The position numbers and the translations under genes were made by a program. Below, one piece after another: positions 1 through 64,000 of a DNA stretch of 64,000 nucleotides. The notes under the pieces were generated by a model, which was not told the DNA's origin, did no database searches, and saw only the letters and a program-made list of their open reading frames with translations. The DNA comes from Microcoleus sp. (lineage in GTDB: Bacteria > Cyanobacteriota > Cyanobacteriia > Cyanobacteriales > Microcoleaceae), in assembly GCA_042408215.1 (NCBI GenBank), contig JAYFMW010000010.1, forward strand, positions 64,001 to 128,000, read 5' to 3'. Numbering within the stretch: position 1 is the stretch's first letter; the number at the start of each line of letters is the position of its first letter.

Positions 1-104
1 TGCTCCCGATGAAGCAAGAAGCAAGTGTCTAGACTTGTCTAGTATTTGTATAGCAGTTAAACTCGACACAATGCCAAGAATACAGGCATTTGTCGAGCCT
101 AGCA

Positions 105-317
105 TCAATCAACCACCCACCAGCCCGCCGCTGGGCCCACAAACCGCACTACAATCCACCAACCAACCAAAAGGCTAATCCCGATCCAGCTTCCGCGACT
201 TGTCCACTTCACAAAATCTGCGCTTTGGGTTTTCGTGATCGGGAGCCAGGGATAGATACGTTCTTCTTCACCATACTTATCTCCGATCGCCTCTTTGCGA
301 CGCTTAGATTCGCCCAT
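105..317 (-). CDS. DUF2839-family small membrane protein
   Basis: MGESKRRK N-terminus and a C-terminal TM helix ending RFVGPAAGWW, typical of this cyanobacterial family. Confidence 0.75.
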   Translation of the reverse strand: MGESKRRKEAIGDKYGEEERIYPWLPITKTQSADFVKWTSRGSWIGISLLVGWWIVVRFVGPAAGWWVVD

Positions 318-383
318 AATCTTTGTCTACTAAATTTGATTTCAACTGGAATACTTAACCAAATTATACGCTAATGGGTATGT

Positions 384-1919
384 TCAAGCCTGCGTCAACC
401 AAGTTGTATCGAGATAATCAATCCTCGCAAAGGGACTTAAAGCCGCTAAAACTTGCTGTCCATAACTGCGGTGAATCACCCGCGTGTCAAAAATCGCCAC
501 AACCCCCTGCCTTTCTCGCACAGGCGCGATCGCCCTTTGCAACTCATTCAACGCCGCCGGCAGCAAATACAACCGAAACCAATCCTTACGCCGTTCCTTA
601 TAATAAGCCACCCGCGCCGTCACCAAAGGATTTTCTAAAGAAGGTAGCGGCAAAGTTGCGATCGCCAGCAAATGAGGCGCCCTCAATTCCCCCTGATGTT
701 CGCGCCAAAACTCCCACCCAGTCACCAAAATCCCATTCTCCCCCACATCTGTGGTTTCTACCCGCACCCGAGAACCGAACTCAGAAGCCAAAATCGCCGC
801 CAGCCTCGCCTTCAGCGGTACATCTCCCACAATCAGCACCGTTAACCCCGCAACCGACGCACTCATGCACAGCAAAGTCCGAATTTCCTGAATTAACACC
901 CCCTGAAATTCCGGCGTATTCGGCAACGGCAGCCCCGAAGGAATGTAAAGTTGAATTAATTCGCTTTGTCGATCGGGCGAAAACTTAACGGTAGTCAATT
1001 CTGGAAGTCCCAGCATTTCCCGGAAAATCGGCGCCTTCGGTTCCAAATCCACCGCCCCGCCAATCAACACCACAGCCCGATCGTCCCAAATTTTGCTCAA
1101 AACCTCCGCCACCTGCACCGGCGCGCAGTACAGTGAAAATGACCCAGCAGATCGATTAATTTGAGCCCATCTGAGTTGTCCGTTGGTTTCCCACCGATGC
1201 CAAAAATTGCTCCAAGCCGCAGGAATTAGCTCGATCGAACTTTGAGCAATCTTTTCAAACAGCCCCAGCAAAATATTTTGCTCTGCGGTTTCCAACAAAT
1301 AGCACTCATCCGGCTTGGCTGGATGCTGAAAGAAAGCCCGCGTTAGCAGTACCCGCCCTTGGAGGATTGCATCGGCTTGGCTGGGCGCAGCCAGCATCAA
1401 TTCATTCCAGTCTCCCGGATGCAAACACGCCGTCAATTGCTCCCGCGTCCAAACTTCCAAGTCATCCACACCATCAATAATTGTCGGAATCTTCCTGTGA
1501 AATTGCGAATCAATCGCCAAGCGCGACGCCAGCCAAGGTTGTGGCTCTGCTAGCATTAGTCCTTGGAAATCGGTATTTTGGTCATAAGTCGCGATCCTCT
1601 TCGAGGGCTTCGCTAACGGCCCTTCTGTTTGCAGCCACTCTTGCAATCGAGGGATTTCCACAGCTCTCAAATGCTCAATCACCGGAGTCGGCGCCACTAA
1701 AATCGCAGGCTCCGGCCACATTAAAATCGGCATCAAATAGCTGACTCGATAGCGCTGTCGGTAAACTCCTGCGGGGAGCCCTGTTTGAATCAGAGCGCTG
1801 CGCCCCAAACGCAAAGCCCGCGCCACGAGACGCGCCATTGTCAAATGATGTGGCCAGTGCGGCTCCGAGTGCGATCGCAGGAAACGGAGCAGCGAGTTGT
1901 GGACTTCTACCTCAATCAA
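384..1919 (-). CDS. DinG/YoaA-like helicase C-terminal-domain protein
   Basis: 511 aa; C-terminal helicase C2 motifs (GWEFW, LPLPSLENP, LQRAIAPVR, AIFDTRV..SYG); N-terminal Walker motifs degenerate. Confidence 0.75.
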   Translation of the reverse strand: MIEVEVHNSLLRFLRSHSEPHWPHHLTMARLVARALRLGRSALIQTGLPAGVYRQRYRVSYLMPILMWPEPAILVAPTPVIEHLRAVEIPRLQEWLQTEGPLAKPSKRIATYDQNTDFQGLMLAEPQPWLASRLAIDSQFHRKIPTIIDGVDDLEVWTREQLTACLHPGDWNELMLAAPSQADAILQGRVLLTRAFFQHPAKPDECYLLETAEQNILLGLFEKIAQSSIELIPAAWSNFWHRWETNGQLRWAQINRSAGSFSLYCAPVQVAEVLSKIWDDRAVVLIGGAVDLEPKAPIFREMLGLPELTTVKFSPDRQSELIQLYIPSGLPLPNTPEFQGVLIQEIRTLLCMSASVAGLTVLIVGDVPLKARLAAILASEFGSRVRVETTDVGENGILVTGWEFWREHQGELRAPHLLAIATLPLPSLENPLVTARVAYYKERRKDWFRLYLLPAALNELQRAIAPVRERQGVVAIFDTRVIHRSYGQQVLAALSPFARIDYLDTTWLTQA

Positions 1920-1986
1920 TCTATTTTACCGAAAATCTGGGTTTAAAGCCCCGTCCTAAAAGGACGGCTTTTATCTAAGACTTTGC

Positions 1987-2016
1987 TTGATAAAAAGTGC
2001 TTAGGTGTGATATAAT
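1987..2016 (+). promoter_or_regulatory. Putative sigma70 promoter inside the IS left end
   Basis: TTGATA-18 nt-TATAAT with an extended -10 TG. Confidence 0.5.
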
Positions 2017-2279
2017 CATAGCTGGTAAAAGTATAGTCATTTATTACAGTGCCGTGGGAGGCATGAAGTCCCTCCCCTTTCGCTTTCACTTCGAGCGGAT
2101 TAACCCGCCTCGGCTGAACTACGCAGCTCTCTATCAAGAGTGCTAAACGCATTTGGGATTGCTTTTCTCAAAATATTGTAAGACCCGTTAACATCGGCGT
2201 TAATCAATCGACCCTTCTGACTATATGATACTACCATTGTCTATTGATGCTTACAATCTTAATGAAGTTTTACAATACC

Positions 2280-2866
2280 ATGATAGTTAGAGAAGCTCAG
2301 CTAAAAAACGGAACAAAGGAGCAATACTCAGCCCTTGATGAAGCCATCAGGACATCGCAGTTTATTAGAAACAAAGCTGTCAGATTTTGGATGGACAACA
2401 AAGGTGTTAATAAGGCTTTCTTGTACGCACTATGCAAAGATATTGCTTTGCTAAAAAGCTAAATTCAGCAGCCAGACAAGCCAGTGCGGAACCTGCTTGG
2501 GCTTCTATCTCTAGCTTCTATACACGCTGTAAAAAAGGCGAAAAAAAGAAGGGTTATCCCAAATTCAAAAAGCATTGTCGCTCTGTAGAGTACCAGGTGT
2601 CAGGCTGGAAACTGTCATTCGACTGCATTAGCATTAACTTCACCGATGGTTTTGAAATTGGAACTTTGTCTCTATTCTGCAACAAAGAAACGCCGGAAGA
2701 CCTTCAGAGACTCAAAATCAACCCTGTGCGAGTGGTACACAGAGCAGACGGGTATTATGCTCAATTCTGCTTGGATGCCGATCGTAAAGAAGAAGGGGAA
2801 TATACAGGCCATGTTGTTGGCTTGGATCTGGGGTTGAAATACTTCATCAAAGACCAAAATGAAAAC
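2280..2866 (+). pseudogene. tnpB: tnpB (IS605 OrfB RNA-guided nuclease), frameshifted and 3'-truncated
   Basis: MIVREAQL..LDEAIRTSQFIRNK N-terminus, frameshift near 2440-2460, then GYPKFKK, ADGYYAQF and RuvC-I GLDLGLKYF; breaks off at ~2866. Confidence 0.85.
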
Positions 2867-3108
2867 GTTGAGATTAGCCCTGTTTAAGATTGCCCCTGTG
2901 AGATTGGTACTGCTGAGTCTAGCCACGTTCAGGTTAGCTTCTGTGAGGTCAGAGTCGCTCAAGTTAGCGCCACTGATGTTGGTGACACAGAAGCTAGCTC
3001 CTTTCAACATTGATTAGCTTCATTGAGGTTGATACCTGTAAAATCTCTGTCGCCTTCTGTGTATCTTTTAACGAGTTCAAATCGTTTGATAAGTTCTTCA
3101 GCTTCCAT
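2864..3108 (-). pseudogene. Pentapeptide-repeat protein fragment (third gene of a tandem set)
   Basis: ATG at 3108 gives MEAEELIKR..RYTEGDRDFTGINLNEAN; frameshift near 3010; then A[N/D]LxG repeats up to the junction with tnpB. Confidence 0.75.
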
Positions 3109-3290
3109 TGTTTTTACCTGAATCAAAAATAAATTTTCTCAATTTACAGTAGCCAAACTCGATTTTTTATCCAATAATTTTCTAATATAGCGGTCTTCAA
3201 CCGCAGGAGGTACAAGCCGATCGATGCCCTATGCCCTATGCCCTATGCCCAATCCCCAAGCGTACCTCATTGAACAGAGAAGGGCTATAT

Positions 3291-4868
3291 TTAATCACCG
3301 ATTTGATAAAAATTTTTGACAAACTCAACCACCGTATTGAGTGGGGGGGTTGTGAATCTTTGGGCTTTAATTGCAGGATTAATCGAGGTTTTAGTGACTC
3401 CAGGCAAATTTATTAAATGTCTGCCAAAGTCTGGGTGGTAGTGAACCATCAAAGTTTCGGCGGTGGAATTGGACAGTATAGTTTGGGTCGGCGACTGGAA
3501 AAAACTCGAAACCGCTTCATTATCGAGGGGGATGGGCTGAATTTTGATCTCTCCTATTTTTCTAATTGTTTGGGTCAAAGCCACGCTCAATTGCACTACC
3601 AAATTTGAAAATCTGACCCCAAGGTTATTGCCAGTTTGCGGTTGAATCATCCTCAGTAGAGTAATGAGATTTTTCTGAGTAAATGTCGCGTCACTAAAGG
3701 GAATAATGGCAACGAAAGCTGTGGGAAATAGTTGATCGTCCTGCTCTATTCTAAACGATATGATTGTGCGCCTGGAATTAACTTCGATACTGGGAGGATG
3801 GCTCAAGCCTGGGTATTGACGGGCAATTTGGCGGTAGGTAGCAGCGAGGACAAAGTTAGCGTCGGGGTCGAGGGGTCGATCGACAATAATTTGCACCGTA
3901 GGCGGCGTAGCATTAAAATACTTTTGAGCTGCTTCGGCACTGAACCGCTGAATCAGGCTGCGATCGCCATTCGAGCTCAGATCCACCCAGTCGCAGGTGA
4001 CATCATCTGCTTTCAAACCAAACCTCGATACAGCGTAAATTTTTGCCCCTGTCAGGGCAGCCCCCGTCAAGTCTGCACCCACCCAATCGGCGTGAATCAA
4101 ATTCGCTTGAGTCAAATCCGCGTGTACCAGAGTAGCGTTCAACAGGTTGGCATTGCTCAAATTTGCCCCGTACAAGTTAGCCCCGCTCAATCTCGCCTCA
4201 TCGAGGTCAGCGCCGGTCAAATTCGCCCCGCTGAGGTCAGCCCACCGGAGATTAGCACCTCGTAAGTCAGCGCCGCTGAGGTTAGCTTGAGACAGATTAG
4301 CTTGTCTGAGTTCAGCATTACAGAGATTCACTCCCCGGAGATCCGCGCGGCTCAAGTCGGCCCTGTGCAAGTTGGCCCGTTCCAAATTGGCCGCGGTGAG
4401 GCAAGCACCTCTGAGGTGAGCCCCACTGAAGTCAGTTTGCTCTAGATTGGCTTCTCTGAGAGTTGCCTCTCTCAAATCTGCTTCGCTGAGGTTTGCTCCG
4501 CTGAGGTTAGCACCGCTGAGGTCGGCTCGAATCAGTTCAGCTCTGATCAATGTAGCGTCAACGAGTTGGGCCTCGCGGAGGTCGGATCGAATCAAGTTAG
4601 CGACGTTGAGGATAGCGCCGCTGAGGTTAGCTTTGTGGAGATTGGCACCGCTGAGTCTAGCAACATTGAGTTTGGCTTTTCTCATGTTTGCACCACTGAG
4701 ATTGGTGCCGCTCATGTTGGTGAGGCTCAAGATTGCCTCGCTGAAATTAGCCCCGCTGAGATCGATTCTACTAAGATTGGCCTCGCAAAGGAGGATGGCA
4801 TTAAAATTTCTTTCTCCTGCTGCATATTTGGCTCGGAGTTCTTCGGCATCCATACTGTTCAATCCCAC
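3291..4868 (-). CDS. Pentapeptide-repeat protein with a ~230-aa C-terminal domain of unknown function
   Basis: YAAGERNF cap followed by ~50 A[DN]Lxx repeats. Confidence 0.9.
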   Translation of the reverse strand: MGLNSMDAEELRAKYAAGERNFNAILLCEANLSRIDLSGANFSEAILSLTNMSGTNLSGANMRKAKLNVARLSGANLHKANLSGAILNVANLIRSDLREAQLVDATLIRAELIRADLSGANLSGANLSEADLREATLREANLEQTDFSGAHLRGACLTAANLERANLHRADLSRADLRGVNLCNAELRQANLSQANLSGADLRGANLRWADLSGANLTGADLDEARLSGANLYGANLSNANLLNATLVHADLTQANLIHADWVGADLTGAALTGAKIYAVSRFGLKADDVTCDWVDLSSNGDRSLIQRFSAEAAQKYFNATPPTVQIIVDRPLDPDANFVLAATYRQIARQYPGLSHPPSIEVNSRRTIISFRIEQDDQLFPTAFVAIIPFSDATFTQKNLITLLRMIQPQTGNNLGVRFSNLVVQLSVALTQTIRKIGEIKIQPIPLDNEAVSSFFQSPTQTILSNSTAETLMVHYHPDFGRHLINLPGVTKTSINPAIKAQRFTTPPLNTVVEFVKNFYQIGD

Positions 4869-4929
4869 TGATTTTTTAGTTATAACAAAGCTTTAGAATA
4901 AGCAATTTTTGCAACTTGACGCAATATGC

Positions 4930-6492
4930 TTAGACATCTATATTGTGGAAGCCTTTGATAAAATCTAAAACGTTACTGAGGGTAGTCTCAGCTAATTTGG
5001 TGCTTTCGACTAACTTGGCTGCGGTCGTGTTGTTCGGGTCGTATTTTTTAATCAGGCGCTTGCCGAAGGCTGGGTGGTGATATACACTTAGTTTTTGACC
5101 ACGGGAATTAATTAGTACCATCTGTGTAGGAATCTGAAAGAAGTTGATGCTTTCCCCGATTTTGGGAAAAGAATTCGATATTTTGATTTGGTCTACTTTG
5201 CTGATAGCTTGGTTAAGAGATTTGCTGCACTGTTGAACGTGTTTGGATTCTTTGACGTTGAGATTGCCTGCGTCGTGGGATTGCATCATTTTCATCAAGG
5301 CGATCAGATTTTTTTGAGTGGTTGCCGCGTCGTTAAAGGGAATTATGGAGACGTAAGCGGTGGCGAATAATTTATCATCGCTGTCCATTTGAAAGGCTAG
5401 TACGGTGCGCCGAGAACTAACTTCGATCGTGGGAGGCTGACTTAAACTGGGGTATTGTTGGGTAATTTGGTAATAAGTTGCAGCTAGTGCAAAATGAGCG
5501 CCTTGGTCTAGGGGTGCGTCAATCACAATCCGAACTGTGGGCAAGGACGAGTGAAAAAATTCTTGCGTTCCTCCAGAATTTAACCAGTAAATTTGGCTGT
5601 GGTCGCCGTTGGGACTGAGATCAACCCACTTGCAGGTCATGCCTTCGGTTTTGATGCCGAGCCGCGAAACTGCGTGGAGTTTGGCTCCGGTTAAGGTGGC
5701 TCCGGTTAAGTCGGCTCCAATCCAGTCGGCGTGGATCAGATAGGCATTGGTGAGGTCGGCGTGAACTAAACTGGCATTCAGCAAGTTAGCGTGGCAGAGG
5801 TCGGCTCGGCTGAGGTCTGCGCCGCTCAATTTGGCTTCGCTCAGGTCTGCCCAGCGGAGGTTGCAGCCGCTGAGGATAGCCCAGCGCAGGTTGACACCGC
5901 TGAGGTCGGCTCCGCTGAGGATGGCTTGAGTGAGGTTGGCTTGTCGGAGTTCTGTGCCTCGGAGGTCTGCGCCGCTCAGGTCGGCTCTGCTCAGGTCGGC
6001 TCCTTGTAAGTTGGCTTGTTCGAGGTTGGCTTCGGTCAAGTACGCGCCGCTGAGGTTGGCTCCTCGAAGGTTGGCTTGGCTGAGGTTGGCACCTCGGAGG
6101 GTGGCTTCGGTGAGGGTGGCGCCGCTGAGGTTTGCACCAATGAGGTTTGCACTGCTGAGTTCTGCTCGAATTAACTCGGCTCTGATCAGTTTAGCTCCTG
6201 TGAGTATGGCTTTTTTGAGGTCAACTCGCACTAGGTATGCGACGTTGAGATCCGCGTCGGTGAGGTTGGCGCCACCGAGATGGGCTCCGCTGAGTCTGGC
6301 GATGTTGAGTTTTGCACCGATCAGGTTGGTTTGGCTGAGGTTGGCACCGCTCAGGTTTGCTACACTTAGATTCGCACCCTTGAGGTTGGCTCCACTCAAG
6401 TTGACACCGCTGAGGTTTGCCTCAGTCAGGTTGATTCCGGCAAAGTTTCTCTCTCCGCTGGCATATTTTTTCAGGAGTTCCTCGACTGTCAT
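4930..6492 (-). CDS. Pentapeptide-repeat protein, paralog of 3291..4868
   Basis: YASGERNF cap, ANLSG repeats, and a homologous C-terminal domain (CxWVDLS.NGD.S, PTVxIxxDxPLD, PPxIEV..RRT). Confidence 0.9.
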   Translation of the reverse strand: MTVEELLKKYASGERNFAGINLTEANLSGVNLSGANLKGANLSVANLSGANLSQTNLIGAKLNIARLSGAHLGGANLTDADLNVAYLVRVDLKKAILTGAKLIRAELIRAELSSANLIGANLSGATLTEATLRGANLSQANLRGANLSGAYLTEANLEQANLQGADLSRADLSGADLRGTELRQANLTQAILSGADLSGVNLRWAILSGCNLRWADLSEAKLSGADLSRADLCHANLLNASLVHADLTNAYLIHADWIGADLTGATLTGAKLHAVSRLGIKTEGMTCKWVDLSPNGDHSQIYWLNSGGTQEFFHSSLPTVRIVIDAPLDQGAHFALAATYYQITQQYPSLSQPPTIEVSSRRTVLAFQMDSDDKLFATAYVSIIPFNDAATTQKNLIALMKMMQSHDAGNLNVKESKHVQQCSKSLNQAISKVDQIKISNSFPKIGESINFFQIPTQMVLINSRGQKLSVYHHPAFGKRLIKKYDPNNTTAAKLVESTKLAETTLSNVLDFIKGFHNIDV

Positions 6493-6524
6493 GGGGGCGG
6501 CACCCTATCAAATATCCCCATTTT

Positions 6525-7376
6525 ATGATTATGAATATCGGTATTGTAGGACTTGGTTTAATTGGCGGCTCGATCGGGCTGGATTTGCGATCGCGCGGGT
6601 TGTATGTTTTTGGGGTTTCGAGCCGGGAGCAAACTTGCCACAGGGCGGTGGATCGGGGTGTTGCCGATCGAGCCAGTGTGCATCTGTCTGACATGGCCTC
6701 CGCCGATGTGGTTTTTATCTGCACGCCCCTGGGGTCGATCGAGTCGATCGCCCGACAGTTGGTTCCCCATCTTTCCCCCGCTACCATTGTAACGGATGTC
6801 GGTTCTGTAAAATCACCCATAGTGCAGGCTGTGTCTTCTCTATGGCCTCAGTTTGTGGGGGGACACCCGATGGCGGGTACTGCTGAGAGCGGGATTGAGG
6901 CGGCGGTGCGGGATTTGTTTGTGGGCCGGCCCTATGTACTGACTCCGACTGCTGAGACACCAGCGGCTGCGGTGGAGGGGGTTGAGGAAATTGCGCGGTT
7001 GCTGGGTTCTCATGTTTATCGGTGCGGCCCAGAAGAGCACGATCGGGCTGTGGCTGGGATTTCTCATTTGCCGCTGTTTGCGAGTGCGACGCTGGTTGCG
7101 GCCTGCGATCGAGAGGGCGATCGGCATATTGTTAATTTAGCGCAACATTTGGCGAGTTCTGGTTTTCGGGACACGAGTCGGGTTGGGGGTGGCAACCCTG
7201 AGTTGGGAGTGATGGTGGCGAGGTACAATCGGGTGGAATTATTGCGATCGCTCTCTATTTACCGCGACTGTCTCGACGAATTCATCAGCGATATCGAAGC
7301 CCAAGATTGGCCAGCTTTGGAACAAAAGCTGAAGCTGACTCAAGCAGCGAGAAAGAATTATGAGTTAGGTCATTAA
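6525..7376 (+). CDS. tyrA: Prephenate/arogenate dehydrogenase
   Basis: GLGLIGGS Rossmann motif, TDVGSVK, GGHPMAG, HD.AVA.ISHLP, GFRDTSR. Confidence 0.92.
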   Translation: MIMNIGIVGLGLIGGSIGLDLRSRGLYVFGVSSREQTCHRAVDRGVADRASVHLSDMASADVVFICTPLGSIESIARQLVPHLSPATIVTDVGSVKSPIVQAVSSLWPQFVGGHPMAGTAESGIEAAVRDLFVGRPYVLTPTAETPAAAVEGVEEIARLLGSHVYRCGPEEHDRAVAGISHLPLFASATLVAACDREGDRHIVNLAQHLASSGFRDTSRVGGGNPELGVMVARYNRVELLRSLSIYRDCLDEFISDIEAQDWPALEQKLKLTQAARKNYELGH

Positions 7377-7519
7377 AACATGACGCTGGGATCACAAATT
7401 CTTTGACGCACTATATATATGGGTAAGGTGCGTCCATAAGCACCCTACAGACGGGATTTTTTGGCGTTATTCCTCGAAAAATTAAACGTTAACAAATAAA
7501 AAAATTGGTAAAAAATTAC

Positions 7520-7547
7520 TTGTCAATAGCCCAATCTAGATTATGAT
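7520..7547 (+). promoter_or_regulatory. Putative promoter of the APC transporter
   Basis: TTGTCA-16 nt-TATGAT ending ~26 nt upstream of the ATG. Confidence 0.4.
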
Positions 7548-7573
7548 CGTGAACGTCTATATATTGGCTTTCA

Positions 7574-9409
7574 ATGTACACTTATTCTCGACTTAAGCGA
7601 GTTTTACTGGGTGAATCTTTGCCCACCAGTGCATCTATTCACGAACGATTGAGCAACGCTACTGGACTAGCTGTTCTTGCTTCCGATGCACTTTCGTCTG
7701 TTGCCTACGCTACTCAAGAAACTCTGCTTGTGCTATTACTAGCGGGGAGTAGTAGTTTGAGCTTATCGCTGCCTATTTCGGGGATTATTATTTTACTGTT
7801 GGCGATAGTTGCACTTTCTTACCGACAGACGATTAAAGCTTACCCAAACGGCGGTGGCGCTTACATTGTAGCGCGAGAAAACTTGGGTATTTATCCAGGT
7901 TTGATCGCAGCAGCTTCGCTGATGATTGACTACATTTTAACTGTAACTGTCAGTATTTCGGCTGGGGTGGCGGCCTTGACTTCGGCAGTTCCCGGACTGC
8001 AATTCTACACAGTTGAACTGTGCTTAGTTTTTATTGTCCTCATCATGTTTGCCAATCTCAGGGGATTGCGGGAATCTGGCAATATATTTATGGTTCCTAC
8101 CTATGCGTTTATCCTGGGCATTTTTATCTTGATTGGCACTGGTTTGTACCAACAAGCAACAGGTCACGTTTTGCCGACATTAGAAAATATTCCAGGTAAG
8201 GAACCTTTGGGATTATTTCTGATCGCGCGCGCATTTGCGGCGGGCTGTACGGCCCTGACTGGAGTTGAAGCCATCTCAGACGGGGTGTTAGCTTTTAAGC
8301 CTCCTGAATGGAAAAATGCGCGGCTGACTTTGACCTATTTGGGGGTAATTCTGGGAGTGATGTTTTTGGGAATTAGTTACTTGGCTCATATTTATCAAGT
8401 GATTCCTAAAGAACATGAAACAGTCCTTTCTGTGTTAGGAAAAGATATTTTTGGTGTCGGCATATTTTACTACTATTTGCAGGCTGCAACTCTGTTGATT
8501 TTGCTGTTGGCGGCGAATACCAGTTATGCGGATTTTCCGCGACTTTGTTATTTTTTGGCGCGAGACGGGTTTTTGCCGAGACAGTTGTCACTTTTGGGCG
8601 ATCGCCTGGTTTATTCTAATGGAATTACTCTGCTCAGTCTCTGCGCTGCATTTTTAGCGATCATCTTCCGAGGCGACACTACTGCGGTGATTCCGCTCTA
8701 TGCGGTTGGGGTTTTTACTTCTTTTACTTTATCCCAATCGGGCATGGTAATTCACTGGCTGAAAGAGCGGGGTAAAGGTTGGCTGCCCAGTGCTTTGATG
8801 AACGGTATTGGTGCAGTAGCAACGCTGCTAGTTTTGATGGTAATTGTCGCCACAAAATTCCTTTTGGGGGCTTGGGTTGTGGTAGTAACTATTCCGATCG
8901 TAGTCAGTTTATTTTTAGGGATTCGGCGGCATTATCGGTATGTAGCGGCTCGCTTGAGCATTCAGGGAATAGAACCGAAGTTTTATCCTCCAAGACCTAA
9001 AGTTAAGGTAGCAAAAAATCCGGCAGTGGTGTTAGTTGGGCAGTTGCATCGGGGAACTTTGGATGCTCTTGATTATGCTCGTTTAATTGCTGATGAAGTT
9101 GTGGCAGTTCACGTTGATATTGGTTTGACAGATAGAGCAAAATTACAAGCGTCTTGGCAAGATTTGCAGTCTGATATTCCTTTGGAAATTTTAGAATCTC
9201 CTTACCGTTCTGTTGGCGAGGCTTTGACTCACTTTTTGACTTTGTTTGAAGAGCAGCGTCCGGGGGTGTTTTTAACGCTGATTATTCCGGCTTTTGTGAC
9301 GCGAAATTGGTGGGAGGGATTGCTGCACAATCAAACTGCTTTCTTTTTGAAAGCGGCTTTGCGGGCTAAGAGAGGTCTGGTGATGACAACGGTGAGGTAT
9401 TTTCTGTAA
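7574..9409 (+). CDS. APC-superfamily permease, KimA/YdaO-like (probable K+ or amino acid transporter)
   Basis: SDALSSVAY, AYPNGGGAY, GCTALTGVEAISDG, ~12 TM segments and a cytoplasmic tail with ESPYR and LLHNQTA. Confidence 0.85.
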   Translation: MYTYSRLKRVLLGESLPTSASIHERLSNATGLAVLASDALSSVAYATQETLLVLLLAGSSSLSLSLPISGIIILLLAIVALSYRQTIKAYPNGGGAYIVARENLGIYPGLIAAASLMIDYILTVTVSISAGVAALTSAVPGLQFYTVELCLVFIVLIMFANLRGLRESGNIFMVPTYAFILGIFILIGTGLYQQATGHVLPTLENIPGKEPLGLFLIARAFAAGCTALTGVEAISDGVLAFKPPEWKNARLTLTYLGVILGVMFLGISYLAHIYQVIPKEHETVLSVLGKDIFGVGIFYYYLQAATLLILLLAANTSYADFPRLCYFLARDGFLPRQLSLLGDRLVYSNGITLLSLCAAFLAIIFRGDTTAVIPLYAVGVFTSFTLSQSGMVIHWLKERGKGWLPSALMNGIGAVATLLVLMVIVATKFLLGAWVVVVTIPIVVSLFLGIRRHYRYVAARLSIQGIEPKFYPPRPKVKVAKNPAVVLVGQLHRGTLDALDYARLIADEVVAVHVDIGLTDRAKLQASWQDLQSDIPLEILESPYRSVGEALTHFLTLFEEQRPGVFLTLIIPAFVTRNWWEGLLHNQTAFFLKAALRAKRGLVMTTVRYFL

Positions 9410-9462
9410 TGGGGAATGGGGAATGGGGAATGGGGAATGGGGAATGGGGAATGGGGAATGGG
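9408..9462. repeat. STRR heptamer tract (ATGGGGA)n
   Basis: ~7 tandem copies directly visible. Confidence 0.9.
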
Positions 9463-10134
9463 CAATTACCTAGTTGAAGGGCATTCTTTCTGACATCTGT
9501 TACAAAATCTGTTGCCGAAGTTCCTTTTTCCTACTGCTATAGTTGACATATCAAAAATGATGTGTCAGGATTGTAGTAATTAGACAAGTTGCCTTTCAAC
9601 TTATCTTGAAAAAGATGGCGGCTGCTGAACCAAAGTCTTTTACTACCTACAACATCTCTTCAATTTGTGGGGGTTGCATAGCAACCAGCAACCGACTATT
9701 TATGCAAAAGCAAAAAAACTTGAACTAGCTTTTGCGAGCTTTTGATCGGCCTGGTCTTGATGTTAGTTACGATCGCAATTTCTACTCCATTTCTCTGAAG
9801 AGTTCTCTGAAAGAACACTGGCAAGATGCCAGTGCCACAAAAGAGCTCAATAGTTCCCTGAAAGAACACTGGCAAGATGTCAGTGCAACAACTGCAGAAG
9901 TTTTGCTCCCAGAGGGTTTTTCGGTGGAAGCAAAGGGGTTTAACTAGCGTAGATTGCATTACCTTACGGGAGGAGTACAGAAGAGAAGAAGCACCGGCAT
10001 CTGCTCAGCCTATTCAACCAGTAATTGAAGCTCAAGTAGAGGCGCAAATGGTTGATGTAGTCGCTAAAATCAAGCCTGTGTTAACCTTTAAAGCCTAAGC
10101 AGGCGCTATTTGTCGGTGCTGGTTGGAGCAAAAA

Positions 10135-10860
10135 TCCCGCCTGGGGTTGCCAACCCCGGGCTAACAGCTAAATTCCTCTTAAGAGGACTGTAAATCTCAT
10201 ACATCAAAAACTAAAATTGAAATTATTAGTCGGTTGTAACTGAGATTTTGCACCGTCAAAAACCTGTAGGGGCGGGTTCACCAATAGCTTTAAAGGATAC
10301 CCAAAGACTAAAAAACCCGCCCCCACCAACGAAGCGAGTACCAGTTGCAATAACCGCTCTTAGGTTTCAACCCCTGTCTCAAGGGCGAAAGTCCTCGCTA
10401 TAATGATTAAAAACCTTTTCATCTCAACTTTTTAGTCGGTTAACACTGACATCTTGTACCAATATCAATAAGGGGCTGTTTTGTGGGTGGGGCGGGTTTA
10501 TTTAACCTGTTTGCAGCGTTTAAGGCTATTGGTGAACCCGCCCCTACAAATTCTTGAGAATGGTGCAACATCTCAGTTAAAACTGACTTTCGCTGTGAGA
10601 GGGGGGTTTTAACCCTCGACGGGTTAAAGAGAATGGTGCAAGATATAACAGAAGGAAGTTCGGCAACGGATTTTGTAACGGATTTAACGGATGTAACGGA
10701 GGTCAATTCGGCAACGGATTTTCTAACGGATTTAACGGATGTAACGGAGGTCAGTAATCCTGAATCAGGAATCAGGAATCAGGCAAATGCAATAATAGCA
10801 ATGGTTTCACTGTCAACCGTCAACCGTCAACTGTCAACTGTCAACTGTCAACTGTCAACC
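10135..10860. repeat. Composite repeat block: MITE-like units (ends ACTGAGATxTTGCACC / GGTGCAACATCTCAGT), GTAGGGGCGGGTTCACCAATAGC REP-like motifs, 9-mer ACGGATTTA/ACGGATGTA repeats and a (TGTCAAC)n tract
   Basis: Inverted ends at 10240 and 10445/10577; related sequence at 21450 and 55775-55885; the 9-mer family recurs inverted at 26440-26505. Confidence 0.65.
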
Positions 10861-10900
10861 ATTCCGGTGTCACCGGAATTGATATTACCCCAATCCTCAA

Positions 10901-12682
10901 TTGTTACCAAATTCCCCTAAATCTACCCATCCTTTGCAGCGGCTGCTGAAATACGGGCGCCGCTATCGGCTTCAAACTTGGCTAGCAACTATCTGTTCAT
11001 TTCTGAATAAACTCTTCGACTTAGCCCCGCCGGCATTAATCGGTATTGCCGTTGATGTGGTGGTGAAACATCAAGATTCGATGCTCGCTCAGTGGGGCAT
11101 AAAAGATGTTTTTTGGCAACTGGCAATTATTACTATTTTGAGCGCGGTCGTTTGGGCTTTGGAATCTATTTTTGAATATGCCTATGATTATTTGTGGCGC
11201 AATTTGGCTCAGAATATTCAGCATGATTTGCGCCTGGAAGCTTACAGCCATTTGCAAGAATTAGAATTAGCTTATTTTGAAGAACGCAGCACGGGTGGTT
11301 TGATATCTATTCTGAATGATGATATCAATCAATTGGAGCGTTTTTTGGACGGCGGCGCTAATGATGTAATTCAGGTAATTACAACGGTAATTATTATTGG
11401 TGCTGCTTTTTTTGCAGCATCTCCTGCTGTTGCTGTGCTGTCAATGCTGCCGATACCGTTTATTGTTTGGGGCTCCATCGCTTTTCAAAATCGCCTCGCT
11501 CCTCTCTATGGGGATGTGCGGGAAAAAGTGAGTTTTTTGAACGGTCAACTGTTGAATAATTTGAGCGGAATTACTACTATTAAAAGTTTTACTTCCGAAG
11601 ATTATGAAACTCAGCGTATCGCAACTCAAAGCGAAGCTTATCGCCAAAGTAACCGACGGGCGATCGTACTTTCTGCTGCTTTTATTCCGTTGATTCGGAT
11701 TCTGATTTTCTTGGGTTTTATTGCTACGCTATTTCTGGGGGGTTTGGAAGTTGTGGCGGGCCGATTGTCTGTGGGAACTTACAGCGTTTTGGTGTTTTTG
11801 ACGCAGCGGTTGCTGTGGCCGCTGACTCGACTGGGGGACACTCTGGATCAGTATCAGCGGGCGATGGCTTCTACTAATCGGGTGATGAGTTTGCTGGATA
11901 CTCCGATCGCAATTCGGACTGGAGATCTTCGGTTGCCCATCAGTTCGATTAAGGGGGCGCTGGAATTTAAAAATGTGACTTTTTCTTACAATCAAAGAAG
12001 ACCAATTTTGCAGTATTTCTCGCTGACTCTGGCGGCGGGAAAAACTACGGCGATAGTTGGCCCTACTGGTTCGGGAAAAAGTACGTTAGTTAAGTTAATT
12101 TTGCGGCTTTATGAGGTACAATATGGAAAAATCACTCTGGATGGCATAGAATTAACTAAACTGAATTTAAAAGATTTGCGTCGGGCGATCGGATTGGTGA
12201 GTCAGGATGTGTTTTTGTTTCATGGTACGGTGGCACAAAATATTGCTTATGGCAGTTTTGATGCAACTAATTCAGAGATAATAGATGCTGCGAAAATTGC
12301 GGAAGCACACGAATTTATCGCGCAATTACCGGAGGGTTATGAGACAATTGTGGGGGAACGCGGTCAAAAATTGTCGGGGGGACAACGCCAGCGGATTGCA
12401 ATTGCTAGGGCTGTTTTGAAGAATCCGCCGATTTTGATTCTGGATGAAGCTACTTCAGCGGTGGATAATGAGACTGAGGCGGCTATTCAGCGATCGCTCG
12501 AACGAATTACTAAGAATCGTACTACAATTGCGATCGCCCACCGTCTTTCCACTGTCCGCAATGCTGACTGCATTTTTGTCATGGAAGATGGGCGAGTGGT
12601 AGAATCGGGACAGCACGAACAACTGCTCGAACATGACGGAGTTTATTCGTCGCTCTGGCGGGTGCAATCTGGTATAAAATAG
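10901..12682 (+). CDS. ABC transporter, fused permease/ATPase (MsbA-like exporter)
   Basis: 6 TM helices, [33 protein letters not shown]. Confidence 0.93.
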
Positions 12683-12696
12683 AAACGTAGCGCTTT

Positions 12697-12860
12697 TGGG
12701 GAATTGGGCATTGGGAATTGGGCATTGGGAATTGGGCATTGGGAATTGGGAATTAGTAATTAGTTATTAGTTATTCACACCAACCAATCACAAATAACCA
12801 ATCACAAATAACCAATAACCAATAACCAATAACTACTGACTACGAACTGCAAACTGCAAA
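12697..12860. repeat. STRR heptamer tracts (GGGAATT/GGGCATT, CCAATAA)
   Basis: Tandem 7-mers visible. Confidence 0.85.
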
Positions 12861-12889
12861 ATATTAGTTTCTACAAGCAAGAAGAGAAA

Positions 12890-13327
12890 ATGTTTCTATT
12901 TGAACCCCCTGAGTCAGAAAAAAAAGATGAAAATAACTGGCGTCGCAAGTTAGATAAATTTGTGAAAGCTAATCAACAAGAATTGGCTGCTTTGGCTTGG
13001 GGGCTCTTTCTGGAAAGGGGAGAAGAAAGTGAGGATATTTTGGGCATTGATATTGCCGGAACAGCGCGTTTTGTGTATTGTAAAAAAGAGGCTGTAGAGG
13101 AATTAAACCGTAAAGTTAAAAGTCATATTCAGGAAATTTTAGGTGTGTTGAACGCTCACAAACCTGAGAAAGAAGTGGCGATTGTGGCGATCGGCGAAGG
13201 TCAAATTAAGTTGATTCTATTTGAACCTAAACCTGAACCTCCTATTTGTTTTGAGGAAGCAGCAACAGATGTGGATACTTTGTTGGCTAGGCTGGAAAAG
13301 CAAATGGCAGAATATATGAAAGCATAA
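12890..13327 (+). CDS. ccmS: Beta-carboxysome assembly chaperone CcmS-like protein
   Basis: WRRKLDKFVKANQQELAALAWGL, FVYC, GIDI, IKLI.F.P.PEPPICFE resemble CcmS (recognised from memory). Confidence 0.7.
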   Translation: MFLFEPPESEKKDENNWRRKLDKFVKANQQELAALAWGLFLERGEESEDILGIDIAGTARFVYCKKEAVEELNRKVKSHIQEILGVLNAHKPEKEVAIVAIGEGQIKLILFEPKPEPPICFEEAATDVDTLLARLEKQMAEYMKA

Positions 13328-13344
13328 GTTCCTCGGCGTAGGCT

Positions 13345-13442
13345 TCAAAACCAAAGAAACCGGGTTTTTTACCGAATCTGCGATGCTCTAACGCATATTT
13401 TCGTAAAAAAACCCGGTTTCTGACCACCCGTGCATAAGTCCT
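13345..13442. repeat. AAACCGGGTTTTTT...AAAAAACCCGGTTT palindromic MITE/REP family
   Basis: Internal inverted repeat; further copies at 34735-35008 (x3), 38780-38890 and 51780-51880. Confidence 0.8.
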
Positions 13443-13447
13443 ATACA

Positions 13448-14383
13448 TCAGAATAACCAGCAATCAAAATAACCGGCGGGCGGCGAATCGTCATGCAAAA
13501 TTTGAGCTTTGTCTAAATTAGGTATAGCTTGCGCCAATTCTGTACCTACTTTTACTTCCTGCGATCTGTCTGTTAATGGAAATGAAAATTGATGGCTATC
13601 TTGCAAATATTTGGCTCTGGAAATAATCTCGTATTTATCTAAAATAGCGCTGTTGCTACCAATCAAAACGCTGTTAATTTCCTTCCAAGGGCATACACAT
13701 ACCTGGGAAAATACACTTTGAAAAGTTTTGACTTTTTCAGCATAAAAGTCATCTCTTTGCAGCAGGTTTACTAGGACAACTCCCTCGCTTGATAAGTGTT
13801 TTTCGCAGAGTTGATAAAATTCTTTGGTGGCTAGCCGGTGGGGAAAGTAGCCGTTGCCAAAAAATACGTCGGTCAGAATGATATCATACTGAATATCTCG
13901 GTTTTGCTGTTCGAGATACTCTCTGCCGTCTTGAATTGCTACCGTGAGTCGTGAATCTAATTTTACCCCAAAAAACTGTGTGGCTGCTGCGATCGCGATC
14001 GGATCGATATCCGCACAGTCGATCGCACTTTCGGGCAAATAGTGGTGCAAAACTAAGGGAATTCTGCCTCCGCCAAAACCAGCAATGTAGATTCTTTTAG
14101 GTTGGTTTTGCCACACTAAACCTAACATCATCGCTTGAGTATACTCAGACACTAGATGTAAAGGATTGTTGAAATTAAAAACAGATTGCAATAAATCTGT
14201 ATGCAAATTGACCTTTTCTACTAAAGATAGCTTAATTTGCGATCGCTCTTTTCTAACTACAACATAGTGTACTCCCGAATCTTGGCAAAAAATGATTCCG
14301 TCTGGCTGTTGTTGCAGCCAAGCAAGCCGCTGCCCAATTGCGGCTAAATTGATAGTTTGCCAATTTTTTTTGTGCTCAATCAT
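13448..14383 (-). CDS. Spermidine-synthase-like SAM-dependent transferase
   Basis: YTQAM, IAGFGGG, DIDP, DGREYL, YDIILTD, HLATKEFY. Confidence 0.8.
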   Translation of the reverse strand: MIEHKKNWQTINLAAIGQRLAWLQQQPDGIIFCQDSGVHYVVVRKERSQIKLSLVEKVNLHTDLLQSVFNFNNPLHLVSEYTQAMMLGLVWQNQPKRIYIAGFGGGRIPLVLHHYLPESAIDCADIDPIAIAAATQFFGVKLDSRLTVAIQDGREYLEQQNRDIQYDIILTDVFFGNGYFPHRLATKEFYQLCEKHLSSEGVVLVNLLQRDDFYAEKVKTFQSVFSQVCVCPWKEINSVLIGSNSAILDKYEIISRAKYLQDSHQFSFPLTDRSQEVKVGTELAQAIPNLDKAQILHDDSPPAGYFDCWLF

Positions 14384-14449
14384 CTGATTTTCAATGTGAT
14401 TTGAAATTTATCCTCTTCCAAGCATAGCCTGGAAGAAAAACTAGAGAAA

Positions 14450-15058
14450 TTAAGCCGATCGCACTTGCTTGTATGCCACCAATTCCAAACCCGAAATCGC
14501 AAATTCCACTCTTTGCCAATCTTCCTTTTTACCCTCAAACTTTTCAAACGCCGCTGAGGTGAGCAAAATCTCTCCCCCTTCCGCCAAATCCTCTCCCAGC
14601 TTCGATGCCAGATTGAATTCCGAGCCGTACATATCCTCTCCTTCCAGCATCAAAACCTCACCGTAACCTATGCCAATGCAGAGGTAAATATCCATCTCAG
14701 GTGGCAAAGTAGTGTTGACAGCCCCCGTGTGCTTCAGAGAGTTAATCGCAGCTTTCACAGCCGATTTCACATCAGGAAACACTGCAAAAATATTGTCAGC
14801 TTCCTCCTTAACTACAGTGCCGCCGTATTCAGCAATTACAGGTTTGACAATGGCGTGCATCCGATGAATCATTGCCAGAAAATGAATAATTCCGTAACGC
14901 ACAGTTGTCCGAGAAAATCCAGACATATCCATCACCAAAATCGCGTGAGTTTGGCGGAAATTTGCATTGATTTCGGCATCAATTTCTGCCATTTTTTCGG
15001 GACGTTCGTTTCTTTCTTGCAGCAACTTTTCCAGGTAAGCACGGTTGTTTGTTTTCAT
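14450..15058 (-). CDS. Stand-alone class III nucleotide cyclase domain protein
   Basis: MDMSGFS (metal-binding Asp), VKEEADN, IGIGYGEV, NLASKLGED, GGEILLT. Confidence 0.85.
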   Translation of the reverse strand: MKTNNRAYLEKLLQERNERPEKMAEIDAEINANFRQTHAILVMDMSGFSRTTVRYGIIHFLAMIHRMHAIVKPVIAEYGGTVVKEEADNIFAVFPDVKSAVKAAINSLKHTGAVNTTLPPEMDIYLCIGIGYGEVLMLEGEDMYGSEFNLASKLGEDLAEGGEILLTSAAFEKFEGKKEDWQRVEFAISGLELVAYKQVRSA

Positions 15059-15215
15059 TTTCTAAGAATACTAAATCTGGGTAATTTTTCGAGACTTTAT
15101 CCAGCGCTTCCACACCGTCAGATGCCTGAATTACATTCAATCCGCTGCACCTCAACTGATGTGAAATGCACTCCCGCTGGCTGCGGGAATCTTCTACAAC
15201 TCAAACTGTGCTCAT
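15059..15215 (-). pseudogene. CheY/PilH-like receiver-domain fragment
   Basis: Own translation: MSTV*VVEDSRSQRECISHQLRCSGLNVIQASDGVEALDKVSKNYPDLVFLE; stop at codon 5; truncated at the phosphoacceptor position. Confidence 0.8.
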
Positions 15216-15386
15216 CACTCCCCGCCTGGTTTCTGAGGTAAACTTGTCTGCGGCTGCGATTCGCCCTTGCTTAAATTATTTTACCCGCATTGGAAGAGTT
15301 TGTGCTCGTGGGCGATCGGGATTTCCTGACATTGAAACAAATCTTAAAATTCTGGAATTGCGATCGACCTGCGAAATACATTATTC

Positions 15387-15785
15387 TTAAAATAAACAAG
15401 TTCCTGTAAACACGGTCAAAATAGCAGCTATACTTGCAATTTTTGCAACTAACTGTGCCGGAGATGTTTTCTTAATAAATCCCCCCCAAATCGATATAAT
15501 TGCAAACACACAAATACCATTCAAGGCGTCAGCCCAAGAAATCCTCAAGTAGGGATGGTCTACATTTAGATAAATCGTAGATAGATTGAATTTAACGATC
15601 CAATTCCAGAGAATTGAGGCGACAGCCGTAGTAACAGCCGTAGCTATTTGAGAATTTAGAGCAAGTTTTATTTTGATTATTTTCAGTATCCCCAGAGTAA
15701 TCAGTCCATTCAAAACTGACCACATAAAAATATATGGATTCAGATAAAAAATAGGAGTGGTAAAAACATTAATTAGAGCATTCAT
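15387..15785 (-). CDS. Hypothetical membrane protein
   Basis: 132 aa with ~4 hydrophobic segments and an LNVD...RISWADALNG motif. Confidence 0.6.
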   Translation of the reverse strand: MNALINVFTTPIFYLNPYIFMWSVLNGLITLGILKIIKIKLALNSQIATAVTTAVASILWNWIVKFNLSTIYLNVDHPYLRISWADALNGICVFAIISIWGGFIKKTSPAQLVAKIASIAAILTVFTGTCLF

Positions 15786-15962
15786 TACTTGCGATTTTCA
15801 CGCTATTTTATTTACTATCTTAACATGAGTCGATCGCACTTCTTAACTACAATAACCCATTCACCAGAAGGCGACGACCGTGGGAGCAGATAAACAGTCG
15901 ATCGCACCCGCCGGCAAAATTCAATGTATAATATGAACGAAGTAAACCGCTATGAGTGAATC

Positions 15963-16409
15963 ATGTCCGCAAACACCGCGCTACCCCCAGCCCTAGCCAA
16001 AATCGTCCAGCGCTTTCAGCGACACTCCGACCCGAAACAGCGCTACGAACAACTGCTGTGGTATGCTAAGCGACTCCCAGCATTTCCCGAAAGCGACAAA
16101 CAGCCTGAAAACAAAGTTTCTGGCTGCGTATCGCAGGTTTATATTACTGCAAATTTAGCAGACGGAAAAGTTTTGTTTCAAGGCGATTCAGACGCTCAAT
16201 TAGTCAAAGGATTAGTTGGCTTACTCGTGGAAGGTTTGAGCGGATTAACGCCTGCTGAAATTGTTAGCGTTACCCCAGATTTTATTCAAGATACGGGATT
16301 GAATGTGAGCCTGACACCTTCCCGCGCTAATGGATTTTACAACATCTTTCAAATGATGAGAAATAAAGCACTTGCTTGTCAATTGAGCCTGCAAGCCGAA
16401 GCAAATTAA
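15963..16409 (+). CDS. sufE: Fe-S cluster assembly sulfur acceptor SufE
   Basis: KVSGCVSQV, GDSDAQLVKGL, LTPSRANG. Confidence 0.93.
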   Translation: MSANTALPPALAKIVQRFQRHSDPKQRYEQLLWYAKRLPAFPESDKQPENKVSGCVSQVYITANLADGKVLFQGDSDAQLVKGLVGLLVEGLSGLTPAEIVSVTPDFIQDTGLNVSLTPSRANGFYNIFQMMRNKALACQLSLQAEAN

Positions 16410-16423
16410 AACAATAAATAGCC

Positions 16424-17330
16424 ATGACTCAAACTACAGATTTAACAAAATCAAATTCTGGCAACTATCCCGCCACAGTTCAAGAATATCTCTGGAATTG
16501 GAAAGAAACGCAATTCAAAGTTATTTACGAAACCAGAGGAAAGGGAACTCCCTGTATTGTTGCTGCCGGCATTCAGTACGGTTTCGACGCGCGAAGAAAT
16601 GCGTCCTTTAGCAGAATTTTTGGCTCCCAATTTTCAAGTTGTGACTTTAGATTGGCCTGGTTTTGGCGATTCATCCCGCCCGCGAACTGACTACAAACCG
16701 ACATTATACCATCAATTTATCAAGGATTTTGTCGAGTCAATTTTTAATAGTCCTGTTGCTGTAATTGCGGCTGGTCACGCGGCGGGTTATGTGATGGCAT
16801 TAGCGCAATCAAAACCCAATGTTTGGTCAAAGATTGTGTTAGCTGCACCGACTTGGCGCGGGCCTTTACCAACGATGAGCAAACAGCAAAGTGGGTGGCA
16901 CGGAATTGTGAGAGAATTAGTCCGATCGCCCTTAATCGGACAATTCCTGTATAAACTGAATACTGCGCCGTCTTTCCTCAGTTTCATGTACCAGCGTCAC
17001 GTCTACGCGGATGCTGCTAAAGTGACGCCGGATTTTATTCAAAGCAAATGGCAAGTTACGCAAAAACCGGGTGCACGGTATGGTTCGGCGGCTTTTGTGA
17101 CTGGTGGTTTGGATACGGCAAAAGTGCGATCGGAATTTACAGATAAGTTTCGACAATTAGCAGTCCCGGTGATGGTTGTAATTGCTGAAAATGCGCCGCC
17201 AAAATCAAAGGCTGAAATGGAATTTTTAGCCGAATTACCGGGTGTTGAATCGCGAGTTATTCCTGGTTCTTTGGGGATGCACGAAGAGTATGCAGCAGAT
17301 TTGGCAAATGCGATTAAATCTTTTATTTGA
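16424..17330 (+). pseudogene. Alpha/beta hydrolase split by a 1-nt frameshift
   Basis: Removing one C from the CCC at 16550-16552 joins YETRGKGTP to VLLLPAFST..DWPGFGDS. Confidence 0.75.
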
Positions 17331-17394
17331 GAGAATTAAGAGGGATTGAACCACAGAGGGCGCAGAGAACGCAGAGGGGAGAAGGGAAGAGGGG

Positions 17395-18354
17395 ATGAAT
17401 GCAAGCTTTTTTTTTACGTTAGTTTGGGTTGTTTGTTATTGGTTTTGTCTGCCAGTTTATGCTGTCGGAGAGCCGTTGTTTGCTGATTCACAAAAGAGTA
17501 TAATTGAAGGTGCGATCGACTTTCACGTACATTCTTCTCCTGATGTGATTCCCCGCAGATTAGACGATTTTGAAGTAGCTAAATTAGCTGCTAGCGCGCA
17601 CATGAAAGCTGTGGTATTGAAAAATCATTTTGGGAGCACAGCAGCCCGCGCAGTTCTGGTTAATAAAATAGTACCAGAGATCGAAGTTTTTGGAGGAGTT
17701 GTTCTCAATAATTCTGTAGGTGGGATTAATCCCCAAGCTGTAGAAGCAATGCACCGCATCGGCGGCAAATATGGTAAAGTAGTTTGGTTGCCAACGGTTG
17801 ATGCTGACTGTCACTTGAGAGTTTTTCATCAGCCGGGAATTGGCATTAAAGTCGCGGAAAATGGCAATATTTCACCGGAAACAGAAGCGGTATTGAAGAT
17901 TGTAGCTAGAGATAATTTAGTGTTGGAAACTGGTCATATTTGCCCAGAAGAGGTTATGGCTGTTGTTGGGCGATCGCACTTTCTCAACATTAAGAACATC
18001 CTGATTACCCACGCAATGGCCGATGTACCCGGTTTGTCCCTAGAAAATATGCAAACAGCCGCCCAGATGGGAGCTTTCTTAGAACTCGCATTTGTCAACG
18101 ATTTGATGGGAGAAAATGCCGCCGATCGGGGACACAGAAACTGGCATCATGTTTCAATTGATCGGATGGCTGCCGCTATCAAACTAATAGGAGCCGAGCA
18201 TTTTGTTCTCAGTACAGATTTGGGCAGAAAACTCGATCCTTTGCCTGCGGAAGGTTACGAGTTATTTGTCAAAAAATTGATGAATGAAGGCATTTCTCAG
18301 CAGGAAATTGATTTAATGATCGAAGAAAATCCAGCTCGATTGTTAGGAATTTAG
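17395..18354 (+). CDS. Metal-dependent amidohydrolase-fold protein (DUF6282-like), probably exported
   Basis: Signal-like N-terminus, DFHVH, KNH, TGH, ITH, STDLG. Confidence 0.75.
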   Translation: MNASFFFTLVWVVCYWFCLPVYAVGEPLFADSQKSIIEGAIDFHVHSSPDVIPRRLDDFEVAKLAASAHMKAVVLKNHFGSTAARAVLVNKIVPEIEVFGGVVLNNSVGGINPQAVEAMHRIGGKYGKVVWLPTVDADCHLRVFHQPGIGIKVAENGNISPETEAVLKIVARDNLVLETGHICPEEVMAVVGRSHFLNIKNILITHAMADVPGLSLENMQTAAQMGAFLELAFVNDLMGENAADRGHRNWHHVSIDRMAAAIKLIGAEHFVLSTDLGRKLDPLPAEGYELFVKKLMNEGISQQEIDLMIEENPARLLGI

Positions 18355-18797
18355 AATTGGGCATTGGGCATTGGGCCGAAAAGCATCTTCGCCGAAAAGC
18401 ATTGGGAATAGGGCATTGGGAATTGGGAATTAGTAATTGGTAATTGAAACCAACAAATAACTAATCACTAATGACTAATCACTAATGACTAATGACTAAT
18501 TACGAATTACGAATTACGAATTACGAATTACGAATTCCCCATTCCCAATTACGAATTACGAATTACGAATTACGAATTACGAATTCCCAATTCCCAATTA
18601 CCCATTCCCAATTACCCATTCCCAATGACCAATGACCAATGACCAATGACTACTGACTAATGACTACTGACTAATGACTAATGACTAATGACTAATGACT
18701 AATTACGAATTCCCCATTCCCAATTACCTATTCCCAATGACTAATCACTAATCACTAATGACTAATGACTAATGACTAATGACTAATGACTAATGAC
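18355..18797. repeat. Large mosaic STRR block: (TTACGAA)n, (TGACTAA)n, (CCCAATT)n, (TGACCAA)n
   Basis: ~440 bp of tandem heptamers between convergent genes. Confidence 0.95.
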
Positions 18798-18802
18798 TTC
18801 TT

Positions 18803-21283
18803 CTATTCTAGATTGCCTTTTCCAGACACATATCCATTATCTACAATCCGCCAAGCACCCCCAGAATTCCCTGTTAAATCGCAATCTTCAGCCCTTACAA
18901 TACCATCTCTATAAATTGCGATCGCCTCACCTTCATTCCCATTGATTCGACAGCGGCGCACAATCAATTTACCTCCCAACCCGACACCGATTCCTAGAGT
19001 GCCGTTGTCAAAAATATTGCAATCTTCCACCGTTGCTTTGCCATTATCGGAGATAAAAATTCCGTTCCATACCCCCTTGTGAATCTGACAGCGGCGAATC
19101 ACAGAATCAGCATCAGCGCCACAAATTACCATAACAGAATAATCCGCAGAAGTGATATCACAGTCTTCTATGATTAACTTGCCTTTGCGAATATCTACCG
19201 CGTAGTATTTCCCTGTTGCGTTGAGCGTTAAACCTCGGACTACAGCACTGTCTGTTTGCATTTTAATGCAGTTTGAGTTGCTACTTTCAATGATAATACT
19301 ATCGGCTGCTCCGCTGCCGATAATTTCTACCGATTTGTCGAGAATTAGACTTTCCTGATACAAGCCGGGATGCACGTAAATGCGGGTATCCGGTGCCGCA
19401 TTTTTTAGCGCTTCACCGATTGTAGTATAATTGCCTTGACCTTGTTGAGAAACAACAAATTCTTGATTGTTCAAAACTTTTGGTTCTGAAGTTGAGTCTT
19501 CAGTTGGCTTTAATTCTGAATCAAATTGCTGAGATTCTCGATCGCCCTTTAGGGATTTGGCTTGCGCTTCGGAAAGTTGTGCATTTATCTGTAACCTTTC
19601 TTGAGCAACGGTTTCTAACTGATTTTCTAACTCAGATACTTGAGATTGCAGTTGATTTTTCACCCCATCTGCTGTCTGCAATTGACTTTGAACTTCCGAG
19701 AGTTGGGATTGAATTTGCGATCGCTCTTGATGCGCTGTTTCTAACTCAGATTGCAGTTGCGCTCGACTTTGAGCTACATTTTCTAACTGATTTTCTAACT
19801 CATATACTTGAGCTTGTAGTTGATTTCCCCCCCCATCTGCTGTCTGCAATTGACTTTGAACTTCCGAGAGTTGGGATTGAATTTGCGATCGCTCTTGATG
19901 CGCTGTTTCTAACTCAGATTGCAGTTGCGATCGACTTTTAGCGACATTTTCTAACTGATTTTCTAACTCAGATACTTGAGATTGCAGTTGATTTTTCACC
20001 CCATCTGCTGTCTGCAATTGAGTTTGAACTTCCGAGAGTTGGGATTGAATTTGCGAGCCTTCTCCCCTAGCAGTTTCTAATTGAGCTTGTACTTCCGATA
20101 ACTGAGACTGAATTTGCGATCGATCTGACTCGCCATCATTTATTTGAGTCTGCAATTCTGACACCTGAGACAGCAGTTGATCTCGCTCTTGAATAAAAAT
20201 ATTTGACTGATTTTGTAGCTCCGACAACTCATAATTTAACTGCACTTTTTCTCGATTAACCGATTCTAACTGTAACTGTAATTCCGACAGTACATAATTA
20301 ATTTGATCTCGTTCCCCCTGAGCAGCGTCTAACAGATATTGCGATGATGATAGTTGAGAATTAAGTTGCGATCGCTCCTGACTTGCACTAGCCAATTCAC
20401 CCTCTAATTCTAACACCTGACAATCTAAAACCTGGCGTTCCTCAATCACAGCTTCTAATTGTCTTTCTAGTTTAAGTAATTGAGATTTAGTTTGCCTGTA
20501 TTTTTTCTGAGTAATTTCCATTTGAAAATTGATCGTTTTGCCATCGACTTTGGCGTTTTCCAATTCAGTTTCCAGCTCAGCAAATTGACAAATAAATTGC
20601 GTTCGCACTCCCTCGACTAATTCTAATTGAGCTTGCAAATCCGACAATTGAGACTGAAGTTGATCCCGCTCTTGAATGCTGCGATCGAACCTAATTTGAA
20701 TTTCCGCAAGTTGGTACTGTAGCTGCAAACCTGCTTGGTTAGCAGTTTCCAATTGGCCATTAAATTCAGACAGCAGAGCATCAAATTGAGCGCGTTCTGC
20801 ATCAACCGTCTCTAACTCTGCTTGCATTGACAGCACTTGAGCGTTAAGTTGCGATCGCTGCTGCTGCGAAACTTCTAATTGAGCTTGAACTTCTGCCAAT
20901 TCCGATGAATTCGAGTCAACCTGTTGAGAATTTTCTAATTGCAATTGCAAGTCAGAAAGCAGAGAATCAAATTGCTCGCGCTCAGCATTAATTACTGCTA
21001 ACCTTCCTTCCAACTCAGACACCTGAGAGTGTAACTTTTCTTGCTCCCAACTCACCATTTCAAACCGAGATTGCAACTGAGATAATTGAGAATTTAGGTG
21101 ATTTTTATCCTGCACCTCTTGGCGCAATTCCAAGCTTCTCGTATTTAAGTGCGACTCCAACTGCGACAGAGCCTGCTGCGAACCCTCCATCCGCATCAAA
21201 TTGCGAGAGTTTCGCTTATTCAAAATTATCCAGCAGACTAATGCACCGCCCCCAAATCCTATTAATAAAAGTAATGCTTGCAT
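18803..21283 (-). CDS. Membrane-anchored long coiled-coil protein with a C-terminal right-handed beta-helix
   Basis: N-terminal TM helix, ~550 aa of Q/E/L heptads, then YTTIGEAL..IYVHPGLYQE and CxI repeats of a parallel beta-helix. Confidence 0.8.
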   Translation of the reverse strand: MQALLLLIGFGGGALVCWIILNKRNSRNLMRMEGSQQALSQLESHLNTRSLELRQEVQDKNHLNSQLSQLQSRFEMVSWEQEKLHSQVSELEGRLAVINAEREQFDSLLSDLQLQLENSQQVDSNSSELAEVQAQLEVSQQQRSQLNAQVLSMQAELETVDAERAQFDALLSEFNGQLETANQAGLQLQYQLAEIQIRFDRSIQERDQLQSQLSDLQAQLELVEGVRTQFICQFAELETELENAKVDGKTINFQMEITQKKYRQTKSQLLKLERQLEAVIEERQVLDCQVLELEGELASASQERSQLNSQLSSSQYLLDAAQGERDQINYVLSELQLQLESVNREKVQLNYELSELQNQSNIFIQERDQLLSQVSELQTQINDGESDRSQIQSQLSEVQAQLETARGEGSQIQSQLSEVQTQLQTADGVKNQLQSQVSELENQLENVAKSRSQLQSELETAHQERSQIQSQLSEVQSQLQTADGGGNQLQAQVYELENQLENVAQSRAQLQSELETAHQERSQIQSQLSEVQSQLQTADGVKNQLQSQVSELENQLETVAQERLQINAQLSEAQAKSLKGDRESQQFDSELKPTEDSTSEPKVLNNQEFVVSQQGQGNYTTIGEALKNAAPDTRIYVHPGLYQESLILDKSVEIIGSGAADSIIIESSNSNCIKMQTDSAVVRGLTLNATGKYYAVDIRKGKLIIEDCDITSADYSVMVICGADADSVIRRCQIHKGVWNGIFISDNGKATVEDCNIFDNGTLGIGVGLGGKLIVRRCRINGNEGEAIAIYRDGIVRAEDCDLTGNSGGAWRIVDNGYVSGKGNLE
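19610..20055 (-). repeat. Intragenic 168-bp (56-aa) tandem repeat, ~2.7 copies
   Basis: AGTTGGGATTGAATTTGCGA recurs at 19701, 19869 and 20037. Confidence 0.85.
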
Positions 21284-21599
21284 GGGCTTTATCTAATTGA
21301 TATAAATGACTTCCCCCGATTTCTTCATCTCGCAAAGGACTGAGCAAGAAATCGCTACCTTTCTCAAAGGTATCACGACTTGCGCCATCGCGCTTACTTG
21401 TAAGAGCCGTTTATATTTATTTACAATCACCCAATTGCATTCACCTTCCGGGGCGGGTTTCACCAACCATCTTAACCTGAAACTAATAGAACTTACGCAT
21501 AAACCCTATCTGTAGAGTCCGCCCTGTGCACCTTACCGATAGGAATAATGCTTCACCCCGGAATCTCTCAAATCCTTTGAGATTATTTGTTGGAGATGT

Positions 21600-22784
21600 C
21601 TAATGCAGCAAAGCCGCAATATGAGGAATAATCCCGATATGCTGAGTCAGCAAATAATCTAGCCGATCCGCCAGCAAACTAAAAATCAAATCATTATAAC
21701 TCATCCCATATTCCGCCAAACCGAGAGCTACCAAACTCGTCACATTTTCCGTAGGGCGTTTCAGATCCGGTTTCGGATTAGCCTCCAAAACATAAAGTTC
21801 TCCATTCGCATCACTCCTGACATCAATCCGCACCAAACTATTCAAACTAAACTCCCAATAAATTTTCCGAGCCAAATCAATTAACTCCTGCTTTAGTTCC
21901 GGTTCCTCCGCGCCCATCAACTTTCCGCGATCGGCAGTAATCGCCTTTTTATCCATAGAAGTAAAGATCAGTTCATCAGACTCCAGCACTCGCTCTACAG
22001 TCGAAAAAGCCAAGGGTTTTGTATTTTTAGAAAAACCACCATGAGCATAAGTAACATAGCCACAAACCGCCACGCAAAACTCTCGTCCAGGTAAATATTT
22101 TTCAATCAAAGCAGTATTGTGAGTTGCCCGATGAACTTCCGAAACAGCCTGAGACAAACCCTCAATTTTGTCTACAAAATGGACGTGCAGTGAAGCGCGA
22201 CCTGATACTGGCTTGACGATAAAAGGCCCTTGATATTCGTCAAAAGCAATGGCAAAACGCTCGTGCAAATTAGGTCGAAGAATCCCTTGAGAAGGATGCC
22301 AAGTCATAAAGGGAGCTGTTTTTATCCCTACCGATTGCAGTTCCCGTTTAAAAGCGTGTTTGTTATCTAAAGTCGAACTGTTTAAAGGATTGTGACCGAC
22401 ATAAGGCATTCCCAACATTTCCAACAAAGCAGGAGTGTGACAAACAGGATTATAGCCCTGCACGCCGCCAGTATTCAGCCATACTAAATGGATGTTTTCT
22501 CGTTTTAGCTGCTCCGGCAATTTCATGTCGTCAGGTAGCACAAATACCTGCTTGAAGCCAATTTCTTCTAAGGCCTTAGCAATCTCGCGGGCTACCACTT
22601 CGTAACTCTTCCAAGAGCGGGGATTGTGTGTTTTGTAAATCACAGAACCTTCTCGATCGCAGTCGCCGCCGAACACAACAGCAATCCGCAATTTAGCAAA
22701 CAGCACCTCCAAATATTGAGGCAGCAAACTAAAGTCGTAATGCAAGGAATTCGCACTAATTGGTGTTGCAATCATATCACTCAT
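21600..22784 (-). CDS. D-Ala-D-Ala ligase-family ATP-grasp enzyme
   Basis: IAVVFGG, GMPYVG, IVKP..G..S, LIEKYLPGREF, RIDVR, LEANPKP. Confidence 0.85.
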   Translation of the reverse strand: MSDMIATPISANSLHYDFSLLPQYLEVLFAKLRIAVVFGGDCDREGSVIYKTHNPRSWKSYEVVAREIAKALEEIGFKQVFVLPDDMKLPEQLKRENIHLVWLNTGGVQGYNPVCHTPALLEMLGMPYVGHNPLNSSTLDNKHAFKRELQSVGIKTAPFMTWHPSQGILRPNLHERFAIAFDEYQGPFIVKPVSGRASLHVHFVDKIEGLSQAVSEVHRATHNTALIEKYLPGREFCVAVCGYVTYAHGGFSKNTKPLAFSTVERVLESDELIFTSMDKKAITADRGKLMGAEEPELKQELIDLARKIYWEFSLNSLVRIDVRSDANGELYVLEANPKPDLKRPTENVTSLVALGLAEYGMSYNDLIFSLLADRLDYLLTQHIGIIPHIAALLH

Positions 22785-23890
22785 TTTTCCTTTTTGCTTG
22801 ATTGTTTCTCAGCCGAACCGCTAGATTTGGCGAAATATATGCCACCCAAAACCACCGAAAAAGCCAACCAGTTGAGGAAAGTCAATTTTTCGGCAAATAA
22901 CACCCAAGCAATAATCGCCGTAATCACAGGTTCTAAGAGCAGGAAAAGAGCCACAAAACCTGATGACAAACGGCCGAGACTGTGGATGAGAAGTCCCTGA
23001 CCGAAAGCTTGGCAAACAACAGCCAGAGCGATTACAGCTAGCCATCCCTGCCAAGAATAAGGGAAAACTCGATCGCCCGCAAGCAGCACCAGTGGCAAAA
23101 TCAATATACTGCCAATAAAACAGCGCCACATCAATATAGTTGTCGCCGGAAACTTGGTTCGCAAATGTTCTGCAATCAGTAGATTTCCTGCATAGAACAT
23201 CGCCGATAAAAGAGCAGTAATATCACCTGCAAGATGATCTCCCGCAGTTTGCAAATCCTCGACTCCGATCGCGATCGCACCAGCCAAAGCCACCACCATT
23301 CCCACTAAAAACCTGTTGTCAAAACGGCGGCCCAACAGTAGCCAACCCCCCAAAGTAGTAAACAAAGGAGTTAAATTCCGCAGTACAGTAGAATTAGCCA
23401 CATTAGTCTGAGTCAGCGACCAAGCCCAGAAGCCCAAGGAAGCAGAAGAAACTACGCCTACGGCTGTTAACAGCAGGAAATCGCTCAGAGTGTAGTTCGA
23501 TCGCACTTCCGGTTCTGGATCAGACATTCGGCGGCGCGCCGCACCTACACCGTTCCACACTGCAAACACAACAGTTGCAATCCACAAACGGTTAAAAACA
23601 GTAGCATTCGGGCCGATTTCTCGTTCGCTCAATCTAATAAAAATTGCGGCTAGCGACACAGCCAGCAGCGCCGCCGACAGCGAAACGATCGCCCAAAAAG
23701 TATCTTGATTCTCAACTAATTCACCCTCTTTTATATCATCTAAATCATCTAAATCATCTGGGTTTGCAGAAACAATACTTGTTACCTGTTCAGTTGTTAA
23801 AGTAGAATTTAACTGATTAGTCTCCCAAGTATTTCGCTGTAGCTCAATATTTTGCTCTGGCAATCCCAGTTTATTTGACATGATTAACAA
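22781..23890 (-). CDS. DMT/EamA-family transporter
   Basis: ~10 TM helices in two EamA repeats; 4-nt overlap with the ligase gene. Confidence 0.88.
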   Translation of the reverse strand: MLIMSNKLGLPEQNIELQRNTWETNQLNSTLTTEQVTSIVSANPDDLDDLDDIKEGELVENQDTFWAIVSLSAALLAVSLAAIFIRLSEREIGPNATVFNRLWIATVVFAVWNGVGAARRRMSDPEPEVRSNYTLSDFLLLTAVGVVSSASLGFWAWSLTQTNVANSTVLRNLTPLFTTLGGWLLLGRRFDNRFLVGMVVALAGAIAIGVEDLQTAGDHLAGDITALLSAMFYAGNLLIAEHLRTKFPATTILMWRCFIGSILILPLVLLAGDRVFPYSWQGWLAVIALAVVCQAFGQGLLIHSLGRLSSGFVALFLLLEPVITAIIAWVLFAEKLTFLNWLAFSVVLGGIYFAKSSGSAEKQSSKKEK

Positions 23891-24031
23891 TTCTCACTCG
23901 TGGCAGAAAACAGAAGGAAGGCAGAAGGCAGAAGGCAGAAGTCGATGAGACCGGGCAATAAAATTAATGGCTTCAGCAATTAATCACGTCCTAACTGCCT
24001 CGGCGGTTGCTACATAATTAATAGCAGCCTA

Positions 24032-24532
24032 CTAGGTTGAGGGTTTAACAGAAAGCTTTGCCAAAGCCTCCTTCAGCACCAGGGGTAATTGACGGATAAT
24101 CTTGCCCTTTTCGCGATCGACACCTACCAAAGTCACCAGTGCTGTCACATATAACTCCTCACCGTCAGCCGATCGAATTTCATAATCCCAAACCAGCCGC
24201 ACACCATCACCAGCAGTCATCCGCGTTCTAACTGCCACAGCTTGCCCCATCTGTACAGCCCGGTGGTAGCGAAGAGAAAGTTCCACCACCGGCAATTCCA
24301 AACCTTGAGCCACCCAGTCAGCATACTCAATCCCAAGGGAGCGCAAACTTTCTACCCTAGCCTCCTCCATCCAAGCCAGATAAGTACCGTGCCAAACCGC
24401 ACCGCTGTAGTCGGTATGGTGAGGGTATACTCGCACCAAATATTCAAACCAGCCCTCAGAGTCTATCCCAGACAGGCTTTGAATAGTACCCGCCGGTGGC
24501 AGTTCCGGTTGAGTTCGATCGTTCTCTAACAC
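24032..24532 (-). CDS. Acyl-CoA thioesterase (4HBT/YbgC hot-dog family)
   Basis: VYPHHTDYSGAVWHGTYLAWMEEAR. Confidence 0.88.
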   Translation of the reverse strand: MLENDRTQPELPPAGTIQSLSGIDSEGWFEYLVRVYPHHTDYSGAVWHGTYLAWMEEARVESLRSLGIEYADWVAQGLELPVVELSLRYHRAVQMGQAVAVRTRMTAGDGVRLVWDYEIRSADGEELYVTALVTLVGVDREKGKIIRQLPLVLKEALAKLSVKPST

Positions 24533-24676
24533 TTTACAAATCGTTCCAAAACGCTACACTTCTACAAATCATAAGGCAAACTTCAGGCTTATGCTTAACA
24601 ACAGTAACCAACTAGAGCATCAACGCCCTAGTTTAAGGCCACACAACACAACTCAACTGTTTTCACCGCCAAAACC

Positions 24677-24925
24677 GTCAGGAACCCCGTTCTTAAGAGA
24701 CGGGGCTTGTAAGAGTAATCAAACAAGCCGTTCTGACCAGCTATCGTCTTAACTGACTACGTTTTTTGAGTCACGACACCGGGCGAATGCGAAGCTAGTT
24801 CCTTGCTCTGTCGCTGGTGGTTAAACAGTTTTAAGGTCACTGAAACAGTGCTGCCAGCCGGCGCAAGCTCATTAAACATTGGCGAAGCTAACATTACCCC
24901 GAAAGGGAGGCTACCTAAGTAGCAA
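24677..24925 (+). ncRNA. HEARO / omega-RNA scaffold
   Basis: Motifs GACCAGC, GACTACGTT, ACACC..GAATGC..GCTAGTTCC..GCTCTGT, GTTAAACAG, ACAGTG, AACATTGGCGAAG, TTACCCCGAAAGGGAG; compensatory changes relative to the second copy. Confidence 0.8.
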
Positions 24926-25076
24926 AACACTATGCGATCGCGGGCTGTAAGATTTGAAACGGTAACTGTCCCGTTGAAAGTGCATTACAAAAGTACACCG
25001 AATTAAGCAGTCCCAAGGCGGTAGTGATAACTGTAAAGCCGTCCTAAAAGGACGGGGTTTCAAACCCATTTTTCTG
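24677..25076 (+). mobile_element. 400-bp non-autonomous IS200/IS605 (IscB-type) element lacking iscB
   Basis: 5' end GTCA plus hairpin CCCCGTTC-TTAA-GAGACGGGG; 3' hairpin AAAGCCGTCC-TAAAA-GGACGGGGTTTC then ATGA; homologous copy at 38291-38690. Confidence 0.85.
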
Positions 25077-25928
25077 ATGATTGAAAAAATATTAGTAGCC
25101 GTCGCCGGTCGCGGTCTGTGCGAAGAGATGTTTAATATGTTGATGGACATCCCTTCCTTGCAAAAAACCTCTGTCACCGTCTTGCACGTCGTGCCGCCCC
25201 AAGTAACATCCGATGGTATGGCCGACAAGTTGGAAGAAGGAGGCAAGATTTTAGCACAAGCCATCCAATCCTTAAAAATAGATCCCAGCAGAGTTAATCC
25301 TCGACTCAAACAGGGAGACCCCAAAACCACAGTTTGCCAAGTCGCAGAAGAAGAACAATCCGACTTAGTAATCATGGGTTCGCGGGGATTTGGCAGACTG
25401 CAATCAATTCTGGAAAATTCGGTCAGTCAGTACGTTTTCCAGCTAACATCCCGGCCGATGCTGTTGGTAAAAGACGACATTTACGTCAAAAAAATCAAGC
25501 GCGTCATGGTAGCGATCGACAAATCCGAATCCGCCAAACAATCCTTGGATCTAGCCCTATCTTTAGTCAAAGAAGTTGACGGCGGACAGATAATTTTAGT
25601 ACACGTCACCAAAGATTTGACCGGAAAATCCACTGAAGATTTAACAGCAGGTGCTGAAAAAGACCCCGTACTAGCGCCCGCAGTAGCACTCGCGAAACAA
25701 ATGGGAGTTAGCTACCGCTGTGCGAGCGCCACAGGCAAGCCAGGGGAAACAATTTGTCGGTTTACAGACGAAATGAACGCCGACTTATTAGTGATTGGTT
25801 CACCCGATCGCCGTCCTAGCGTTGCCAAGTCCTTTATCGATCTCGATCGACTCCTCGGAAACTCTCTGTCAGACTACGTGCGAGTCTACGCCAATTGTCC
25901 CGTATTGCTAGCCCGGACGACCGGCTAA
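25077..25928 (+). CDS. Tandem-domain universal stress protein
   Basis: KILVAV, DLVIMGSRG, second domain RVMVAID..DLLVIGS..CPVLL. Confidence 0.9.
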   Translation: MIEKILVAVAGRGLCEEMFNMLMDIPSLQKTSVTVLHVVPPQVTSDGMADKLEEGGKILAQAIQSLKIDPSRVNPRLKQGDPKTTVCQVAEEEQSDLVIMGSRGFGRLQSILENSVSQYVFQLTSRPMLLVKDDIYVKKIKRVMVAIDKSESAKQSLDLALSLVKEVDGGQIILVHVTKDLTGKSTEDLTAGAEKDPVLAPAVALAKQMGVSYRCASATGKPGETICRFTDEMNADLLVIGSPDRRPSVAKSFIDLDRLLGNSLSDYVRVYANCPVLLARTTG

Positions 25929-26011
25929 ACTCCAACAATTTTGGATTTGAGATTTGGGATTTTGGATTTTTCCCACCAATGAATCCAAAATCGGCACGGT
26001 CAACATTCAAC

Positions 26012-26051
26012 AAAAAAAGCGCCAAAGCAAAAAGCTATTGGCGCTTTTTTT
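26012..26051. terminator. Bidirectional intrinsic terminator between the USP gene and psbM
   Basis: A7-GCGCCAA...TTGGCGC-T7 hairpin. Confidence 0.75.
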
Positions 26052-26088
26052 CCCAATGCACAAATCCAGACAAAAATAGCAGAAATTG

Positions 26089-26202
26089 CTAATCTTTTCT
26101 GCCTTGGCGGCTAGCTGTTTGAATGTACAGAATGATTAGAAAAACACTGGGAACCAAAACAAACAGAATGGTTGCCACAAACCCTAGATCGTTAACTTGC
26201 AT
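26089..26202 (-). CDS. psbM: Photosystem II reaction centre protein M (absent from the ORF track)
   Basis: Own translation: [37 protein letters not shown]. Confidence 0.95.
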
Positions 26203-26289
26203 GATTTACCCCGCCTCTATCTGAAAATAGCAAAATACAGAACTAGGATACCACTCAAAGGTAGAAGGCAGAGCGAGGGAGTCGGAGAG

Positions 26290-26524
26290 AGTGTCCGAAT
26301 GGGGAATGGGGTCGAAGAGCATTGGGCCTTGAGAATTGGGCCTTGGGAATTGGGCATTGGGCTGGGGAATAGTTTCTTTTTTCTTCCCTCTTGCTTCTTC
26401 CCTCTTGCTTCTTCCCTCTTGCTTCTTCCCTCTTCCTGACATCCGTTAAATCCGTTAAATCCGTTAAATCCGTTAAATCCGTTACAGAATCCGTTGCCGA
26501 ACTTCCCTCTTCCTTCTTCCTTCC
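26290..26524. repeat. Heptamer tracts, CTTCCCTCTTG repeats and CCGTTAAAT 9-mers
   Basis: Directly visible; the 9-mer unit is the reverse complement of the one at 10655-10750. Confidence 0.8.
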
Positions 26525-26525
26525 G

Positions 26526-26822
26526 TTAGGGCTTAGTCTTGACGCTCACCGGGCCATTGACCAAAGATTGACAAGCCAACCGATAGTTTTCGGGCTTTTT
26601 CTTGAGCTTGCGGTTCTCAAAGTCAGTGCGGGGCGAAAGATTTTCGCTTCCCTCGACAATTTCCACAATGCAAGTGCCACATTGACCGTAGCCCCCGCAA
26701 TTCATCATCTTTCCCGAAAAAGTGTACAAGTCGATGCGGTTTTCTAGAGCTTTGAGCCTCAAATTGGCTCCGTCTGCTGCAATGACTTCCTGATTTTCCT
26801 TCACAAACTTGATATTAGCCAT
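26526..26822 (-). CDS. 2Fe-2S ferredoxin
   Basis: [10 protein letters not shown]...RLACQ. Confidence 0.92.
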
Positions 26823-26939
26823 TGCCCGTTCCTTAACACAGTTGACATGATTCTCTATTACAGAATATTAACTAATGTGTCGGACATTTAATACCCGATC
26901 GCCCATTTTCCTGACAATCAAAGGACGATCGCCCCAATC

Positions 26940-28826
26940 TCAAGGAGTCCTAGATAGATTGTTACTAGGAAGATTGCTCACAGCCCGCTGGAGAGACGCC
27001 AGCGATCGGTTGTAACCAATAATTGCCAAAAGTCGGTTTCTTTCAGCCCTAGTCAAATCCGTTTCCGCCTGAATCACATCCGTCTGAGTGCCCACACCAG
27101 CTTGAAAGCGAAGTCTGGCCAAACGCAAAGCTTCCCTCGACTGCAAAACTCCCGCCTCAGAAGTTTCGATATTCTCAAAACTCGACTCCAAGCCAAAATA
27201 AGCTTGTTCCACTTCCCGGCGCACCTGGTTGCGGAGTTGGTCAAAGCGACTTTCGGCGATCGCAATATCAGCATCCCGCTGTTTCACCCTCGCCTTCGCC
27301 GCACCGCCGTCAAAGATACTCCAAGTCAGACTCGCCCGGATCGCATAGCCGTCCGCCCAGCCGCGAGCAGCAAAGGGGTTAGGATCATCAGGGTCTTGCC
27401 CCAGCACATTGTAACTACCGGAAACACTCAGTTGAGGCAAACGCCCGGCCAAAATCGATCGGCGCTGCTGCTTACTAATATCCCTCTGTACCAACTGCTG
27501 TTCCAACTCAGCACGATTCTTAAAAGCCTGCACGATACTCTCTTCCAGAGACATCTTCCAAGAGCCCGCTTGCTCCACCGGGTCTCCCGCCGTCAAATTC
27601 GACGACTGACTGACGTTCAATTCTTCAGCCAACTGACGCTGGCGGATTCGCTGGTCGCGGCGGGCATTTGCGAGCTGCTGCTGTTCATTAGCCAAATTTG
27701 CCTGAGCCTGTAACACTGCAAACCGGGTTCCCACCCCAGCCCGTTCCAAGGCTTCCGCATCCCGCAAACTTTGCTGAGCATTTCTCACCGAAGCTTGGCG
27801 GATAGCAACTTGTCCGTCTGCATCTTGCAGGTTGTAGTAAGCATCAGTCACATCAAAGCGGAGTTGCTCGGCTTGGCGTTCTACGTCGAGTTCCCGAAAG
27901 CGCAACTGTTCCCTGGCGGCGCGGATGTTAGCGAGCCGGCGGCCGAACAAATCAACGTCGTAGCTCAACTGCAAAGTGCTGTTGAGACTGTTACTGCCCA
28001 AATTTGGGCCTGCTTGGGTGGCTGGCTGTCCGGTTTGGCTGGCCTGAAAGTTGAGGTTGCGCTGCTGAGCCCGCACTCCTAGTTCTCCGCCGGCGCTCAC
28101 AGAGCGGCTCGCGTCCATTTGAAAATTGAGGTCTGGATACAAAGCTGCTTGTTGTTCCCGCAGGACCGATCGTGTCTGTTGCAATTGCAGATCGGCAATT
28201 TGCAAAGTTGGGCTGTTGCGACGCGCCTGGTCCACCGCCTGTTGTAAGGTAATTGCCTGAGTTTCCTCGATCCTGACATCATTTGGTTGAGTCGGGAACA
28301 ACAGCGGATTCGGGTTAGGTTCCAGGGTTCTCGGTGGCTTGGTTTCTAAAGTGCTGTTGGGAGGATTGGGCGGAAAACTTTCGATCGGCGTACCCCTAGT
28401 AGCTGGTGGGGAAATTGGAACTGGAATGATGTTGGGGCTCTTGGGGGAAGGTGCGCGCTGGGCGATCGAAGTTGGTGCTGGTTTCGCACTTTCAACTGCA
28501 ACTACTGGTTGCGATTTTTGAGCAGTTTCGGCATTAGAGCTTTGTTGCGGCGGATTACCTGTCGCGGAGTTTTGCTGAGACTGACTTGAGGGGGAAAGTG
28601 CGATCGACTCTGATGCTTGTTCTGGCGCTGTTTGCGGGTCTAATTTAACATTCTGCCCAACAGGGAGCTGATTACTTTCGGCCGAACTCTCCTGGGACTG
28701 AACCGGAGGCTGTGCTGAAGCACTCTGTCCCACATTGCCCAAAGTAATTGCAGCACCTACTCCCAATACCACGATTTGACGAAAAACACGCATAAATTTT
28801 AAATTATTCTGCAATTCTAGAGACAA
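26940..28826 (-). CDS. tolC: TolC-family outer membrane efflux protein (HgdD-like); true start may be 28793
   Basis: Signal peptide, P/S-rich linker, two OEP repeats, RFQAGVGTQTDV. Confidence 0.88.
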   Translation of the reverse strand: MSLELQNNLKFMRVFRQIVVLGVGAAITLGNVGQSASAQPPVQSQESSAESNQLPVGQNVKLDPQTAPEQASESIALSPSSQSQQNSATGNPPQQSSNAETAQKSQPVVAVESAKPAPTSIAQRAPSPKSPNIIPVPISPPATRGTPIESFPPNPPNSTLETKPPRTLEPNPNPLLFPTQPNDVRIEETQAITLQQAVDQARRNSPTLQIADLQLQQTRSVLREQQAALYPDLNFQMDASRSVSAGGELGVRAQQRNLNFQASQTGQPATQAGPNLGSNSLNSTLQLSYDVDLFGRRLANIRAAREQLRFRELDVERQAEQLRFDVTDAYYNLQDADGQVAIRQASVRNAQQSLRDAEALERAGVGTRFAVLQAQANLANEQQQLANARRDQRIRQRQLAEELNVSQSSNLTAGDPVEQAGSWKMSLEESIVQAFKNRAELEQQLVQRDISKQQRRSILAGRLPQLSVSGSYNVLGQDPDDPNPFAARGWADGYAIRASLTWSIFDGGAAKARVKQRDADIAIAESRFDQLRNQVRREVEQAYFGLESSFENIETSEAGVLQSREALRLARLRFQAGVGTQTDVIQAETDLTRAERNRLLAIIGYNRSLASLQRAVSNLPSNNLSRTP

Positions 28827-28930
28827 TTTTTAAGCAAGAGTGAAGTCTCTAATTTCCAGTCTAAACTCAGGTGTCCCAGGTCAGAATAACTCTCTTTTGG
28901 GACTTTTGAATTGAATCCTTGACTGAAAAT

Positions 28931-30319
28931 TCACGATCGCACCTCAGCATTCACGCGACCGATCGCCACTGAGATTAGTTCCTCCACTCCACTAACCGGG
29001 AAAATATCCGTTTTCAGGAGGCTAGCGAGCTCAAAGAGGGTCATGTCATCCAAAAAACGCGGTTCCCCCTGTTTTAGCATCACCGAGGGCAGCAAGATGC
29101 CATCTCCCAAGTCTAGTCCCTGCAAAGCTTCGAGCAAGTCTTGTCCAGTCAGCAAACCAGTGACAGTAATATTCTGTCCCCAATAGCGACTGGACAATGC
29201 TACCATCTTAACTTCTAAGCCGGGTATTTGATTGAGTTTATGGGCGATCGGCTCAAAAGCTTTTTCCACAGCATTTCCCACCACCCAAATTAATTTTTTC
29301 GGCGGATTAACCTGCGTCGGTTGCAGTTTAGCGAAAGCCGTTTCAAACTGTTGGATAAATTGGCGAATCGAACCCACACCGTTACCAATTTGGGGATAAT
29401 CTTCATAGTCGGAGGCGATCGGCAAATCTAAACCTGCGATTAAAAACCATTCATCAGCCAGCCAAATACAACGCGATTTTGAACTCTGTTTTTTCCGTTT
29501 CTTTTCTCCGGCCGGTTTACCCGTTAATAATACTTGAATTTTCTGCACTTGCGCGATTACTTCCCGCGCTTTTTCCGGTGTGACTGCGATTAGTTCATCT
29601 TCCGCTGGGCGAAAGCGAGTTAAACCCACTGGTACTACAGCTACCGATGCGACGGCGGGGATATTTCCTGTATGAAACTTTGCCAAATCTAACAAAGTGC
29701 GTTCTAAATGTTCGCCGTCATTAATACCTGGACAAACAACAACTTGAGCGTGAATTTGTAGGCGGCGTTCTTGAAACCATTTGATTTGTTCTAAAATCTT
29801 CCCAGCCCGCAGATTTTTCAGCAACCGAATTCGCACTTCCGGTTCCGTAGCGTGCACGGAAACATAGAGAGGAGAAAGCCGCATTTGTTCGATTCTGTCC
29901 CACTCTTTTTGAGTCAGATTTGTGAGAGTGAGATAGCTACCATAGAGAAAACTTAGCCGATAGTCATCGTCCTTGAGATAGAGAGTTTCGCGCTTTCCCG
30001 GTGGCTGTTGGTCAATGAAGCAGAAAGGACAGCGATTGTTGCACTGAATTAGCCCGTCAAAAAGAGCGGTTTCAAATTCTAAACCTAAGTCTTCGTCGGA
30101 CTCTTTTTCTATTTCTAACTTGTGGGTTTTGCCTTTGGTGTCTAATACTTCTAGTTCGAGAAATTCATCGGCGCACAGGAATTGATAGTCGATCAAGTCG
30201 CGGGGTTTTTGGCCGTTGATGGCGACGATTGAGTCACCGGCTTCAAATCCGATTTCGGCGCAGATGCTGTCGGGGATGACTTTGGTGATGAGGGCTGGAC
30301 TTGTTGATAATTCGCTCAT
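28931..30319 (-). CDS. PDZ plus radical-SAM-like Fe-S oxidoreductase (TIGR03279/DUF512 type)
   Basis: N-terminal PDZ-like region, CNNRCPFCFIDQ, KDDDYRLSFL, NGVG, VTGLLTG. Confidence 0.88.
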   Translation of the reverse strand: MSELSTSPALITKVIPDSICAEIGFEAGDSIVAINGQKPRDLIDYQFLCADEFLELEVLDTKGKTHKLEIEKESDEDLGLEFETALFDGLIQCNNRCPFCFIDQQPPGKRETLYLKDDDYRLSFLYGSYLTLTNLTQKEWDRIEQMRLSPLYVSVHATEPEVRIRLLKNLRAGKILEQIKWFQERRLQIHAQVVVCPGINDGEHLERTLLDLAKFHTGNIPAVASVAVVPVGLTRFRPAEDELIAVTPEKAREVIAQVQKIQVLLTGKPAGEKKRKKQSSKSRCIWLADEWFLIAGLDLPIASDYEDYPQIGNGVGSIRQFIQQFETAFAKLQPTQVNPPKKLIWVVGNAVEKAFEPIAHKLNQIPGLEVKMVALSSRYWGQNITVTGLLTGQDLLEALQGLDLGDGILLPSVMLKQGEPRFLDDMTLFELASLLKTDIFPVSGVEELISVAIGRVNAEVRS

Positions 30320-30320
30320 A

Positions 30321-30376
30321 GTTATGGGTTATGGGTTATGGGTTATGGGTTATGGGTTATGGGTTATTGGTTATTA
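30321..30376. repeat. STRR (TTATGGG)n
   Basis: ~7 copies. Confidence 0.9.
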
Positions 30377-30422
30377 CTGGTAGTCTGCTACACTTATTTT
30401 GAGCTGATTGATACTCCCCACT

Positions 30423-30755
30423 CTAATATATTTTCTCTGCACGCCCTCCTGCAATCCGCACCTCAAAAGTTATTCCTGGTAGCTGAGGCTGCCATCCAAG
30501 CTGCACTGCTTGTTGTATCCATTGTGCTGCATCAGAGGGTGTTACTGGTTTCACTTCGTTAGTTGGACCCCAACCTTGAGGATGAGGTCGATCGGTGAGG
30601 ATAACTAACACCGAGCCTGGTTTTTCAGCGTGTTCGACAGCAATATGAAGATTCCCGCAGTTTTCTTGCGTATAAGTAGCTTGTCTTCGGATTAGCCAGA
30701 GGAAAGGTTCCCCATCAACAATTATTTTTCTGGTTCCTTTTTTCGGTATTGACAT
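30423..30755 (-). CDS. Hypothetical protein
   Basis: 110-aa ORF (MSIPKKGTRKIIVDG..AVQLGWQP) co-oriented with its neighbours. Confidence 0.65.
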   Translation of the reverse strand: MSIPKKGTRKIIVDGEPFLWLIRRQATYTQENCGNLHIAVEHAEKPGSVLVILTDRPHPQGWGPTNEVKPVTPSDAAQWIQQAVQLGWQPQLPGITFEVRIAGGRAEKIY

Positions 30756-30770
30756 AGTTTGCTAAGCTCG

Positions 30771-31124
30771 TTAGCGTAAAGGTAAAAATCGCACTTGTCC
30801 TTCCCATTCTCCTTCCAGACTGCACTCAGCAATTAGCAAAATTTCCTCGATCGCCAAACCTACTGCAACAAGGCGGCTGACTTCAAATAACCCAGGCATC
30901 GCAAGGCCTGCTTGCATTCGCTCGTAGGCGAAGTTTGTCATCGTTGCTACATCGTGAGTTAGTACGACGCGCCCTTGCAGCGCGGCCCATTCTAAGACTT
31001 TTGGGTCGTCTGCTTCGATCAACCCCATATCTTGAACGCGGACAATATCAACGTCGGGATTCCGCCGCAGAATACCCCGGACAATCTGATTGTTAAAGTT
31101 CTCGTATGCCAAGAATCGCAGCAT
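30771..31124 (-). CDS. DUF5615 PIN-like toxin (VapC45-like)
   Basis: MLRFLAxENFNN, DIVRVQD, DDPKVLEWA, VLTHD. Confidence 0.8.
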   Translation of the reverse strand: MLRFLAYENFNNQIVRGILRRNPDVDIVRVQDMGLIEADDPKVLEWAALQGRVVLTHDVATMTNFAYERMQAGLAMPGLFEVSRLVAVGLAIEEILLIAECSLEGEWEGQVRFLPLR

Positions 31125-31130
31125 ATAAAA

Positions 31131-31463
31131 CTACCCTTTTTGGTTGCGTCTTGCTAATAAGCGATCGCGTATTCCAACTGGGTTAAAACGCCTTTCTGCT
31201 TCCTGCTGAACTTCTGCGGCAAGACGTTGACGTTCCATCAGATAAGTGTCAACTTCGGATTGGTGTCGCAAGTAGTAGCCGATCGCAAAATAAATATCGG
31301 AAAGTTGAAGAGACGGGTACTGTTCCCGGATTTCTTCTGCTGTCGCTCCTTCAAGAAAAGCTGTAATAACTGTATCTAGGGTGACGCGGGTTCTGCTAAC
31401 GCGGATCGCACCGTTTGCATCAGCCACAAGCGGAATTAGTTCAGCCGTAGGAACAAGTAGCAT
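31131..31463 (-). CDS. DUF433 antitoxin
   Basis: RVSRTRVTLDTVI..GATAEEI..QYPSL.LSDIY.AI.YYL. Confidence 0.85.
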   Translation of the reverse strand: MLLVPTAELIPLVADANGAIRVSRTRVTLDTVITAFLEGATAEEIREQYPSLQLSDIYFAIGYYLRHQSEVDTYLMERQRLAAEVQQEAERRFNPVGIRDRLLARRNQKG

Positions 31464-31599
31464 TTTGAGATTGATGGCAGTGTTAGTTTTCTCTCTTCAG
31501 CATAGCAGTCTGCTAAGCTCGATCGCCCTTAGCATCAGGATAAGTTCCAGGTTGCGAATTTAGCTGAGCTGTGACAGAATATATCAAAAATTTCTATTT

Positions 31600-32133
31600 A
31601 TGAAATTCAAAATCTTGACGGGACTCCTGACAGGGTTAGTTATTTCTGCTAGCACGAGTGCGCTATTTTGTCAACCCAGCCGTGCGGGAAATAATAGCTT
31701 TTTTTGCGCTACTCTCAACAGACAGCCTGTCACCTTGGTTCGCACCCCACGGGGGAATGTGCCCCTCGTCCGCTGGACTTCTAACAACTATTTTCCGCCA
31801 CCGTGGACTGCTCAAAAACGCTGCGAAGAGGTGGGTCGAAGATTTCAGCGCAACTACGACAACGGTACTCTCAAATATATTAACACTGGGACTCTGAACG
31901 GAGAACCTGTGGTATGTGCTGCTGTTAACAAAGACGATGCTTGTACGAATAGGACTTTGCTATTCACTCTCAAGCGGGGGAGTGATGCTGATGCTACTTT
32001 GAAAAAATTGATGGATCGTCGCGGGTTGGCTTCTGGATATGTACTATCTGAAACTGGGCCTGGTTCTGTTGATGTGGATAGATATCTGGAGGAGACACCG
32101 GTTGAGGAAAATGTTTCTCCTATTTCTCCCTAG
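31600..32133 (+). CDS. COP23-domain secreted protein
   Basis: Signal peptide, FFC..P.T..T.RG.VP.VRW, RC.EV..RFQ, L.YI.TG..NG.PVVCA, LLFTLK. Confidence 0.85.
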   Translation: MKFKILTGLLTGLVISASTSALFCQPSRAGNNSFFCATLNRQPVTLVRTPRGNVPLVRWTSNNYFPPPWTAQKRCEEVGRRFQRNYDNGTLKYINTGTLNGEPVVCAAVNKDDACTNRTLLFTLKRGSDADATLKKLMDRRGLASGYVLSETGPGSVDVDRYLEETPVEENVSPISP

Positions 32134-32166
32134 GCGATTTGTATTCATTATGGGCGATCGATTCCC

Positions 32167-32786
32167 CTAGCGCGTGTTTTGAAACCCGGAGATCCCCCCT
32201 AGCCCCCCTTAAGAAGGGGGGGACAAGAGAGCATTCAAAGTCACCCCCTACTCCCCTTCTTAAGGGGGATTTAGGGCGATCGAACCCTGGATAAAAACGA
32301 TAAAAACACAAAAAACTCAAAGTCACCCCCTACTCCCCTTCTTAAGGGGGATTTAGGGCGATCGAACCCTGGATAAAAACGATAAAAACACAAAAAACTC
32401 AAAGTCACCCCCTACTCCCCTTCTTAAGGGGGATTTAGGGCGATCGAACCCTGGATAAAAACGATAAAAACACAAAAAACTCAAAGTCACCCCCTACTCC
32501 CCTTCTTAAGGGGGATTTAGGGGGATCGAAACTTCGATACAAACGAGAGAAACCCAAGAAAACTCAAAGTCACCCCCTACTCCCCTTCTTAAGGGGGATT
32601 TAGGGGGATCGAAACTTCGATACAAACGACGAAACCCAAGAAAACTCAAAGTCACCCCCTACTCCCCTTCTTAAGGGGGATTTAGGGAGATCGAAACTTG
32701 GACACAAACGATAGAAACCCAGGAAAACTCAAAGTCCCCCTTCTTAAGGGGGATTTAGGGGGATCGAACCCTCGATACCAACGAGA
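32167..32786. repeat. CCCCCTTCTTAAGGGGG palindromic element amplified into 7 tandem ~82-bp units
   Basis: AAAGTC unit starts at 32237, 32319, 32401, 32483, 32566, 32648 and 32731; single-unit relative at 39777-39915. Confidence 0.9.
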
Positions 32787-32846
32787 TTTCCGAAAGTACA
32801 AATTAAATTAAGCTCAACTCATCTCTTCCATTCACCAATAAAATCA

Positions 32847-34376
32847 ATGAACTTCTCTAACAAAATTCCCATCGCCTTAATCGGTACAATTGCAACTATT
32901 GTCATCGCCCAACCAACCGCAGTTTTCGCAATATCTGCTGATGAAGTTGGCAAAATAGCTAAATCAATCACAGTCCTGATTGACAGTAAAAATCCCGGTT
33001 CTGGAATCATCATCAAACGGAATGGCAACACTTACACCGTGCTCACAGCCCGTCATGTTTTCAAAGATCCTCAAGCTAAATATGAGATTGTCACGCCTGA
33101 TAATCAGCGCTATTTGCTCAATTATAGCAGCGTGAAAAAACTGCCAAATATTGACTTGGCTGTTGTCGAGTTTACCAGCAGTCAAACCTACAGTGTGGCG
33201 AAGATTGGTGACTCGGATTTGGCGACAGAAGGGAAAGCGGCTTATGTGGCAGGGTTTCCGAAGACTTCAGCGGCGATTAATACTTCGATTTACAATTTCA
33301 CCGATGGGCGGATTACTGCTAATGCTTCTCGACCTTTAGAAGATGGTTATGCGTTGGTGTATAGTAACAATACGCTGCCGGGAATGAGCGGGGGGCCGGT
33401 GTTGAATGAGAATGGTGAGGTGGTGGGAATTCACGGGAGGGCGGATACGAGGGCGGCGGAATCTAGCAGTATTAATCAGGATATTCAAATTGCGAAGACT
33501 GGTTTTAATCTGGGGATTCCGATTAATACGAGTTTGAGATTGTTGGCTTCGTCTCAAGTGGATTTAGGGGTGAAGGTTCCGAGTGCGCCTGTGGCGACTG
33601 GGCCGAAAGCTGATGATTTTTATATTCAGGGTGGGGATAAGTATGAAAAAGGAGATTATCAGGGTGCTTTGGCGGCTTACGACCAAGCTTTACGAATTAA
33701 TCCTAATTATGCCAAGGCCTACTTCACTCGGGGTGCTACCCGCTATAATTTAGGAGACAGCCAAGGTGCGATCGCCGATTACAACCAAGCTTTGCAAATT
33801 AATCCTAACGATGCCTATGCCTACACTAACCGGGGAGCTGCCCGCTCTAACTTAGGAGATAAGCAGGGTGCTATAGCCGATTACAATGAAGCTTTGCGAG
33901 TTAATCCTAATTTTTTCCTAGCCTACAATAACAGGGGTGTCGTACGCTATGTTTTAGGAGATAAGCAGCGAGCGATCGCCGATTTCAACCAAGCCCTGAA
34001 AATTAACCCTAACTTTGCGAATGCCTACATCGGTCGAGGAAATGCCCGCGATGACTTAGGAGATAAGCAGGGAGCGATCGCCGATTTTAACCAAGCCCTG
34101 AAAATTAACCCTAACTCTGTTGATGCCTACGGCAGCCGGGCTGCGGTCCGCCTCAAATTAGGAGACAAGCAGGGCGCGATTGCCGATTGCAACCAAGCCC
34201 TGAAAATTGACCCTAACAATGCTGGTGTCTACGCGCTCCGCGGTGGAGCCCGCTATGGCTTAGGAGACAAGCAGGGTACAATTCAAGACTTGCAAAAAGC
34301 AGCAGAATTATTTCAACAGCAAGGAGATCGAGAAAGCTATCAAAAAGTCCTTAACACTCTTAGGAAACTTCAGTAA
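32847..34376 (+). CDS. Secreted trypsin-like (S1) serine protease with TPR repeats
   Basis: Signal peptide; catalytic triad TARH / DLA / GMSGGP; ~7 TPRs. Confidence 0.9.
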   Translation: MNFSNKIPIALIGTIATIVIAQPTAVFAISADEVGKIAKSITVLIDSKNPGSGIIIKRNGNTYTVLTARHVFKDPQAKYEIVTPDNQRYLLNYSSVKKLPNIDLAVVEFTSSQTYSVAKIGDSDLATEGKAAYVAGFPKTSAAINTSIYNFTDGRITANASRPLEDGYALVYSNNTLPGMSGGPVLNENGEVVGIHGRADTRAAESSSINQDIQIAKTGFNLGIPINTSLRLLASSQVDLGVKVPSAPVATGPKADDFYIQGGDKYEKGDYQGALAAYDQALRINPNYAKAYFTRGATRYNLGDSQGAIADYNQALQINPNDAYAYTNRGAARSNLGDKQGAIADYNEALRVNPNFFLAYNNRGVVRYVLGDKQRAIADFNQALKINPNFANAYIGRGNARDDLGDKQGAIADFNQALKINPNSVDAYGSRAAVRLKLGDKQGAIADCNQALKIDPNNAGVYALRGGARYGLGDKQGTIQDLQKAAELFQQQGDRESYQKVLNTLRKLQ

Positions 34377-34721
34377 ACTGCAACAAATTCCCAAAGATCC
34401 AGCGCATTACTAACCGCTAATAGATCATTAATACCTGGTAAATCCTCTGCCCTTCCCTCTGACGGAAGTCTGTACGAGCAACATACCTTTCAAGGTCGTG
34501 CTGGTCAATCAGTTACAATTACCTTAGAAAGCCGTGATTTTGATACTTACGTCGCCATTTTTAGCCCTGATGGAAAACTGTTAGCAAAAAATGACGACAT
34601 CAGCAAATCAAGTTCCAATTCTGGCCTCACCGTCACCTTACCCGCCAGCGGTCGCTATCGCGTGATTGTCAATGCTTATAAAAAAGGCGAAGGAGGCCGA
34701 TACACTTTGACAGTCCGCTAG
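34377..34721 (+). pseudogene. PPC (pre-peptidase C-terminal) domain in frame behind the protease stop codon
   Basis: 114 open codons without ATG: ..DGSLYEQHTFQGRAGQSVTITLESRDFDTYVAIFSPDGKLLAKNDD..LPASGRYRVIVNAY..GRYTLTVR*. Confidence 0.8.
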
Positions 34722-34734
34722 TACAAATTACATA

Positions 34735-35008
34735 CAGACTTTGCAACGACCAAAGAAACCGGGTTTTTTACCGAATCTGCGAGTAACAACCAAGTATTTT
34801 CGGAAAAACCCGGTTTCTGAGCCCCCAAAACTCTCAAAGAAACCGGGTTTTTTACCGAATCTGTGGGTAACAACGAAGTATTTTCGTAAAAACCCGGTTT
34901 CTGAGCCCCCAAAACTCTCAAAGAAACCGGGTTTTTTACCGAATCTGTGGGTAACAACGAAGTATTTTCGTAAAAACCCGGTTTCTGAACCCTCATGCGT
35001 AAGTCCTA
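34735..35008. repeat. Three tandem ~84-bp copies of the AAACCGGGTTTTTT palindromic element
   Basis: Direct repeats visible; ends in TGCGTAAGTCCT. Confidence 0.88.
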
Positions 35009-35063
35009 ATTCTGTAACTTTCGCGTCCAATCTCACCATAATCTGACAACTGCCTCAATAAAT

Positions 35064-36524
35064 TTATTTGCTGTCTTGAACTTCCAGCGACTTAATCATC
35101 TTCTCAACAACCGGCAAAAACTGCTCGTACTTCCCCGCTTCCGCCTCATAGGTAATCAAATAAGCCTTGTCATGTTTCATCGTCCAAATATTCAACTTTT
35201 TCAACTCTCGATTCCCGTCTTTGGTTGTATAAACAACTCTATACCCATTTTTGCCTGCCAGAGTAGATGCACCCTCTTGAGCTATCTTAGCATTTTTATC
35301 TAACTTCAGTATTTCTTCTTTAGATAACTTCGTATATTCATCAAGGGTTTTATTATTCGTCGTAGGTTCAACTGTCACAATCAGCCGTTCTTGAAATTTA
35401 TCGCCCTCGTTTTCTTTCGATGAAATAAATTGAACCACCTCTTTAGTAATGGGGTTAGACTCTTCTTGTTTGTCCCAATTATCGGGATATTTGATTTTAA
35501 TGCCTTGGGCTGTATTGTCATAACTTGCCAGATTATCCGCAGCCTCCAATCCCACCATTTTTCTAATTTCTGGTGTCAATAATGCTGCTACACCAAATAT
35601 GGCAGCCAAACAAAGCCCCGCCAAACCAATTTTATGATCTCGTGTCCAGTTACTCATTAATGTCAATAAGTTAGGAGATGATACTACAGTAGAAGATGGT
35701 CGAATTCTCCTCAAATTGTTGAAAGCTTGCAACACCTCTGCGGCTGACTGGTAGCGATCGCGAAAATGATAGCGCACCATTTTGTTTAAAATATTAGCAA
35801 AACCATCGCTAACTTGAGCCCGATCGCGCCAAACAATTTCACCATTAGCATCCTTTGGCAACTCGTGAGGAAGTACGCCCGTCAGCCATTCAATCCCAGT
35901 CATTCCCACAGCATAGATATCGCTGCCAAAGTTAGGATGTCCGTTGTTTTGTTCCGCTGGCGTATAACCATTTGTACCGATGCCAATAGTCGGCGGTATT
36001 TGCCCTGTGGTGTTAACTATGTGAGTGCTAATTTGTTTGACCGCCCCAAAGTCAATTAAGAATATTTTGCGATCGGAATTGCGCCTCATTAAATTAGCAG
36101 GTTTAATATCCCGGTGGATGACTTTGTGCTGCTGAACAAACACCAATATTTCGATTATCTCCTGCAAAATAGCCACAACTTCCGACTCGCTAAGCCGCTG
36201 GCCAGGGGTAATTTCTTTACTTAAATCTATCCCCTCAATCAACTCCTGAACTAAATAAAATTCCTGATTTTCCTCAAAGTGATCCAAAAGTTCGGGAATC
36301 TGACGATAAGTGCCTAGATTGTGGAGGGTGTCTGTTTCTGTTTTAAATAAACGTCTAGCTATACTTAGAGTTTGTGGATCGGTAGATTGGGGCTTGAGTT
36401 GCTTCACGACACACCGAAGATTACCCGATCGCCTTTGATCTTCAGCCAGGTAAGTCTGACCGAAGCCACCGCCTCCCAAGTGTTTTATGATGTAGTAGCG
36501 TCCTTCGAGTGTTTTTCCTTGCAT
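35064..36524 (-). CDS. Membrane Ser/Thr protein kinase with an extracytoplasmic PsbP/DUF1795-like domain
   Basis: LGGGGFG, VVKQL, HRDIKPAN, DFG, TM helix, then IKYPDNW..LAGKNGY..AYLITY..MIKSL. Confidence 0.9.
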   Translation of the reverse strand: MQGKTLEGRYYIIKHLGGGGFGQTYLAEDQRRSGNLRCVVKQLKPQSTDPQTLSIARRLFKTETDTLHNLGTYRQIPELLDHFEENQEFYLVQELIEGIDLSKEITPGQRLSESEVVAILQEIIEILVFVQQHKVIHRDIKPANLMRRNSDRKIFLIDFGAVKQISTHIVNTTGQIPPTIGIGTNGYTPAEQNNGHPNFGSDIYAVGMTGIEWLTGVLPHELPKDANGEIVWRDRAQVSDGFANILNKMVRYHFRDRYQSAAEVLQAFNNLRRIRPSSTVVSSPNLLTLMSNWTRDHKIGLAGLCLAAIFGVAALLTPEIRKMVGLEAADNLASYDNTAQGIKIKYPDNWDKQEESNPITKEVVQFISSKENEGDKFQERLIVTVEPTTNNKTLDEYTKLSKEEILKLDKNAKIAQEGASTLAGKNGYRVVYTTKDGNRELKKLNIWTMKHDKAYLITYEAEAGKYEQFLPVVEKMIKSLEVQDSK

Positions 36525-36703
36525 GATATTTATGTTGGCTAGCAGTAGTGTGCTGGCGGAACTATTGATAGTTTAGTTTAGTTCGGGAAACCTGTCATCT
36601 TTAACGGCTAGGTTGAGACTATCTCAATTTGGTAGGGTATTTTTGTCAAAAAAACTAAAAGTACGATCGCCCCCAACATTCTCAAAGGCGCGATCGTACA
36701 AAA

Positions 36704-38290
36704 CTACACAACCACTTCGACTTTCACCTCATCTTCGAGCGCGATTTTCTCCTGCAAAAACAGTGCGACTTGCTCCTCAATTTCTCGCCTCACAATATCG
36801 CGATACTCCACAAAGTGCTCGATTTGCGCGCATACCGCCAGATAACTACTCACCCCACCTAAATTGTATCGGCACATATTCCAGAGATTGCGCCAAAACT
36901 GCCAACGAGTTTTGCGGATGAAACCCTGCCGCCAACAGATAGTCAAAAAGGCACGAATCACGATCCAATCGATCGGTTTATTTGCCCTTTTCCCTTTATT
37001 TGGATAAGTCGCTTCGCCCAGAATACGGTAGTGTCGATAAGCGCGATCGAGAAATTTTTCTGGATCGTACAATTCGTCGAATGCCTCGACAAATTCGCGG
37101 GCAATTTCTTCTAGCGGGCGAGTCGGGACAAAATTCATCAACGTAGTTTGGTTGATATTAGCAGATTTACTGCGAAGCCGCCCTTCCTTTGCCAGTCGAT
37201 GCCAGAGTGCTGTATCCGGCAAGGCTTGCAGCATACTAAACAGTGCAGTCGGAATTGAAGTTTGCTCGACAAACTTGACAATTCTCGCCCCAGCACCTGT
37301 TTTCTCGCCATCAAAGCCGATGATGAAACCAGCCATTACTCGCAAGCCCGATCGGGTAATTGCTAGTACGGCATCGCCGAGAGAATCTCGCGTGTTTTGA
37401 TGTTTTTGAGTCAGCTTTAAACTCTCTTCATCTGGTGTTTCAATTCCCAGAAATACAGCACCAAAATTGCATTGCACCATCATATCCATTAATTCTTGAT
37501 CCTGTGCTATATCGACAGATGCTTCCGTCGCAAAGGAGAAAGGATATTGATGCTCTACCATCCAGGGTAGGAGCTCTTTTAGAAACAGTTTGACATTGCG
37601 TTTATTCCCGATAAAATTATCATCAACCATGAAAATGCTGCGCCGCCAGCCTAACTCATAAAGGCGGTTGAGTTCATTGAGCAATTGTTCTGGTGCTTTG
37701 GTGCGCGGTTTGCGGCCGTAGAGGACAATGATGTCACAGAATTCGCACTGGAAAGGACATCCCCGCGAAAATTGTACCGACATTTCGGCATAAGCATCAA
37801 ATTGCAGCAAATCAAATCGAGGAATCGGGGTGGTGGTAACATCTGGCCTTTCGCCGTTGGCGCGGAATATGCCAGATTGTTCACCTCGGGCGATCGCATC
37901 CACAAACATTGGTAAAGTAATTTCACCCTCATCTAGAATCAAATAATCTGTGCCAACATCTGTCACTTCGTTGGGTAAAGCGGTAGGATAGGGGCCGCCC
38001 ACAGCAACTCGTTTACCCCGCCGTTTTGCTTCCTGAATCTGAGCTAATAAATCTTCCTTTTGGACGATCATCGCAGACAGAATCACCAATTCTGCCCAAT
38101 CCCAGTCAGCTTCTGTCACTGAACTTACATTGCGATCGACTAACTTGAATTCCCATGCTTGGGGTAAAATAGCGGCTACTGTTACCAATCCTAGCGGGGG
38201 TAGCATGGCTTTGCGATCGAGTAATGCTAGGGTTTTCTCAAACGACCAAAAGCTTTTGGGAAAGAGAGGATAGAGGAGTAAAACATTCAT
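36704..38290 (-). CDS. B12-binding radical SAM protein (DUF4070 C-terminus)
   Basis: PPLGL, VAVGGPY, SRGCPFQCEFC, VDDNF, GFIIGFD. Confidence 0.9.
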   Translation of the reverse strand: MNVLLLYPLFPKSFWSFEKTLALLDRKAMLPPLGLVTVAAILPQAWEFKLVDRNVSSVTEADWDWAELVILSAMIVQKEDLLAQIQEAKRRGKRVAVGGPYPTALPNEVTDVGTDYLILDEGEITLPMFVDAIARGEQSGIFRANGERPDVTTTPIPRFDLLQFDAYAEMSVQFSRGCPFQCEFCDIIVLYGRKPRTKAPEQLLNELNRLYELGWRRSIFMVDDNFIGNKRNVKLFLKELLPWMVEHQYPFSFATEASVDIAQDQELMDMMVQCNFGAVFLGIETPDEESLKLTQKHQNTRDSLGDAVLAITRSGLRVMAGFIIGFDGEKTGAGARIVKFVEQTSIPTALFSMLQALPDTALWHRLAKEGRLRSKSANINQTTLMNFVPTRPLEEIAREFVEAFDELYDPEKFLDRAYRHYRILGEATYPNKGKRANKPIDWIVIRAFLTICWRQGFIRKTRWQFWRNLWNMCRYNLGGVSSYLAVCAQIEHFVEYRDIVRREIEEQVALFLQEKIALEDEVKVEVVV

Positions 38291-38690
38291 CAGAAAAATG
38301 GGTTGAAACCCCGTCCTTTTAGGACGGCTTTACGATTTCACTACCGCCTTGGGGCTGTTTAATTTGGTGTACTTTTGTAATGTACTTTTGGTGGGACAGT
38401 TACCACCTCAAATTTCGCAGCCCTGTACGCATAGTGATTTGCTACCGAAGTAGCCTCCCTTTCGGGGTAAGGTTAGCTTGTCGGTCAATGTTATAAGAGC
38501 TTGTGCCGGCCGAAAGCACTGTTCCAGTGACCTTAGAACTGTTTAACCTTCAGCGACAGAGCGGGGAACTAGCTTCGCATTCCGGGGTGTCGTGACTCAA
38601 ATAACGTAGACCTCTAAAGTCTTAGGCTGGTCAGAATGGCTTGTTTGATTACTCTTACAAGCCCCGTCTCTTAAGAGCGGGGTTCCTGAC
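38291..38690 (-). mobile_element. Second 400-bp non-autonomous omega-RNA (HEARO) element
   Basis: Reverse complement begins GTCAGGAACCCCGCTCTTAAGAGACGGGGCTTG and ends AACCCATTTTTCTG|ATGA; colinear with 24677-25076. Confidence 0.85.
38440..38690 (-). ncRNA. HEARO / omega-RNA scaffold, copy 2
   Basis: Same motifs as copy 1, with compensatory substitutions in the stems. Confidence 0.8.
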
Positions 38691-39068
38691 AACAGAAACT
38701 CAAAGATAGGACATCCCCTCGTGAGGTAAAATATTAGGATTTAAGATTATCCTAAAACATTGATATTTTAACACTTTTAGGACTTACGATGGGGAGCCAG
38801 AAACCGGGGTTTTTTTACGAAAATATTTCCTTCGATCCCGCAGATTCGGTAAAAAACCCGGTTTCTTTGGTGGGAGTGCGTCCAAGACTGACTTTAATGG
38901 AGCCGATGTCGATCGCTCTTTAGGCAGGAATTACGCAAGTTTTTAAGTTTTACACTGTCTGTAGTAGTAAGGGCTTGTGGGCGGCACCCTACCTATGGAG
39001 GTTCTGCGTCCAAGACTGTTTCAGAGATGCTTCGCTGCGCTCATAATGACAAAACTATAATGACAAAA

Positions 39069-39761
39069 TTATATTGAAAAGATTGTTTTCCAAGCAATAA
39101 TTGAGAGGGCAAAATCGGCGATCGCGTGACTGATGTAACTCGGCAAAAGCGAACGATAGGTGAGATAACACCAGGACCAAATTACCCCGGCTAGGAATAC
39201 AGCTAAGGAGCCTAAAATCACCCCGCGCCAGTCGGTATAAGCTGCTAAAACAATGATATGATGGAGCGTAAACAACAGCGCGCTCAGAAATATCGCTCCG
39301 GTTCCAGGTATGAGAATCTCGCACTTTCTGTAGACAAACCAGCGCCAAATATATTCTTCAATAAACGAGTTGATTAGTACAAAATATGCTTGGACTATCC
39401 AGAAAATAGTGGGATTGCTCAGCCCCATTTGTTGCACCTTTGATTTGGCATCAATCCCATCGATCCAGTGCTCACCGAAAAGCCAGTATGTACCCAGAAT
39501 AATGCCGAACATTAACAGTCCCAAAACCGTGCCTGCTAACAATTCTTGATGCTTCGGTTGGGATAAATGCAGTTGGTAGCGATCTCCCCAAACAGACCAC
39601 GCGATGGATAGCCCTAGCAACCAAACCCCGCACAATACTGATACTATTGTTCCCACAATTCCGGGAGCAATAAATAAGGACATTGCTACACCAATGCTAG
39701 CAGCAGGTACTAACAGAATTAGCGCTAATTGTGCATTTTGGCGATCGCTATCTTCGAGCAT
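39069..39761 (-). CDS. CPBP (CAAX/Abi) intramembrane metalloprotease
   Basis: EEYIWR, FTLHH, SHAIAD motifs; multiple TM helices. Confidence 0.88.
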   Translation of the reverse strand: MLEDSDRQNAQLALILLVPAASIGVAMSLFIAPGIVGTIVSVLCGVWLLGLSIAWSVWGDRYQLHLSQPKHQELLAGTVLGLLMFGIILGTYWLFGEHWIDGIDAKSKVQQMGLSNPTIFWIVQAYFVLINSFIEEYIWRWFVYRKCEILIPGTGAIFLSALLFTLHHIIVLAAYTDWRGVILGSLAVFLAGVIWSWCYLTYRSLLPSYISHAIADFALSIIAWKTIFSI

Positions 39762-39935
39762 TATAAATCCTCATGGCTAGGGTGTGTTTTTAAACCCGGA
39801 GATCCCCCCTAGCCCCCCTTAAAAAGGGGGGAACCGGAGCATTCAAAGTCAACCCCTACTCACACCCTACTCCCTTCTTAAGGGGGATGCGAGGGGGATC
39901 GAAACTCGGGGATCTAACAGAAAAGCGTTTTACCT

Positions 39936-40844
39936 TTAATTAGGTTGACTTTGCAATACCCCACCTGCGATCGCAGTCCAAATCGCCACACCAAATGCCA
40001 GCCTATACCACACAAAAATCCACGTATTCTGAGTTTGCAGAAACTTCAGCAGCCACGCGATGGAAGCATAGGAAAATATAAACGCTGAAATTGTTCCCAC
40101 TATCAAAGCTACAACAGCACCTTCGCCTAATCCTTCTCCCAAAGCACCCTTCAATTCCACTAAACCAGCCAGAGTAATTGCCGGAATTCCTAACAAGAAA
40201 GAAAACCGCGCCGCCGCTGCTCTTTCCAATCCCATGAACAATCCTGCTGTTAGCGTAGAACCCGATCGCGAAACACCGGGAATTATTGCCATTGCTTGAG
40301 CTAATCCCATTATAATACCATCTTTGACATCTAATTTTTCGTACTCCCGTTTATGCTTGCCAGTTTTTTCCGCTATTGCTAACAGCAACGACATGACGAT
40401 GGAAGCAGTGGCGATCGCCCCCAAACTCCGCAGCGGCGAGTTGTCAAAGTCTTTAACCAATATCTTGATTAACAGTCCAAAAAAGATAATCGGTATTGTC
40501 CCCAAACCAATCCCCAGGGCCATCCGAAACTCTTGGGAATCGTAGTCTTTGCTGGTAATAGCTTTAAATGCACCAATAGTTATAGTTGTCAAGTCTTTCC
40601 AAAAATATAACAGCACTGCCACAATGCTGCCCAATTGAATTACAGCAACATAAGCAACGCCGGGATCGTGGCCCCATAGGGCGATCGGCACGACTTTCAA
40701 ATGAGCGCTGCTGCTGATGGGCAAAAATTCTGTTAATCCTTGGACAATGCCTAAAACAATCGCCTCAAACACATTAATTTGAGCAGGCCCAGAAACATCA
40801 GCAGCGGGCGTTTGGGCGAGGAGTACATCAAGCAAAGCAATCAT
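39936..40844 (-). CDS. uppP: Undecaprenyl-diphosphate phosphatase
   Basis: QGLTEFLPISSSAHL, PGVSRSGST, ARFSFLL. Confidence 0.93.
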   Translation of the reverse strand: MIALLDVLLAQTPAADVSGPAQINVFEAIVLGIVQGLTEFLPISSSAHLKVVPIALWGHDPGVAYVAVIQLGSIVAVLLYFWKDLTTITIGAFKAITSKDYDSQEFRMALGIGLGTIPIIFFGLLIKILVKDFDNSPLRSLGAIATASIVMSLLLAIAEKTGKHKREYEKLDVKDGIIMGLAQAMAIIPGVSRSGSTLTAGLFMGLERAAAARFSFLLGIPAITLAGLVELKGALGEGLGEGAVVALIVGTISAFIFSYASIAWLLKFLQTQNTWIFVWYRLAFGVAIWTAIAGGVLQSQPN

Positions 40845-40965
40845 TTTTTGTCAGTTCCTAGTTGTCAGTTTCTAGCAGTCAGTTTCTAGCAGTCAGTCAC
40901 CAGTTATCAGTTGATATCAAATCCGGTGGATTGTACAGGATATCTGTAGGGACACTCCAAGAGTC

Positions 40966-41157
40966 CATTGGTGTCAACTTAACGTTAAACCCAGTCACAG
41001 ATTGCTGTTTGACCATTAAATCTAGATCCCCCCTAGCCCCCCTTAAGAAGGGGGGGACAGGAGTATTCTTAAAGTCCCCCTTCTTAAGGGGGATTTAGGG
41101 GGATCTGGACTCAGGTAAAAACGAGAGATACCAAGGCTTTCAGGCGATTGTTGACAC
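40966..41157. mobile_element. MITE with CATTGGTGTCAACTTAA termini (IS4-like), inside a GTAGGGACACTC..GAGTGTCCCTAC REP
   Basis: Homologous to 41980, 54627 and 57738; right end degenerate. Confidence 0.7.
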
Positions 41158-41337
41158 TCCTTATGCACCCTTGAGTGTCCCTACCATAGTGCTTACTGTC
41201 GATCGCAACTAAAAGCAGATTAAAATAGTTTGTCAAAAACCAATTTAACCTACTCACCAGCATTTGCCGACATTGCTGATAAACTTAATCATGTTTTGCA
41301 CGCTTTTTCGCCACTTTACAGCAACCGCCAATAACCT

Positions 41338-41949
41338 ATGATATTTTCCGATACCCAAAATTTAATTGCTACTGCTGCTTCTGGCCAACGCTTGCTGCGG
41401 CGAATCTTGTCTGCTAGTCTTTTAACTGTGACGATCGCACTTAGCTTCATCCTGCTAATCGGCACACCACCAGCCTTCGCAAGTCTCACGGACGATCGCT
41501 TCGACGGTACAATTTATGCTCTCTACGCCGGCAACGGTTCCCTAGTCCCTCCCAAAGTCAAACTCACAGATTCTTTTCAACGCAAAAAACCTGCATTGCT
41601 AGTGTTTTATACAGACGATAGCAGCGACTGCAAGCAATTCGCGATCGTCGTCTCTCAACTTCAGGAATTTTACGGCCGCGAAGCCGATTTTATGCCTGTA
41701 TCCATCGATTCCCTGCCTCCCCAACCCTCACCAGAAATTACCGATCCGAGTCATTACTACAAAGGTTTTGTACCTCAAACTGTGATTCTTGACCAATCAG
41801 GAAAAGTAGTTTTTGATGCTAAAGGACAAGTGGCTTTTGAACAGGTAGATGATGCCTTTCGGAAAGTATTTGACTTGCTACCTAGAGAAAAATCTCTCCC
41901 GCTAAAACGCCGTGTTGTGAACGAACTTAATATCGAATTATCGAAGTAA
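41338..41949 (+). CDS. Thioredoxin-fold thylakoid protein (photosystem I accumulation factor-like)
   Basis: DDRFDG.IYALYAGNGSLVPP, FY.DDSSDCKQF, VPQTV.LD. Confidence 0.75.
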   Translation: MIFSDTQNLIATAASGQRLLRRILSASLLTVTIALSFILLIGTPPAFASLTDDRFDGTIYALYAGNGSLVPPKVKLTDSFQRKKPALLVFYTDDSSDCKQFAIVVSQLQEFYGREADFMPVSIDSLPPQPSPEITDPSHYYKGFVPQTVILDQSGKVVFDAKGQVAFEQVDDAFRKVFDLLPREKSLPLKRRVVNELNIELSK

Positions 41950-41979
41950 ACTGTTGCAATAAGAGGACAGGACACGGCC

Positions 41980-42198
41980 CATTGGTGTCAACAACCAGCT
42001 CAAACCCAGCCACAGATTGCTGTTTGACTATTAAACTTAGATCCCCCCTAGCCCCCCTTCTTAAGGGGAGTAGGGGGTGGGACAAGAACTTACTCAAAGT
42101 CACCCCCTACTCCCTTCTTAAGGGGGATTTAGGGGGATCTCGCAGTCGCCTATAATCCAGATTTTCTTAAGGGTTTTAGTCTTAAGTTGACACCAATA
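41980..42198. mobile_element. MITE, CATTGGTGTCAAC family
   Basis: Termini CATTGGTGTCAAC / GTTGACACCAAT with an internal CCCCCTTCTTAAGGGGG palindrome. Confidence 0.75.
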
Positions 42199-42322
42199 AT
42201 CTTTGATTTTGACGAGGGAAGCGCGCAACGCGATACTTTGGGGAGGCATTTTCCGAGGTTGGGCGATCGAGGTTTGGGGAAAAATGAGATAGCTACAGCT
42301 AGCGGTGATTCGGGGGGGTAAA

Positions 42323-45300
42323 GTTTCAATCCCTGATAGGGTTTTAGGTGTTTTCCGGCATCAGCATCATAAACCCTCGAAATTCCATTCCGATCTAAAG
42401 TTTCAATCCCTGATAGGGTTTTAGGTGTTTTCCGGCGTAACCATAAATCCCATCGGTGCGAGTGCGACACCAGTTTCAATCCCTGATAGGGTTTTAGGTG
42501 TTTTCCGGCGCGAGGCTGTGACCCATTTGCTTCGCAGCCAGCGAGTTTCAATCCCTGATAGGGTTTTAGGTGTTTTCCGGCACGAAATTCCTTGTAGTAG
42601 TGGCTCTACATCCGGTTTCAATCCCTGATAGGGTTTTAGGTGTTTTCCGGCCAGTCCACCAGTTGGAATCCTTGCTGCACCTTGTTTCAATCCCTGATAG
42701 GGTTTTAGGTGTTTTCCGGCCGAGAAAGCGATCGCCCACCGTGAGCAATCGCGGAGTTTCAATCCCTGATAGGGTTTTAGGTGTTTTCCGGCTCGCCATC
42801 CTGAATTAGTTCCAATTGATGCAATTGTTTCAATCCCTGATAGGGTTTTAGGTGTTTTCCGGCCTGCGATCGCGTCGTACACTGTTCCCCATAAGTGGTT
42901 TATAGGAAAACCCCGGCGCTTAGTTAGCCTATCCCCTGCGATCGCGTCGTACACTGTTCCCCATAAGTGGTTTCAATCCCTGATAGGGTTTTAGGTGTTT
43001 TCCGGCACCAGAGCCGCAAAACGCGCGGGAAGAAGAAGCAGTTTCAATCCCTGATAGGGTTTTAGGTGTTTTCCGGCTGGATGAGCTTAGTTGCGCATCG
43101 CCAGATCGGTTTCAATCCCTGATAGGGTTTTAGGTGTTTTCCGGCGACGCTTCCTTCGTAGCCTGTTGCTGTATATTGGTTTCAATCCCTGATAGGGTTT
43201 TAGGTGTTTTCCGGCCAGCAACGGTAAAATCGCTAACAATTTATGAAGTTTCAATCCCTGATAGGGTTTTAGGTGTTTTCCGGCTTGGAATACGTGCCAC
43301 AGGAAGTGGGACCTTGCGCGTTTCAATCCCTGATAGGGTTTTAGGTGTTTTCCGGCCCAGAAAGTGATCGTTACTTGAGGCATTTGCTGCGTTTCAATCC
43401 CTGATAGGGTTTTAGGTGTTTTCCGGCACCATGCTTTCACATTCTGCTCAAATAATCATGTTTCAATCCCTGATAGGGTTTTAGGTGTTTTCCGGCACAC
43501 CCAACAAACACCGGCAAACCGAGGCGGGCGACGTTTCAATCCCTGATAGGGTTTTAGGTGTTTTCCGGCGGCACCGGCAACGACTTACACAACCTCGAAT
43601 AATGCAGCGTTTCAATCCCTGATAGGGTTTTAGGTGTTTTCCGGCGCGTGGAGTTGCAGCGGGACATAAAAGCCTCGAAGTTTCAATCCCTGATAGGGTT
43701 TTAGGTGTTTTCCGGCGTCAATCAGAACTTTGCCGAATAAGCTACTGCATATCGTTTCAATCCCTGATAGGGTTTTAGGTGTTTTCCGGCTACGTTGCCG
43801 CTGAGTTCGGCAAGTCGTCTTGTGTTTCAATCCCTGATAGGGTTTTAGGTGTTTTCCGGCTTGTCGTGGCTGATGCGCGCGTGGTAGAATCGATGGTTTC
43901 AATCCCTGATAGGGTTTTAGGTGTTTTCCGGCAAATCTGTAGCTTCTTCTCAAGGATGGGCTTTAGTTTCAATCCCTGATAGGGTTTTAGGTGTTTTCCG
44001 GCGCAGCGGGACATAAAAGCCTCAAAAACGCGACCGCGGGTTTCAATCCCTGATAGGGTTTTAGGTGTTTTCCGGCGGTCAGCATCTCTGTTTGGCGATC
44101 GAGATATGAGTTTCAATCCCTGATAGGGTTTTAGGTGTTTTCCGGCACATCAGACCTGAGAATATCCTGGAATAGTTTGGGTTTCAATCCCTGATAGGGT
44201 TTTAGGTGTTTTCCGGCAAGTGTTGTAACCTTCCTCAAGTTTTTTAGCTGTTTCAATCCCTGATAGGGTTTTAGGTGTTTTCCGGCACGATTGCAGTAAA
44301 TAACATTATGTCTGAATATGTTTCAATCCCTGATAGGGTTTTAGGTGTTTTCCGGCGATTCGTGCAGACTTATCGCGTCACCATTACGTTTCAATCCCTG
44401 ATAGGGTTTTAGGTGTTTTCCGGCCTGGTGAAAGCCTTAAGAGATGAGCTTTTGGTGGGTTTCAATCCCTGATAGGGTTTTAGGTGTTTTCCGGCGTGAT
44501 TCTGATAATTCAGATCAGTCAGCGGCCGCTGAACTGGATGCGTTTCAATCCCTGATAGGGTTTTAGGTGTTTTCCGGCGCTCTTAATGAATATCAGAAAG
44601 CTATTAAAGATTAGTTTCAATCCCTGATAGGGTTTTAGGTGTTTTCCGGCGCGTAGAGAGCTTTGGGTGCAGCCAAGTACCTCCGTTTCAATCCCTGATA
44701 GGGTTTTAGGTGTTTTCCGGCTGAATAGGGATAACGGTGATTTGGTTGTTGAAGTTTCAATCCCTGATAGGGTTTTAGGTGTTTTCCGGCACCGCATAGA
44801 CTCGTCGCCCCGCAAGGCTTTTAGACGTTTCAATCCCTGATAGGGTTTTAGGTGTTTTCCGGCCGGTAAATCCGGTCACAGCATTACCCGCAGTTTGTTT
44901 CAATCCCTGATAGGGTTTTAGGTGTTTTCCGGCGATTGGAGCTCAGAAAATCTAGCCTCTTTCAGATTTAGTTTCAATCCCTGATAGGGTTTTAGGTGTT
45001 TTCCGGCCCAAGCAGTACGATCGCCTAGAAATCCTCACCGGTTTCAATCCCTGATAGGGTTTTAGGTGTTTTCCGGCGATCGCCTCTGGAGTAGGTGTTA
45101 TCCCAGGGACACTAGTTTCAATCCCTGATAGGGTTTTAGGTGTTTTCCGGCCTGACCAAGTGGTCGGTAAAAAAGATCGCCAGAGAGTTTCAATCCCTGA
45201 TAGGGTTTTAGGTGTTTTCCGGCCGCGAACGATGGCGCTCAGGGCTACAATTCGGGCAAAGTTTCAATCCCTGATAGGGTTTTAGGTGTTTTCCGGCCTG

Positions 45301-48157
45301 CGAAGTATGCCGAGCTTGGCGCTTCTTACCGGCGTTTCAATCCCTGATAGGGTTTTAGGTGTTTTCCGGCATTTGACCATGATCTGCTTGGACTCTTCGG
45401 AGCACGGTTTCAATCCCTGATAGGGTTTTAGGTGTTTTCCGGCCCTCAGTGACTCGCAAACTCTGCTCAATTTAGTGTTTCAATCCCTGATAGGGTTTTA
45501 GGTGTTTTCCGGCCGCGAATAGCCGCAATCAGCTTATGTCAAACAATGTTTCAATCCCTGATAGGGTTTTAGGTGTTTTCCGGCGAGTCGCAAGACTTGT
45601 CTGCGTTCCATATACGCGTTTCAATCCCTGATAGGGTTTTAGGTGTTTTCCGGCTAGTGGATCCCGTGCCTAAATTGAGGTTCAGAATAGTTTCAATCCC
45701 TGATAGGGTTTTAGGTGTTTTCCGGCAGCCGTTGCTGATACTTTGCACAGGCTGAAATGGAGTGTTTCAATCCCTGATAGGGTTTTAGGTGTTTTCCGGC
45801 TCATAGCACGATACCAGGATACTAACTATCTGTTGTTTCAATCCCTGATAGGGTTTTAGGTGTTTTCCGGCTTTACCGCTAGTTCTTCAAGCCTGCTACT
45901 TGAAGGTTTCAATCCCTGATAGGGTTTTAGGTGTTTTCCGGCAAGTTTTCCTCTATTCTGCTGGGTTTTAGCTCGGGTTTCAATCCCTGATAGGGTTTTA
46001 GGTGTTTTCCGGCAAATAGGACAATACTACCATAGCATAAACCAATGGTTTCAATCCCTGATAGGGTTTTAGGTGTTTTCCGGCAATCTAAAAAAACCAC
46101 CCTCAAGAATAGCACTGTATCGTTTCAATCCCTGATAGGGTTTTAGGTGTTTTCCGGCCAGAGTAGATCCAAAAATTGCCCCATCCCCACAAGTTTCAAT
46201 CCCTGATAGGGTTTTAGGTGTTTTCCGGCGCAACCCCCGTTGGGTCTCCAGCAACCGTTACCGGTTTCAATCCCTGATAGGGTTTTAGGTGTTTTCCGGC
46301 AAATGTTTGTGAACCTAAACCACCAACTCCTTCTCCGTTTCAATCCCTGATAGGGTTTTAGGTGTTTTCCGGCATTTGCCGGCAAATACTTTGCTGGGTA
46401 GGGATACGTTTCAATCCCTGATAGGGTTTTAGGTGTTTTCCGGCCATTAGTGGACAAACAATTGCATACCATCCATAACTGTTTCAATCCCTGATAGGGT
46501 TTTAGGTGTTTTCCGGCTTAGAAAAAAATGTGCCTGTACCCGCCGGACTGCATGTTTCAATCCCTGATAGGGTTTTAGGTGTTTTCCGGCTGATTGAACG
46601 CCTACACTTGTCGCAAAAATAGCTAGTTTCAATCCCTGATAGGGTTTTAGGTGTTTTCCGGCAGAGTATTTGTCCTCTTTTTTGAATGGTTACAATCGTA
46701 AGTTTCAATCCCTGATAGGGTTTTAGGTGTTTTCCGGCATTGTATTGGGCGGTGGCAGAAGCAATCCGAGGTTGTTTCAATCCCTGATAGGGTTTTAGGT
46801 GTTTTCCGGCTCGATCGCAAAAATAATACAGGAGACTGGAATGAGTTTCAATCCCTGATAGGGTTTTAGGTGTTTTCCGGCCCGTTTTGGCCATATTATC
46901 GCCGTCAATGGTTTTGTTTCAATCCCTGATAGGGTTTTAGGTGTTTTCCGGCTTGCTGAAACCGACCGCCGGAAATGCTACTGCCGGTTTCAATCCCTGA
47001 TAGGGTTTTAGGTGTTTTCCGGCTTGTACTCTAGAATCAAGCCTTATACAGAGAGATTGTTTCAATCCCTGATAGGGTTTTAGGTGTTTTCCGGCGCAAA
47101 CCCATCACAATGCCACCAGATTCAATCAGTTTCAATCCCTGATAGGGTTTTAGGTGTTTTCCGGCTTAATTAAGAGTCGCGACGACGCTAAGGGTTGGGT
47201 TTCAATCCCTGATAGGGTTTTAGGTGTTTTCCGGCTGAATCCTTTCCTACCTTGAAGTAGTGCTGGCGTTTCAATCCCTGATAGGGTTTTAGGTGTTTTC
47301 CGGCAAAAAACTCGCTGCAATATTTGGAGAGCGCGTCAGTTTCAATCCCTGATAGGGTTTTAGGTGTTTTCCGGCGTCGATTTGTAATCAGAGTCTATTT
47401 CATTGGAAGTTTCAATCCCTGATAGGGTTTTAGGTGTTTTCCGGCGCGGTGGCAACTTCATTACCATTCAATGACCAAGTGTTTCAATCCCTGATAGGGT
47501 TTTAGGTGTTTTCCGGCATGCAGGCAAGAAATTTCATGAGGATAAAAATCTGTTTCAATCCCTGATAGGGTTTTAGGTGTTTTCCGGCACAACAACGGGG
47601 TAGCCCAACTAAATACGCTTGTCAGTTTCAATCCCTGATAGGGTTTTAGGTGTTTTCCGGCCTTCCTGTTTGAGTGCAAGCAAGACAGGATTTGAGTTTC
47701 AATCCCTGATAGGGTTTTAGGTGTTTTCCGGCTTGGGCACTGAGTGCAACACTCGGCTGTTAAAGGTGTTTCAATCCCTGATAGGGTTTTAGGTGTTTTC
47801 CGGCGGTTGATCGTGGGGGCGATCGGTGCGGCCGCAAGGTTTCAATCCCTGATAGGGTTTTAGGTGTTTTCCGGCGCGCAAGCCCAGCTGCAAAAACAGT
47901 CATACAAAGTTTCAATCCCTGATAGGGTTTTAGGTGTTTTCCGGCCTTTAATGTTCGGTCTAAGGCGCGCACGGATTCTGTTTCAATCCCTGATAGGGTT
48001 TTAGGTGTTTTCCGGCGCTAGCCCCATTACTCCCGGCGGGAGTCATCCGGTTTCAATCCCTGATAGGGTTTTAGGTGTTTTCCGGCTGCAAGTTGGCGCT
48101 CGGAATTCTGTAAACTCCGCGTTTCAATCCCTGATAGGGTTTTAGGTGTTTTCCGGC
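42323..48157 (-). CRISPR. CRISPR array with no cas genes in the window: 81 copies of a 37-bp repeat, probably type I-D
   Basis: Plus-strand repeat GTTTCAATCCCTGATAGGGTTTTAGGTGTTTTCCGGC; crRNA sense GCCGGAAAACACCTAAAACCCTATCAGGGATTGAAAC with a CCCT/AGGG hairpin and ATTGAAAC handle; counted by hand; spacers ~31-46 bp plus one 106-bp anomaly. Confidence 0.97.
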
Positions 48158-48420
48158 CGCCGGTGTTTGAAACCGTTGCTGTATTTGGTTTTCGAGGTTC
48201 GTTTGCGTCTGCATAAACTAAAAATACCATTTCAGCCTCCACCTGTCAATATCCTATTTTGACTTTTATCTTCAAACCCTTGTCAGACAAGGGCTTCAGC
48301 ATTTGCGTCTGCCCTGTATTCCCGGAATCGGCATCAAACCCTTACAGCAATTGCATTACAGCCCCAAAAATTAACCCCTCGATTTTTACACCTAGCAACA
48401 GACGCAATTTTACAAAAAAA
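48158..48420 (-). promoter_or_regulatory. CRISPR leader
   Basis: Non-coding region adjacent to the 5' end of the first repeat in crRNA sense; contains repeated TTTGCGTCTGC and AAACCCTT motifs. Confidence 0.7.
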
Positions 48421-48519
48421 TCTAGTTCGATCGCGCCAGGCACCCCCAGACAGCAAAACCTCATATCAATAATTATAAGCTGTCAGGCAAAATAGATTTG
48501 AACCGTTAAACTTCAAACC

Positions 48520-49581
48520 ATGACCAAAACCTTAATTCCCGTGATTCTCGCCGGCGGTAAAGGCGAACGCTTCTGGCCACTCAGTCGCAAACATCGCCCC
48601 AAACAGTTTTTGAGTCTCGATGGTAGCGGCAAAAGTTTGCTGCAAGTCACAGCCGATCGCCTGTTAACATTAGGTGGCGGTTGGGACGATTTGTGGGTAG
48701 TGACATCCGAAATGTTGGCTGCGGGAGTGCGCGAACAGTTGCCGCTGCTACCTCCTGAGAATTTGCTGGCGGAACCGGAGGGCCGGGATACTGCGCCGGC
48801 GGTGGCTTGGAGTGCGATCGAAATTGCGAAACGTTACGGTGAGGATGCGGTTGTCGGGTTTTTCCCGGCGGATCACTGGATTGGGGAACCGGAGGAGTTT
48901 GAGAAGACTTTGGCTGCGGCGGCCCAGTTGGCGATCGAGAAAAGTGCGATCGCCACTTTAGGAGTCAAACCGAGTTACGCTTCCACTGGCTACGGCTACA
49001 TCGAACAAGGCGAGGAAATTGGCAGTTTTGGCGGTTTTCCGGCCTATCGCGTCGCCCGGTTTACAGAAAAGCCCGATCGCGCCACGGCTGAGGATTTTGT
49101 AGCCAGCGGCAAATTTAGTTGGAACGGCGGAATATTCGTATTTCGAGTCGGAACAGTCTTGACAGAATTGCGAAATTATGTACCGGAAATGATGGCAGCT
49201 TTGGAGGCAAAAGGCGCCCAGGCTTACTCGCAATTGCCGAAAATTAGCATCGATTACGCGCTGATGGAAAAGACGGAAAAAGCCTGTGTTTTGCCTGTAG
49301 GCTTTAGTTGGGACGATTTGGGTGATTGGAATGCGATCGCCCGTTTGCTGCAAGGAGACAAGCCGAATGTGGAATTAGCAAAACACATCGGAATTGATAC
49401 GAAGGGCGCTATTTTTTATGCAGCGGATGAGAATGAAGTAATTGTCACCATTGGTTTAGAAGATGTCGTAGTTGTCAGAGATGGAAATGTGACTTTGATT
49501 GTCAAAAAAGACAGGACGCAGGAGATTAAACAGGTAATCAAGGTGTTGGGAGAAGATGAGAAGTTGAAAGATTTGCTGTAA
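48520..49581 (+). CDS. manC: Mannose-1-phosphate guanylyltransferase
   Basis: ILAGGKGERFWPLSR..PKQFL, EPEGRDTAPA, PADH, YGYI, FTEKP, SIDYALME, WDDLGDW. Confidence 0.92.
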   Translation: MTKTLIPVILAGGKGERFWPLSRKHRPKQFLSLDGSGKSLLQVTADRLLTLGGGWDDLWVVTSEMLAAGVREQLPLLPPENLLAEPEGRDTAPAVAWSAIEIAKRYGEDAVVGFFPADHWIGEPEEFEKTLAAAAQLAIEKSAIATLGVKPSYASTGYGYIEQGEEIGSFGGFPAYRVARFTEKPDRATAEDFVASGKFSWNGGIFVFRVGTVLTELRNYVPEMMAALEAKGAQAYSQLPKISIDYALMEKTEKACVLPVGFSWDDLGDWNAIARLLQGDKPNVELAKHIGIDTKGAIFYAADENEVIVTIGLEDVVVVRDGNVTLIVKKDRTQEIKQVIKVLGEDEKLKDLL

Positions 49582-49587
49582 GCAACG

Positions 49588-49767
49588 GAGGACACGGCGA
49601 TGCCGTTTCCCTACCCCAAAACGATCGCGAATTATATCGTTTCCGGTTGCATCGGAATGGTTTAACCGCAGAGAACGCAGAGAACACAGAGGGAGATAAG
49701 AGAGATGAATAATTCCGATGAAGAGTGGATTTGATATTAATTGTAGGGAAACGGCACTGCGTGTCCT
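49588..49767. repeat. Inverted REP doublet enclosing a ~105-bp MITE-like unit (ATATCxxxTCCG..GGATTTGATAT)
   Basis: GCCGTTTCCCTAC / GTAGGGAAACGGC arms; the inner unit recurs at 50926-51029 and 55886-55989. Confidence 0.65.
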
Positions 49768-49824
49768 CATTTTGGGTAATATCTCGGTGGTTGAAAGTGC
49801 GCGGACTAAGCAATAAAGAGCAGA

Positions 49825-50907
49825 CTAAAGCTGAGTGCAACTTTTGGCCGCCGCCGCCTGTTGCCGCATCAGCTTAGCAGTGTTACAAGCAGGTTGGGAA
49901 ACCGTTAAACTCGATGTCCCAGCCCCCTGAGCCAACAACTGAGATGGTGGCTTTAAACTGATATTTTTAGGCTGTTTCTCTGCCATTTTAGTCGAAAACT
50001 GCGGTGCTGATTGCAAAAACTTTTCGATGGGAATTCCCCAACTCGATCGCACCATTAACTCCCGCATTGGTTCACAAGGTTTCGAGCCATCCTGAAACAC
50101 ATAAGGATCTCCCCAAAGCGGATAAGCGTGCATTCCATTGACAGCTACCACCTCACCGGCCAAATTCAGCACCGGGCCACCGCTCATCCCTTTTTCAATC
50201 TGATTGTCATAACCCAGTTGATAGCCATCTTCGAGGGATTTTTCAGGTATGAGCGATACTCGTCCGTGAGTAAATTTCCATCCTGCTGAATCTGATTTGT
50301 TAGCCTCAAAAGGAAACCCGGCAGCATATACTTTGTCCCCTTCTTTAAGCGCTGAAGAACTTCCCAATATACCTATTTTATAGTCGGATTTGGTACTGCT
50401 AAACTGCAAAAGTGCTAAATCTTTACCCGCAAATTGAGTTGGCAAAAATCGGGTAGCAGAGTGAATTTTACCGTCTGGAGTTTGGATGCGATAGGTTTCT
50501 CCTGACTGCAATACGTGGTCGTTTGTAATCGCAGTATAAACTTGTTCTTCCCGCTGAATGATAATCCCCGATCCCCAATTATCTCCCGAAAACACTTTCA
50601 CAGTAATGGAACGAGCTTTCTGAAACATCGCTGTTTTGGCTAAATCTTCCGCCCTCTGGGGAAGCGGTTGTTTCTGGTTCTCCCCTGACAATGGTTTTAG
50701 GGGTTTCGCGGGCAAATTCAGCGGTTGAGTCGCTGGCGACTTCATAGGTGGCTTGCTGAGTTGAAATGTCGATCCTTGAGGTTGCTGTGGTAACTCTGTG
50801 CGGACAATTTCTGCGGCAGAGAAACCTCGACTGTGTACTTGAACTGCTAGGACCGTCAACACACCAGCAGTACAACTAAAAAATACTAGGGAAACCCAAT
50901 TCATCAA
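49825..50907 (-). CDS. Secreted trypsin-like (S1) serine protease
   Basis: Signal-like N-terminus; catalytic triad TNDH / DLA / GMSGGP. Confidence 0.88.
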   Translation of the reverse strand: MMNWVSLVFFSCTAGVLTVLAVQVHSRGFSAAEIVRTELPQQPQGSTFQLSKPPMKSPATQPLNLPAKPLKPLSGENQKQPLPQRAEDLAKTAMFQKARSITVKVFSGDNWGSGIIIQREEQVYTAITNDHVLQSGETYRIQTPDGKIHSATRFLPTQFAGKDLALLQFSSTKSDYKIGILGSSSALKEGDKVYAAGFPFEANKSDSAGWKFTHGRVSLIPEKSLEDGYQLGYDNQIEKGMSGGPVLNLAGEVVAVNGMHAYPLWGDPYVFQDGSKPCEPMRELMVRSSWGIPIEKFLQSAPQFSTKMAEKQPKNISLKPPSQLLAQGAGTSSLTVSQPACNTAKLMRQQAAAAKSCTQL

Positions 50908-51191
50908 AGTTACATAATTTAGGTAATATCAAATCCGGTAGCATCAGAATTATTCAGATCTCTATTCTCTCCCTCTGTGTCCTCTGTGTTCTCTGCGGTT
51001 AAATCATTCCGATACAACGGTCAACGATCTAATACCAATTTAATAGGTCGTTGCACATATTCCAATCCCCCTAAATCCCCCTGAATAAGGGGAGTAGGGG
51101 TTGACTTTGAGAAGAATCTTGTCCCCCCCTTATTAAGGGGGGTTAGGGGGGATGAAATTCTATGGAGCCTCACAAAAAATTGGTATGAGTC

Positions 51192-51752
51192 TTACCAAAC
51201 AGGAGTATCAGACTGCGAATTCGGCTGACTTTCTACAGCAGCCTGTTCGAGATATTCGCTCATATCTATATAAACACGAGACGTGCTTTCATTGAGCGGC
51301 CCAGAAGCGCGGACGCGCACCGCCAGTAGACTGTTTAATACTTGAGTTGGATCGCTACCTCCTTTGAGAGTGAATAGCAATCCAATGCAATTACCTCCTT
51401 CGCGATCGGCAACACAAACTACTTGCTGGTTGTTCATCATACCAGTAGTCAGGTAGTTCAGTTTTTGATTTCGGAAGTATTGCTGAAATCTTGCAGATAC
51501 TTCAATACAGCGCCGTTCTGGACTGTAGCCCGCATCGCGGAAACGATCGGAAGTCCACCGAATCACAGGTACGTCACCCCGATTAGTCCGAGCAATGGTG
51601 GTGGGAGCGCCGTTGCTCGTACCGCAGACAAATGCTCTGGTTTGAAGGGTGGTTTGAGCGCTAGCATAAGTCCCGATCGCACTTACAGCAAATGCGATCG
51701 ATCCAGCGGCAAAAATCGATCTCAATAGCTTGTGTTTTTCAATCATTATCAC
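51192..51752 (-). CDS. COP23-domain secreted protein
   Basis: FVCG..PTT..T.RG.VPVIRW, RCIEVS.RFQ, YLTTG..N.QVVCVA, LLFTLK. Confidence 0.85.
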   Translation of the reverse strand: MIMIEKHKLLRSIFAAGSIAFAVSAIGTYASAQTTLQTRAFVCGTSNGAPTTIARTNRGDVPVIRWTSDRFRDAGYSPERRCIEVSARFQQYFRNQKLNYLTTGMMNNQQVVCVADREGGNCIGLLFTLKGGSDPTQVLNSLLAVRVRASGPLNESTSRVYIDMSEYLEQAAVESQPNSQSDTPVW

Positions 51753-51955
51753 AACTCCTTGTGTTCAAAATTAACAGTTATAGGACGGCAAAAAAAAACC
51801 GGTTTCTCGGAAAAAACGTCGATATATGCGAGAGATACGAAGGCAGAAACCGGGTTTTTGACCGTGGGTTCAGGACTGAGTTAAAAACTTAAAGGTAGAA
51901 ACAATAATTTTTTTGAATTCTACCTTCTAAATCTCTAGTTTTCTGCATTCAAAAG

Positions 51956-53803
51956 CTACCATTCCTTTTCGGAAACAGGCGGGTTATTGATGAGAGACTC
52001 AGGAGTTCCTGACTGCATATTTCTCGCATCCACCGGCGAAGTACCCGGACGGCAAATCGGCTTACCCTGCACGTATAGTGGATCTGGCGGGCGGATGTTG
52101 CTGGCTTCATCGGTTTCGCAGACGATCGATACTGTGACAGGATTGTTATTATTAGCAGTTTCCGTCAAAAACACCGCTCCCACATAGGCTTTCTGGTTGG
52201 GGTTCAGAGGAATAGCATAGTGAAATGCTCCCCTAGTAGTGGTGTGAATCGCAAAGTTGAACTTCGCCATCGGAAGTTGAATGTTAAAAGAGCGTTGCAG
52301 CAAACTGATAGTACCGGTAAATGCACCATTGCGCGTGCGGAAGGTTTGCTGGGCGCGAATTAAGGCTTGAAGTGCTGATTCCGCTCCTGGCGATGTAGCC
52401 TGTCGCACCGCTTGAGGTGCTGGCTGACTGCGCGGCTCTGGTTTTGGCGCTGGTGTGGGCCTTGGTTGCTTTGCTTCTAGGGAGTTATTGGGTGCTGGAC
52501 TTGTTTGAGCAATAGTCGGGGCTGGCCGCTGTGGCTCCACTCTATCAACTGGGTTTCTCGGTAAAGATATTCCCAGTCCGCCGTTGAGCGCCTGTTGGAA
52601 GCCGTCTTCATTCCCCGATGCTCCATCCAGGGATGCTGCTTTTTGAGCGTCCTCATTGGCTCCTTCGCTGTCCCCGACTATGCGGCGCACTTCGCTGCGA
52701 CGGTTGTACCCAACGCTGCTGTTGGGAGCTAGGCGGATGGCTTGGGCTATGTCGGTGTTGGCTCCTATGTAGTCTTTGATTTGAGCTCGGCTGACGCCCC
52801 GCAGGCCGTAGGCATCTGCAAAGGTAGAATTGATTTGGATAGCTCGATCGAAATCGGCGATCGCTTCTTTATGATTTCCCAATTGAGCGTTGCTAGCACC
52901 ACGAACGCGGTGAGCTTCGGCTAATTGGGGATTGTTTTGGATAGCTTTGATGGCATTTTCTAGAGCTGCTCTATAATTTTTTTGAGCGAAATTGGCGTAA
53001 GCTAAACCGTTGAAAACATCGGCGGAGTTTTGATTGAATCGCAGTCCTTGGCTGAAGTCTGCGATCGCCCCTTGATAATTTTGCCGTTTGAGTTTTTCTT
53101 TGCCTTGTTCGGCGTAAGCTTTAGGAGCGAGTTCGACAAAGGTGTTGATAGGAATTCCCAAGTTCACCCACGCTTTCGTGATTGTATCTTCTGTACTCCC
53201 CTCTGTACGTCCGTGAATGCCAATCACACGGCCACGAATATCGAGAATTGGCCCTCCGCTCATTCCCTGACGAGTTGGGTTTGTATAGATTAATTCATAG
53301 CCGTCATTTACCCGTTCGCGAGCTGAAATTTGTCCTGCTGTCATCTGACGGATCTGTCTTGTAATAGTTTCCCCTGGCTTTGGCCAGCCGGAAACGTAGA
53401 TTTGTTCTCCTACGGTAGCTGTTTTAGAATCTCCCAATTGTGCTATCTCGTAAATGCGGTCGCTGACAAAGGGCACGATCGCCAAATCGACTCCCGGTAA
53501 TTGGATAATGTTATTGCTGTCCACTCGGTAGGAAGTGCGATCGGGCGCGACAATCTTTGATTCACCCCCACCCACCATTACGTGTTTCGCAGTCAGCACA
53601 TAATAGGTACTTCCTTCCCTAGCAATAATTATCCCTGAACCCTGATTTTTTCCTTCGATTAATACTGTAATTTGCTCAGCAATTTTATTGACTTGTTCTG
53701 CTGTTTGTGCTACAGCATTTTGACTTTGTACGATCGCAATTGTTGCACCGATCAGGGCTGCTGAAAGTCCGTATTTAAACCTAATTGTCATATGATTCTC
53801 CAT
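51956..53803 (-). CDS. Secreted trypsin-like protease with TPRs and a C-terminal pilin-like (type IV pilin G/H) domain
   Basis: TAKH / DLA / GMSGGP; ~5 TPRs; P-rich linker; RAQQTF..NG.F..KAYVGAVF..IVCET..C.PG; start placed at ATG 53803 (or 53791) because the longer ORF begins inside a REP. Confidence 0.82.
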   Translation of the reverse strand: MENHMTIRFKYGLSAALIGATIAIVQSQNAVAQTAEQVNKIAEQITVLIEGKNQGSGIIIAREGSTYYVLTAKHVMVGGGESKIVAPDRTSYRVDSNNIIQLPGVDLAIVPFVSDRIYEIAQLGDSKTATVGEQIYVSGWPKPGETITRQIRQMTAGQISARERVNDGYELIYTNPTRQGMSGGPILDIRGRVIGIHGRTEGSTEDTITKAWVNLGIPINTFVELAPKAYAEQGKEKLKRQNYQGAIADFSQGLRFNQNSADVFNGLAYANFAQKNYRAALENAIKAIQNNPQLAEAHRVRGASNAQLGNHKEAIADFDRAIQINSTFADAYGLRGVSRAQIKDYIGANTDIAQAIRLAPNSSVGYNRRSEVRRIVGDSEGANEDAQKAASLDGASGNEDGFQQALNGGLGISLPRNPVDRVEPQRPAPTIAQTSPAPNNSLEAKQPRPTPAPKPEPRSQPAPQAVRQATSPGAESALQALIRAQQTFRTRNGAFTGTISLLQRSFNIQLPMAKFNFAIHTTTRGAFHYAIPLNPNQKAYVGAVFLTETANNNNPVTVSIVCETDEASNIRPPDPLYVQGKPICRPGTSPVDARNMQSGTPESLINNPPVSEKEW

Positions 53804-53947
53804 GCCTAATCTGAAGGAATATTTTTTGTGCTTGAGCGACTTATAGCATTTCTCAGAGTCTGGTAGGGACACGGCTCTTGGAGTGTCCCTACAGCCGTCT
53901 GCTGTATTTCATCCGATTGAAAACCGCTATATTTATCCAGATAATTT

Positions 53948-54514
53948 TCACCACAAAGGACGCTCAGGCTCAGGTTCGCCTTTGATGCTGCTGGGAGATG
54001 CGGGAGTCGCGAAAATATTTCGATCGCCTGGAACTGCGACTGTTGGGGGAAACCCGTTTAGCCAATGAATATAAACAGGAAATATTGGCACTTTTTCATG
54101 GGATTGTGAGAGTTGAATGTCCGAACCCCAAAGAGGTGGCAATTGCTCATACAAATCACTTCCTAATTCAGGATTTAGCACCTTTTCCGCAGAGAAACTA
54201 CCACCTTGAATGATGGTGCAAAAAGCTCTTGGCTGGCTGCTATCAGTAGGTTGAACGCAATCTTTCTGCAATTTCTCTGCCATGTTTTCGCATTGCGAAC
54301 GAGAATTAATTCCTAAAACTTGGAAATCCTCGGACACCCACCTAATTACTGGTATATTGCCCTGGGCTGTTTGAGCTATGATTGCTGGCTCCTCATTAAT
54401 TGTACCGCAAAAAAAACTTAATTCTTGAGCGTAGCTGACACTACTCAAACTAATTGTGATTCCCAAAGTAAATGCTAATGTTGTGGGAATTGAATTTAAT
54501 ACTTTAAGTTTCAC
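53948..54514 (-). CDS. Divergent COP23-domain secreted protein
   Basis: Signal peptide, FFCG..PAIIA.T..GNIPVIRW..QC; second half diverged. Confidence 0.7.
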   Translation of the reverse strand: MKLKVLNSIPTTLAFTLGITISLSSVSYAQELSFFCGTINEEPAIIAQTAQGNIPVIRWVSEDFQVLGINSRSQCENMAEKLQKDCVQPTDSSQPRAFCTIIQGGSFSAEKVLNPELGSDLYEQLPPLWGSDIQLSQSHEKVPIFPVYIHWLNGFPPTVAVPGDRNIFATPASPSSIKGEPEPERPLW

Positions 54515-54626
54515 AAATCACCTCCTTTGCCCTAAACAACTCTCTCATATTTCAGGATATTTGAGAAATACAGCAGATGGCAGGTTTATAGGTACTATTA
54601 ATATCCCCGTAGGGCAGGGCACTGCC

Positions 54627-54823
54627 CATTGGTGTCAACTTAAGCCTGAAAGCCCTGAGAAATCTGGTTTTTACCTGAGTCTAGATCCCCCTAAATCCCC
54701 CTTAAGAAGGGGGACTTTGAGAAGACTCTTGTCCCCCCCTTGGGAAGGGGGGCTAGGGGGGATCTAGATTTAATAGTCAAACAACAGTCTCTGACTGGGT
54801 TTGACCTTAAGTTGACACCTATG
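54627..54823. mobile_element. MITE, CATTGGTGTCAACTTAAG family, with a 9-bp target duplication inside a REP
   Basis: GGCACTGCC at 54618-54626 and 54824-54832; flanks rebuild GTAGGGCAGGGCACTGCCGTGTCCCTAC. Confidence 0.85.
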
Positions 54824-54887
54824 GGCACTGCCGTGTCCCTACCATATTTCATCCGATGAAAAACTGCCATACCACCCAAAACTCATC

Positions 54888-55502
54888 TTAAAAAAGTGGG
54901 TTGCTAGCATCAGATTCCACAGGCTGCGGGGATGCAGATTCTGCGGGTTGGGTTTGGAGATATTCGCCCATGTCGATGTAAAGTCGATCGTTCATTTCGA
55001 CATAAACTCGGCGAGAAGGCGCGTTTTCGTTGAGTGAATTTGCGCTAGCTCGCTCGCGCAAATTCACCAGTCGTTTTAATGTATCTCGCGCATCGCTGCC
55101 CGGTTTAATTGTAAATAACAAGCCGTTGTTTGGCAAGTCGCTGGCACAGTCGCCGCCCTTGGTCTGGGAAACGCAAACTACAGGTTGTCGGTTGATAACT
55201 CCTGTTGTCAGGTATTTGAGCATTCCGGCTTTGTGATACTGTTGAAATCTGCCAGATACCAGTTCGCATCGGCGCTCAGCATCGAATCCAGACTCTGAGA
55301 AACTATTAGAAACCCACTTAATTACTGTGACATTGCCGCCTTCTGGTCTTTGCAAAATAGTTGCTGGCTGACCTCCACTTTGGCCACAGATAAAAGAGCT
55401 TGCGGTTTGGGCGGGAGTCGGACTGCTAGGGACAATAGTTGTAGCAAGTGCGATCGCACTTCCAGTAATTAGCGATATCAGTGACTGAAGTTTCATTGGC
55501 AA
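54888..55502 (-). CDS. COP23-domain secreted protein
   Basis: FICG..PAT, VIKW, RCELVSGRFQ, YLTTG.IN.QPVVCV, LLFTIK. Confidence 0.85.
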   Translation of the reverse strand: MPMKLQSLISLITGSAIALATTIVPSSPTPAQTASSFICGQSGGQPATILQRPEGGNVTVIKWVSNSFSESGFDAERRCELVSGRFQQYHKAGMLKYLTTGVINRQPVVCVSQTKGGDCASDLPNNGLLFTIKPGSDARDTLKRLVNLRERASANSLNENAPSRRVYVEMNDRLYIDMGEYLQTQPAESASPQPVESDASNPLF

Positions 55503-56004
55503 TTTTATTCCTGATTTATTTGATGGATTTGTTGGATAGAAATGATTGCTGATTCTGATTAGGTGGATATTAACTCAAGGTGACAAGTCGCAATGGGTTT
55601 GAGAATGGATAACTGACTCGCAGCCAACATCCTGATTCAACCTGCTATCCCTGTCCGCTGACTATTTTTTTATATCTACCTGTTGAGTGTAATTATAAAC
55701 CAAAACTTCAAAAGAAAACTTAAAGATTTAGAAAAGAACAGAACGAACTAAAGTATGATAATTCTTGAACGTAACATCTTGTACCACCGTCAAAAACCTG
55801 TAGGGGCGGGCGATGCCCTGAGCGTAGCCGAAGGGTTCACCAATAGCCAAGGGGGGTGCAAACAGGTTAAATAAACCCGCCCTCATATCAAATCAGTTGG
55901 TATCGAAATTATTCATCTCTCTCTTCTCTTACTCTGTGCCCTCTGTGGTCTCTGCGGTTTAATCATTCCGAAACAACCGTACTTGATATTACCTAGATTC
56001 GAGA

Positions 56005-57696
56005 TTAGAACAGGGGTTCCAGTTTAGGAGTTGGGGCATTGGGGAGAGAGGGCGAGGGTTGTGGCGTTGCTGCCGGCTCGCTACTATCAGATGGGGGTCT
56101 AAAAAGGTCGTCAGGAGCTGGTGTTGGTTGGGGGCTGGGGGCTTGGCGGATGGAAATTTCAATGTCTTGAATTTGACGATCGCACTCTGCTAAACGAGCT
56201 TTCACTTGGTCAGCAACGAAGGAATCGGGAGCAATTGCTTTGAGTTTGTCTGCTGCTTGAGTCCACGCAGCTTTCTGTTTTGATAATTCGGTTTCTTTTC
56301 GCGCATTGGCTGCGATCGCCAGAGCTTCTTCTAATTGCTTCTGAGCTTGTTGTTCTCTGGTCAAATGCGCTTCCATCGCCGTCAACTCGCTTTGATAGGA
56401 AGGTAACAGCTTTTGGGCGTCGGGGTAGACTTTGGCCGTTGGCGGAATACTTGATAGTTGGTCGATCGCGTTTTTCAGGCGATCGCGAGCCGTCTGCAAC
56501 TCTTGGTCTGTTTGAGCATTTTGCCCTAAAACACGGGCGTCAGCAGCCTGTTTGACCGCGCTGTTGTAACTTTCGTTAAAGGGTTTATCCGCAGCACAGT
56601 TGTTCAGAATCCCGCATAAAAAACCGATGCGAGGCGACTCCAGACTAACAATCCCACCTACTAGCAGCAGAGTTGGTAGGACAATCAGGGCGATCGTTTT
56701 CCATCGAGATGTACGATCGGGGATTGGAAGCTGTGGATTTCGATGATAATTTACAGGCTGGTATGGATTGACGGGATTTTGACTCTCAGTAGAAAGTTGA
56801 GTCGGAGGTAGTCCAGGATCGGAACTCACTTCAGTTTTTGATGAACTCATAATAGTTTTTCTTTGTGTTTGGCTATTATCGAGAGCATTTAATACTTCTC
56901 TCGCTGACTGATAGCGATCGCTCGGTTTTTTCTCCAACATCCTATCAAGTATCCCAGCCACTGTGTCGCTGACATTCGCGTGCGATCGCCACTCCCACTC
57001 CGCATCATAATTAATCAAACTATTTGGTTCTTTACCAGTTAACAAGACGATCGCCGTCACAGCCAAAGCATACAAATCGCTATTCGGGTAACACTCGCCA
57101 CCCCGCAACTGTTCCGATGGACAATAAGCTGCTTTTCCCACCTGGGTAGGTTGGTGAGAATTAGCAACACCACCGCCAGTTGCGAGCTGTGTTTCCGCAT
57201 ATTTAACCACCCCGAAATCAATCAGCACCGGTTTTGGTTTACCATTTGGCAGCATGATATTATCCGGCGAAATATCTCGGTGAATAATCCCTTTTCCGTG
57301 AATATATTGGAGGACTTCCAGAAGTTCCCGTAGCCATTCAACGATATCTTTTTCAGAAAATGTTTGACCTTTCCGTAAATCTCCGTAAGTTTGACCGTTG
57401 ACAAATTCCTGAACAATAAACAAGCGGCTATTTTCCTCAAACCAATCCATAAACTCTGGGATTTGGCGGTGATTTAGCTTGGATAAAATCTTGGCTTCTC
57501 GCTCAAATAATTCCCTAGCTTTTCGCAATTCCTCTGGATTAGTATTTCTAGGAGCAAACTCCTTGAGAACGCAGTTATTTCCTTGTTGATTATCTAACGC
57601 TAAATAAGTGCGACCAAATCCACCTTGACCCAGAATGTGGTCAATTAGGTAGCGGTTTTTAATCAAAGTTCCAGCCGATAGTTCTGGTAATATCAC
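56005..57696 (-). CDS. Membrane Ser/Thr protein kinase with a helical extracytoplasmic domain
   Basis: LGQGGFG, VLKEF, HRDISPDN, DFG, SDLYAL; TM helix near aa 335-352. Confidence 0.9.
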   Translation of the reverse strand: MILPELSAGTLIKNRYLIDHILGQGGFGRTYLALDNQQGNNCVLKEFAPRNTNPEELRKARELFEREAKILSKLNHRQIPEFMDWFEENSRLFIVQEFVNGQTYGDLRKGQTFSEKDIVEWLRELLEVLQYIHGKGIIHRDISPDNIMLPNGKPKPVLIDFGVVKYAETQLATGGGVANSHQPTQVGKAAYCPSEQLRGGECYPNSDLYALAVTAIVLLTGKEPNSLINYDAEWEWRSHANVSDTVAGILDRMLEKKPSDRYQSAREVLNALDNSQTQRKTIMSSSKTEVSSDPGLPPTQLSTESQNPVNPYQPVNYHRNPQLPIPDRTSRWKTIALIVLPTLLLVGGIVSLESPRIGFLCGILNNCAADKPFNESYNSAVKQAADARVLGQNAQTDQELQTARDRLKNAIDQLSSIPPTAKVYPDAQKLLPSYQSELTAMEAHLTREQQAQKQLEEALAIAANARKETELSKQKAAWTQAADKLKAIAPDSFVADQVKARLAECDRQIQDIEISIRQAPSPQPTPAPDDLFRPPSDSSEPAATPQPSPSLPNAPTPKLEPLF

Positions 57697-57737
57697 TCTC
57701 TTGATTAACCTCTTGTAACTGGTTCCTAGGCTGTGCC

Positions 57738-57956
57738 CATTGGTGACAACTTAAGACTAAAACCCTTGATAAATCTCGTTTATATGCCGAGCCTAGATCC
57801 CCCTAAATCCCCCTTAAGAAGGGAGTAGGGTGTGAGTAGGGGGTGAGGAAAGAGAAGACTCCGGTTCCCCCCTTCTTAAGGGGGGCTAGGGGGGATCTAA
57901 GTTTAATAGTTAAGCAGCAGTCTGTGGATGGGTTTGAACTTAAGTTGTCACCAATG
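57738..57956. mobile_element. MITE, CATTGGTG[A]CAACTTAAG family
   Basis: Perfect 18-bp termini; flanks are also inverted (GTTCCTAGGCTGTGC / GCACAGCCTAGGAAC). Confidence 0.82.
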
Positions 57957-57991
57957 AGCACAGCCTAGGAACGAGTAGACTACAAAAACCT

Positions 57992-60900
57992 TTAACCAAC
58001 TTGAGTTAGCCGCGTACCGCACTTAGCACAGAATTTCGAGCTAGTTGGATTTTTGTGGCCGCAGCTAGTACAAAACACAAAATCTTGCTGAGGTACTGTC
58101 GGCGGTTGAATTGGCGCTGGCGAAACACCGCCAGGAGGATTAATGACAGTAGTAGTAGTATAAATTCCGTCCAATTTCTGAGTGACTCCGGTTTCATTTG
58201 CTAGAGGCGAAGTTGGATTTAAACTACCAGCCCCCGGTGGCAAAAACTTGTAAGTTTCTATCACCTCTTGAATAATCTTGACCTCTCGTTTATAAACAGG
58301 ACTATCTTTTCCTCCTTCTTTATCTAATTCCGTCTCCCGCACATCAAGATATGCTGTCAATTGACCGTATAACTGTTGTTTTTGTGGCACTGTTTCCGCC
58401 CCATTCAGGATTGCAGTCACCTGTTTTTGAATCTCTTCCTTATCAGGACGACAGGCCACAACTGCCAAAACTTGCACCGTTTCTTCCCAGCTAGAAGCAA
58501 GATCTACATTCTCTTGACCCAGCACAGTTTTTACCGTGTAGCGGATCGCTTTTTCCTTCGTATTGCGGTTTTCTTCTGGTCGCAAAACCCGTAATGCTCG
58601 TGCTTGCACTACCAATTTTAAAATTTTCTCATCCTCTGGAAATACATCCCAAAAAGGCGCTTCTTTTTGAATATGAACTGGGATAGGAGCATCTTTGCTT
58701 TCTCCCCGTGCTTGTGCTCTTTTTGCTTGGATTGATTGGCCTTTCCAATCTTGATAAGATTGTTGCAATTCCCGCATTCCTTCAATACAGCGCAGCGAAA
58801 AACCGCCAACTTCTTGCACAAAAACAATCCGGTGGCGTTCCGCTTCTCCCAGCGGGGTAATTGCATCGCTACTACCCACCCGTTCTCGGATCAAAGGAAT
58901 TAATTTGATGGCGGCTGCTTCAGTGCTGTTACGCCCACCAACCAGGGCTGCTTTGGTATTGAGTGCTGGCGTAAAGCCCGCATCTTTGCCCCTCATTATC
59001 GGCTCGGAAAGCAAAATTAGGGGTTTAGATTTATTGTAGGCGATCGCCAATTGACTGCGGATGTCTGTTTCATCATTTTTAAACATTTTGTACAGTCCAT
59101 CACAGGCTGCCAAATCTCGCTTCAAGCGACTGCTGTTAGGTGCATTATTGATGACTAACCGCGTTTTTTCATCAATAATTTCCTTGAAATCTGGATCTTG
59201 CACATCCTGCAATTGCGGCAAATCAAACAGTCGCATCACCTCATCCGCCTCCCGGTTTTGTTTCCACATCGGACTAGCTTCTGCGAGCACTTGCTTCGAC
59301 AAATTGCTGCAAGTTCCGTCCATCCCCAATTCATACTTGCTTTTCGCACCTTCAGAAGCACCTGCTAATTGCTCGATCGCATCTCGGTACAAATCATTTA
59401 GCTGTTGACGGTCAAACAATTTGATACCATTAATTACCAACACATCAGCACTACTTGCTTGTTGGTCTGCTGCTTTTTGAAAGTCATCACGATTTTGGCG
59501 CAACTTTTGATTTAAGCGAGCCAAACGGCTTTCTAACTCTGTTAAATGCTCTTGCAGCCTGACAATTACTTCCAATCCCAAGGATCTCGATTTGCGCTGA
59601 ATAATTGCAATCAAACTCCCCTCTAACCCGCTGATAGCCGTAGCACAATACTTTTCCATAATGTCTTGTTTGCTCAAACCAAACTGCTCTTGGGAGTGTC
59701 TAATATCTTCCAAACCCTTTTGGTATTGTTGCTGGAAACGAACCTCATTTGGCTCCCAAACTTTTTCGGCTTCCCGGCGAAACTTTTCCACAGCATTTTG
59801 AAAAATCTGTCGCACTGTGGTGATAAAAGCATCAGCAAATTTCGGCCCTTTGTTGCGGTCTTCAAGAATCGTATAAAACTCAGCTTCTAGGGTTTTGCGT
59901 CCTTCTTTGATAATCCGGTTGCGGTTGTCATACATTTTTTGCAAGTAATCGCCATGTAGTCGCTCGTCGGGACTCATTTCACGCAGGTGATCGTTGCGAT
60001 ATTCCTCAACTTTTTTCTGCAAGTAATTGACAAATTCTAGAATTTTGCCTTTTTCCGATCCGAAAATACCCAAGAATCCTTGTTGAGTGGATTGCAGTTT
60101 GTTATCTGCATTAATTTCATTACGGATACTGTTTACCCAGTTGGAAAGTTCTGCTAAATAAGACTTATCGCCCGCAGCACTCAAATCTGTCAACATTTCC
60201 ATTTCTGTCAGCCGAATCCGCTTGAGGTCACTTTGTACAACCTCCAACAAATTGGGAACTAATACCACAGATTCGTTCAGCCACCAACTCACAAAATCCG
60301 CCGCTAGCCGATTGGATAAAGATGTGCGAATCTGGGCGATGGGAATTTCAATTGTGGACAGCCCAAAACTCATAAATTGTTTGGAATAGCCGCGGCCACC
60401 AGGGTCTGCTTGGGCCCAAGAACCTTTAATATTATCTCGGATCGATCGCTTGTGGGGAGCAAAATCTGAGGTCAAGTCCAGAAAGATATTCTGACCGATC
60501 ATTTCCCGAATTTGGTCGAGGGGAAATTCAGTTTCACCGTTTTTAGTTCCGACTAAATAAGTGAAGTCAAAAGCAGGTCTTTTGTCGCGGATTTCATCGA
60601 TTAAACCAGCACTATACTGCACTGAATACTCTGTACGGTAGTCGGAGAAATAGCTCAATTCCATTAGGGCTGCGTAGCCGTTAGCTAAAACCCGATCGCC
60701 TACATTGATACCAGCAAAAGCATTAGGCATCGGCACAATGGCTGTAGTGGTAGGACTTGACTGTCCTTGTAGCCACTTGCGGACAGCATAGCCGATATCG
60801 ATGAGCATCCCGCTGCCGGTACCGCCAGAAATTGAGCCGGTGATAAACACGTTTACGGAGTTACTGTTTACCTTGACGTTATATTTGTCCAGCATAAAAG

Positions 60901-61345
60901 TGTCGTGACCTTTTACGCGATCGCACGCTGAATTAAATGCTTGTTTAATCTTATGATAGTTGTGAAAAAATGCAAATCGACCGCAGGCACGAATCTGTCC
61001 GGCTCCCGCTTCTAAAGCCGTCATATTTCGCTCTAATTCATTGGGAAACCAAGCTTCAATCCAGGGGAAGTTGTCCATGTTGGACATGATATTTTCAACT
61101 TCATTACCGCTGACTTTAGCAAAGTATTTCTCGTTGTCCTTAAATGGAGTTCCACCCGCACCAGGATTATTTAGTTTGTATTCTTTGTCTGTGTCAATTA
61201 CCAGAAAACTAATAATCGGAAAATTCTTCAAACTCCCATAAGTTTCTTCTACTAAACGGCGCACTCTTGCCAGCACTTCATTACCCGTTCCTCCTACTCC
61301 GATTAAAACAGTAGGAACCATACTTTTTTCATCAACAGTAGCCAT
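57992..61345 (-). CDS. Tubulin/FtsZ-like GTPase (Tubulin_2 / FtsZl1 type) with a long helical region and a C-terminal zinc ribbon
   Basis: IGVGGTG, IDTD, GAGQIR, GSISGGTGSG signature, NGYAALMEL; CxxC..CxxC at the C-terminus. Confidence 0.88.
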   Translation of the reverse strand: MATVDEKSMVPTVLIGVGGTGNEVLARVRRLVEETYGSLKNFPIISFLVIDTDKEYKLNNPGAGGTPFKDNEKYFAKVSGNEVENIMSNMDNFPWIEAWFPNELERNMTALEAGAGQIRACGRFAFFHNYHKIKQAFNSACDRVKGHDTFMLDKYNVKVNSNSVNVFITGSISGGTGSGMLIDIGYAVRKWLQGQSSPTTTAIVPMPNAFAGINVGDRVLANGYAALMELSYFSDYRTEYSVQYSAGLIDEIRDKRPAFDFTYLVGTKNGETEFPLDQIREMIGQNIFLDLTSDFAPHKRSIRDNIKGSWAQADPGGRGYSKQFMSFGLSTIEIPIAQIRTSLSNRLAADFVSWWLNESVVLVPNLLEVVQSDLKRIRLTEMEMLTDLSAAGDKSYLAELSNWVNSIRNEINADNKLQSTQQGFLGIFGSEKGKILEFVNYLQKKVEEYRNDHLREMSPDERLHGDYLQKMYDNRNRIIKEGRKTLEAEFYTILEDRNKGPKFADAFITTVRQIFQNAVEKFRREAEKVWEPNEVRFQQQYQKGLEDIRHSQEQFGLSKQDIMEKYCATAISGLEGSLIAIIQRKSRSLGLEVIVRLQEHLTELESRLARLNQKLRQNRDDFQKAADQQASSADVLVINGIKLFDRQQLNDLYRDAIEQLAGASEGAKSKYELGMDGTCSNLSKQVLAEASPMWKQNREADEVMRLFDLPQLQDVQDPDFKEIIDEKTRLVINNAPNSSRLKRDLAACDGLYKMFKNDETDIRSQLAIAYNKSKPLILLSEPIMRGKDAGFTPALNTKAALVGGRNSTEAAAIKLIPLIRERVGSSDAITPLGEAERHRIVFVQEVGGFSLRCIEGMRELQQSYQDWKGQSIQAKRAQARGESKDAPIPVHIQKEAPFWDVFPEDEKILKLVVQARALRVLRPEENRNTKEKAIRYTVKTVLGQENVDLASSWEETVQVLAVVACRPDKEEIQKQVTAILNGAETVPQKQQLYGQLTAYLDVRETELDKEGGKDSPVYKREVKIIQEVIETYKFLPPGAGSLNPTSPLANETGVTQKLDGIYTTTTVINPPGGVSPAPIQPPTVPQQDFVFCTSCGHKNPTSSKFCAKCGTRLTQVG

Positions 61346-61436
61346 AAGACTCCTCCTTTTTGTTTTTAATTAACCTTGCTGTCAGCTTAATGTCAAACGT
61401 AGTACCAGCTTATTGTCTTCTTTCTACATTCCTCTC

Positions 61437-61541
61437 GATCCCCCCTAACCAAGAGGGCGGGCACGGGGGCACCGCCCCTACAAGGGGGGAACCGGAGCAT
61501 TCAAAGTCCCCCTTCTTAAGGGGGATTTAGGGGGATCGAGA
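61437..61541. repeat. CCCCCTTCTTAAGGGGG palindromic element interrupted by a REP
   Basis: GATCCCCCCTAA...TTAGGGGGATC arms with GGGCGG..CCGCCCCTAC inserted. Confidence 0.65.
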
Positions 61542-61577
61542 CTCGAATAAAAGCGACATTTATCGTTGATTTGAGGC

Positions 61578-62492
61578 TTAACAACCATCACCAAAAATTG
61601 GCAAACCAACTAATTTCCAGATAATGCTAGGCGTACTTGCAGTCCAGAAAAAAGCATTTCCCAAAGCCGCCTGACCTGCTACAGTCATGTTCATCTTCAT
61701 AGTGCCTTGAAACAACCACCGATCGAGCGGCATCGTCAGCGTCCACATCAAAGCAATCCAAGCAGCACCCAACCAAAAAATCACCCATTTAATGTTACTA
61801 TTGAGCTTGGGAAATATTTTTTCTGTAAATGAAGTATTGAGATTAACATCGGCACCGGAAATATAAATTCCTCCTGTTTCTAAAGTAGCTTGTTTTAGCG
61901 GCTCGAAACTTTTACCTCCGAAGGTAATGCCATTGATTTTAACTTTTTGAGCTGCGGCTTCGCTGACACTTTGCGGGGAAAGTTCAATGCCAGCATCGCT
62001 AACAATCACAATTTCGCGACAGCTATTTGGCACGGTTTTAAAAGCATTTAATGCCTGCCGAATAGGAACATCTAGGCTGTCTTGGGGAGGTTCTGGTTGG
62101 ATAGATTTAGGCAGATTGGGGTCTTGCAAAGCTCGGACTAATTCTGCTTCTACCTTTTTGGTATCTGAACTAAAGTTACTGGTTAATGCTGGAGCTTTGC
62201 CGCCGCCAATCCCAAAGACTTGAATTGTATTTGGGTTTGTTCCTAATTTAGAATTTACCTCTAAATAGGCTTTCACTGCGGCTACTTCTTGCTGCATAAT
62301 TGTACCCGGAGCATTGAAGGCTTGCGGCTGGTAGGTGCTGCTGCTTAAATCGAGGGCGATCGCCACGGCAATATTTGGTCTACCCAACCCGAATATGCCA
62401 AACAGTGCAGCAGCAATTAAACAGAAGCACAGCACAATTAATGGTCTCTGAAATAAAGGATTTTGCCACAGCGGGCGTTGATTTCTAATCAC
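61578..62492 (-). CDS. Membrane-anchored von Willebrand factor A domain protein
   Basis: N-terminal TM helix, MIDAS DLSSS, IVIVSD, TGG, C-terminal TM helices. Confidence 0.85.
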   Translation of the reverse strand: MIRNQRPLWQNPLFQRPLIVLCFCLIAAALFGIFGLGRPNIAVAIALDLSSSTYQPQAFNAPGTIMQQEVAAVKAYLEVNSKLGTNPNTIQVFGIGGGKAPALTSNFSSDTKKVEAELVRALQDPNLPKSIQPEPPQDSLDVPIRQALNAFKTVPNSCREIVIVSDAGIELSPQSVSEAAAQKVKINGITFGGKSFEPLKQATLETGGIYISGADVNLNTSFTEKIFPKLNSNIKWVIFWLGAAWIALMWTLTMPLDRWLFQGTMKMNMTVAGQAALGNAFFWTASTPSIIWKLVGLPIFGDGC

Positions 62493-62528
62493 CGATCGAC
62501 CTATAGTAGTTTTAACTTAATTGGCAAA

Positions 62529-63989
62529 CTATTTAACAGCATCGAACTGATATTTAGACCCCGGAGGGCCGTCTTTACCTTCGACAGTTGTCACTAAGGG
62601 AATCTCTTTGAACAGGTCAAATTCCTTAGCAGTTCCCGATATCAGAGTTCCTTGGGTGAGGAACTTGACTGTTCCCTCGCGGGTAGGATTGCTGCTGATT
62701 GCTGCTGTTAAAGCTTGGGTGGCATCGAAAGCAGTTGCAGTTCGCCAACTGACTCGTCCTTTCCACATCTCGGAGGCTTGTTTGGAAAAAGGATCGTCTT
62801 TTTCCCACCTCCAAGGAACGGCTAGCACTAAATCTTTAATTGCATCTCCTCCTTTGATTAAAGTAGTAGGATTATACAGTTCACTGCCTCCCATTAATGC
62901 TAAAGGTGGGGATGTATCTTTGTTGGCTTGGGCGATCGCGATCGCCTGTTCTACTTGGTCTTTGCTCATCGCCATAAATACCACATTTGCTCCCGCTTTG
63001 CTCGCATCAGCGACAGCAGATTTGGCATCAAAAGTTGCACCAGCTTTGATGTCAACTTCTTTGACAATTTTGCCGCTAGCTTTTGGCACTTCCAGGACTA
63101 ATAGTTCCTTGAGTTGCTTGCTGTAAACGCTGTCGGAGTTGTAGAAAATTGCGATCGCGGCTGGCGAGTGAGTTTTATTAGCATAATTGGCGACTGTTTC
63201 CCCAAGTTTTTGGAGGTAAGTTTTCAGCATCTCATCGGTTTTTTCCAGCAACTTGGTTAGTTTCAAGGTCGCTTTGTTGGAAGAGTCGATAGAAACGCTG
63301 GAACTGACAGGCGAAATTGCTGCTAATCCTGCGGTTTCATAGGTTTTGATAGCATCTTGAGCACCGCTGTCAATGCCGTGTCCCAAAACTCCCAAAACGC
63401 TGGGAGAGTTAACCAAGTCTTGGGCGATCGACACAGTTTTGCCAACTTCGTCATTAACAATTACAATTTCTAATAATCGACCGGGAACCGTTGGACTTTT
63501 GTTGAATTGCTCTTGATATAAAGCTGCTCCTCGAAGCACTTCTTTAGCTGCATCAGCACTGGCACTGATGGGAACTACTACGGCTATTGTTAGGGGATTT
63601 CCTGTTTTTTGAGCCGTCGCATTGTTGAGGTAAATTTTAGTTTCTGGGTCGTTGGGGTCGGTTTTCGCAGCTTGTTGATACTTGGCGATCGCATCATCCC
63701 AATTTTTGCCTACAAATGCAGCAGCCCCAGCTTGTTTTTCAGCATCAGCTTTGCCGCCTGTTAGCAGAATTTTTTCCCCTTGACTAATCAGCGCGGCGTT
63801 GACTGCTTTAGAGCTGAGGAATTCACCTGATGGAGCAATAGTTGTTGTGGGACTAAAAGAAGGTGTGCCTCCACCCGTTGACCCGGAATACTCTGGCGTT
63901 TTGTCTGAAAACGCTTTGTACAAACCAAATCCGCCACCACCGACGACTAATACTCCTGCTACAGCCATCAGAATTTTTTTGATTGGCAA
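62529..63989 (-). CDS. Membrane-anchored LivJ-type (ABC branched-chain) substrate-binding protein
   Basis: N-terminal TM helix, DPNDPET.IYLNNA, TIAVVVP, VLGH, AIFYNS.S.YS, VSWRTATAFDA. Confidence 0.82.
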   Translation of the reverse strand: MPIKKILMAVAGVLVVGGGGFGLYKAFSDKTPEYSGSTGGGTPSFSPTTTIAPSGEFLSSKAVNAALISQGEKILLTGGKADAEKQAGAAAFVGKNWDDAIAKYQQAAKTDPNDPETKIYLNNATAQKTGNPLTIAVVVPISASADAAKEVLRGAALYQEQFNKSPTVPGRLLEIVIVNDEVGKTVSIAQDLVNSPSVLGVLGHGIDSGAQDAIKTYETAGLAAISPVSSSVSIDSSNKATLKLTKLLEKTDEMLKTYLQKLGETVANYANKTHSPAAIAIFYNSDSVYSKQLKELLVLEVPKASGKIVKEVDIKAGATFDAKSAVADASKAGANVVFMAMSKDQVEQAIAIAQANKDTSPPLALMGGSELYNPTTLIKGGDAIKDLVLAVPWRWEKDDPFSKQASEMWKGRVSWRTATAFDATQALTAAISSNPTREGTVKFLTQGTLISGTAKEFDLFKEIPLVTTVEGKDGPPGSKYQFDAVK

Positions 63990-64000
63990 TTCACGTCCTG

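Follow-up and report, generated by a model that had tools for sequence, protein, structure and literature searches.

Standalone omega-RNAs, which are mobilised and function in trans with IscB, have already been described, and the published passages that treat them call their role unknown (PMC10691335; PMC9581776; citing Altae-Tran 2021). According to the relevant sections of Meers et al. (bioRxiv 10.1101/2023.03.14.532601), PATEs often encode omega-RNAs, the guide comes from the 5' flank side, the omega-RNA of IscB depends on an outside promoter, and IscB elements are biased in orientation, through either insertion or retention; covariation between DNA guide and target is described there for IS608 and ISGst elements. 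As excerpted, the account of the ISC elements of Microcystis gives them 5'-GTCA ends and insertion between N and ATGA (Kapitonov 2016, PMC4810608), and that of the IsrB omega-RNA describes adaptor and nexus pseudoknots, whose disruption by mutation abolishes activity (PMC9581776). Trans-acting standalone omega-RNAs and the ATGA target are therefore on record; less known are the two features that we add here to the original prediction for this locus, namely that the ATGA is the start codon of a host gene (usp) and that the element carries a second conserved RNA structure at 24928-25026 (module B). No report of either was found in the literature covered, outside which lie supplements and the 2009 HEARO and 2021 OMEGA papers, any of which might mention one or the other; the term 'start codon' does not occur in the main text of Kapitonov 2016 (PMC4810608), and the portions of PMC13565253, PMC9755519 and PMC8987985 consulted held nothing further specific to the element.

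A protein-free element between the usp leader and its start codon

We analysed a stretch of 64,000 nucleotides (the window) from a cyanobacterial genome of 7.36 Mb, in which a 400-bp nuclease-less transposon with a HEARO-like scaffold (copy 1) had been predicted, together with a second copy. The features are as follows.

24533..24560, + strand: sigma-70-like site, likely host promoter (one consensus match, with 0.4 expected by chance, a weak call)
24657..24676, + strand: predicted guide, about 20 nt (inferred length) at the end of the native usp leader, host DNA
24677..25076, + strand: whole protein-free IS200/IS605 (ISC-type) element, 400 bp, inserted between N and ATGA without target duplication
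24677..24897, + strand: HEARO / omega-RNA scaffold (Rfam RF02033, 141.2 bits, model positions 1-211)
24677..24709, + strand: right end, with terminal GTCA, hairpin 24685-24705 and DNA-guide tetranucleotide CTTG at 24706-24709 (from sequence)
24684-24686 with 24835-24837, + strand: pseudoknot 1, adaptor-type by analogy (covariation in 87 protein-free rows)
24793-24796 with 24886-24889, + strand: pseudoknot 2, nexus-type by analogy (covariation in 87 protein-free rows)
24898..24923, + strand: two small 3' hairpins downstream of the HEARO scaffold
24928..25026, + strand: module B, a long stem of about 100 nt capped by a three-way junction (pair covariation)
25039..25076, + strand: left end, with TnpA hairpin 25039-25055, DNA-guide tetranucleotide TTTC at 25058-25061 and a pyrimidine-rich tail
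25077..25080, + strand: target motif / TAM ATGA, the usp start codon (orthologues begin at the same Met)
25077..25928, + strand: host gene usp, tandem universal stress protein, 283 aa, intact (Pfam Usp PF00582)
36704-38290, - strand: B12 radical SAM gene, host of copy 2 (Pfam)
38291..38690, - strand: copy 2, with anatomy like that of copy 1, on the start codon of the B12 radical SAM gene (exact empty site in the genome G008)

The predicted limits of copy 1 proved exact, as fixed by empty sites. Among 22 same-genus usp loci, one of which lacked the gene start, the site was empty in 20 of the 21 informative loci and filled in one (G005). At the closest empty locus (G008, 99% protein identity) the letters of the guide, at the position originally proposed, run straight into ATGA; since empty sites join guide to ATGA, the element spans exactly 24677-25076, made no target duplication and abuts the orthologous ATG start. 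The identical insertion site is occupied in G005 and L119, where the copy differs from copy 1 only in four patch alleles, which are present in paralogues. One of these alleles disrupts the pair 24741/24882, and imperfect folds thus persist at the usp site. Inside module B, window positions 24934-24941 hold an octamer allele, which we take to be the cyanobacterial HIP1; the orthologous copy in G005/L119 and most paralogues carry another allele. Start-codon accessibility by folding was 0.48 filled versus 0.60 native, a difference too small for use.

The Rfam HEARO search proposed as a check returned 141.2 bits against a gathering score of 83, with all 211 model positions covered. The expected IS200/IS605 end hairpins lie at 24685-24705 and 25039-25055, subterminally and with no terminal inverted repeats, and both copies sit beside a fixed motif without duplication according to their empty sites, as in non-autonomous, PATE-like IS200/IS605 elements. 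That the element lacks iscB was also confirmed, with no RRXRR (iscB) match at the site and no open reading frame (ORF) of at least 80 aa on the + strand inside the element; with no iscB or isrB ORF between the omega-RNA and the left end, copy 1 is not itself an ISC member, though it resembles an ISC derivative. On the - strand, an ORF of 154 aa (24911-25375) runs for the most part antisense to usp. A coding role for the 3' part was considered and rejected, given that copy 2 does not keep the frame of its 24-codon ORF, which starts at 24933. Between scaffold and ATGA lie 179 bases, closed by the hairpin and TTTTTCTG, which terminates at 25076, and the left-end tail has no Shine-Dalgarno (SD) motif in an anti-SD test. 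The first of the two small 3' hairpins also precedes iscB start codons in nuclease-bearing copies. The weak promoter match at 24533-24560 would probably transcribe guide, element and usp together.

The ends of the element follow the DNA-guide/target rule described for IS608 and ISGst elements. Of the left-end hairpins of this type (n = 37), those with TTTC have ATGA as their target in 12 of 12 cases and those with TTTT have ATAA in 22 of 25. An intact 132-aa Y1_Tnp (TnpA) is encoded elsewhere in the genome (C20:496116), followed by the same hairpin, CTTG and the target GTCA, so that the CTTG/GTCA couple is common to this tnpA element and the right end of copy 1. The shared hairpin points to compatibility between this TnpA and copy 1, which we infer with high confidence to be mobilised in trans by TnpA made elsewhere. 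In the DNA-type runs X1 and X4, whose contigs drop rare forms, no joint skipping 24677-25076 was present.

The window also holds a long CRISPR array at 42300-48200 (about 69 detected repeats of ~37 nt at ~72-nt spacing, unflagged by the Rfam gathering search) and a family of palindromic C-rich/G-rich repeats, dispersed as well as tandem (32153-32808, 40960-41157, 54632-54829 and others), with an 82-nt period at 32.2-32.8 kb.

Covariation in the scaffold and in module B

Long-range pairs and pseudoknots covary in sets of 38-87 protein-free copies, which supports selection on the RNA fold, as originally proposed. Rows were kept when the core measured 205-232 nt and began with GT, which left 38-39 of the 45 protein-free copies of the genome. 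Double changes occurred in 33 of 66 Rfam pairs (39 rows), and canonical cells numbered 2160, whereas none of 1000 shuffles exceeded 1983; this control takes no account of relatedness. The mean normalised mutual information of unpaired polymorphic columns was 0.10-0.14 at every distance (38 own rows) and 0.07-0.10 in 87 rows including other genomes; paired columns reached 0.54-0.94, with means of 0.59-0.92 in the 38 own rows. Pairs 100-141 nt apart were coupled in five of six cases in the own set, the sixth (24744/24879) standing at 0.03. The strongest couplings outside the Rfam structure were the two pseudoknots, both intact in copy 1 (n = 87 protein-free rows): 24686/24835 of pseudoknot 1, which lies outside the Rfam structure line, is C-G in 46, T-A in 33 and other in 8; 24793/24889 of pseudoknot 2 is A-T in 58, C-G in 25, T-A in 2 and other in 2; and 24796/24886, also of pseudoknot 2, is T-A in 63, C-G in 15, T-G in 3 and other in 6. 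The near absence of linkage between unpaired columns, set against the covariation of distant pairs and pseudoknots, argues for selection at the RNA level. The scaffold could, as originally proposed, load an IscB made elsewhere.

Copy 2 matches the whole HEARO model at 38690-38467 (-) with 139.4 bits. Three of the four compensatory examples first offered in comparing the copies are real double changes (copy 1 to copy 2: 24747/24756, T-A to A-T; 24817/24854, G-C to A-T, with 24818/24853, T-G to A-T; and 24831/24843, T-A to C-G), whereas the fourth, GCTAC-CTAA-GTAGC versus GCTAC-TTCG-GTAGC, swaps the loop on an identical stem and is not compensatory. In copy 2 the long-range pair 24741/24882 is lost (C-G to C-A), and 3 nt are inserted.

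Module B (24928-25026) folds into a long stem topped by a three-way junction, with a z score of -3.5 for 24896-25100. Across 63 sequences, double changes were seen at 19 of its 34 named pairs; the share of cells that pair, 90.9%, exceeded that of every one of 500 shuffles and of every slid control. Because the search pattern dictated the loop letters in most rows, the invariance of these letters carries no weight; likewise, of a loop-loop pairing UGU/ACA, three of four pairs are invariant with pattern-fixed letters, and the fourth is unpaired in 28 of 63. No Rfam family matched module B (best E 5.4), and its own model matches 24922-25034 in the window. The genome itself holds module B in 22 places, and it was found in 21 of 151 cyanobacterial genomes (three families); a core-only model added nothing new in 151 class-wide genomes, where a diverged form might escape models as narrow as these. 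It lies downstream of HEARO at 102 of 115 genome loci (9 more have too little flank) and at 109 of 122 metagenome loci (8 with too little flank). The five metagenome loci without HEARO gave no Rfam match and no intron family; by eye, two resemble a further element of omega-RNA type and two a further element with hairpin ends. At the metagenome loci L375 and L394, module B lies in another kind of element with hairpin ends, HEARO-free and, by eye, possibly TnpB-type; at L284, L299 and L071 it lies behind an omega-like RNA undetected by Rfam HEARO, ATGA-ended and possibly with an IsrB-type scaffold. An intron match occurred in one of the 20 loci inspected: there (L221:654-731, genome G168), a group II intron with an HNH-bearing ORF is inserted into a HEARO/module-B element on a start codon. 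As a guess, module B, which occupies the iscB slot, might stabilise or help to process a long untranslated RNA.

Partners, start-codon placement and explanations

The proposed count of genomic copies yielded 70 HEARO matches (64 above cut-off), 25 followed by an RRXRR (iscB) match and 45 not; matches were present in 24 of 24 same-genus genomes. The expectation of a cognate IscB was borne out. The genome encodes 16 iscB ORFs of more than 380 aa with RuvC and HNH motifs, and the two IscBs tested on NF040563 (C8:38348 and C3:407065; 468 and 462 bits) are intact and ATGA-ended, with HEARO cores 81% and 72% identical to that of copy 1; the best of these iscB-linked cores (81%) lacks the pseudoknot-1 pair in the alignment. 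However, no iscB element in the genome has the exact left end of copy 1. Beyond it, the combination of HEARO, iscB and this left end was matched as a pattern in 2 of 301 genomes of the order, and the full iscB parent that had been sought in relatives is complete in one of them, G356 (GTCAG start, HEARO, intact iscB, same hairpin, ATGA).

Protein-free copies pair either of two cargoes (A or B) in the iscB slot with either of two left ends, and every combination occurs. Cargo A, found in about half of them (e.g., C6:921701 and C28:196387), consists of short hairpins, two or three in number, with CAACCATA recurring in their loops, and looks like a protein-binding array. A HEARO tree by cargo and end type was poorly resolved (30 of 64 branches open) and was used for mosaicism only. 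A separate iscB family (C17:708317, C3:80659, C10:171009, C20:210669 and others) has a third left end, with a G-rich SD-like motif ~8 nt before ATGA, and 7 of its 11 ATGA-ended copies listed open ORFs of 60 or more codons. Tandem double left ends were seen in four copies (C28:196387, C30:557246, C30:230698 and C4:3521), the outer end ~100 nt further on and landing on a gene start in three of the four. At C30:395296 (-), a truncated element with module B and left end only sits on the start of a response regulator, directly after a gene that is presumably rsmH-like.

We located the element ends of 39 of the 45 protein-free copies, one wrongly (n = 38), and called a start codon where the end fell on an ATG opening at least 60 codons or a short known gene. 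By this measure 25 of 38 copies end on a start codon against a null of 18% (p about 1e-10), the null being the share of 15163 ATGA sites with non-coding DNA upstream that open 60 codons, as drawn from a crude self-trained gene caller (6321 genes) in the own genome only, with sites treated as independent. Pfam families were recognised in 22 of the 25 start-codon ORFs, including PetL, PetM, EF-G, signal peptidase, DAHP synthase and Psb27, and the N-termini of some other host genes suggest that they are psbA- and psbD-type; an in-frame ATG lies upstream in the reconstructed empty site of just one of the 25. Cargo-A copies are likewise found on start codons. Of the 13 copies that are not on a start codon, 11 have a sense gene downstream (null 45%, p 0.004), and for 14 of the 25 that are, the preceding gene is divergent (null 32%, p 0.01). 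Among module-B loci of other genomes, 50 of 74 unique sites open at least 60 codons (115 loci less 21 without a located end and 20 repeat sites; two of the 50 ends are mis-called a few bases early). A genome of another, Nostocales family (G176) had 10 of 16 copies on start codons, with 20 of its 23 matches taken in, and in G117 four of nine located ends open a long ORF, with 20 of 25 matches taken in and unreliable end calls.

These observations are, in our judgement, probably explained by a protein-free element moved by TnpA, which uses a host promoter to make a guide RNA for IscB produced elsewhere and whose copy is restored after excision. TnpA would peel the element from the template strand of the host gene and rejoin the native leader to ATGA. 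The omega-RNA would need transcription from outside, and only copies downstream of a host promoter would make the guide; on this, the simplest reading, only promoter-driven copies would be restored after excision. Guide-making copies would direct trans-acting IscB to cut the rejoined site, and recombination would copy the element back; silent copies would be lost and survivors would pile up on start codons, which are the ATGA sites certain to lie behind a promoter and where no reading frame is broken. The strand used by TnpA would be the template strand of the host, which offers no evident ground on which transcription would promote insertion. These data do not separate a preference at insertion from one at retention. 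An off-target guide role was rejected as a candidate: outside its own site, the genome has no exact 10-mer match followed by ATGA, longer lengths give one or two mismatched sites, and no regulatory target emerged.

An ordinary miniature passenger, moved by TnpA, with a HEARO fold inherited from iscB copies or refreshed by gene conversion from them and with start codons serving merely as accessible, A/T-rich and harmless ATGA sites, strikes us as improbable. It would account for the HEARO core that is identical between a module-B copy (C6:210182) and an iscB pseudogene copy (C23:24201), for the patch alleles between orthologous copies and for the decayed derivatives of the element, and it fits with the fact that no junction transcript was seen. 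Against this, coupling survives in two pseudoknots and in pairs separated by 100-141 nt where linkage over short distances has already gone, and pseudoknots play no part in the DNA hairpins read by TnpA. Intergenic ATGA sites, moreover, outnumber start ATGA sites by about 6 to 1 in the genome and sister elements with ATAA targets survive there in both orientations (13 versus 8, one undecided).

Transcription was assessed with contigs of the metatranscriptome RNA runs X14, X15, X16 and X17 and the DNA-type runs X1 and X4, a junction counting as bridged when 31 letters lay on the element side. RNA-run contigs cover the scaffold and usp, where scaffold depth sums all copies and contigs show neither starts nor strand; they leave 24558-24661 and, at 97% likeness, 24922-24947 uncovered. 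The leader-to-element (5') junction was spanned by no contig of the four RNA runs and was bridged in X1 and X4. Contigs of X14, X15 and X17 start in the left end (25051 or 25055), hold 22-26 letters of the element and continue into usp. These data bear on the idea that the element is removed or bypassed at the RNA level, by splicing or self-cleavage, module B being the ribozyme or the processing signal through which the host mRNA is restored or freed. Such a device would suit hosts of psbA-, psbD-, EF-G- and PetL/PetM-type, yet with an SD-like match at only 1 of 25 element ends, versus 5 of 25 native leaders and 34% of 1845 genome starts (two left-end types), and it would suit the strong conservation and fixed loops of module B. 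We nevertheless consider it quite unlikely: no joint skipping 24677-25076 occurred in any of the six runs (a weak splice test in the RNA runs, which lack cover of the 5' flank), contigs of X14, X15 and X17 instead run from the left end into usp, though with fewer than 31 letters of the element, Rfam gave no ribozyme match for the element and no intron family in the window, and about half of the protein-free copies have cargo A in place of module B and are on start codons as well. That the element is a domesticated regulatory leader of usp, in which module B senses a ligand or protein, is suggested by its 5'-UTR position and conserved three-way junction and is very improbable, as the element is absent at usp in 20 of 21 relatives, the downstream genes are functionally unrelated and module B travels with HEARO (102/115 and 109/122 loci) and not with a gene class.

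A broader form of the reading that we prefer, retention by a borrowed IscB, can be put forward tentatively: a widespread cyanobacterial protein-free family would be specialised in turning host leaders into IscB guides, landing on start codons, held there by trans-acting IscB and carrying module B as a new RNA device that separates guide RNA from mRNA or recruits ribosomes to a start without SD. If this were true, photosystem, cytochrome b6f and elongation-factor genes would keep working behind 400 structured bases. The family also offers mobile DNA a route to rewriting the translation-initiation regions of dozens of core genes in cyanobacteria. A guide, a target and a TAM can be predicted from every single copy, which makes the role of standalone omega-RNAs testable, and the start-codon pile-up would be the expected outcome of retention by a borrowed nuclease. 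The covariation offers sequence evidence that protein-free guide RNAs are selected for tertiary fold, the natural compensatory variants of both omega-RNA pseudoknots may be useful for IscB engineering, and module B is an uncatalogued structured RNA.

Comparison with described systems

Copy 1 is a full-length match to HEARO RF02033, from which it differs in having no HNH ORF behind it and in two covarying pseudoknots and a 3' module outside the Rfam structure. As far as the published passages describe them, ISC elements, like copy 1, share hairpin ends with TnpB elements of opposite orientation, and ISC1-1_MA of Microcystis aeruginosa has the same 5'-GTCA terminus and inserts upstream of ATGA without duplication (PMC4810608); unlike ISC1-1_MA, copy 1 has no IscB/IsrB ORF. 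IStrons, which combine a group I intron with IS605/IS607 (PMC13565253, in the part available), are alike in being mobile elements that are tolerated in a transcription unit and also yield a guide RNA, whereas copy 1 has no group I intron fold, showed no spliced joint and is inserted before the reading frame. The ISGst6-type IscB elements of Geobacillus stearothermophilus, in the sections of Meers et al. consulted, resemble the family studied here in the TAM TTCAT (ATGA on the RNA strand), TAM/DNA-guide covariation, dependence on an outside promoter and orientation bias; there the bias concerns the upstream gene and nuclease-bearing elements, and here the downstream start codon and protein-free elements. 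Closest are the standalone omega-RNAs and PATEs, which in the accounts consulted are likewise mobilised omega-RNAs without effector or transposase, with effector-bearing copies in the same genome. Unlike these, as far as those accounts go, the present family has a module of ~100 nt in the iscB slot, protein-free copies that outnumber iscB copies by 45 to 25, and two thirds of its placements on start codons.

Follow-up and report, generated by a model that had tools for sequence, protein, structure and literature searches.

The type of mobile element considered here, found in filamentous cyanobacteria, is already known; the RNA fold that it carries, which we call cassette X, matches no catalogued RNA family. 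In the portions of the published reports on which we draw, ISC elements of Microcystis and others use the target N|ATGA (Kapitonov et al. 2016, PMC4810608). For HEARO, the corresponding portions of the work of Meers et al. (2023, bioRxiv 10.1101/2023.03.14.532601) describe that this RNA abuts the right end of the transposon, that the guide lies outside the element, 5' of the scaffold, and that the production of guide RNA needs outside transcription; they also add a stem-loop located downstream of the Rfam model RF02033. Protein-less transposons of this guide-RNA type are usually seen as simple deletion derivatives. Here, an RNA fold under selection replaces the nuclease gene.

The window, i.e. 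the whole stretch of 64,000 nucleotides that was analysed, contains two HEARO (RF02033) scaffolds according to an Rfam scan, at 24677-24897 on the plus strand (copy 1, 141.2 bits) and at 38467-38690 on the minus strand (copy 2, 139.4 bits), the gathering score being 83. The alignment of the two copies starts at the first HEARO base and runs to a common end in TTTTTCTG; ATGA follows in both, after which the sequences diverge. A metatranscriptome contig from run X4 (one contig, depth 4) represents the empty site, as it joins 24676 to 25077 and the 400 bases in between are absent. Because of this contig, we place the bounds of copy 1 at 24677-25076, with ends GT...TG and the target N|ATGA, and in all aligned copies ATGA is located directly 3' of the element. 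With hairpins at its ends, no protein gene, site-specific insertion without duplication and an empty site, copy 1 has the hallmarks of the PATE-like protein-less elements of the IS200/IS605 superfamily. The features of both copies are as follows.

24533..24560, plus strand: promoter-like site of the host gene (TTTACA-16-TACACT, 9 of 12 positions, a consensus match only), candidate source of read-through, about 117 bases upstream of copy 1
24661..24676, plus strand: host leader bases, unconserved between the two copies, which would be the guide of the omega RNA if the guide position described by Meers et al. applies
24677..25076, plus strand: mini-transposon copy 1, protein-less, 400 bp, ends 5'-GT...TG-3', bounded by the empty-site contig and the alignment of copies
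24677..24897, plus strand: HEARO / IscB omega-RNA scaffold, RF02033 model positions 1-211
24685-24705 and 25038-25056, plus strand: subterminal hairpins at the two ends of copy 1
24898..24923, plus strand: scaffold-terminal hairpin CCC-GAAA-GGG, vestigial iscB Shine-Dalgarno sequence GGAGG and variable hairpin P0, from predicted folds
24910-24923, plus strand: hairpin P0, whose arms differ between copies while the pairing is kept
24923..25028, plus strand: cassette X, copy 1, with P1, P2, P3, hairpins P4 (loop TAACTGTC) and P5 (loop ATTACAAAA) and invariant joining strands, delimited by covariance model R1 (115.1 bits, G000:C10:88923-89028) and covariation
25029..25076, plus strand: transposon end (left end in IS200/IS605 terms), with the hairpin 25038-25056, a small hairpin at 25055-25067, a T-run and a weak terminator-like site, common to many elements of the genome
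25077-25080, plus strand: ATGA target and start codon of the host gene (25077..25928, from the list of open reading frames), which encodes a 283-aa protein
38291..38690, minus strand: mini-transposon copy 2, 400 bp, aligned to copy 1
38337..38441, minus strand: cassette X, copy 2 (model R1, 122.7 bits, G000:C10:102337-102441)
38287..38290, minus strand: ATGA target and start codon of a B12-binding radical-SAM gene (radical-SAM family matches; the frame stays open over 501 codons or more)

The 283-aa host protein shows weak matches to UspG/F/E, all of them under the NCBIfam curated cut-offs, and is possibly a universal-stress-family protein. The longest open reading frame within copy 1 has 57 aa. 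An antisense frame of 154 aa (24911-25375, minus strand), which extends across X and the transposon end into the beginning of the host gene, is most likely spurious. Since in the full-length copies the iscB ATG follows within about 20 bases, the stem-loop added by Meers et al. probably corresponds to the CCC-GNRA-GGG hairpin at 24898-24907.

Cassette X has a length of about 105 nt and consists of a long interrupted stem (P1-P3) that closes a three-way junction bearing two hairpins. In copy 1, the outer stem cacta/tagtg pairs 24928-24932 with 25022-25026, the stem GGGCTG(T)/(G)CAGTCC pairs 24942-24948 with 25007-25013, and the stem GATTTG/CGAATT pairs 24951-24956 with 24999-25004; the hairpins are AACGG-TAACTGTC-CCGTT (24958-24975) and GTGC-ATTACAAAA-GTAC (24980-24996). 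The equivalent of the former hairpin in copy 2 is GGTGG...CCACC, with three pairs swapped and the loop unchanged. These stems and hairpins had been described in an earlier note on this DNA, and all of them are indeed present in the sequence of both copies. The same note had stated that X contains no conserved reading frame, which is borne out by the 24 codons that follow the shared ATG in copy 1 versus 10 codons in copy 2, and that both copies fold alike, which agrees with the ViennaRNA predictions: the segment alone is predicted to fold as described (z = -2.5), and the fold is retained in the minimum-free-energy and centroid structures of the whole element in both copies. The invariant internal loop of X, in which ACA lies opposite CAAG and is closed by a U-G pair, presumably resembles a GNRA-tetraloop receptor. 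Copy 1 carries GCGATCGC at 24934-24941, in the invariant strand between P1 and P2, where most copies have GCGTACA; this variant, present in 7 of 61 sequences, is an octamer that we take to be the highly iterated palindrome of cyanobacteria.

A covariance model was built from 14 X copies of this genome, and the main alignment, fitted to that model, comprises 67 model matches from many genomes, 61 of them distinct. Among the 61 distinct copies, 94.9% of the cells pair, and both sides have changed in 23 of the 30 pairs of P1-P5; slid registers gave 33-41% paired cells and none of 500 shuffles attained the observed values. When P3 is left out, 97.1% of the cells pair and 17 of 26 pairs have changed on both sides. 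Because the main alignment leans towards the model, an independent MAFFT and RNAalifold run was carried out on 65 sequences; in this run P1, P2 and the two hairpins emerged again, and 13 of 21 pairs had changes in both partners. A first MAFFT alignment of 14 sequences gave 13 of 29. X thus shows compensatory changes above the controls, as is characteristic of a conserved structured RNA, and the selected structure that the earlier note had proposed from two sequences is now supported far more strongly by the covariation of 61 distinct copies. In a distant copy, L104 (41.6 bits), the stems of P1 and P4 are new but the loops are unchanged.

Conservation is concentrated outside the helices, with 22 of 45 unpaired columns invariant versus 16 of 60 paired ones. 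Loop 1 reads TAAYTGTC and loop 2 A-NN-ACAAAA, and the strands ATGCGTACAGG and CCAAGGCGGTA are nearly invariable. P3 is the weakest helix: nine of the 61 sequences are without P3 pairing and have CTCCC in its 3' strand. This CTCCC variant (alignment A4 columns 128-131; e.g. L017, L007 and L048) is complementary to the vestigial GGGAG(G) upstream of X. The kissing interaction that the earlier note had suggested between the two loops finds no support, since for GTAA/TTAC the TT of loop 2 varies (TT in 27, TC in 8, AT in 8 and AC in 6 of the 61 sequences, others in the remainder) without a compensating change in loop 1, and TGT/ACA is invariant. A mutual-information scan for tertiary or long-range covariation in X returned just the helices and one extra P1 pair, and a HEARO segment complementary to loop 1 showed no covariation with the C/T of that loop. 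In same-site comparisons between species, the similarity of X roughly equals or exceeds that of the 5' flank in all five pairs whose flanks are recognisably orthologous, a weak hint, as the pairs are few and the figures are affected by indels. For pairs that share a host gene, the identity of X is 0.82-0.83 versus 0.93-0.94 for the host coding sequence in some pairs, where its divergence appears about as expected for weakly constrained DNA.

X also lies outside what is catalogued. As stated in the earlier note, it is no part of the HEARO model, the RF02033 matches ending at 24897 and 38467. In agreement with the same note, cmscan against Rfam 15 assigned it to no family: at the gathering score, HEARO was the sole family detected in the window, and a search of 24880-25090 at E values up to 10 gave unrelated models only, the best being three matches with E values of 5-8 (a CRISPR repeat, a snoRNA and Acido-Lenti-1). 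That X might be a decayed iscB remnant, which the note had named as the case against its proposal, receives no support from blastn-short and tblastn, which show no likeness; against 14 iscB and 6 isrB elements, the best E values were 0.036-0.4, with matches of 9-15 bases. A likeness seen by eye between the start of isrB and the ATGCGTACAGG strand was not supported by blastn. Two further candidates were rejected: a promoter, as no sigma-70-like site was found inside either element, and a hammerhead ribozyme, as the junction strands (A / GAAA / AC) by eye misfit the hammerhead core and no Rfam match was obtained.

What does occupy the same place as X is the nuclease gene. This genome contains 70 HEARO matches, 64 of them above the cut-off. 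Downstream of the 69 matches of at least 180 bases we found 18 intact and 6 broken iscB genes, 20 copies of X, 21 copies of a different cassette, which we call cassette B, and 4 others. Thus, X is present in none of the 24 iscB-bearing copies versus 20 of the 45 others. The same holds for an isrB-type family, in which X is present in none of seven loci with an isrB reading frame versus three of five protein-less loci. In the full-length copies, the iscB ATG lies 6-9 bases after GGGAGG and the iscB stop codon is directly followed by the same transposon end as that of the X elements, so that X occupies the place of iscB, as the earlier note had proposed. X lies between the guide-RNA scaffold and the transposon end and never adjoins a nuclease reading frame; it appears only where the nuclease gene is gone. 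A true deletion derivative, L106, which retains the 3' end of isrB, is quite unlike X.

Furthermore, X behaves as a module. In most loci it is found behind HEARO; in L044, L080/L092, L057, L091 and L104 it is found behind a different scaffold, in which RF02033 has no match even at E < 0.001 (three scanned: L044, L080 and L057). This other scaffold precedes reading frames of 331-344 aa in full-length copies, which we regard as IsrB-like because the one frame scanned against Pfam matched RRXRR only and not HNH. The transposon end of the window copies directly follows the isrB stop codon in full-length IsrB-type elements, and the transposon ends found with X are of at least three kinds. In a tree of the HEARO copies of this genome, which is rough owing to the short sequences, X-bearing copies are interleaved with cassette-B copies. 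Based on the two scaffolds, the several ends and this interleaving, X folds and is kept independently of the scaffold. That it has moved among scaffolds of the IscB and IsrB types and among several ends implies a function that is needed once the reading frame is gone.

Cassette B (21 copies, e.g. G000 C6:921701-921919, minus strand, plus 136 bases downstream) resembles X in its position between scaffold and end, in its end types, in its interleaved HEARO lineages and in stems that vary between copies while pairing is kept. Its sequence, on the other hand, is unrelated to X, and it has no junction but three simple hairpins, of which two share an identical CAACCATA loop and the third carries a GNRA loop. 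A third kind of cassette, neither X nor B, consists of short hairpins (GGGGGATAAATCCCC and others) after a protein-less HEARO (G000 C3:172214-172427, plus strand). An IsrB-like multi-copy family was observed at L091-L106 (genomes G001, G004, G014, G020 and G030; e.g. L103:463-1494, minus strand), with a scaffold of about 215 bases that opens with a HEARO-like end hairpin, and with the transposon end and ATGA target of the window copies. At L093/L094 (genomes G030 and G004), two species differ at one and the same host gene: one has a full IsrB-like element there and the other a stump, which consists of the scaffold and 25 bases of isrB fused to ATGA, the transposon end being lost.

The elements insert immediately 5' of ATGA start codons, in the sense orientation and without target duplication. 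Of the 70 elements in this genome, 49 have a recognised end, and in 34 of these the ATGA opens a reading frame of 70 codons or more; among the 47 X elements with recognised ends (out of 67 rows, from many genomes) the frame reaches at least 70 codons or is open to the end of the locus in 42; random ATGA sites of this genome open such a frame in 18.9% of cases. Examples are 25077-25080 (plus strand) and 38287-38290 (minus strand) in the window, and L012, L014, L016, L039, L044, L052, L057, L077 and others. Twelve host proteins were picked by hand and compared with NCBIfam profiles. In nine of them the alignment starts at residue 1-4 of the protein and at position 1-3 of the profile (S16, PntA, PetM, PsbD, PsbA, ACP, HemA, CobQ and an aminotransferase); of the other three, GatB starts to align at residue 7-10, and two give no information. 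The host genes include psbA, psbD, rpsP, petM, acpP, hemA, gatB, cobQ and pntA. The earlier note had supposed that X lets the element live inside mRNA leaders; our observations do not bear this out, because full-length iscB elements sit at start codons equally well without X, and residence in a leader therefore does not need X as such.

As to the strand that carries the fold, the alignment contains 273 G-U cells versus 27 A-C mismatch cells, and because of this excess the fold belongs to the HEARO-sense strand, i.e. that of the guide RNA. Insertion of IS200/IS605 elements takes place 3' of the target, as seen on the strand that the transposase handles. Here the target is located 3' of the element on the HEARO-sense strand, with HEARO at the right end, so the transposase handles the opposite strand. 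The fold is thus not on the strand that the transposase handles, which argues for RNA rather than DNA, and RNA is likely the carrier of the X fold. Metatranscriptome contigs (runs X1, X2, X4 and X5), which may contain DNA, match the locus exactly at 24891-24978 and 24953-25061, and contigs of host genes extend into the transposon end, although contigs give neither transcript ends nor strand. The summed contig depth of the HEARO core is several-fold to about 100 times that of X, a comparison of little weight, since contigs give no fair measure of depth and HEARO is common to all element classes.

The covariance model found 22 copies of X in this genome, namely 20 behind HEARO, one with a wrecked scaffold and one that is 5'-truncated. 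Of 36 further genomes of the genus, 34 carry X, as do 3 of 24 further families of the order; sampling across the phylum yielded X in 16 of 151 genomes, all of which belong to this same order. An exact-pattern scan of genome contigs gave five matches (Pelatocladus, Rivularia and Nostochopsis), each behind HEARO, and the same scan gave no match in viral contigs. That the scan finds far fewer copies than the model is due to the exactness of the pattern and to a possible omission of near relatives. There are up to 29 X copies per genome. Six of the 22 copies in this genome (G000 C26:114190-114320, C29:75688-75843, C12:36918-37046, C5:596092-596242, C6:981510-981633 and C30:395316-395412) carry a nested insert of 25-50 bases with the motif CGCGTAGCCGA, in either orientation and in loop 1 or loop 2, so it seems that a still smaller mobile repeat targets the loops of X. 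In view of these nested insertions and of the nine sequences without P3, many resident X copies may lack function.

X is therefore a self-contained RNA fold under selection in protein-less derivatives of IscB- and IsrB-type transposons (OMEGA, IS200/IS605 superfamily), in which the right end with the guide-RNA scaffold comes first, then X and then the left end. Since the guide lies outside the element, transcription would enter from a host promoter, and X would consequently be transcribed as the middle of a chimeric leader with the order host 5'UTR/guide, scaffold, X, transposon end and host AUG. Our best guess, which we put forward tentatively, is that X may act as a cis-acting boundary and stability module of this chimeric leader transcript. 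X would then supply in cis what the translated nuclease reading frame did. As an independently folding boundary, it would prevent the scaffold and the host initiation region from misfolding together, and after cleavage of the leader it would give a stable structured end to the guide RNA (at its 3' side), to the host mRNA (at its 5' side), or to both. Guide RNA would live longer until a nuclease made elsewhere binds it, and the cost of residing before essential genes would be lower. Candidate sources of machinery that could act in trans are at hand: this genome has 20 matches to the Y1 transposase (PF01797), 13 of them above 80 bits and with open frames, and IscB reading frames of 428-448 aa were found in five of the five other X-bearing genomes tested. 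The invariant loops and joining strands might serve tertiary packing or a specific partner besides. It should be noted that full-length elements need nothing like X around their reading frame, which is why we only infer that X compensates for the latter. Furthermore, the approximately 22 invariant unpaired bases fit a specific partner or catalysis better than an insulator or stabiliser, and because they argue for something more specific, other explanations are considered below.

The first of these is that X is a putative docking platform for a protein, i.e. IscB or IsrB from autonomous copies, or else the Y1 transposase or a host RNA-binding protein. We consider this somewhat unlikely as a whole; if it applies, the nuclease of autonomous copies would be the most attractive partner. 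X would give the protein-less elements preferential access to machinery supplied in trans. A docking platform would be in line with loops and joining strands that are nearly invariant while the stems turn over, with the confinement of X to protein-less elements of two nuclease families, and with the abundance of X- and cassette-B elements, which reach 20-29 copies per genome while plain deletion derivatives are rare among the loci examined. However, X follows two unrelated scaffolds with different nucleases (IscB and IsrB), which makes a single nuclease-specific contact less likely, and the different cassette B takes the same place.

Another explanation takes X as a putative RNA-processing element, either a new self-cleaving ribozyme or a signal for the host RNase III, E or P, that frees the guide RNA from the mRNA. 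The position of X, at the very boundary of a guide RNA and an mRNA, both of which need to work, would suit such a role, as would the compact junction fold with its many invariant unpaired bases and the interrupted stem of 21 bp, which resembles RNase III substrates. Nevertheless, we judge it unlikely, given that no Rfam ribozyme family was matched at E values up to 10, that the junction is unlike the hammerhead core, and that full-length elements manage without X. Retrotransposons use ribozymes on co-transcripts, which provides a parallel for the ribozyme form of this explanation. That a putative new ribozyme class or a dedicated RNase guide excises the guide RNA from the host leader and leaves the mRNA translatable is, in our view, doubtful.

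X might also be a candidate riboregulator of the downstream host gene, through the sensing of a ligand, temperature or ribosomes, or as a standby or translation-enhancing site. It is located in the leader of the host gene, its invariant TTGA has three possible partners that are mutually exclusive, and three-way junctions with two side-by-side hairpins recall small riboswitch aptamers. Yet the host genes are functionally unrelated (psbA, rpsP, acpP, hemA, cobQ, a possible stress-family protein and others), X lies 50-115 bases from the AUG, separated from it by a variable linker and by ends of different types, and no alternative terminator/anti-terminator pairing was seen, which leaves this role improbable.

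Very unlikely is a role of X as single-stranded DNA in transposition, where it would aid the Y1 transposase or set the spacing of the ends. IS200/IS605 elements do move as single-stranded DNA and use hairpins, and the 9-base string CAAGGCGGT is common to X and a hairpin arm of one end type, but the ratio of 273 to 27 for G-T over A-C puts the fold on the guide-RNA strand while the transposase works on the other strand, and full-length elements are without X. Finally, that X is a functionless decaying remnant or chance filler is hardly credible: its confinement to one cyanobacterial order among the sampled genomes and the many interrupted or degenerate copies would fit, but not the compensatory changes in 23 of 30 pairs, the loops that are invariant across cyanobacterial families and the lack of likeness to iscB or isrB.

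Insight into the role of X could reveal how guide RNAs that lie within host messages mature or gain stability, and X could provide compact IscB/IsrB editing constructs with a natural module for insulation or processing. It is in any case an uncatalogued structured RNA in the leaders of central genes, such as psbA, psbD, rpsP and acpP.

The comparison with known systems brings out what is shared and what differs. HEARO (RF02033) directly adjoins X on the same strand and presumably in the same transcript. On the other hand, its match ends 26 bases upstream of X, X is absent from every iscB-bearing copy, and X also follows a scaffold that RF02033 does not match. There is a likeness to non-autonomous ISC and PATE-like elements, for which the portions of the reports drawn on here (PMC4810608; bioRxiv 10.1101/2023.03.14.532601) describe the same subterminal hairpins and start with 5'-GT, the same insertion directly 5' of ATGA with no duplication of the target, a high copy number, the supply of transposase and nuclease in trans, and HEARO at one end with the guide outside. 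Those portions deal with the ends and the IscB guide RNA and make no mention of a second conserved RNA fold, nor was an RNA cassette that replaces the nuclease gene found in the portions of the literature on HEARO and protein-less elements covered by our search. The IStrons, i.e. IS605/IS607-type elements with a group I intron, differ from the X elements, as far as the portion of their description used here goes (bioRxiv 10.1101/2023.11.20.567912), in that the latter have no intron features, no match to an Rfam intron and no sign of splicing, and sit before start codons rather than inside genes. Nonetheless, the two belong to the same superfamily, both carry a second structured RNA besides the guide RNA, and both must coexist with the expression of their host at the RNA level.

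Follow-up and report, generated by a model that had tools for sequence, protein, structure and literature searches.

Gene-less IscB-type transposable elements of a Microcoleus genome often lie at host start codons, a bias lacking in TnpB-type elements with the same target

The window analyzed here, a stretch of 64,000 nucleotides from a Microcoleus sp. contig (JAYFMW010000010.1, positions 64,001 to 128,000), carries two elements of 400 nt each that are 87% identical and lie on opposite strands, each directly in front of a gene (Table 1). Element 1 precedes a universal stress protein (USP; 283 aa, PF00582) and element 2 a B12-binding radical SAM protein of 528 aa. Both share the 3' end TTTTTCTG, which stands immediately 5' of the ATGA that opens each reading frame (25077 and 38290). 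A first-pass annotation had placed two omega-RNA elements exactly at these start codons, in sense orientation and with both reading frames intact, and this description holds: the ends are base-exact at both ATGA sites, and the starts are real as judged from orthologues.

Table 1. Window coordinates of the two elements, their parts and the adjoining genes
Feature	Position	Strand	Basis
Native USP 5' leader, abuts element 1; predicted guide position	24657..24676	+	Direct join to ATGA in 17/18 same-genus relatives; guide geometry after Meers et al. 2023, section 5
Element 1, gene-less IscB-type IS200/IS605, 400 nt	24677..25076	+	Boundaries from sister copies and empty alleles
Omega-RNA (HEARO) scaffold of element 1, opens with transposon right end	24677..24897	+	Rfam RF02033, 141 bits
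Structured 3' module of element 1 in place of iscB; mini-ORF 24932-25006	24898..25030	+	Covarying pairs, common to at least 16 solo copies
Transposon left end of element 1: hairpin 25039-25055, tetramer 25058-25061, U-rich tail	25038..25076	+	DNA fold; tetramer-target covariation
Universal stress protein gene; first four bases ATGA = target and predicted TAM	25077..25928	+	Sequence, PF00582, orthologues
Native radical-SAM leader, abuts element 2; predicted guide position	38691..38710	-	Direct join to ATGA in G005 and G008
Element 2, gene-less IscB-type, 400 nt	38291..38690	-	Rfam match, sister copies, empty alleles
Omega-RNA (HEARO) scaffold of element 2	38467..38690	-	Rfam RF02033, 139 bits
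Left end of element 2: hairpin 38311-38327, guide tetramer 38305-38308	38291..38328	-	Sequence, DNA fold
B12-binding radical SAM gene (DUF4070); ATGA 38290-38287 = target and predicted TAM	36704..38290	-	Sequence, orthologues

Both copies match the HEARO RNA over its full length and above the Rfam cut-off of 83 bits, but here no HNH/IscB reading frame follows the scaffold, and its place is taken by a structured module of 130 nt that has no Rfam match. A tblastn search found no IscB coding sequence inside the window elements, which hold only mini-ORFs of 24 and 10 codons and thus are not autonomous or full ISC transposons, which encode IscB; nor does any intron family stand among their Rfam matches, which separates them from IStrons. 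Subterminal hairpins are found at both ends (DNA folds), that of the right end overlapping the first helix of the scaffold, and the DNA guide tetramer of element 1 reads TTTC (GAAA on the opposite strand). A weak terminator-like stem lies at 25055-25067, just upstream of the USP ATG; a search for one in element 2 found none. On sequence grounds we assign the window elements to the non-autonomous IscB-type IS200/IS605 elements (omega-RNA PATEs), because they combine a HEARO scaffold at the right end, terminal hairpins, a scarless ATGA target, a covarying tetramer and the lack of any gene inside. Solo elements of this genome carry two conserved kinds of 3' module, neither of which resembles Rfam families or iscB: in the first, GGAGG, a hairpin and ATG are followed by a mini-ORF, mostly of 10 codons, within a multi-branch stem, and the second consists of tandem hairpins with CAACCA loops. 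That the solo module might be an iscB remnant or a known RNA was rejected, tblastn and Rfam giving no support. The "common 400-nt leader" of the first-pass annotation stands as a family resemblance only, since the elements measure 335-580 nt and carry several end types.

Relatives (n = 30) were searched for both loci. The USP locus is present in all 18 same-genus genomes, with an identical N-terminus at this ATG in 18/18 orthologues; in 17 of these the native leader is joined straight to the ATG, and the element is present in one (G005). At the radical-SAM locus, the two close orthologues, in G005 and G008 (96-98%), have no insertion where the join was predicted, and the remaining matches, 75-81% identical, are less informative for the empty allele. 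The orthologue N-termini and the exact empty alleles show that both starts are real and both insertions scarless, bearing out the earlier expectations that the host frame is spared, the insertion ending before the ATG, and that relatives retain empty alleles. At 10 further loci an empty allele was found in relatives, of which seven are exact, two are off by a few A's and one (ftrV) holds a 26-nt older stub. The ftrV start carries different-ended elements in three genomes (G000:C7:267395; L145; L344), and in the first of these the newer element lies behind the stub of the older one, a case of repeated targeting of one start codon. RNA-library contigs (run X4) span the flank-scaffold and end-USP junctions of element 1 without differences, these contigs being strandless and possibly of multi-transcript or DNA origin, and the empty joint of element 1 also occurs in the contigs of one RNA run, which may likewise derive from DNA.

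The left-end hairpin beside the ATG is common to about 150-200 elements of the genome, and across ~120 related ends the tetramer at its foot covaries with the target. Non-omega ends pair CTTT with GTAA (40), TTTT with ATAA (31), CTTG with GTCA (21), TTTC with ATGA (7) and CTTC with GTGA (6), and the A-type ends of omega elements pair TTTC with ATGA. In IS608 the target is read by a guide tetramer located at the foot of the hairpin (Morero et al. 2018, PMC5934647). The IS608 GL/CL pair AAAG-TTAC, when reverse-complemented, gives CTTT-GTAA and thus recurs here 40 times, and the omega elements use the variant GAAA-TCAT. Because CTTT-GTAA is the IS608 pair read on the other strand, the ATGA target appears to be fixed by the DNA guide tetramer of the transposase. 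The earlier naming of ATGA as the target is therefore supported by both the scarless joins and the TTTC-ATGA code. An early loose pattern for type B ends gave many false matches and was superseded by BLAST-based assignment. The genome holds 13 strong Y1 TnpA matches (PF01797) and at least 150 tnpB matches (150 of 253 candidates scored); PF14239 matches lie outside the window elements and include eight full-length IscB proteins that have catalytic motifs and are encoded in elements ending at ATGA. ATGA is not the target of a second iscB family (G000:C14:57156, C7:93934), and one copy of this family sits just 5' of the GAGG ribosome-binding motif of pntB, with the motif and the GTG start intact. 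Another iscB family, whose HEARO match starts GCTATC or GCTATT, adjoins CGATCG instead of ATGA (G000:C30:110370, C5:414884, C5:441871, C21:57951, C3:172214), which we take to be the core of the cyanobacterial HIP1 repeat. Repeats of ~21 nt are inserted in the hairpin loops of many element ends (e.g., G000:C28:196605, C6:211487, C1:90990) and presumably correspond to cyanobacterial small dispersed repeats, which they resemble.

To place the two window cases in a genomic frame, we counted all copies. There are 70 HEARO matches in the genome (64 above the cut-off), 45 of them solo and 25 with iscB sequence downstream, and the census set comprised the 58 copies (42 solo, 16 iscB) with a recognizable end followed by ATGA; the 12 left out were nine without an end, one ending at GTGA and two of an other-target family. 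Genes came from a dicodon model (5,778 genes, 77% coding) with imperfect start calls, and the home-made gene caller set the start of the radical-SAM gene 84 nt downstream of its true position; one mechanical start rule was applied to the empty sites reconstructed in silico and to every other ATGA site. This rule was passed by 38/58 omega copies (29/42 solo, 9/16 iscB), against a background of 17.8% of non-coding and 5.9% of all ATGA sites (binomial p about 1e-15). Adding petL and petM (NCBIfam), which are too short for the rule, brings the count to 40/58, and requiring the ATG to be the first of its frame removes two, leaving 38/58 against a background of 12.9%; one of the copies so dropped struck a sheath gene at codon 5. 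Family models start at or near residue 1 for rpsP, rplS, fusA, chlB, pntA, aroF, cobH, psb27, ftrV and others. Of the 43 copies located no more than 60 nt upstream of a sense gene, 40 lie at the start codon itself, compared to 66-74% expected (p about 0.002). Even among the 18 non-start omega copies, 12 lie in sense near a gene (12/18), compared to a background of 26% and 3/15 TnpB-type elements. The age trend expected under retention was not significant, start shares being 8/15 for young copies (recent and near-identical) and 32/43 for older ones (p=0.19), nor did solo copies (31/42) and iscB copies (9/16) differ significantly (p=0.22). Siting of omega copies at start codons thus exceeds chance, and the genome-wide fraction that the first-pass annotation had proposed as a check (38-40/58 vs 13-18% of non-coding ATGA) favors its observation, with the enrichment confined to the omega orientation.

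That confinement is provided by TnpB-type elements, which share the ATGA target and related hairpins, begin with TTGAC, and direct tnpB or its RNA away from the ATG. In this small control set, 21 elements sorted by hand, five (5/21) lie at starts, one lies within a gene (whose Pfam match begins at position 127) and 15 open no gene, a distribution that matches background (p=0.40) and differs from that of the omega type (Fisher p=0.0006; p=0.005 by the rule alone). The control was repeated in other genomes by a scan for one end type in 5 of the 64 parts of a genome collection, which returned 118 loci (29 omega, 21 TnpA/TnpB, 68 unclassified). Once contig-cut or masked rows were left out (5 omega, 1 TnpA/TnpB, 1 unclassified), starts were occupied by 16/24 omega and 4/20 TnpA/TnpB elements (p=0.003), and by 19/67 unclassified ones; without two loci shared with this genome the comparison is 14/22 vs 4/20 (p=0.006). 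Many of the named omega loci elsewhere come from one group of filamentous cyanobacteria, and further named genera are mixed, with Dolichospermum, Scytonema, Lyngbya and Tychonema at starts and Rivularia, Phormidium and Calothrix not. Omega elements of unequal length occupy one start in two other genomes (L142, L150), and its N-terminus resembles what we assume to be psbD (photosystem II D2). A supposed separate class with tnpB reading toward the ATG was rejected, as each is an independent TnpB element that has inserted into an older end stub; such nested, other-target elements in start-codon stubs lie at G000:C12:73845, C6:1057935 and C6:578171.

We propose, with a probability of roughly 0.6, that gene-less IscB-type elements pile up at starts because a copy must be transcribed from a host promoter to make a guide and return after excision. 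The start bias would then be a filter on retention, probably not aiming by the transposase, since TnpB-type elements with the same target lack it. A host-encoded TnpA would read the target via the end tetramer, GAAA pairing with TCAT, and insert 5' of any ATGA, and most insertions within coding sequence would be purged. As suggested by the published model and the orientation control, TnpA would also remove elements precisely. A sense copy behind a promoter would yield a transcript of native leader (the guide) and scaffold that could load IscB from elsewhere in the genome; the loaded IscB would cut the empty leader+ATGA allele, the element would be copied back, and copies without transcription would disappear. 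The start codon would be the commonest of the transcribed non-coding ATGA sites and probably the best tolerated, and TnpB-type elements, whose RNA is made from inside, would need no promoter-fed position. With regard to the suggestion that the native 5' UTR serves as the guide, the native leader does lie 5' of the scaffold, in guide position, and its guide role is predicted. That the element "uses" the start codon holds in the sense of enrichment, whereas aimed use looks less likely than selective retention in view of the unbiased TnpB-type elements. Insertion aimed by TnpA, perhaps together with the IscB ribonucleoprotein, at ATGA in translation-initiation regions would account for the enrichment already seen in young copies (8/15) and for an ftrV start struck more than once by different end types, but we regard it as improbable given the lack of any preference in TnpB-type elements, which follow the same tetramer code, have related hairpins and presumably rely on the same TnpA, and given that TnpA geometry would need a single-stranded template strand, whereas transcription bubbles would expose the opposite one.

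Transcription alone leaves a residual start preference within leaders unexplained, and this preference would be expected if no nuclease were involved and elements merely outlasted others at starts, sense elements being transparent to the host transcript and sloppy deletion killing the gene, so that they persist longer than copies in dispensable DNA. Some 14 eroded stubs that consist of an end alone and immediately precede starts (hisG, hetR, rpmJ, adenosine deaminase, PP2C, branching enzyme and others) also agree with such tolerance and deletion shelter, as does the nominally higher start share of solo over iscB copies. We nevertheless consider it unlikely, if a serious contender, as it should enrich TnpB-type elements too unless harm cancels exactly, and these are at background (5/21, 4/20); recent near-identical copies are already at starts; and scaffold pairing is kept across solo copies. 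Variable pairs of the solo scaffold are 95% canonical, compared to 83% in shuffles (maximum 85%) and about 35% in slid controls, a figure inflated by the kinship of copies. Retention through trans homing has points against it as well: the window scaffolds are just 79-82% identical to the nearest scaffold of an intact iscB, so that cross-use is a presumption; the terminator-like stem at 25055-25067; and the lack of a significant age trend.

Other ways in which a start could be favored were considered. A replacement ribosome-binding site as a general requirement was rejected: complementarity to the anti-SD is strong in end types C, D and E (-6 to -10 kcal/mol), weak in B and absent in A, yet A-type ends, which include both window elements, still lie at starts without a Shine-Dalgarno (start rates A 8/13, B 23/29, D 5/10), and a strong SD precedes just 31% of the host starts sampled. 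Guides directed toward other chromosomal sites were likewise rejected, with no excess of 10-mer+ATGA matches (4 vs 5.3 in controls); the sole 14-mer guide match corresponds to the empty allele that a duplicate haplotype contig carries. Domestication as a cis-regulatory leader co-regulating the affected genes seems to us very improbable: conserved structured 3' modules with a recurring 10-codon mini-ORF and an aroF insertion that two other species share point that way, but most insertions are missing in close relatives (USP 17/18 empty), the target genes have no common function and the element ends vary. The hisG stub is shared by one relative and lacking in three. A second route to a start-codon junction could exist on G000:C23, which represents part of C28 (G000:C28:247500-284400) as a second, near-identical haplotype. 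There an element with a broken iscB stands in place of the conserved 191-nt leader of an RpaA-like response regulator, both breakpoints have ATGA, and C28 carries the empty allele; the deletion was seen this once, and misassembly could account for it.

The element class, the N|ATGA target, the homing model and the orientation bias are published. ISC transposons of Microcystis aeruginosa (ISC1-1_MA, IS605B-1_MA) have the N|ATGA target and share with the elements described here a 5'-GTCA start, insertion 5' of ATGA without target duplication, and ends in common with TnpB elements (5'-TT start, antisense tnpB); unlike those, most copies here are without iscB, and the main text of that paper reports no landing bias and no "start codon" (Kapitonov et al. 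2016, PMC4810608). In Geobacillus ISGst elements, TnpA excision is faster than integration, IscB and TnpB cut the donor joint, TnpB raises retention, IscB guides need transcription from outside the element, and iscB, not tnpB, shows a same-orientation bias relative to the upstream gene (Meers et al. 2023, 10.1101/2023.03.14.532601). The elements here resemble these and their PATEs in the TAM (TTCAT, that is ATGAA on the opposite strand), the guide from the 5' flank, donor-joint cutting for retention and protein-less copies served in trans, all of these being predicted for the present elements; the parts of that report considered here describe an upstream bias only, whereas base-exact start landing and a within-genome TnpB control are given here. 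IStrons are also IS200/IS605-derived and spare host genes while homing (homing here being predicted), but splice out of mRNA, whereas the elements here do not enter the ORF, and the Rfam search of them revealed no intron (review, PMC13565253). At the level of titles and abstract openings, we found no report of start-codon landing in the searched literature. Added here are the orientation control of omega against TnpB-type elements and the replication of this control in other genomes.

Two element types that share a transposase code and a target and differ only in their need for a host promoter allow the model of IscB retention to be tested quantitatively in nature, and only the host-promoter-dependent type ends on start codons. 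If trans homing is true, selfish elements would have a third means of persisting within essential transcription units, one that needs neither splicing nor a promoter of their own, and transposon ends would have a route to the 5' leaders of housekeeping genes. More tentatively, at somewhat less than even odds, guide-only RNA parasites drawing on one shared IscB pool may hold the starts of about 40 genes, essential ones included; the leader as guide would destroy the clean allele and act as a ratchet, and eroded copies would leave their hairpins as a permanent initiation region (hisG, hetR, rpmJ), rewriting leaders genome-wide and possibly tying expression to IscB binding. For annotation, HEARO matches upstream of genes in such genomes mark mobile elements, not riboswitches. 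Elsewhere in the window, a CRISPR-like array at about 42290-48150 comprises at least 69 copies of ~37-nt repeats with ~35-nt spacers, and 82-nt tandem hairpin repeats, 7-nt tandem repeats and pentapeptide-repeat-like genes (15-nt period) occur at 32150-32810, 18390-18800 and 2900-6400.
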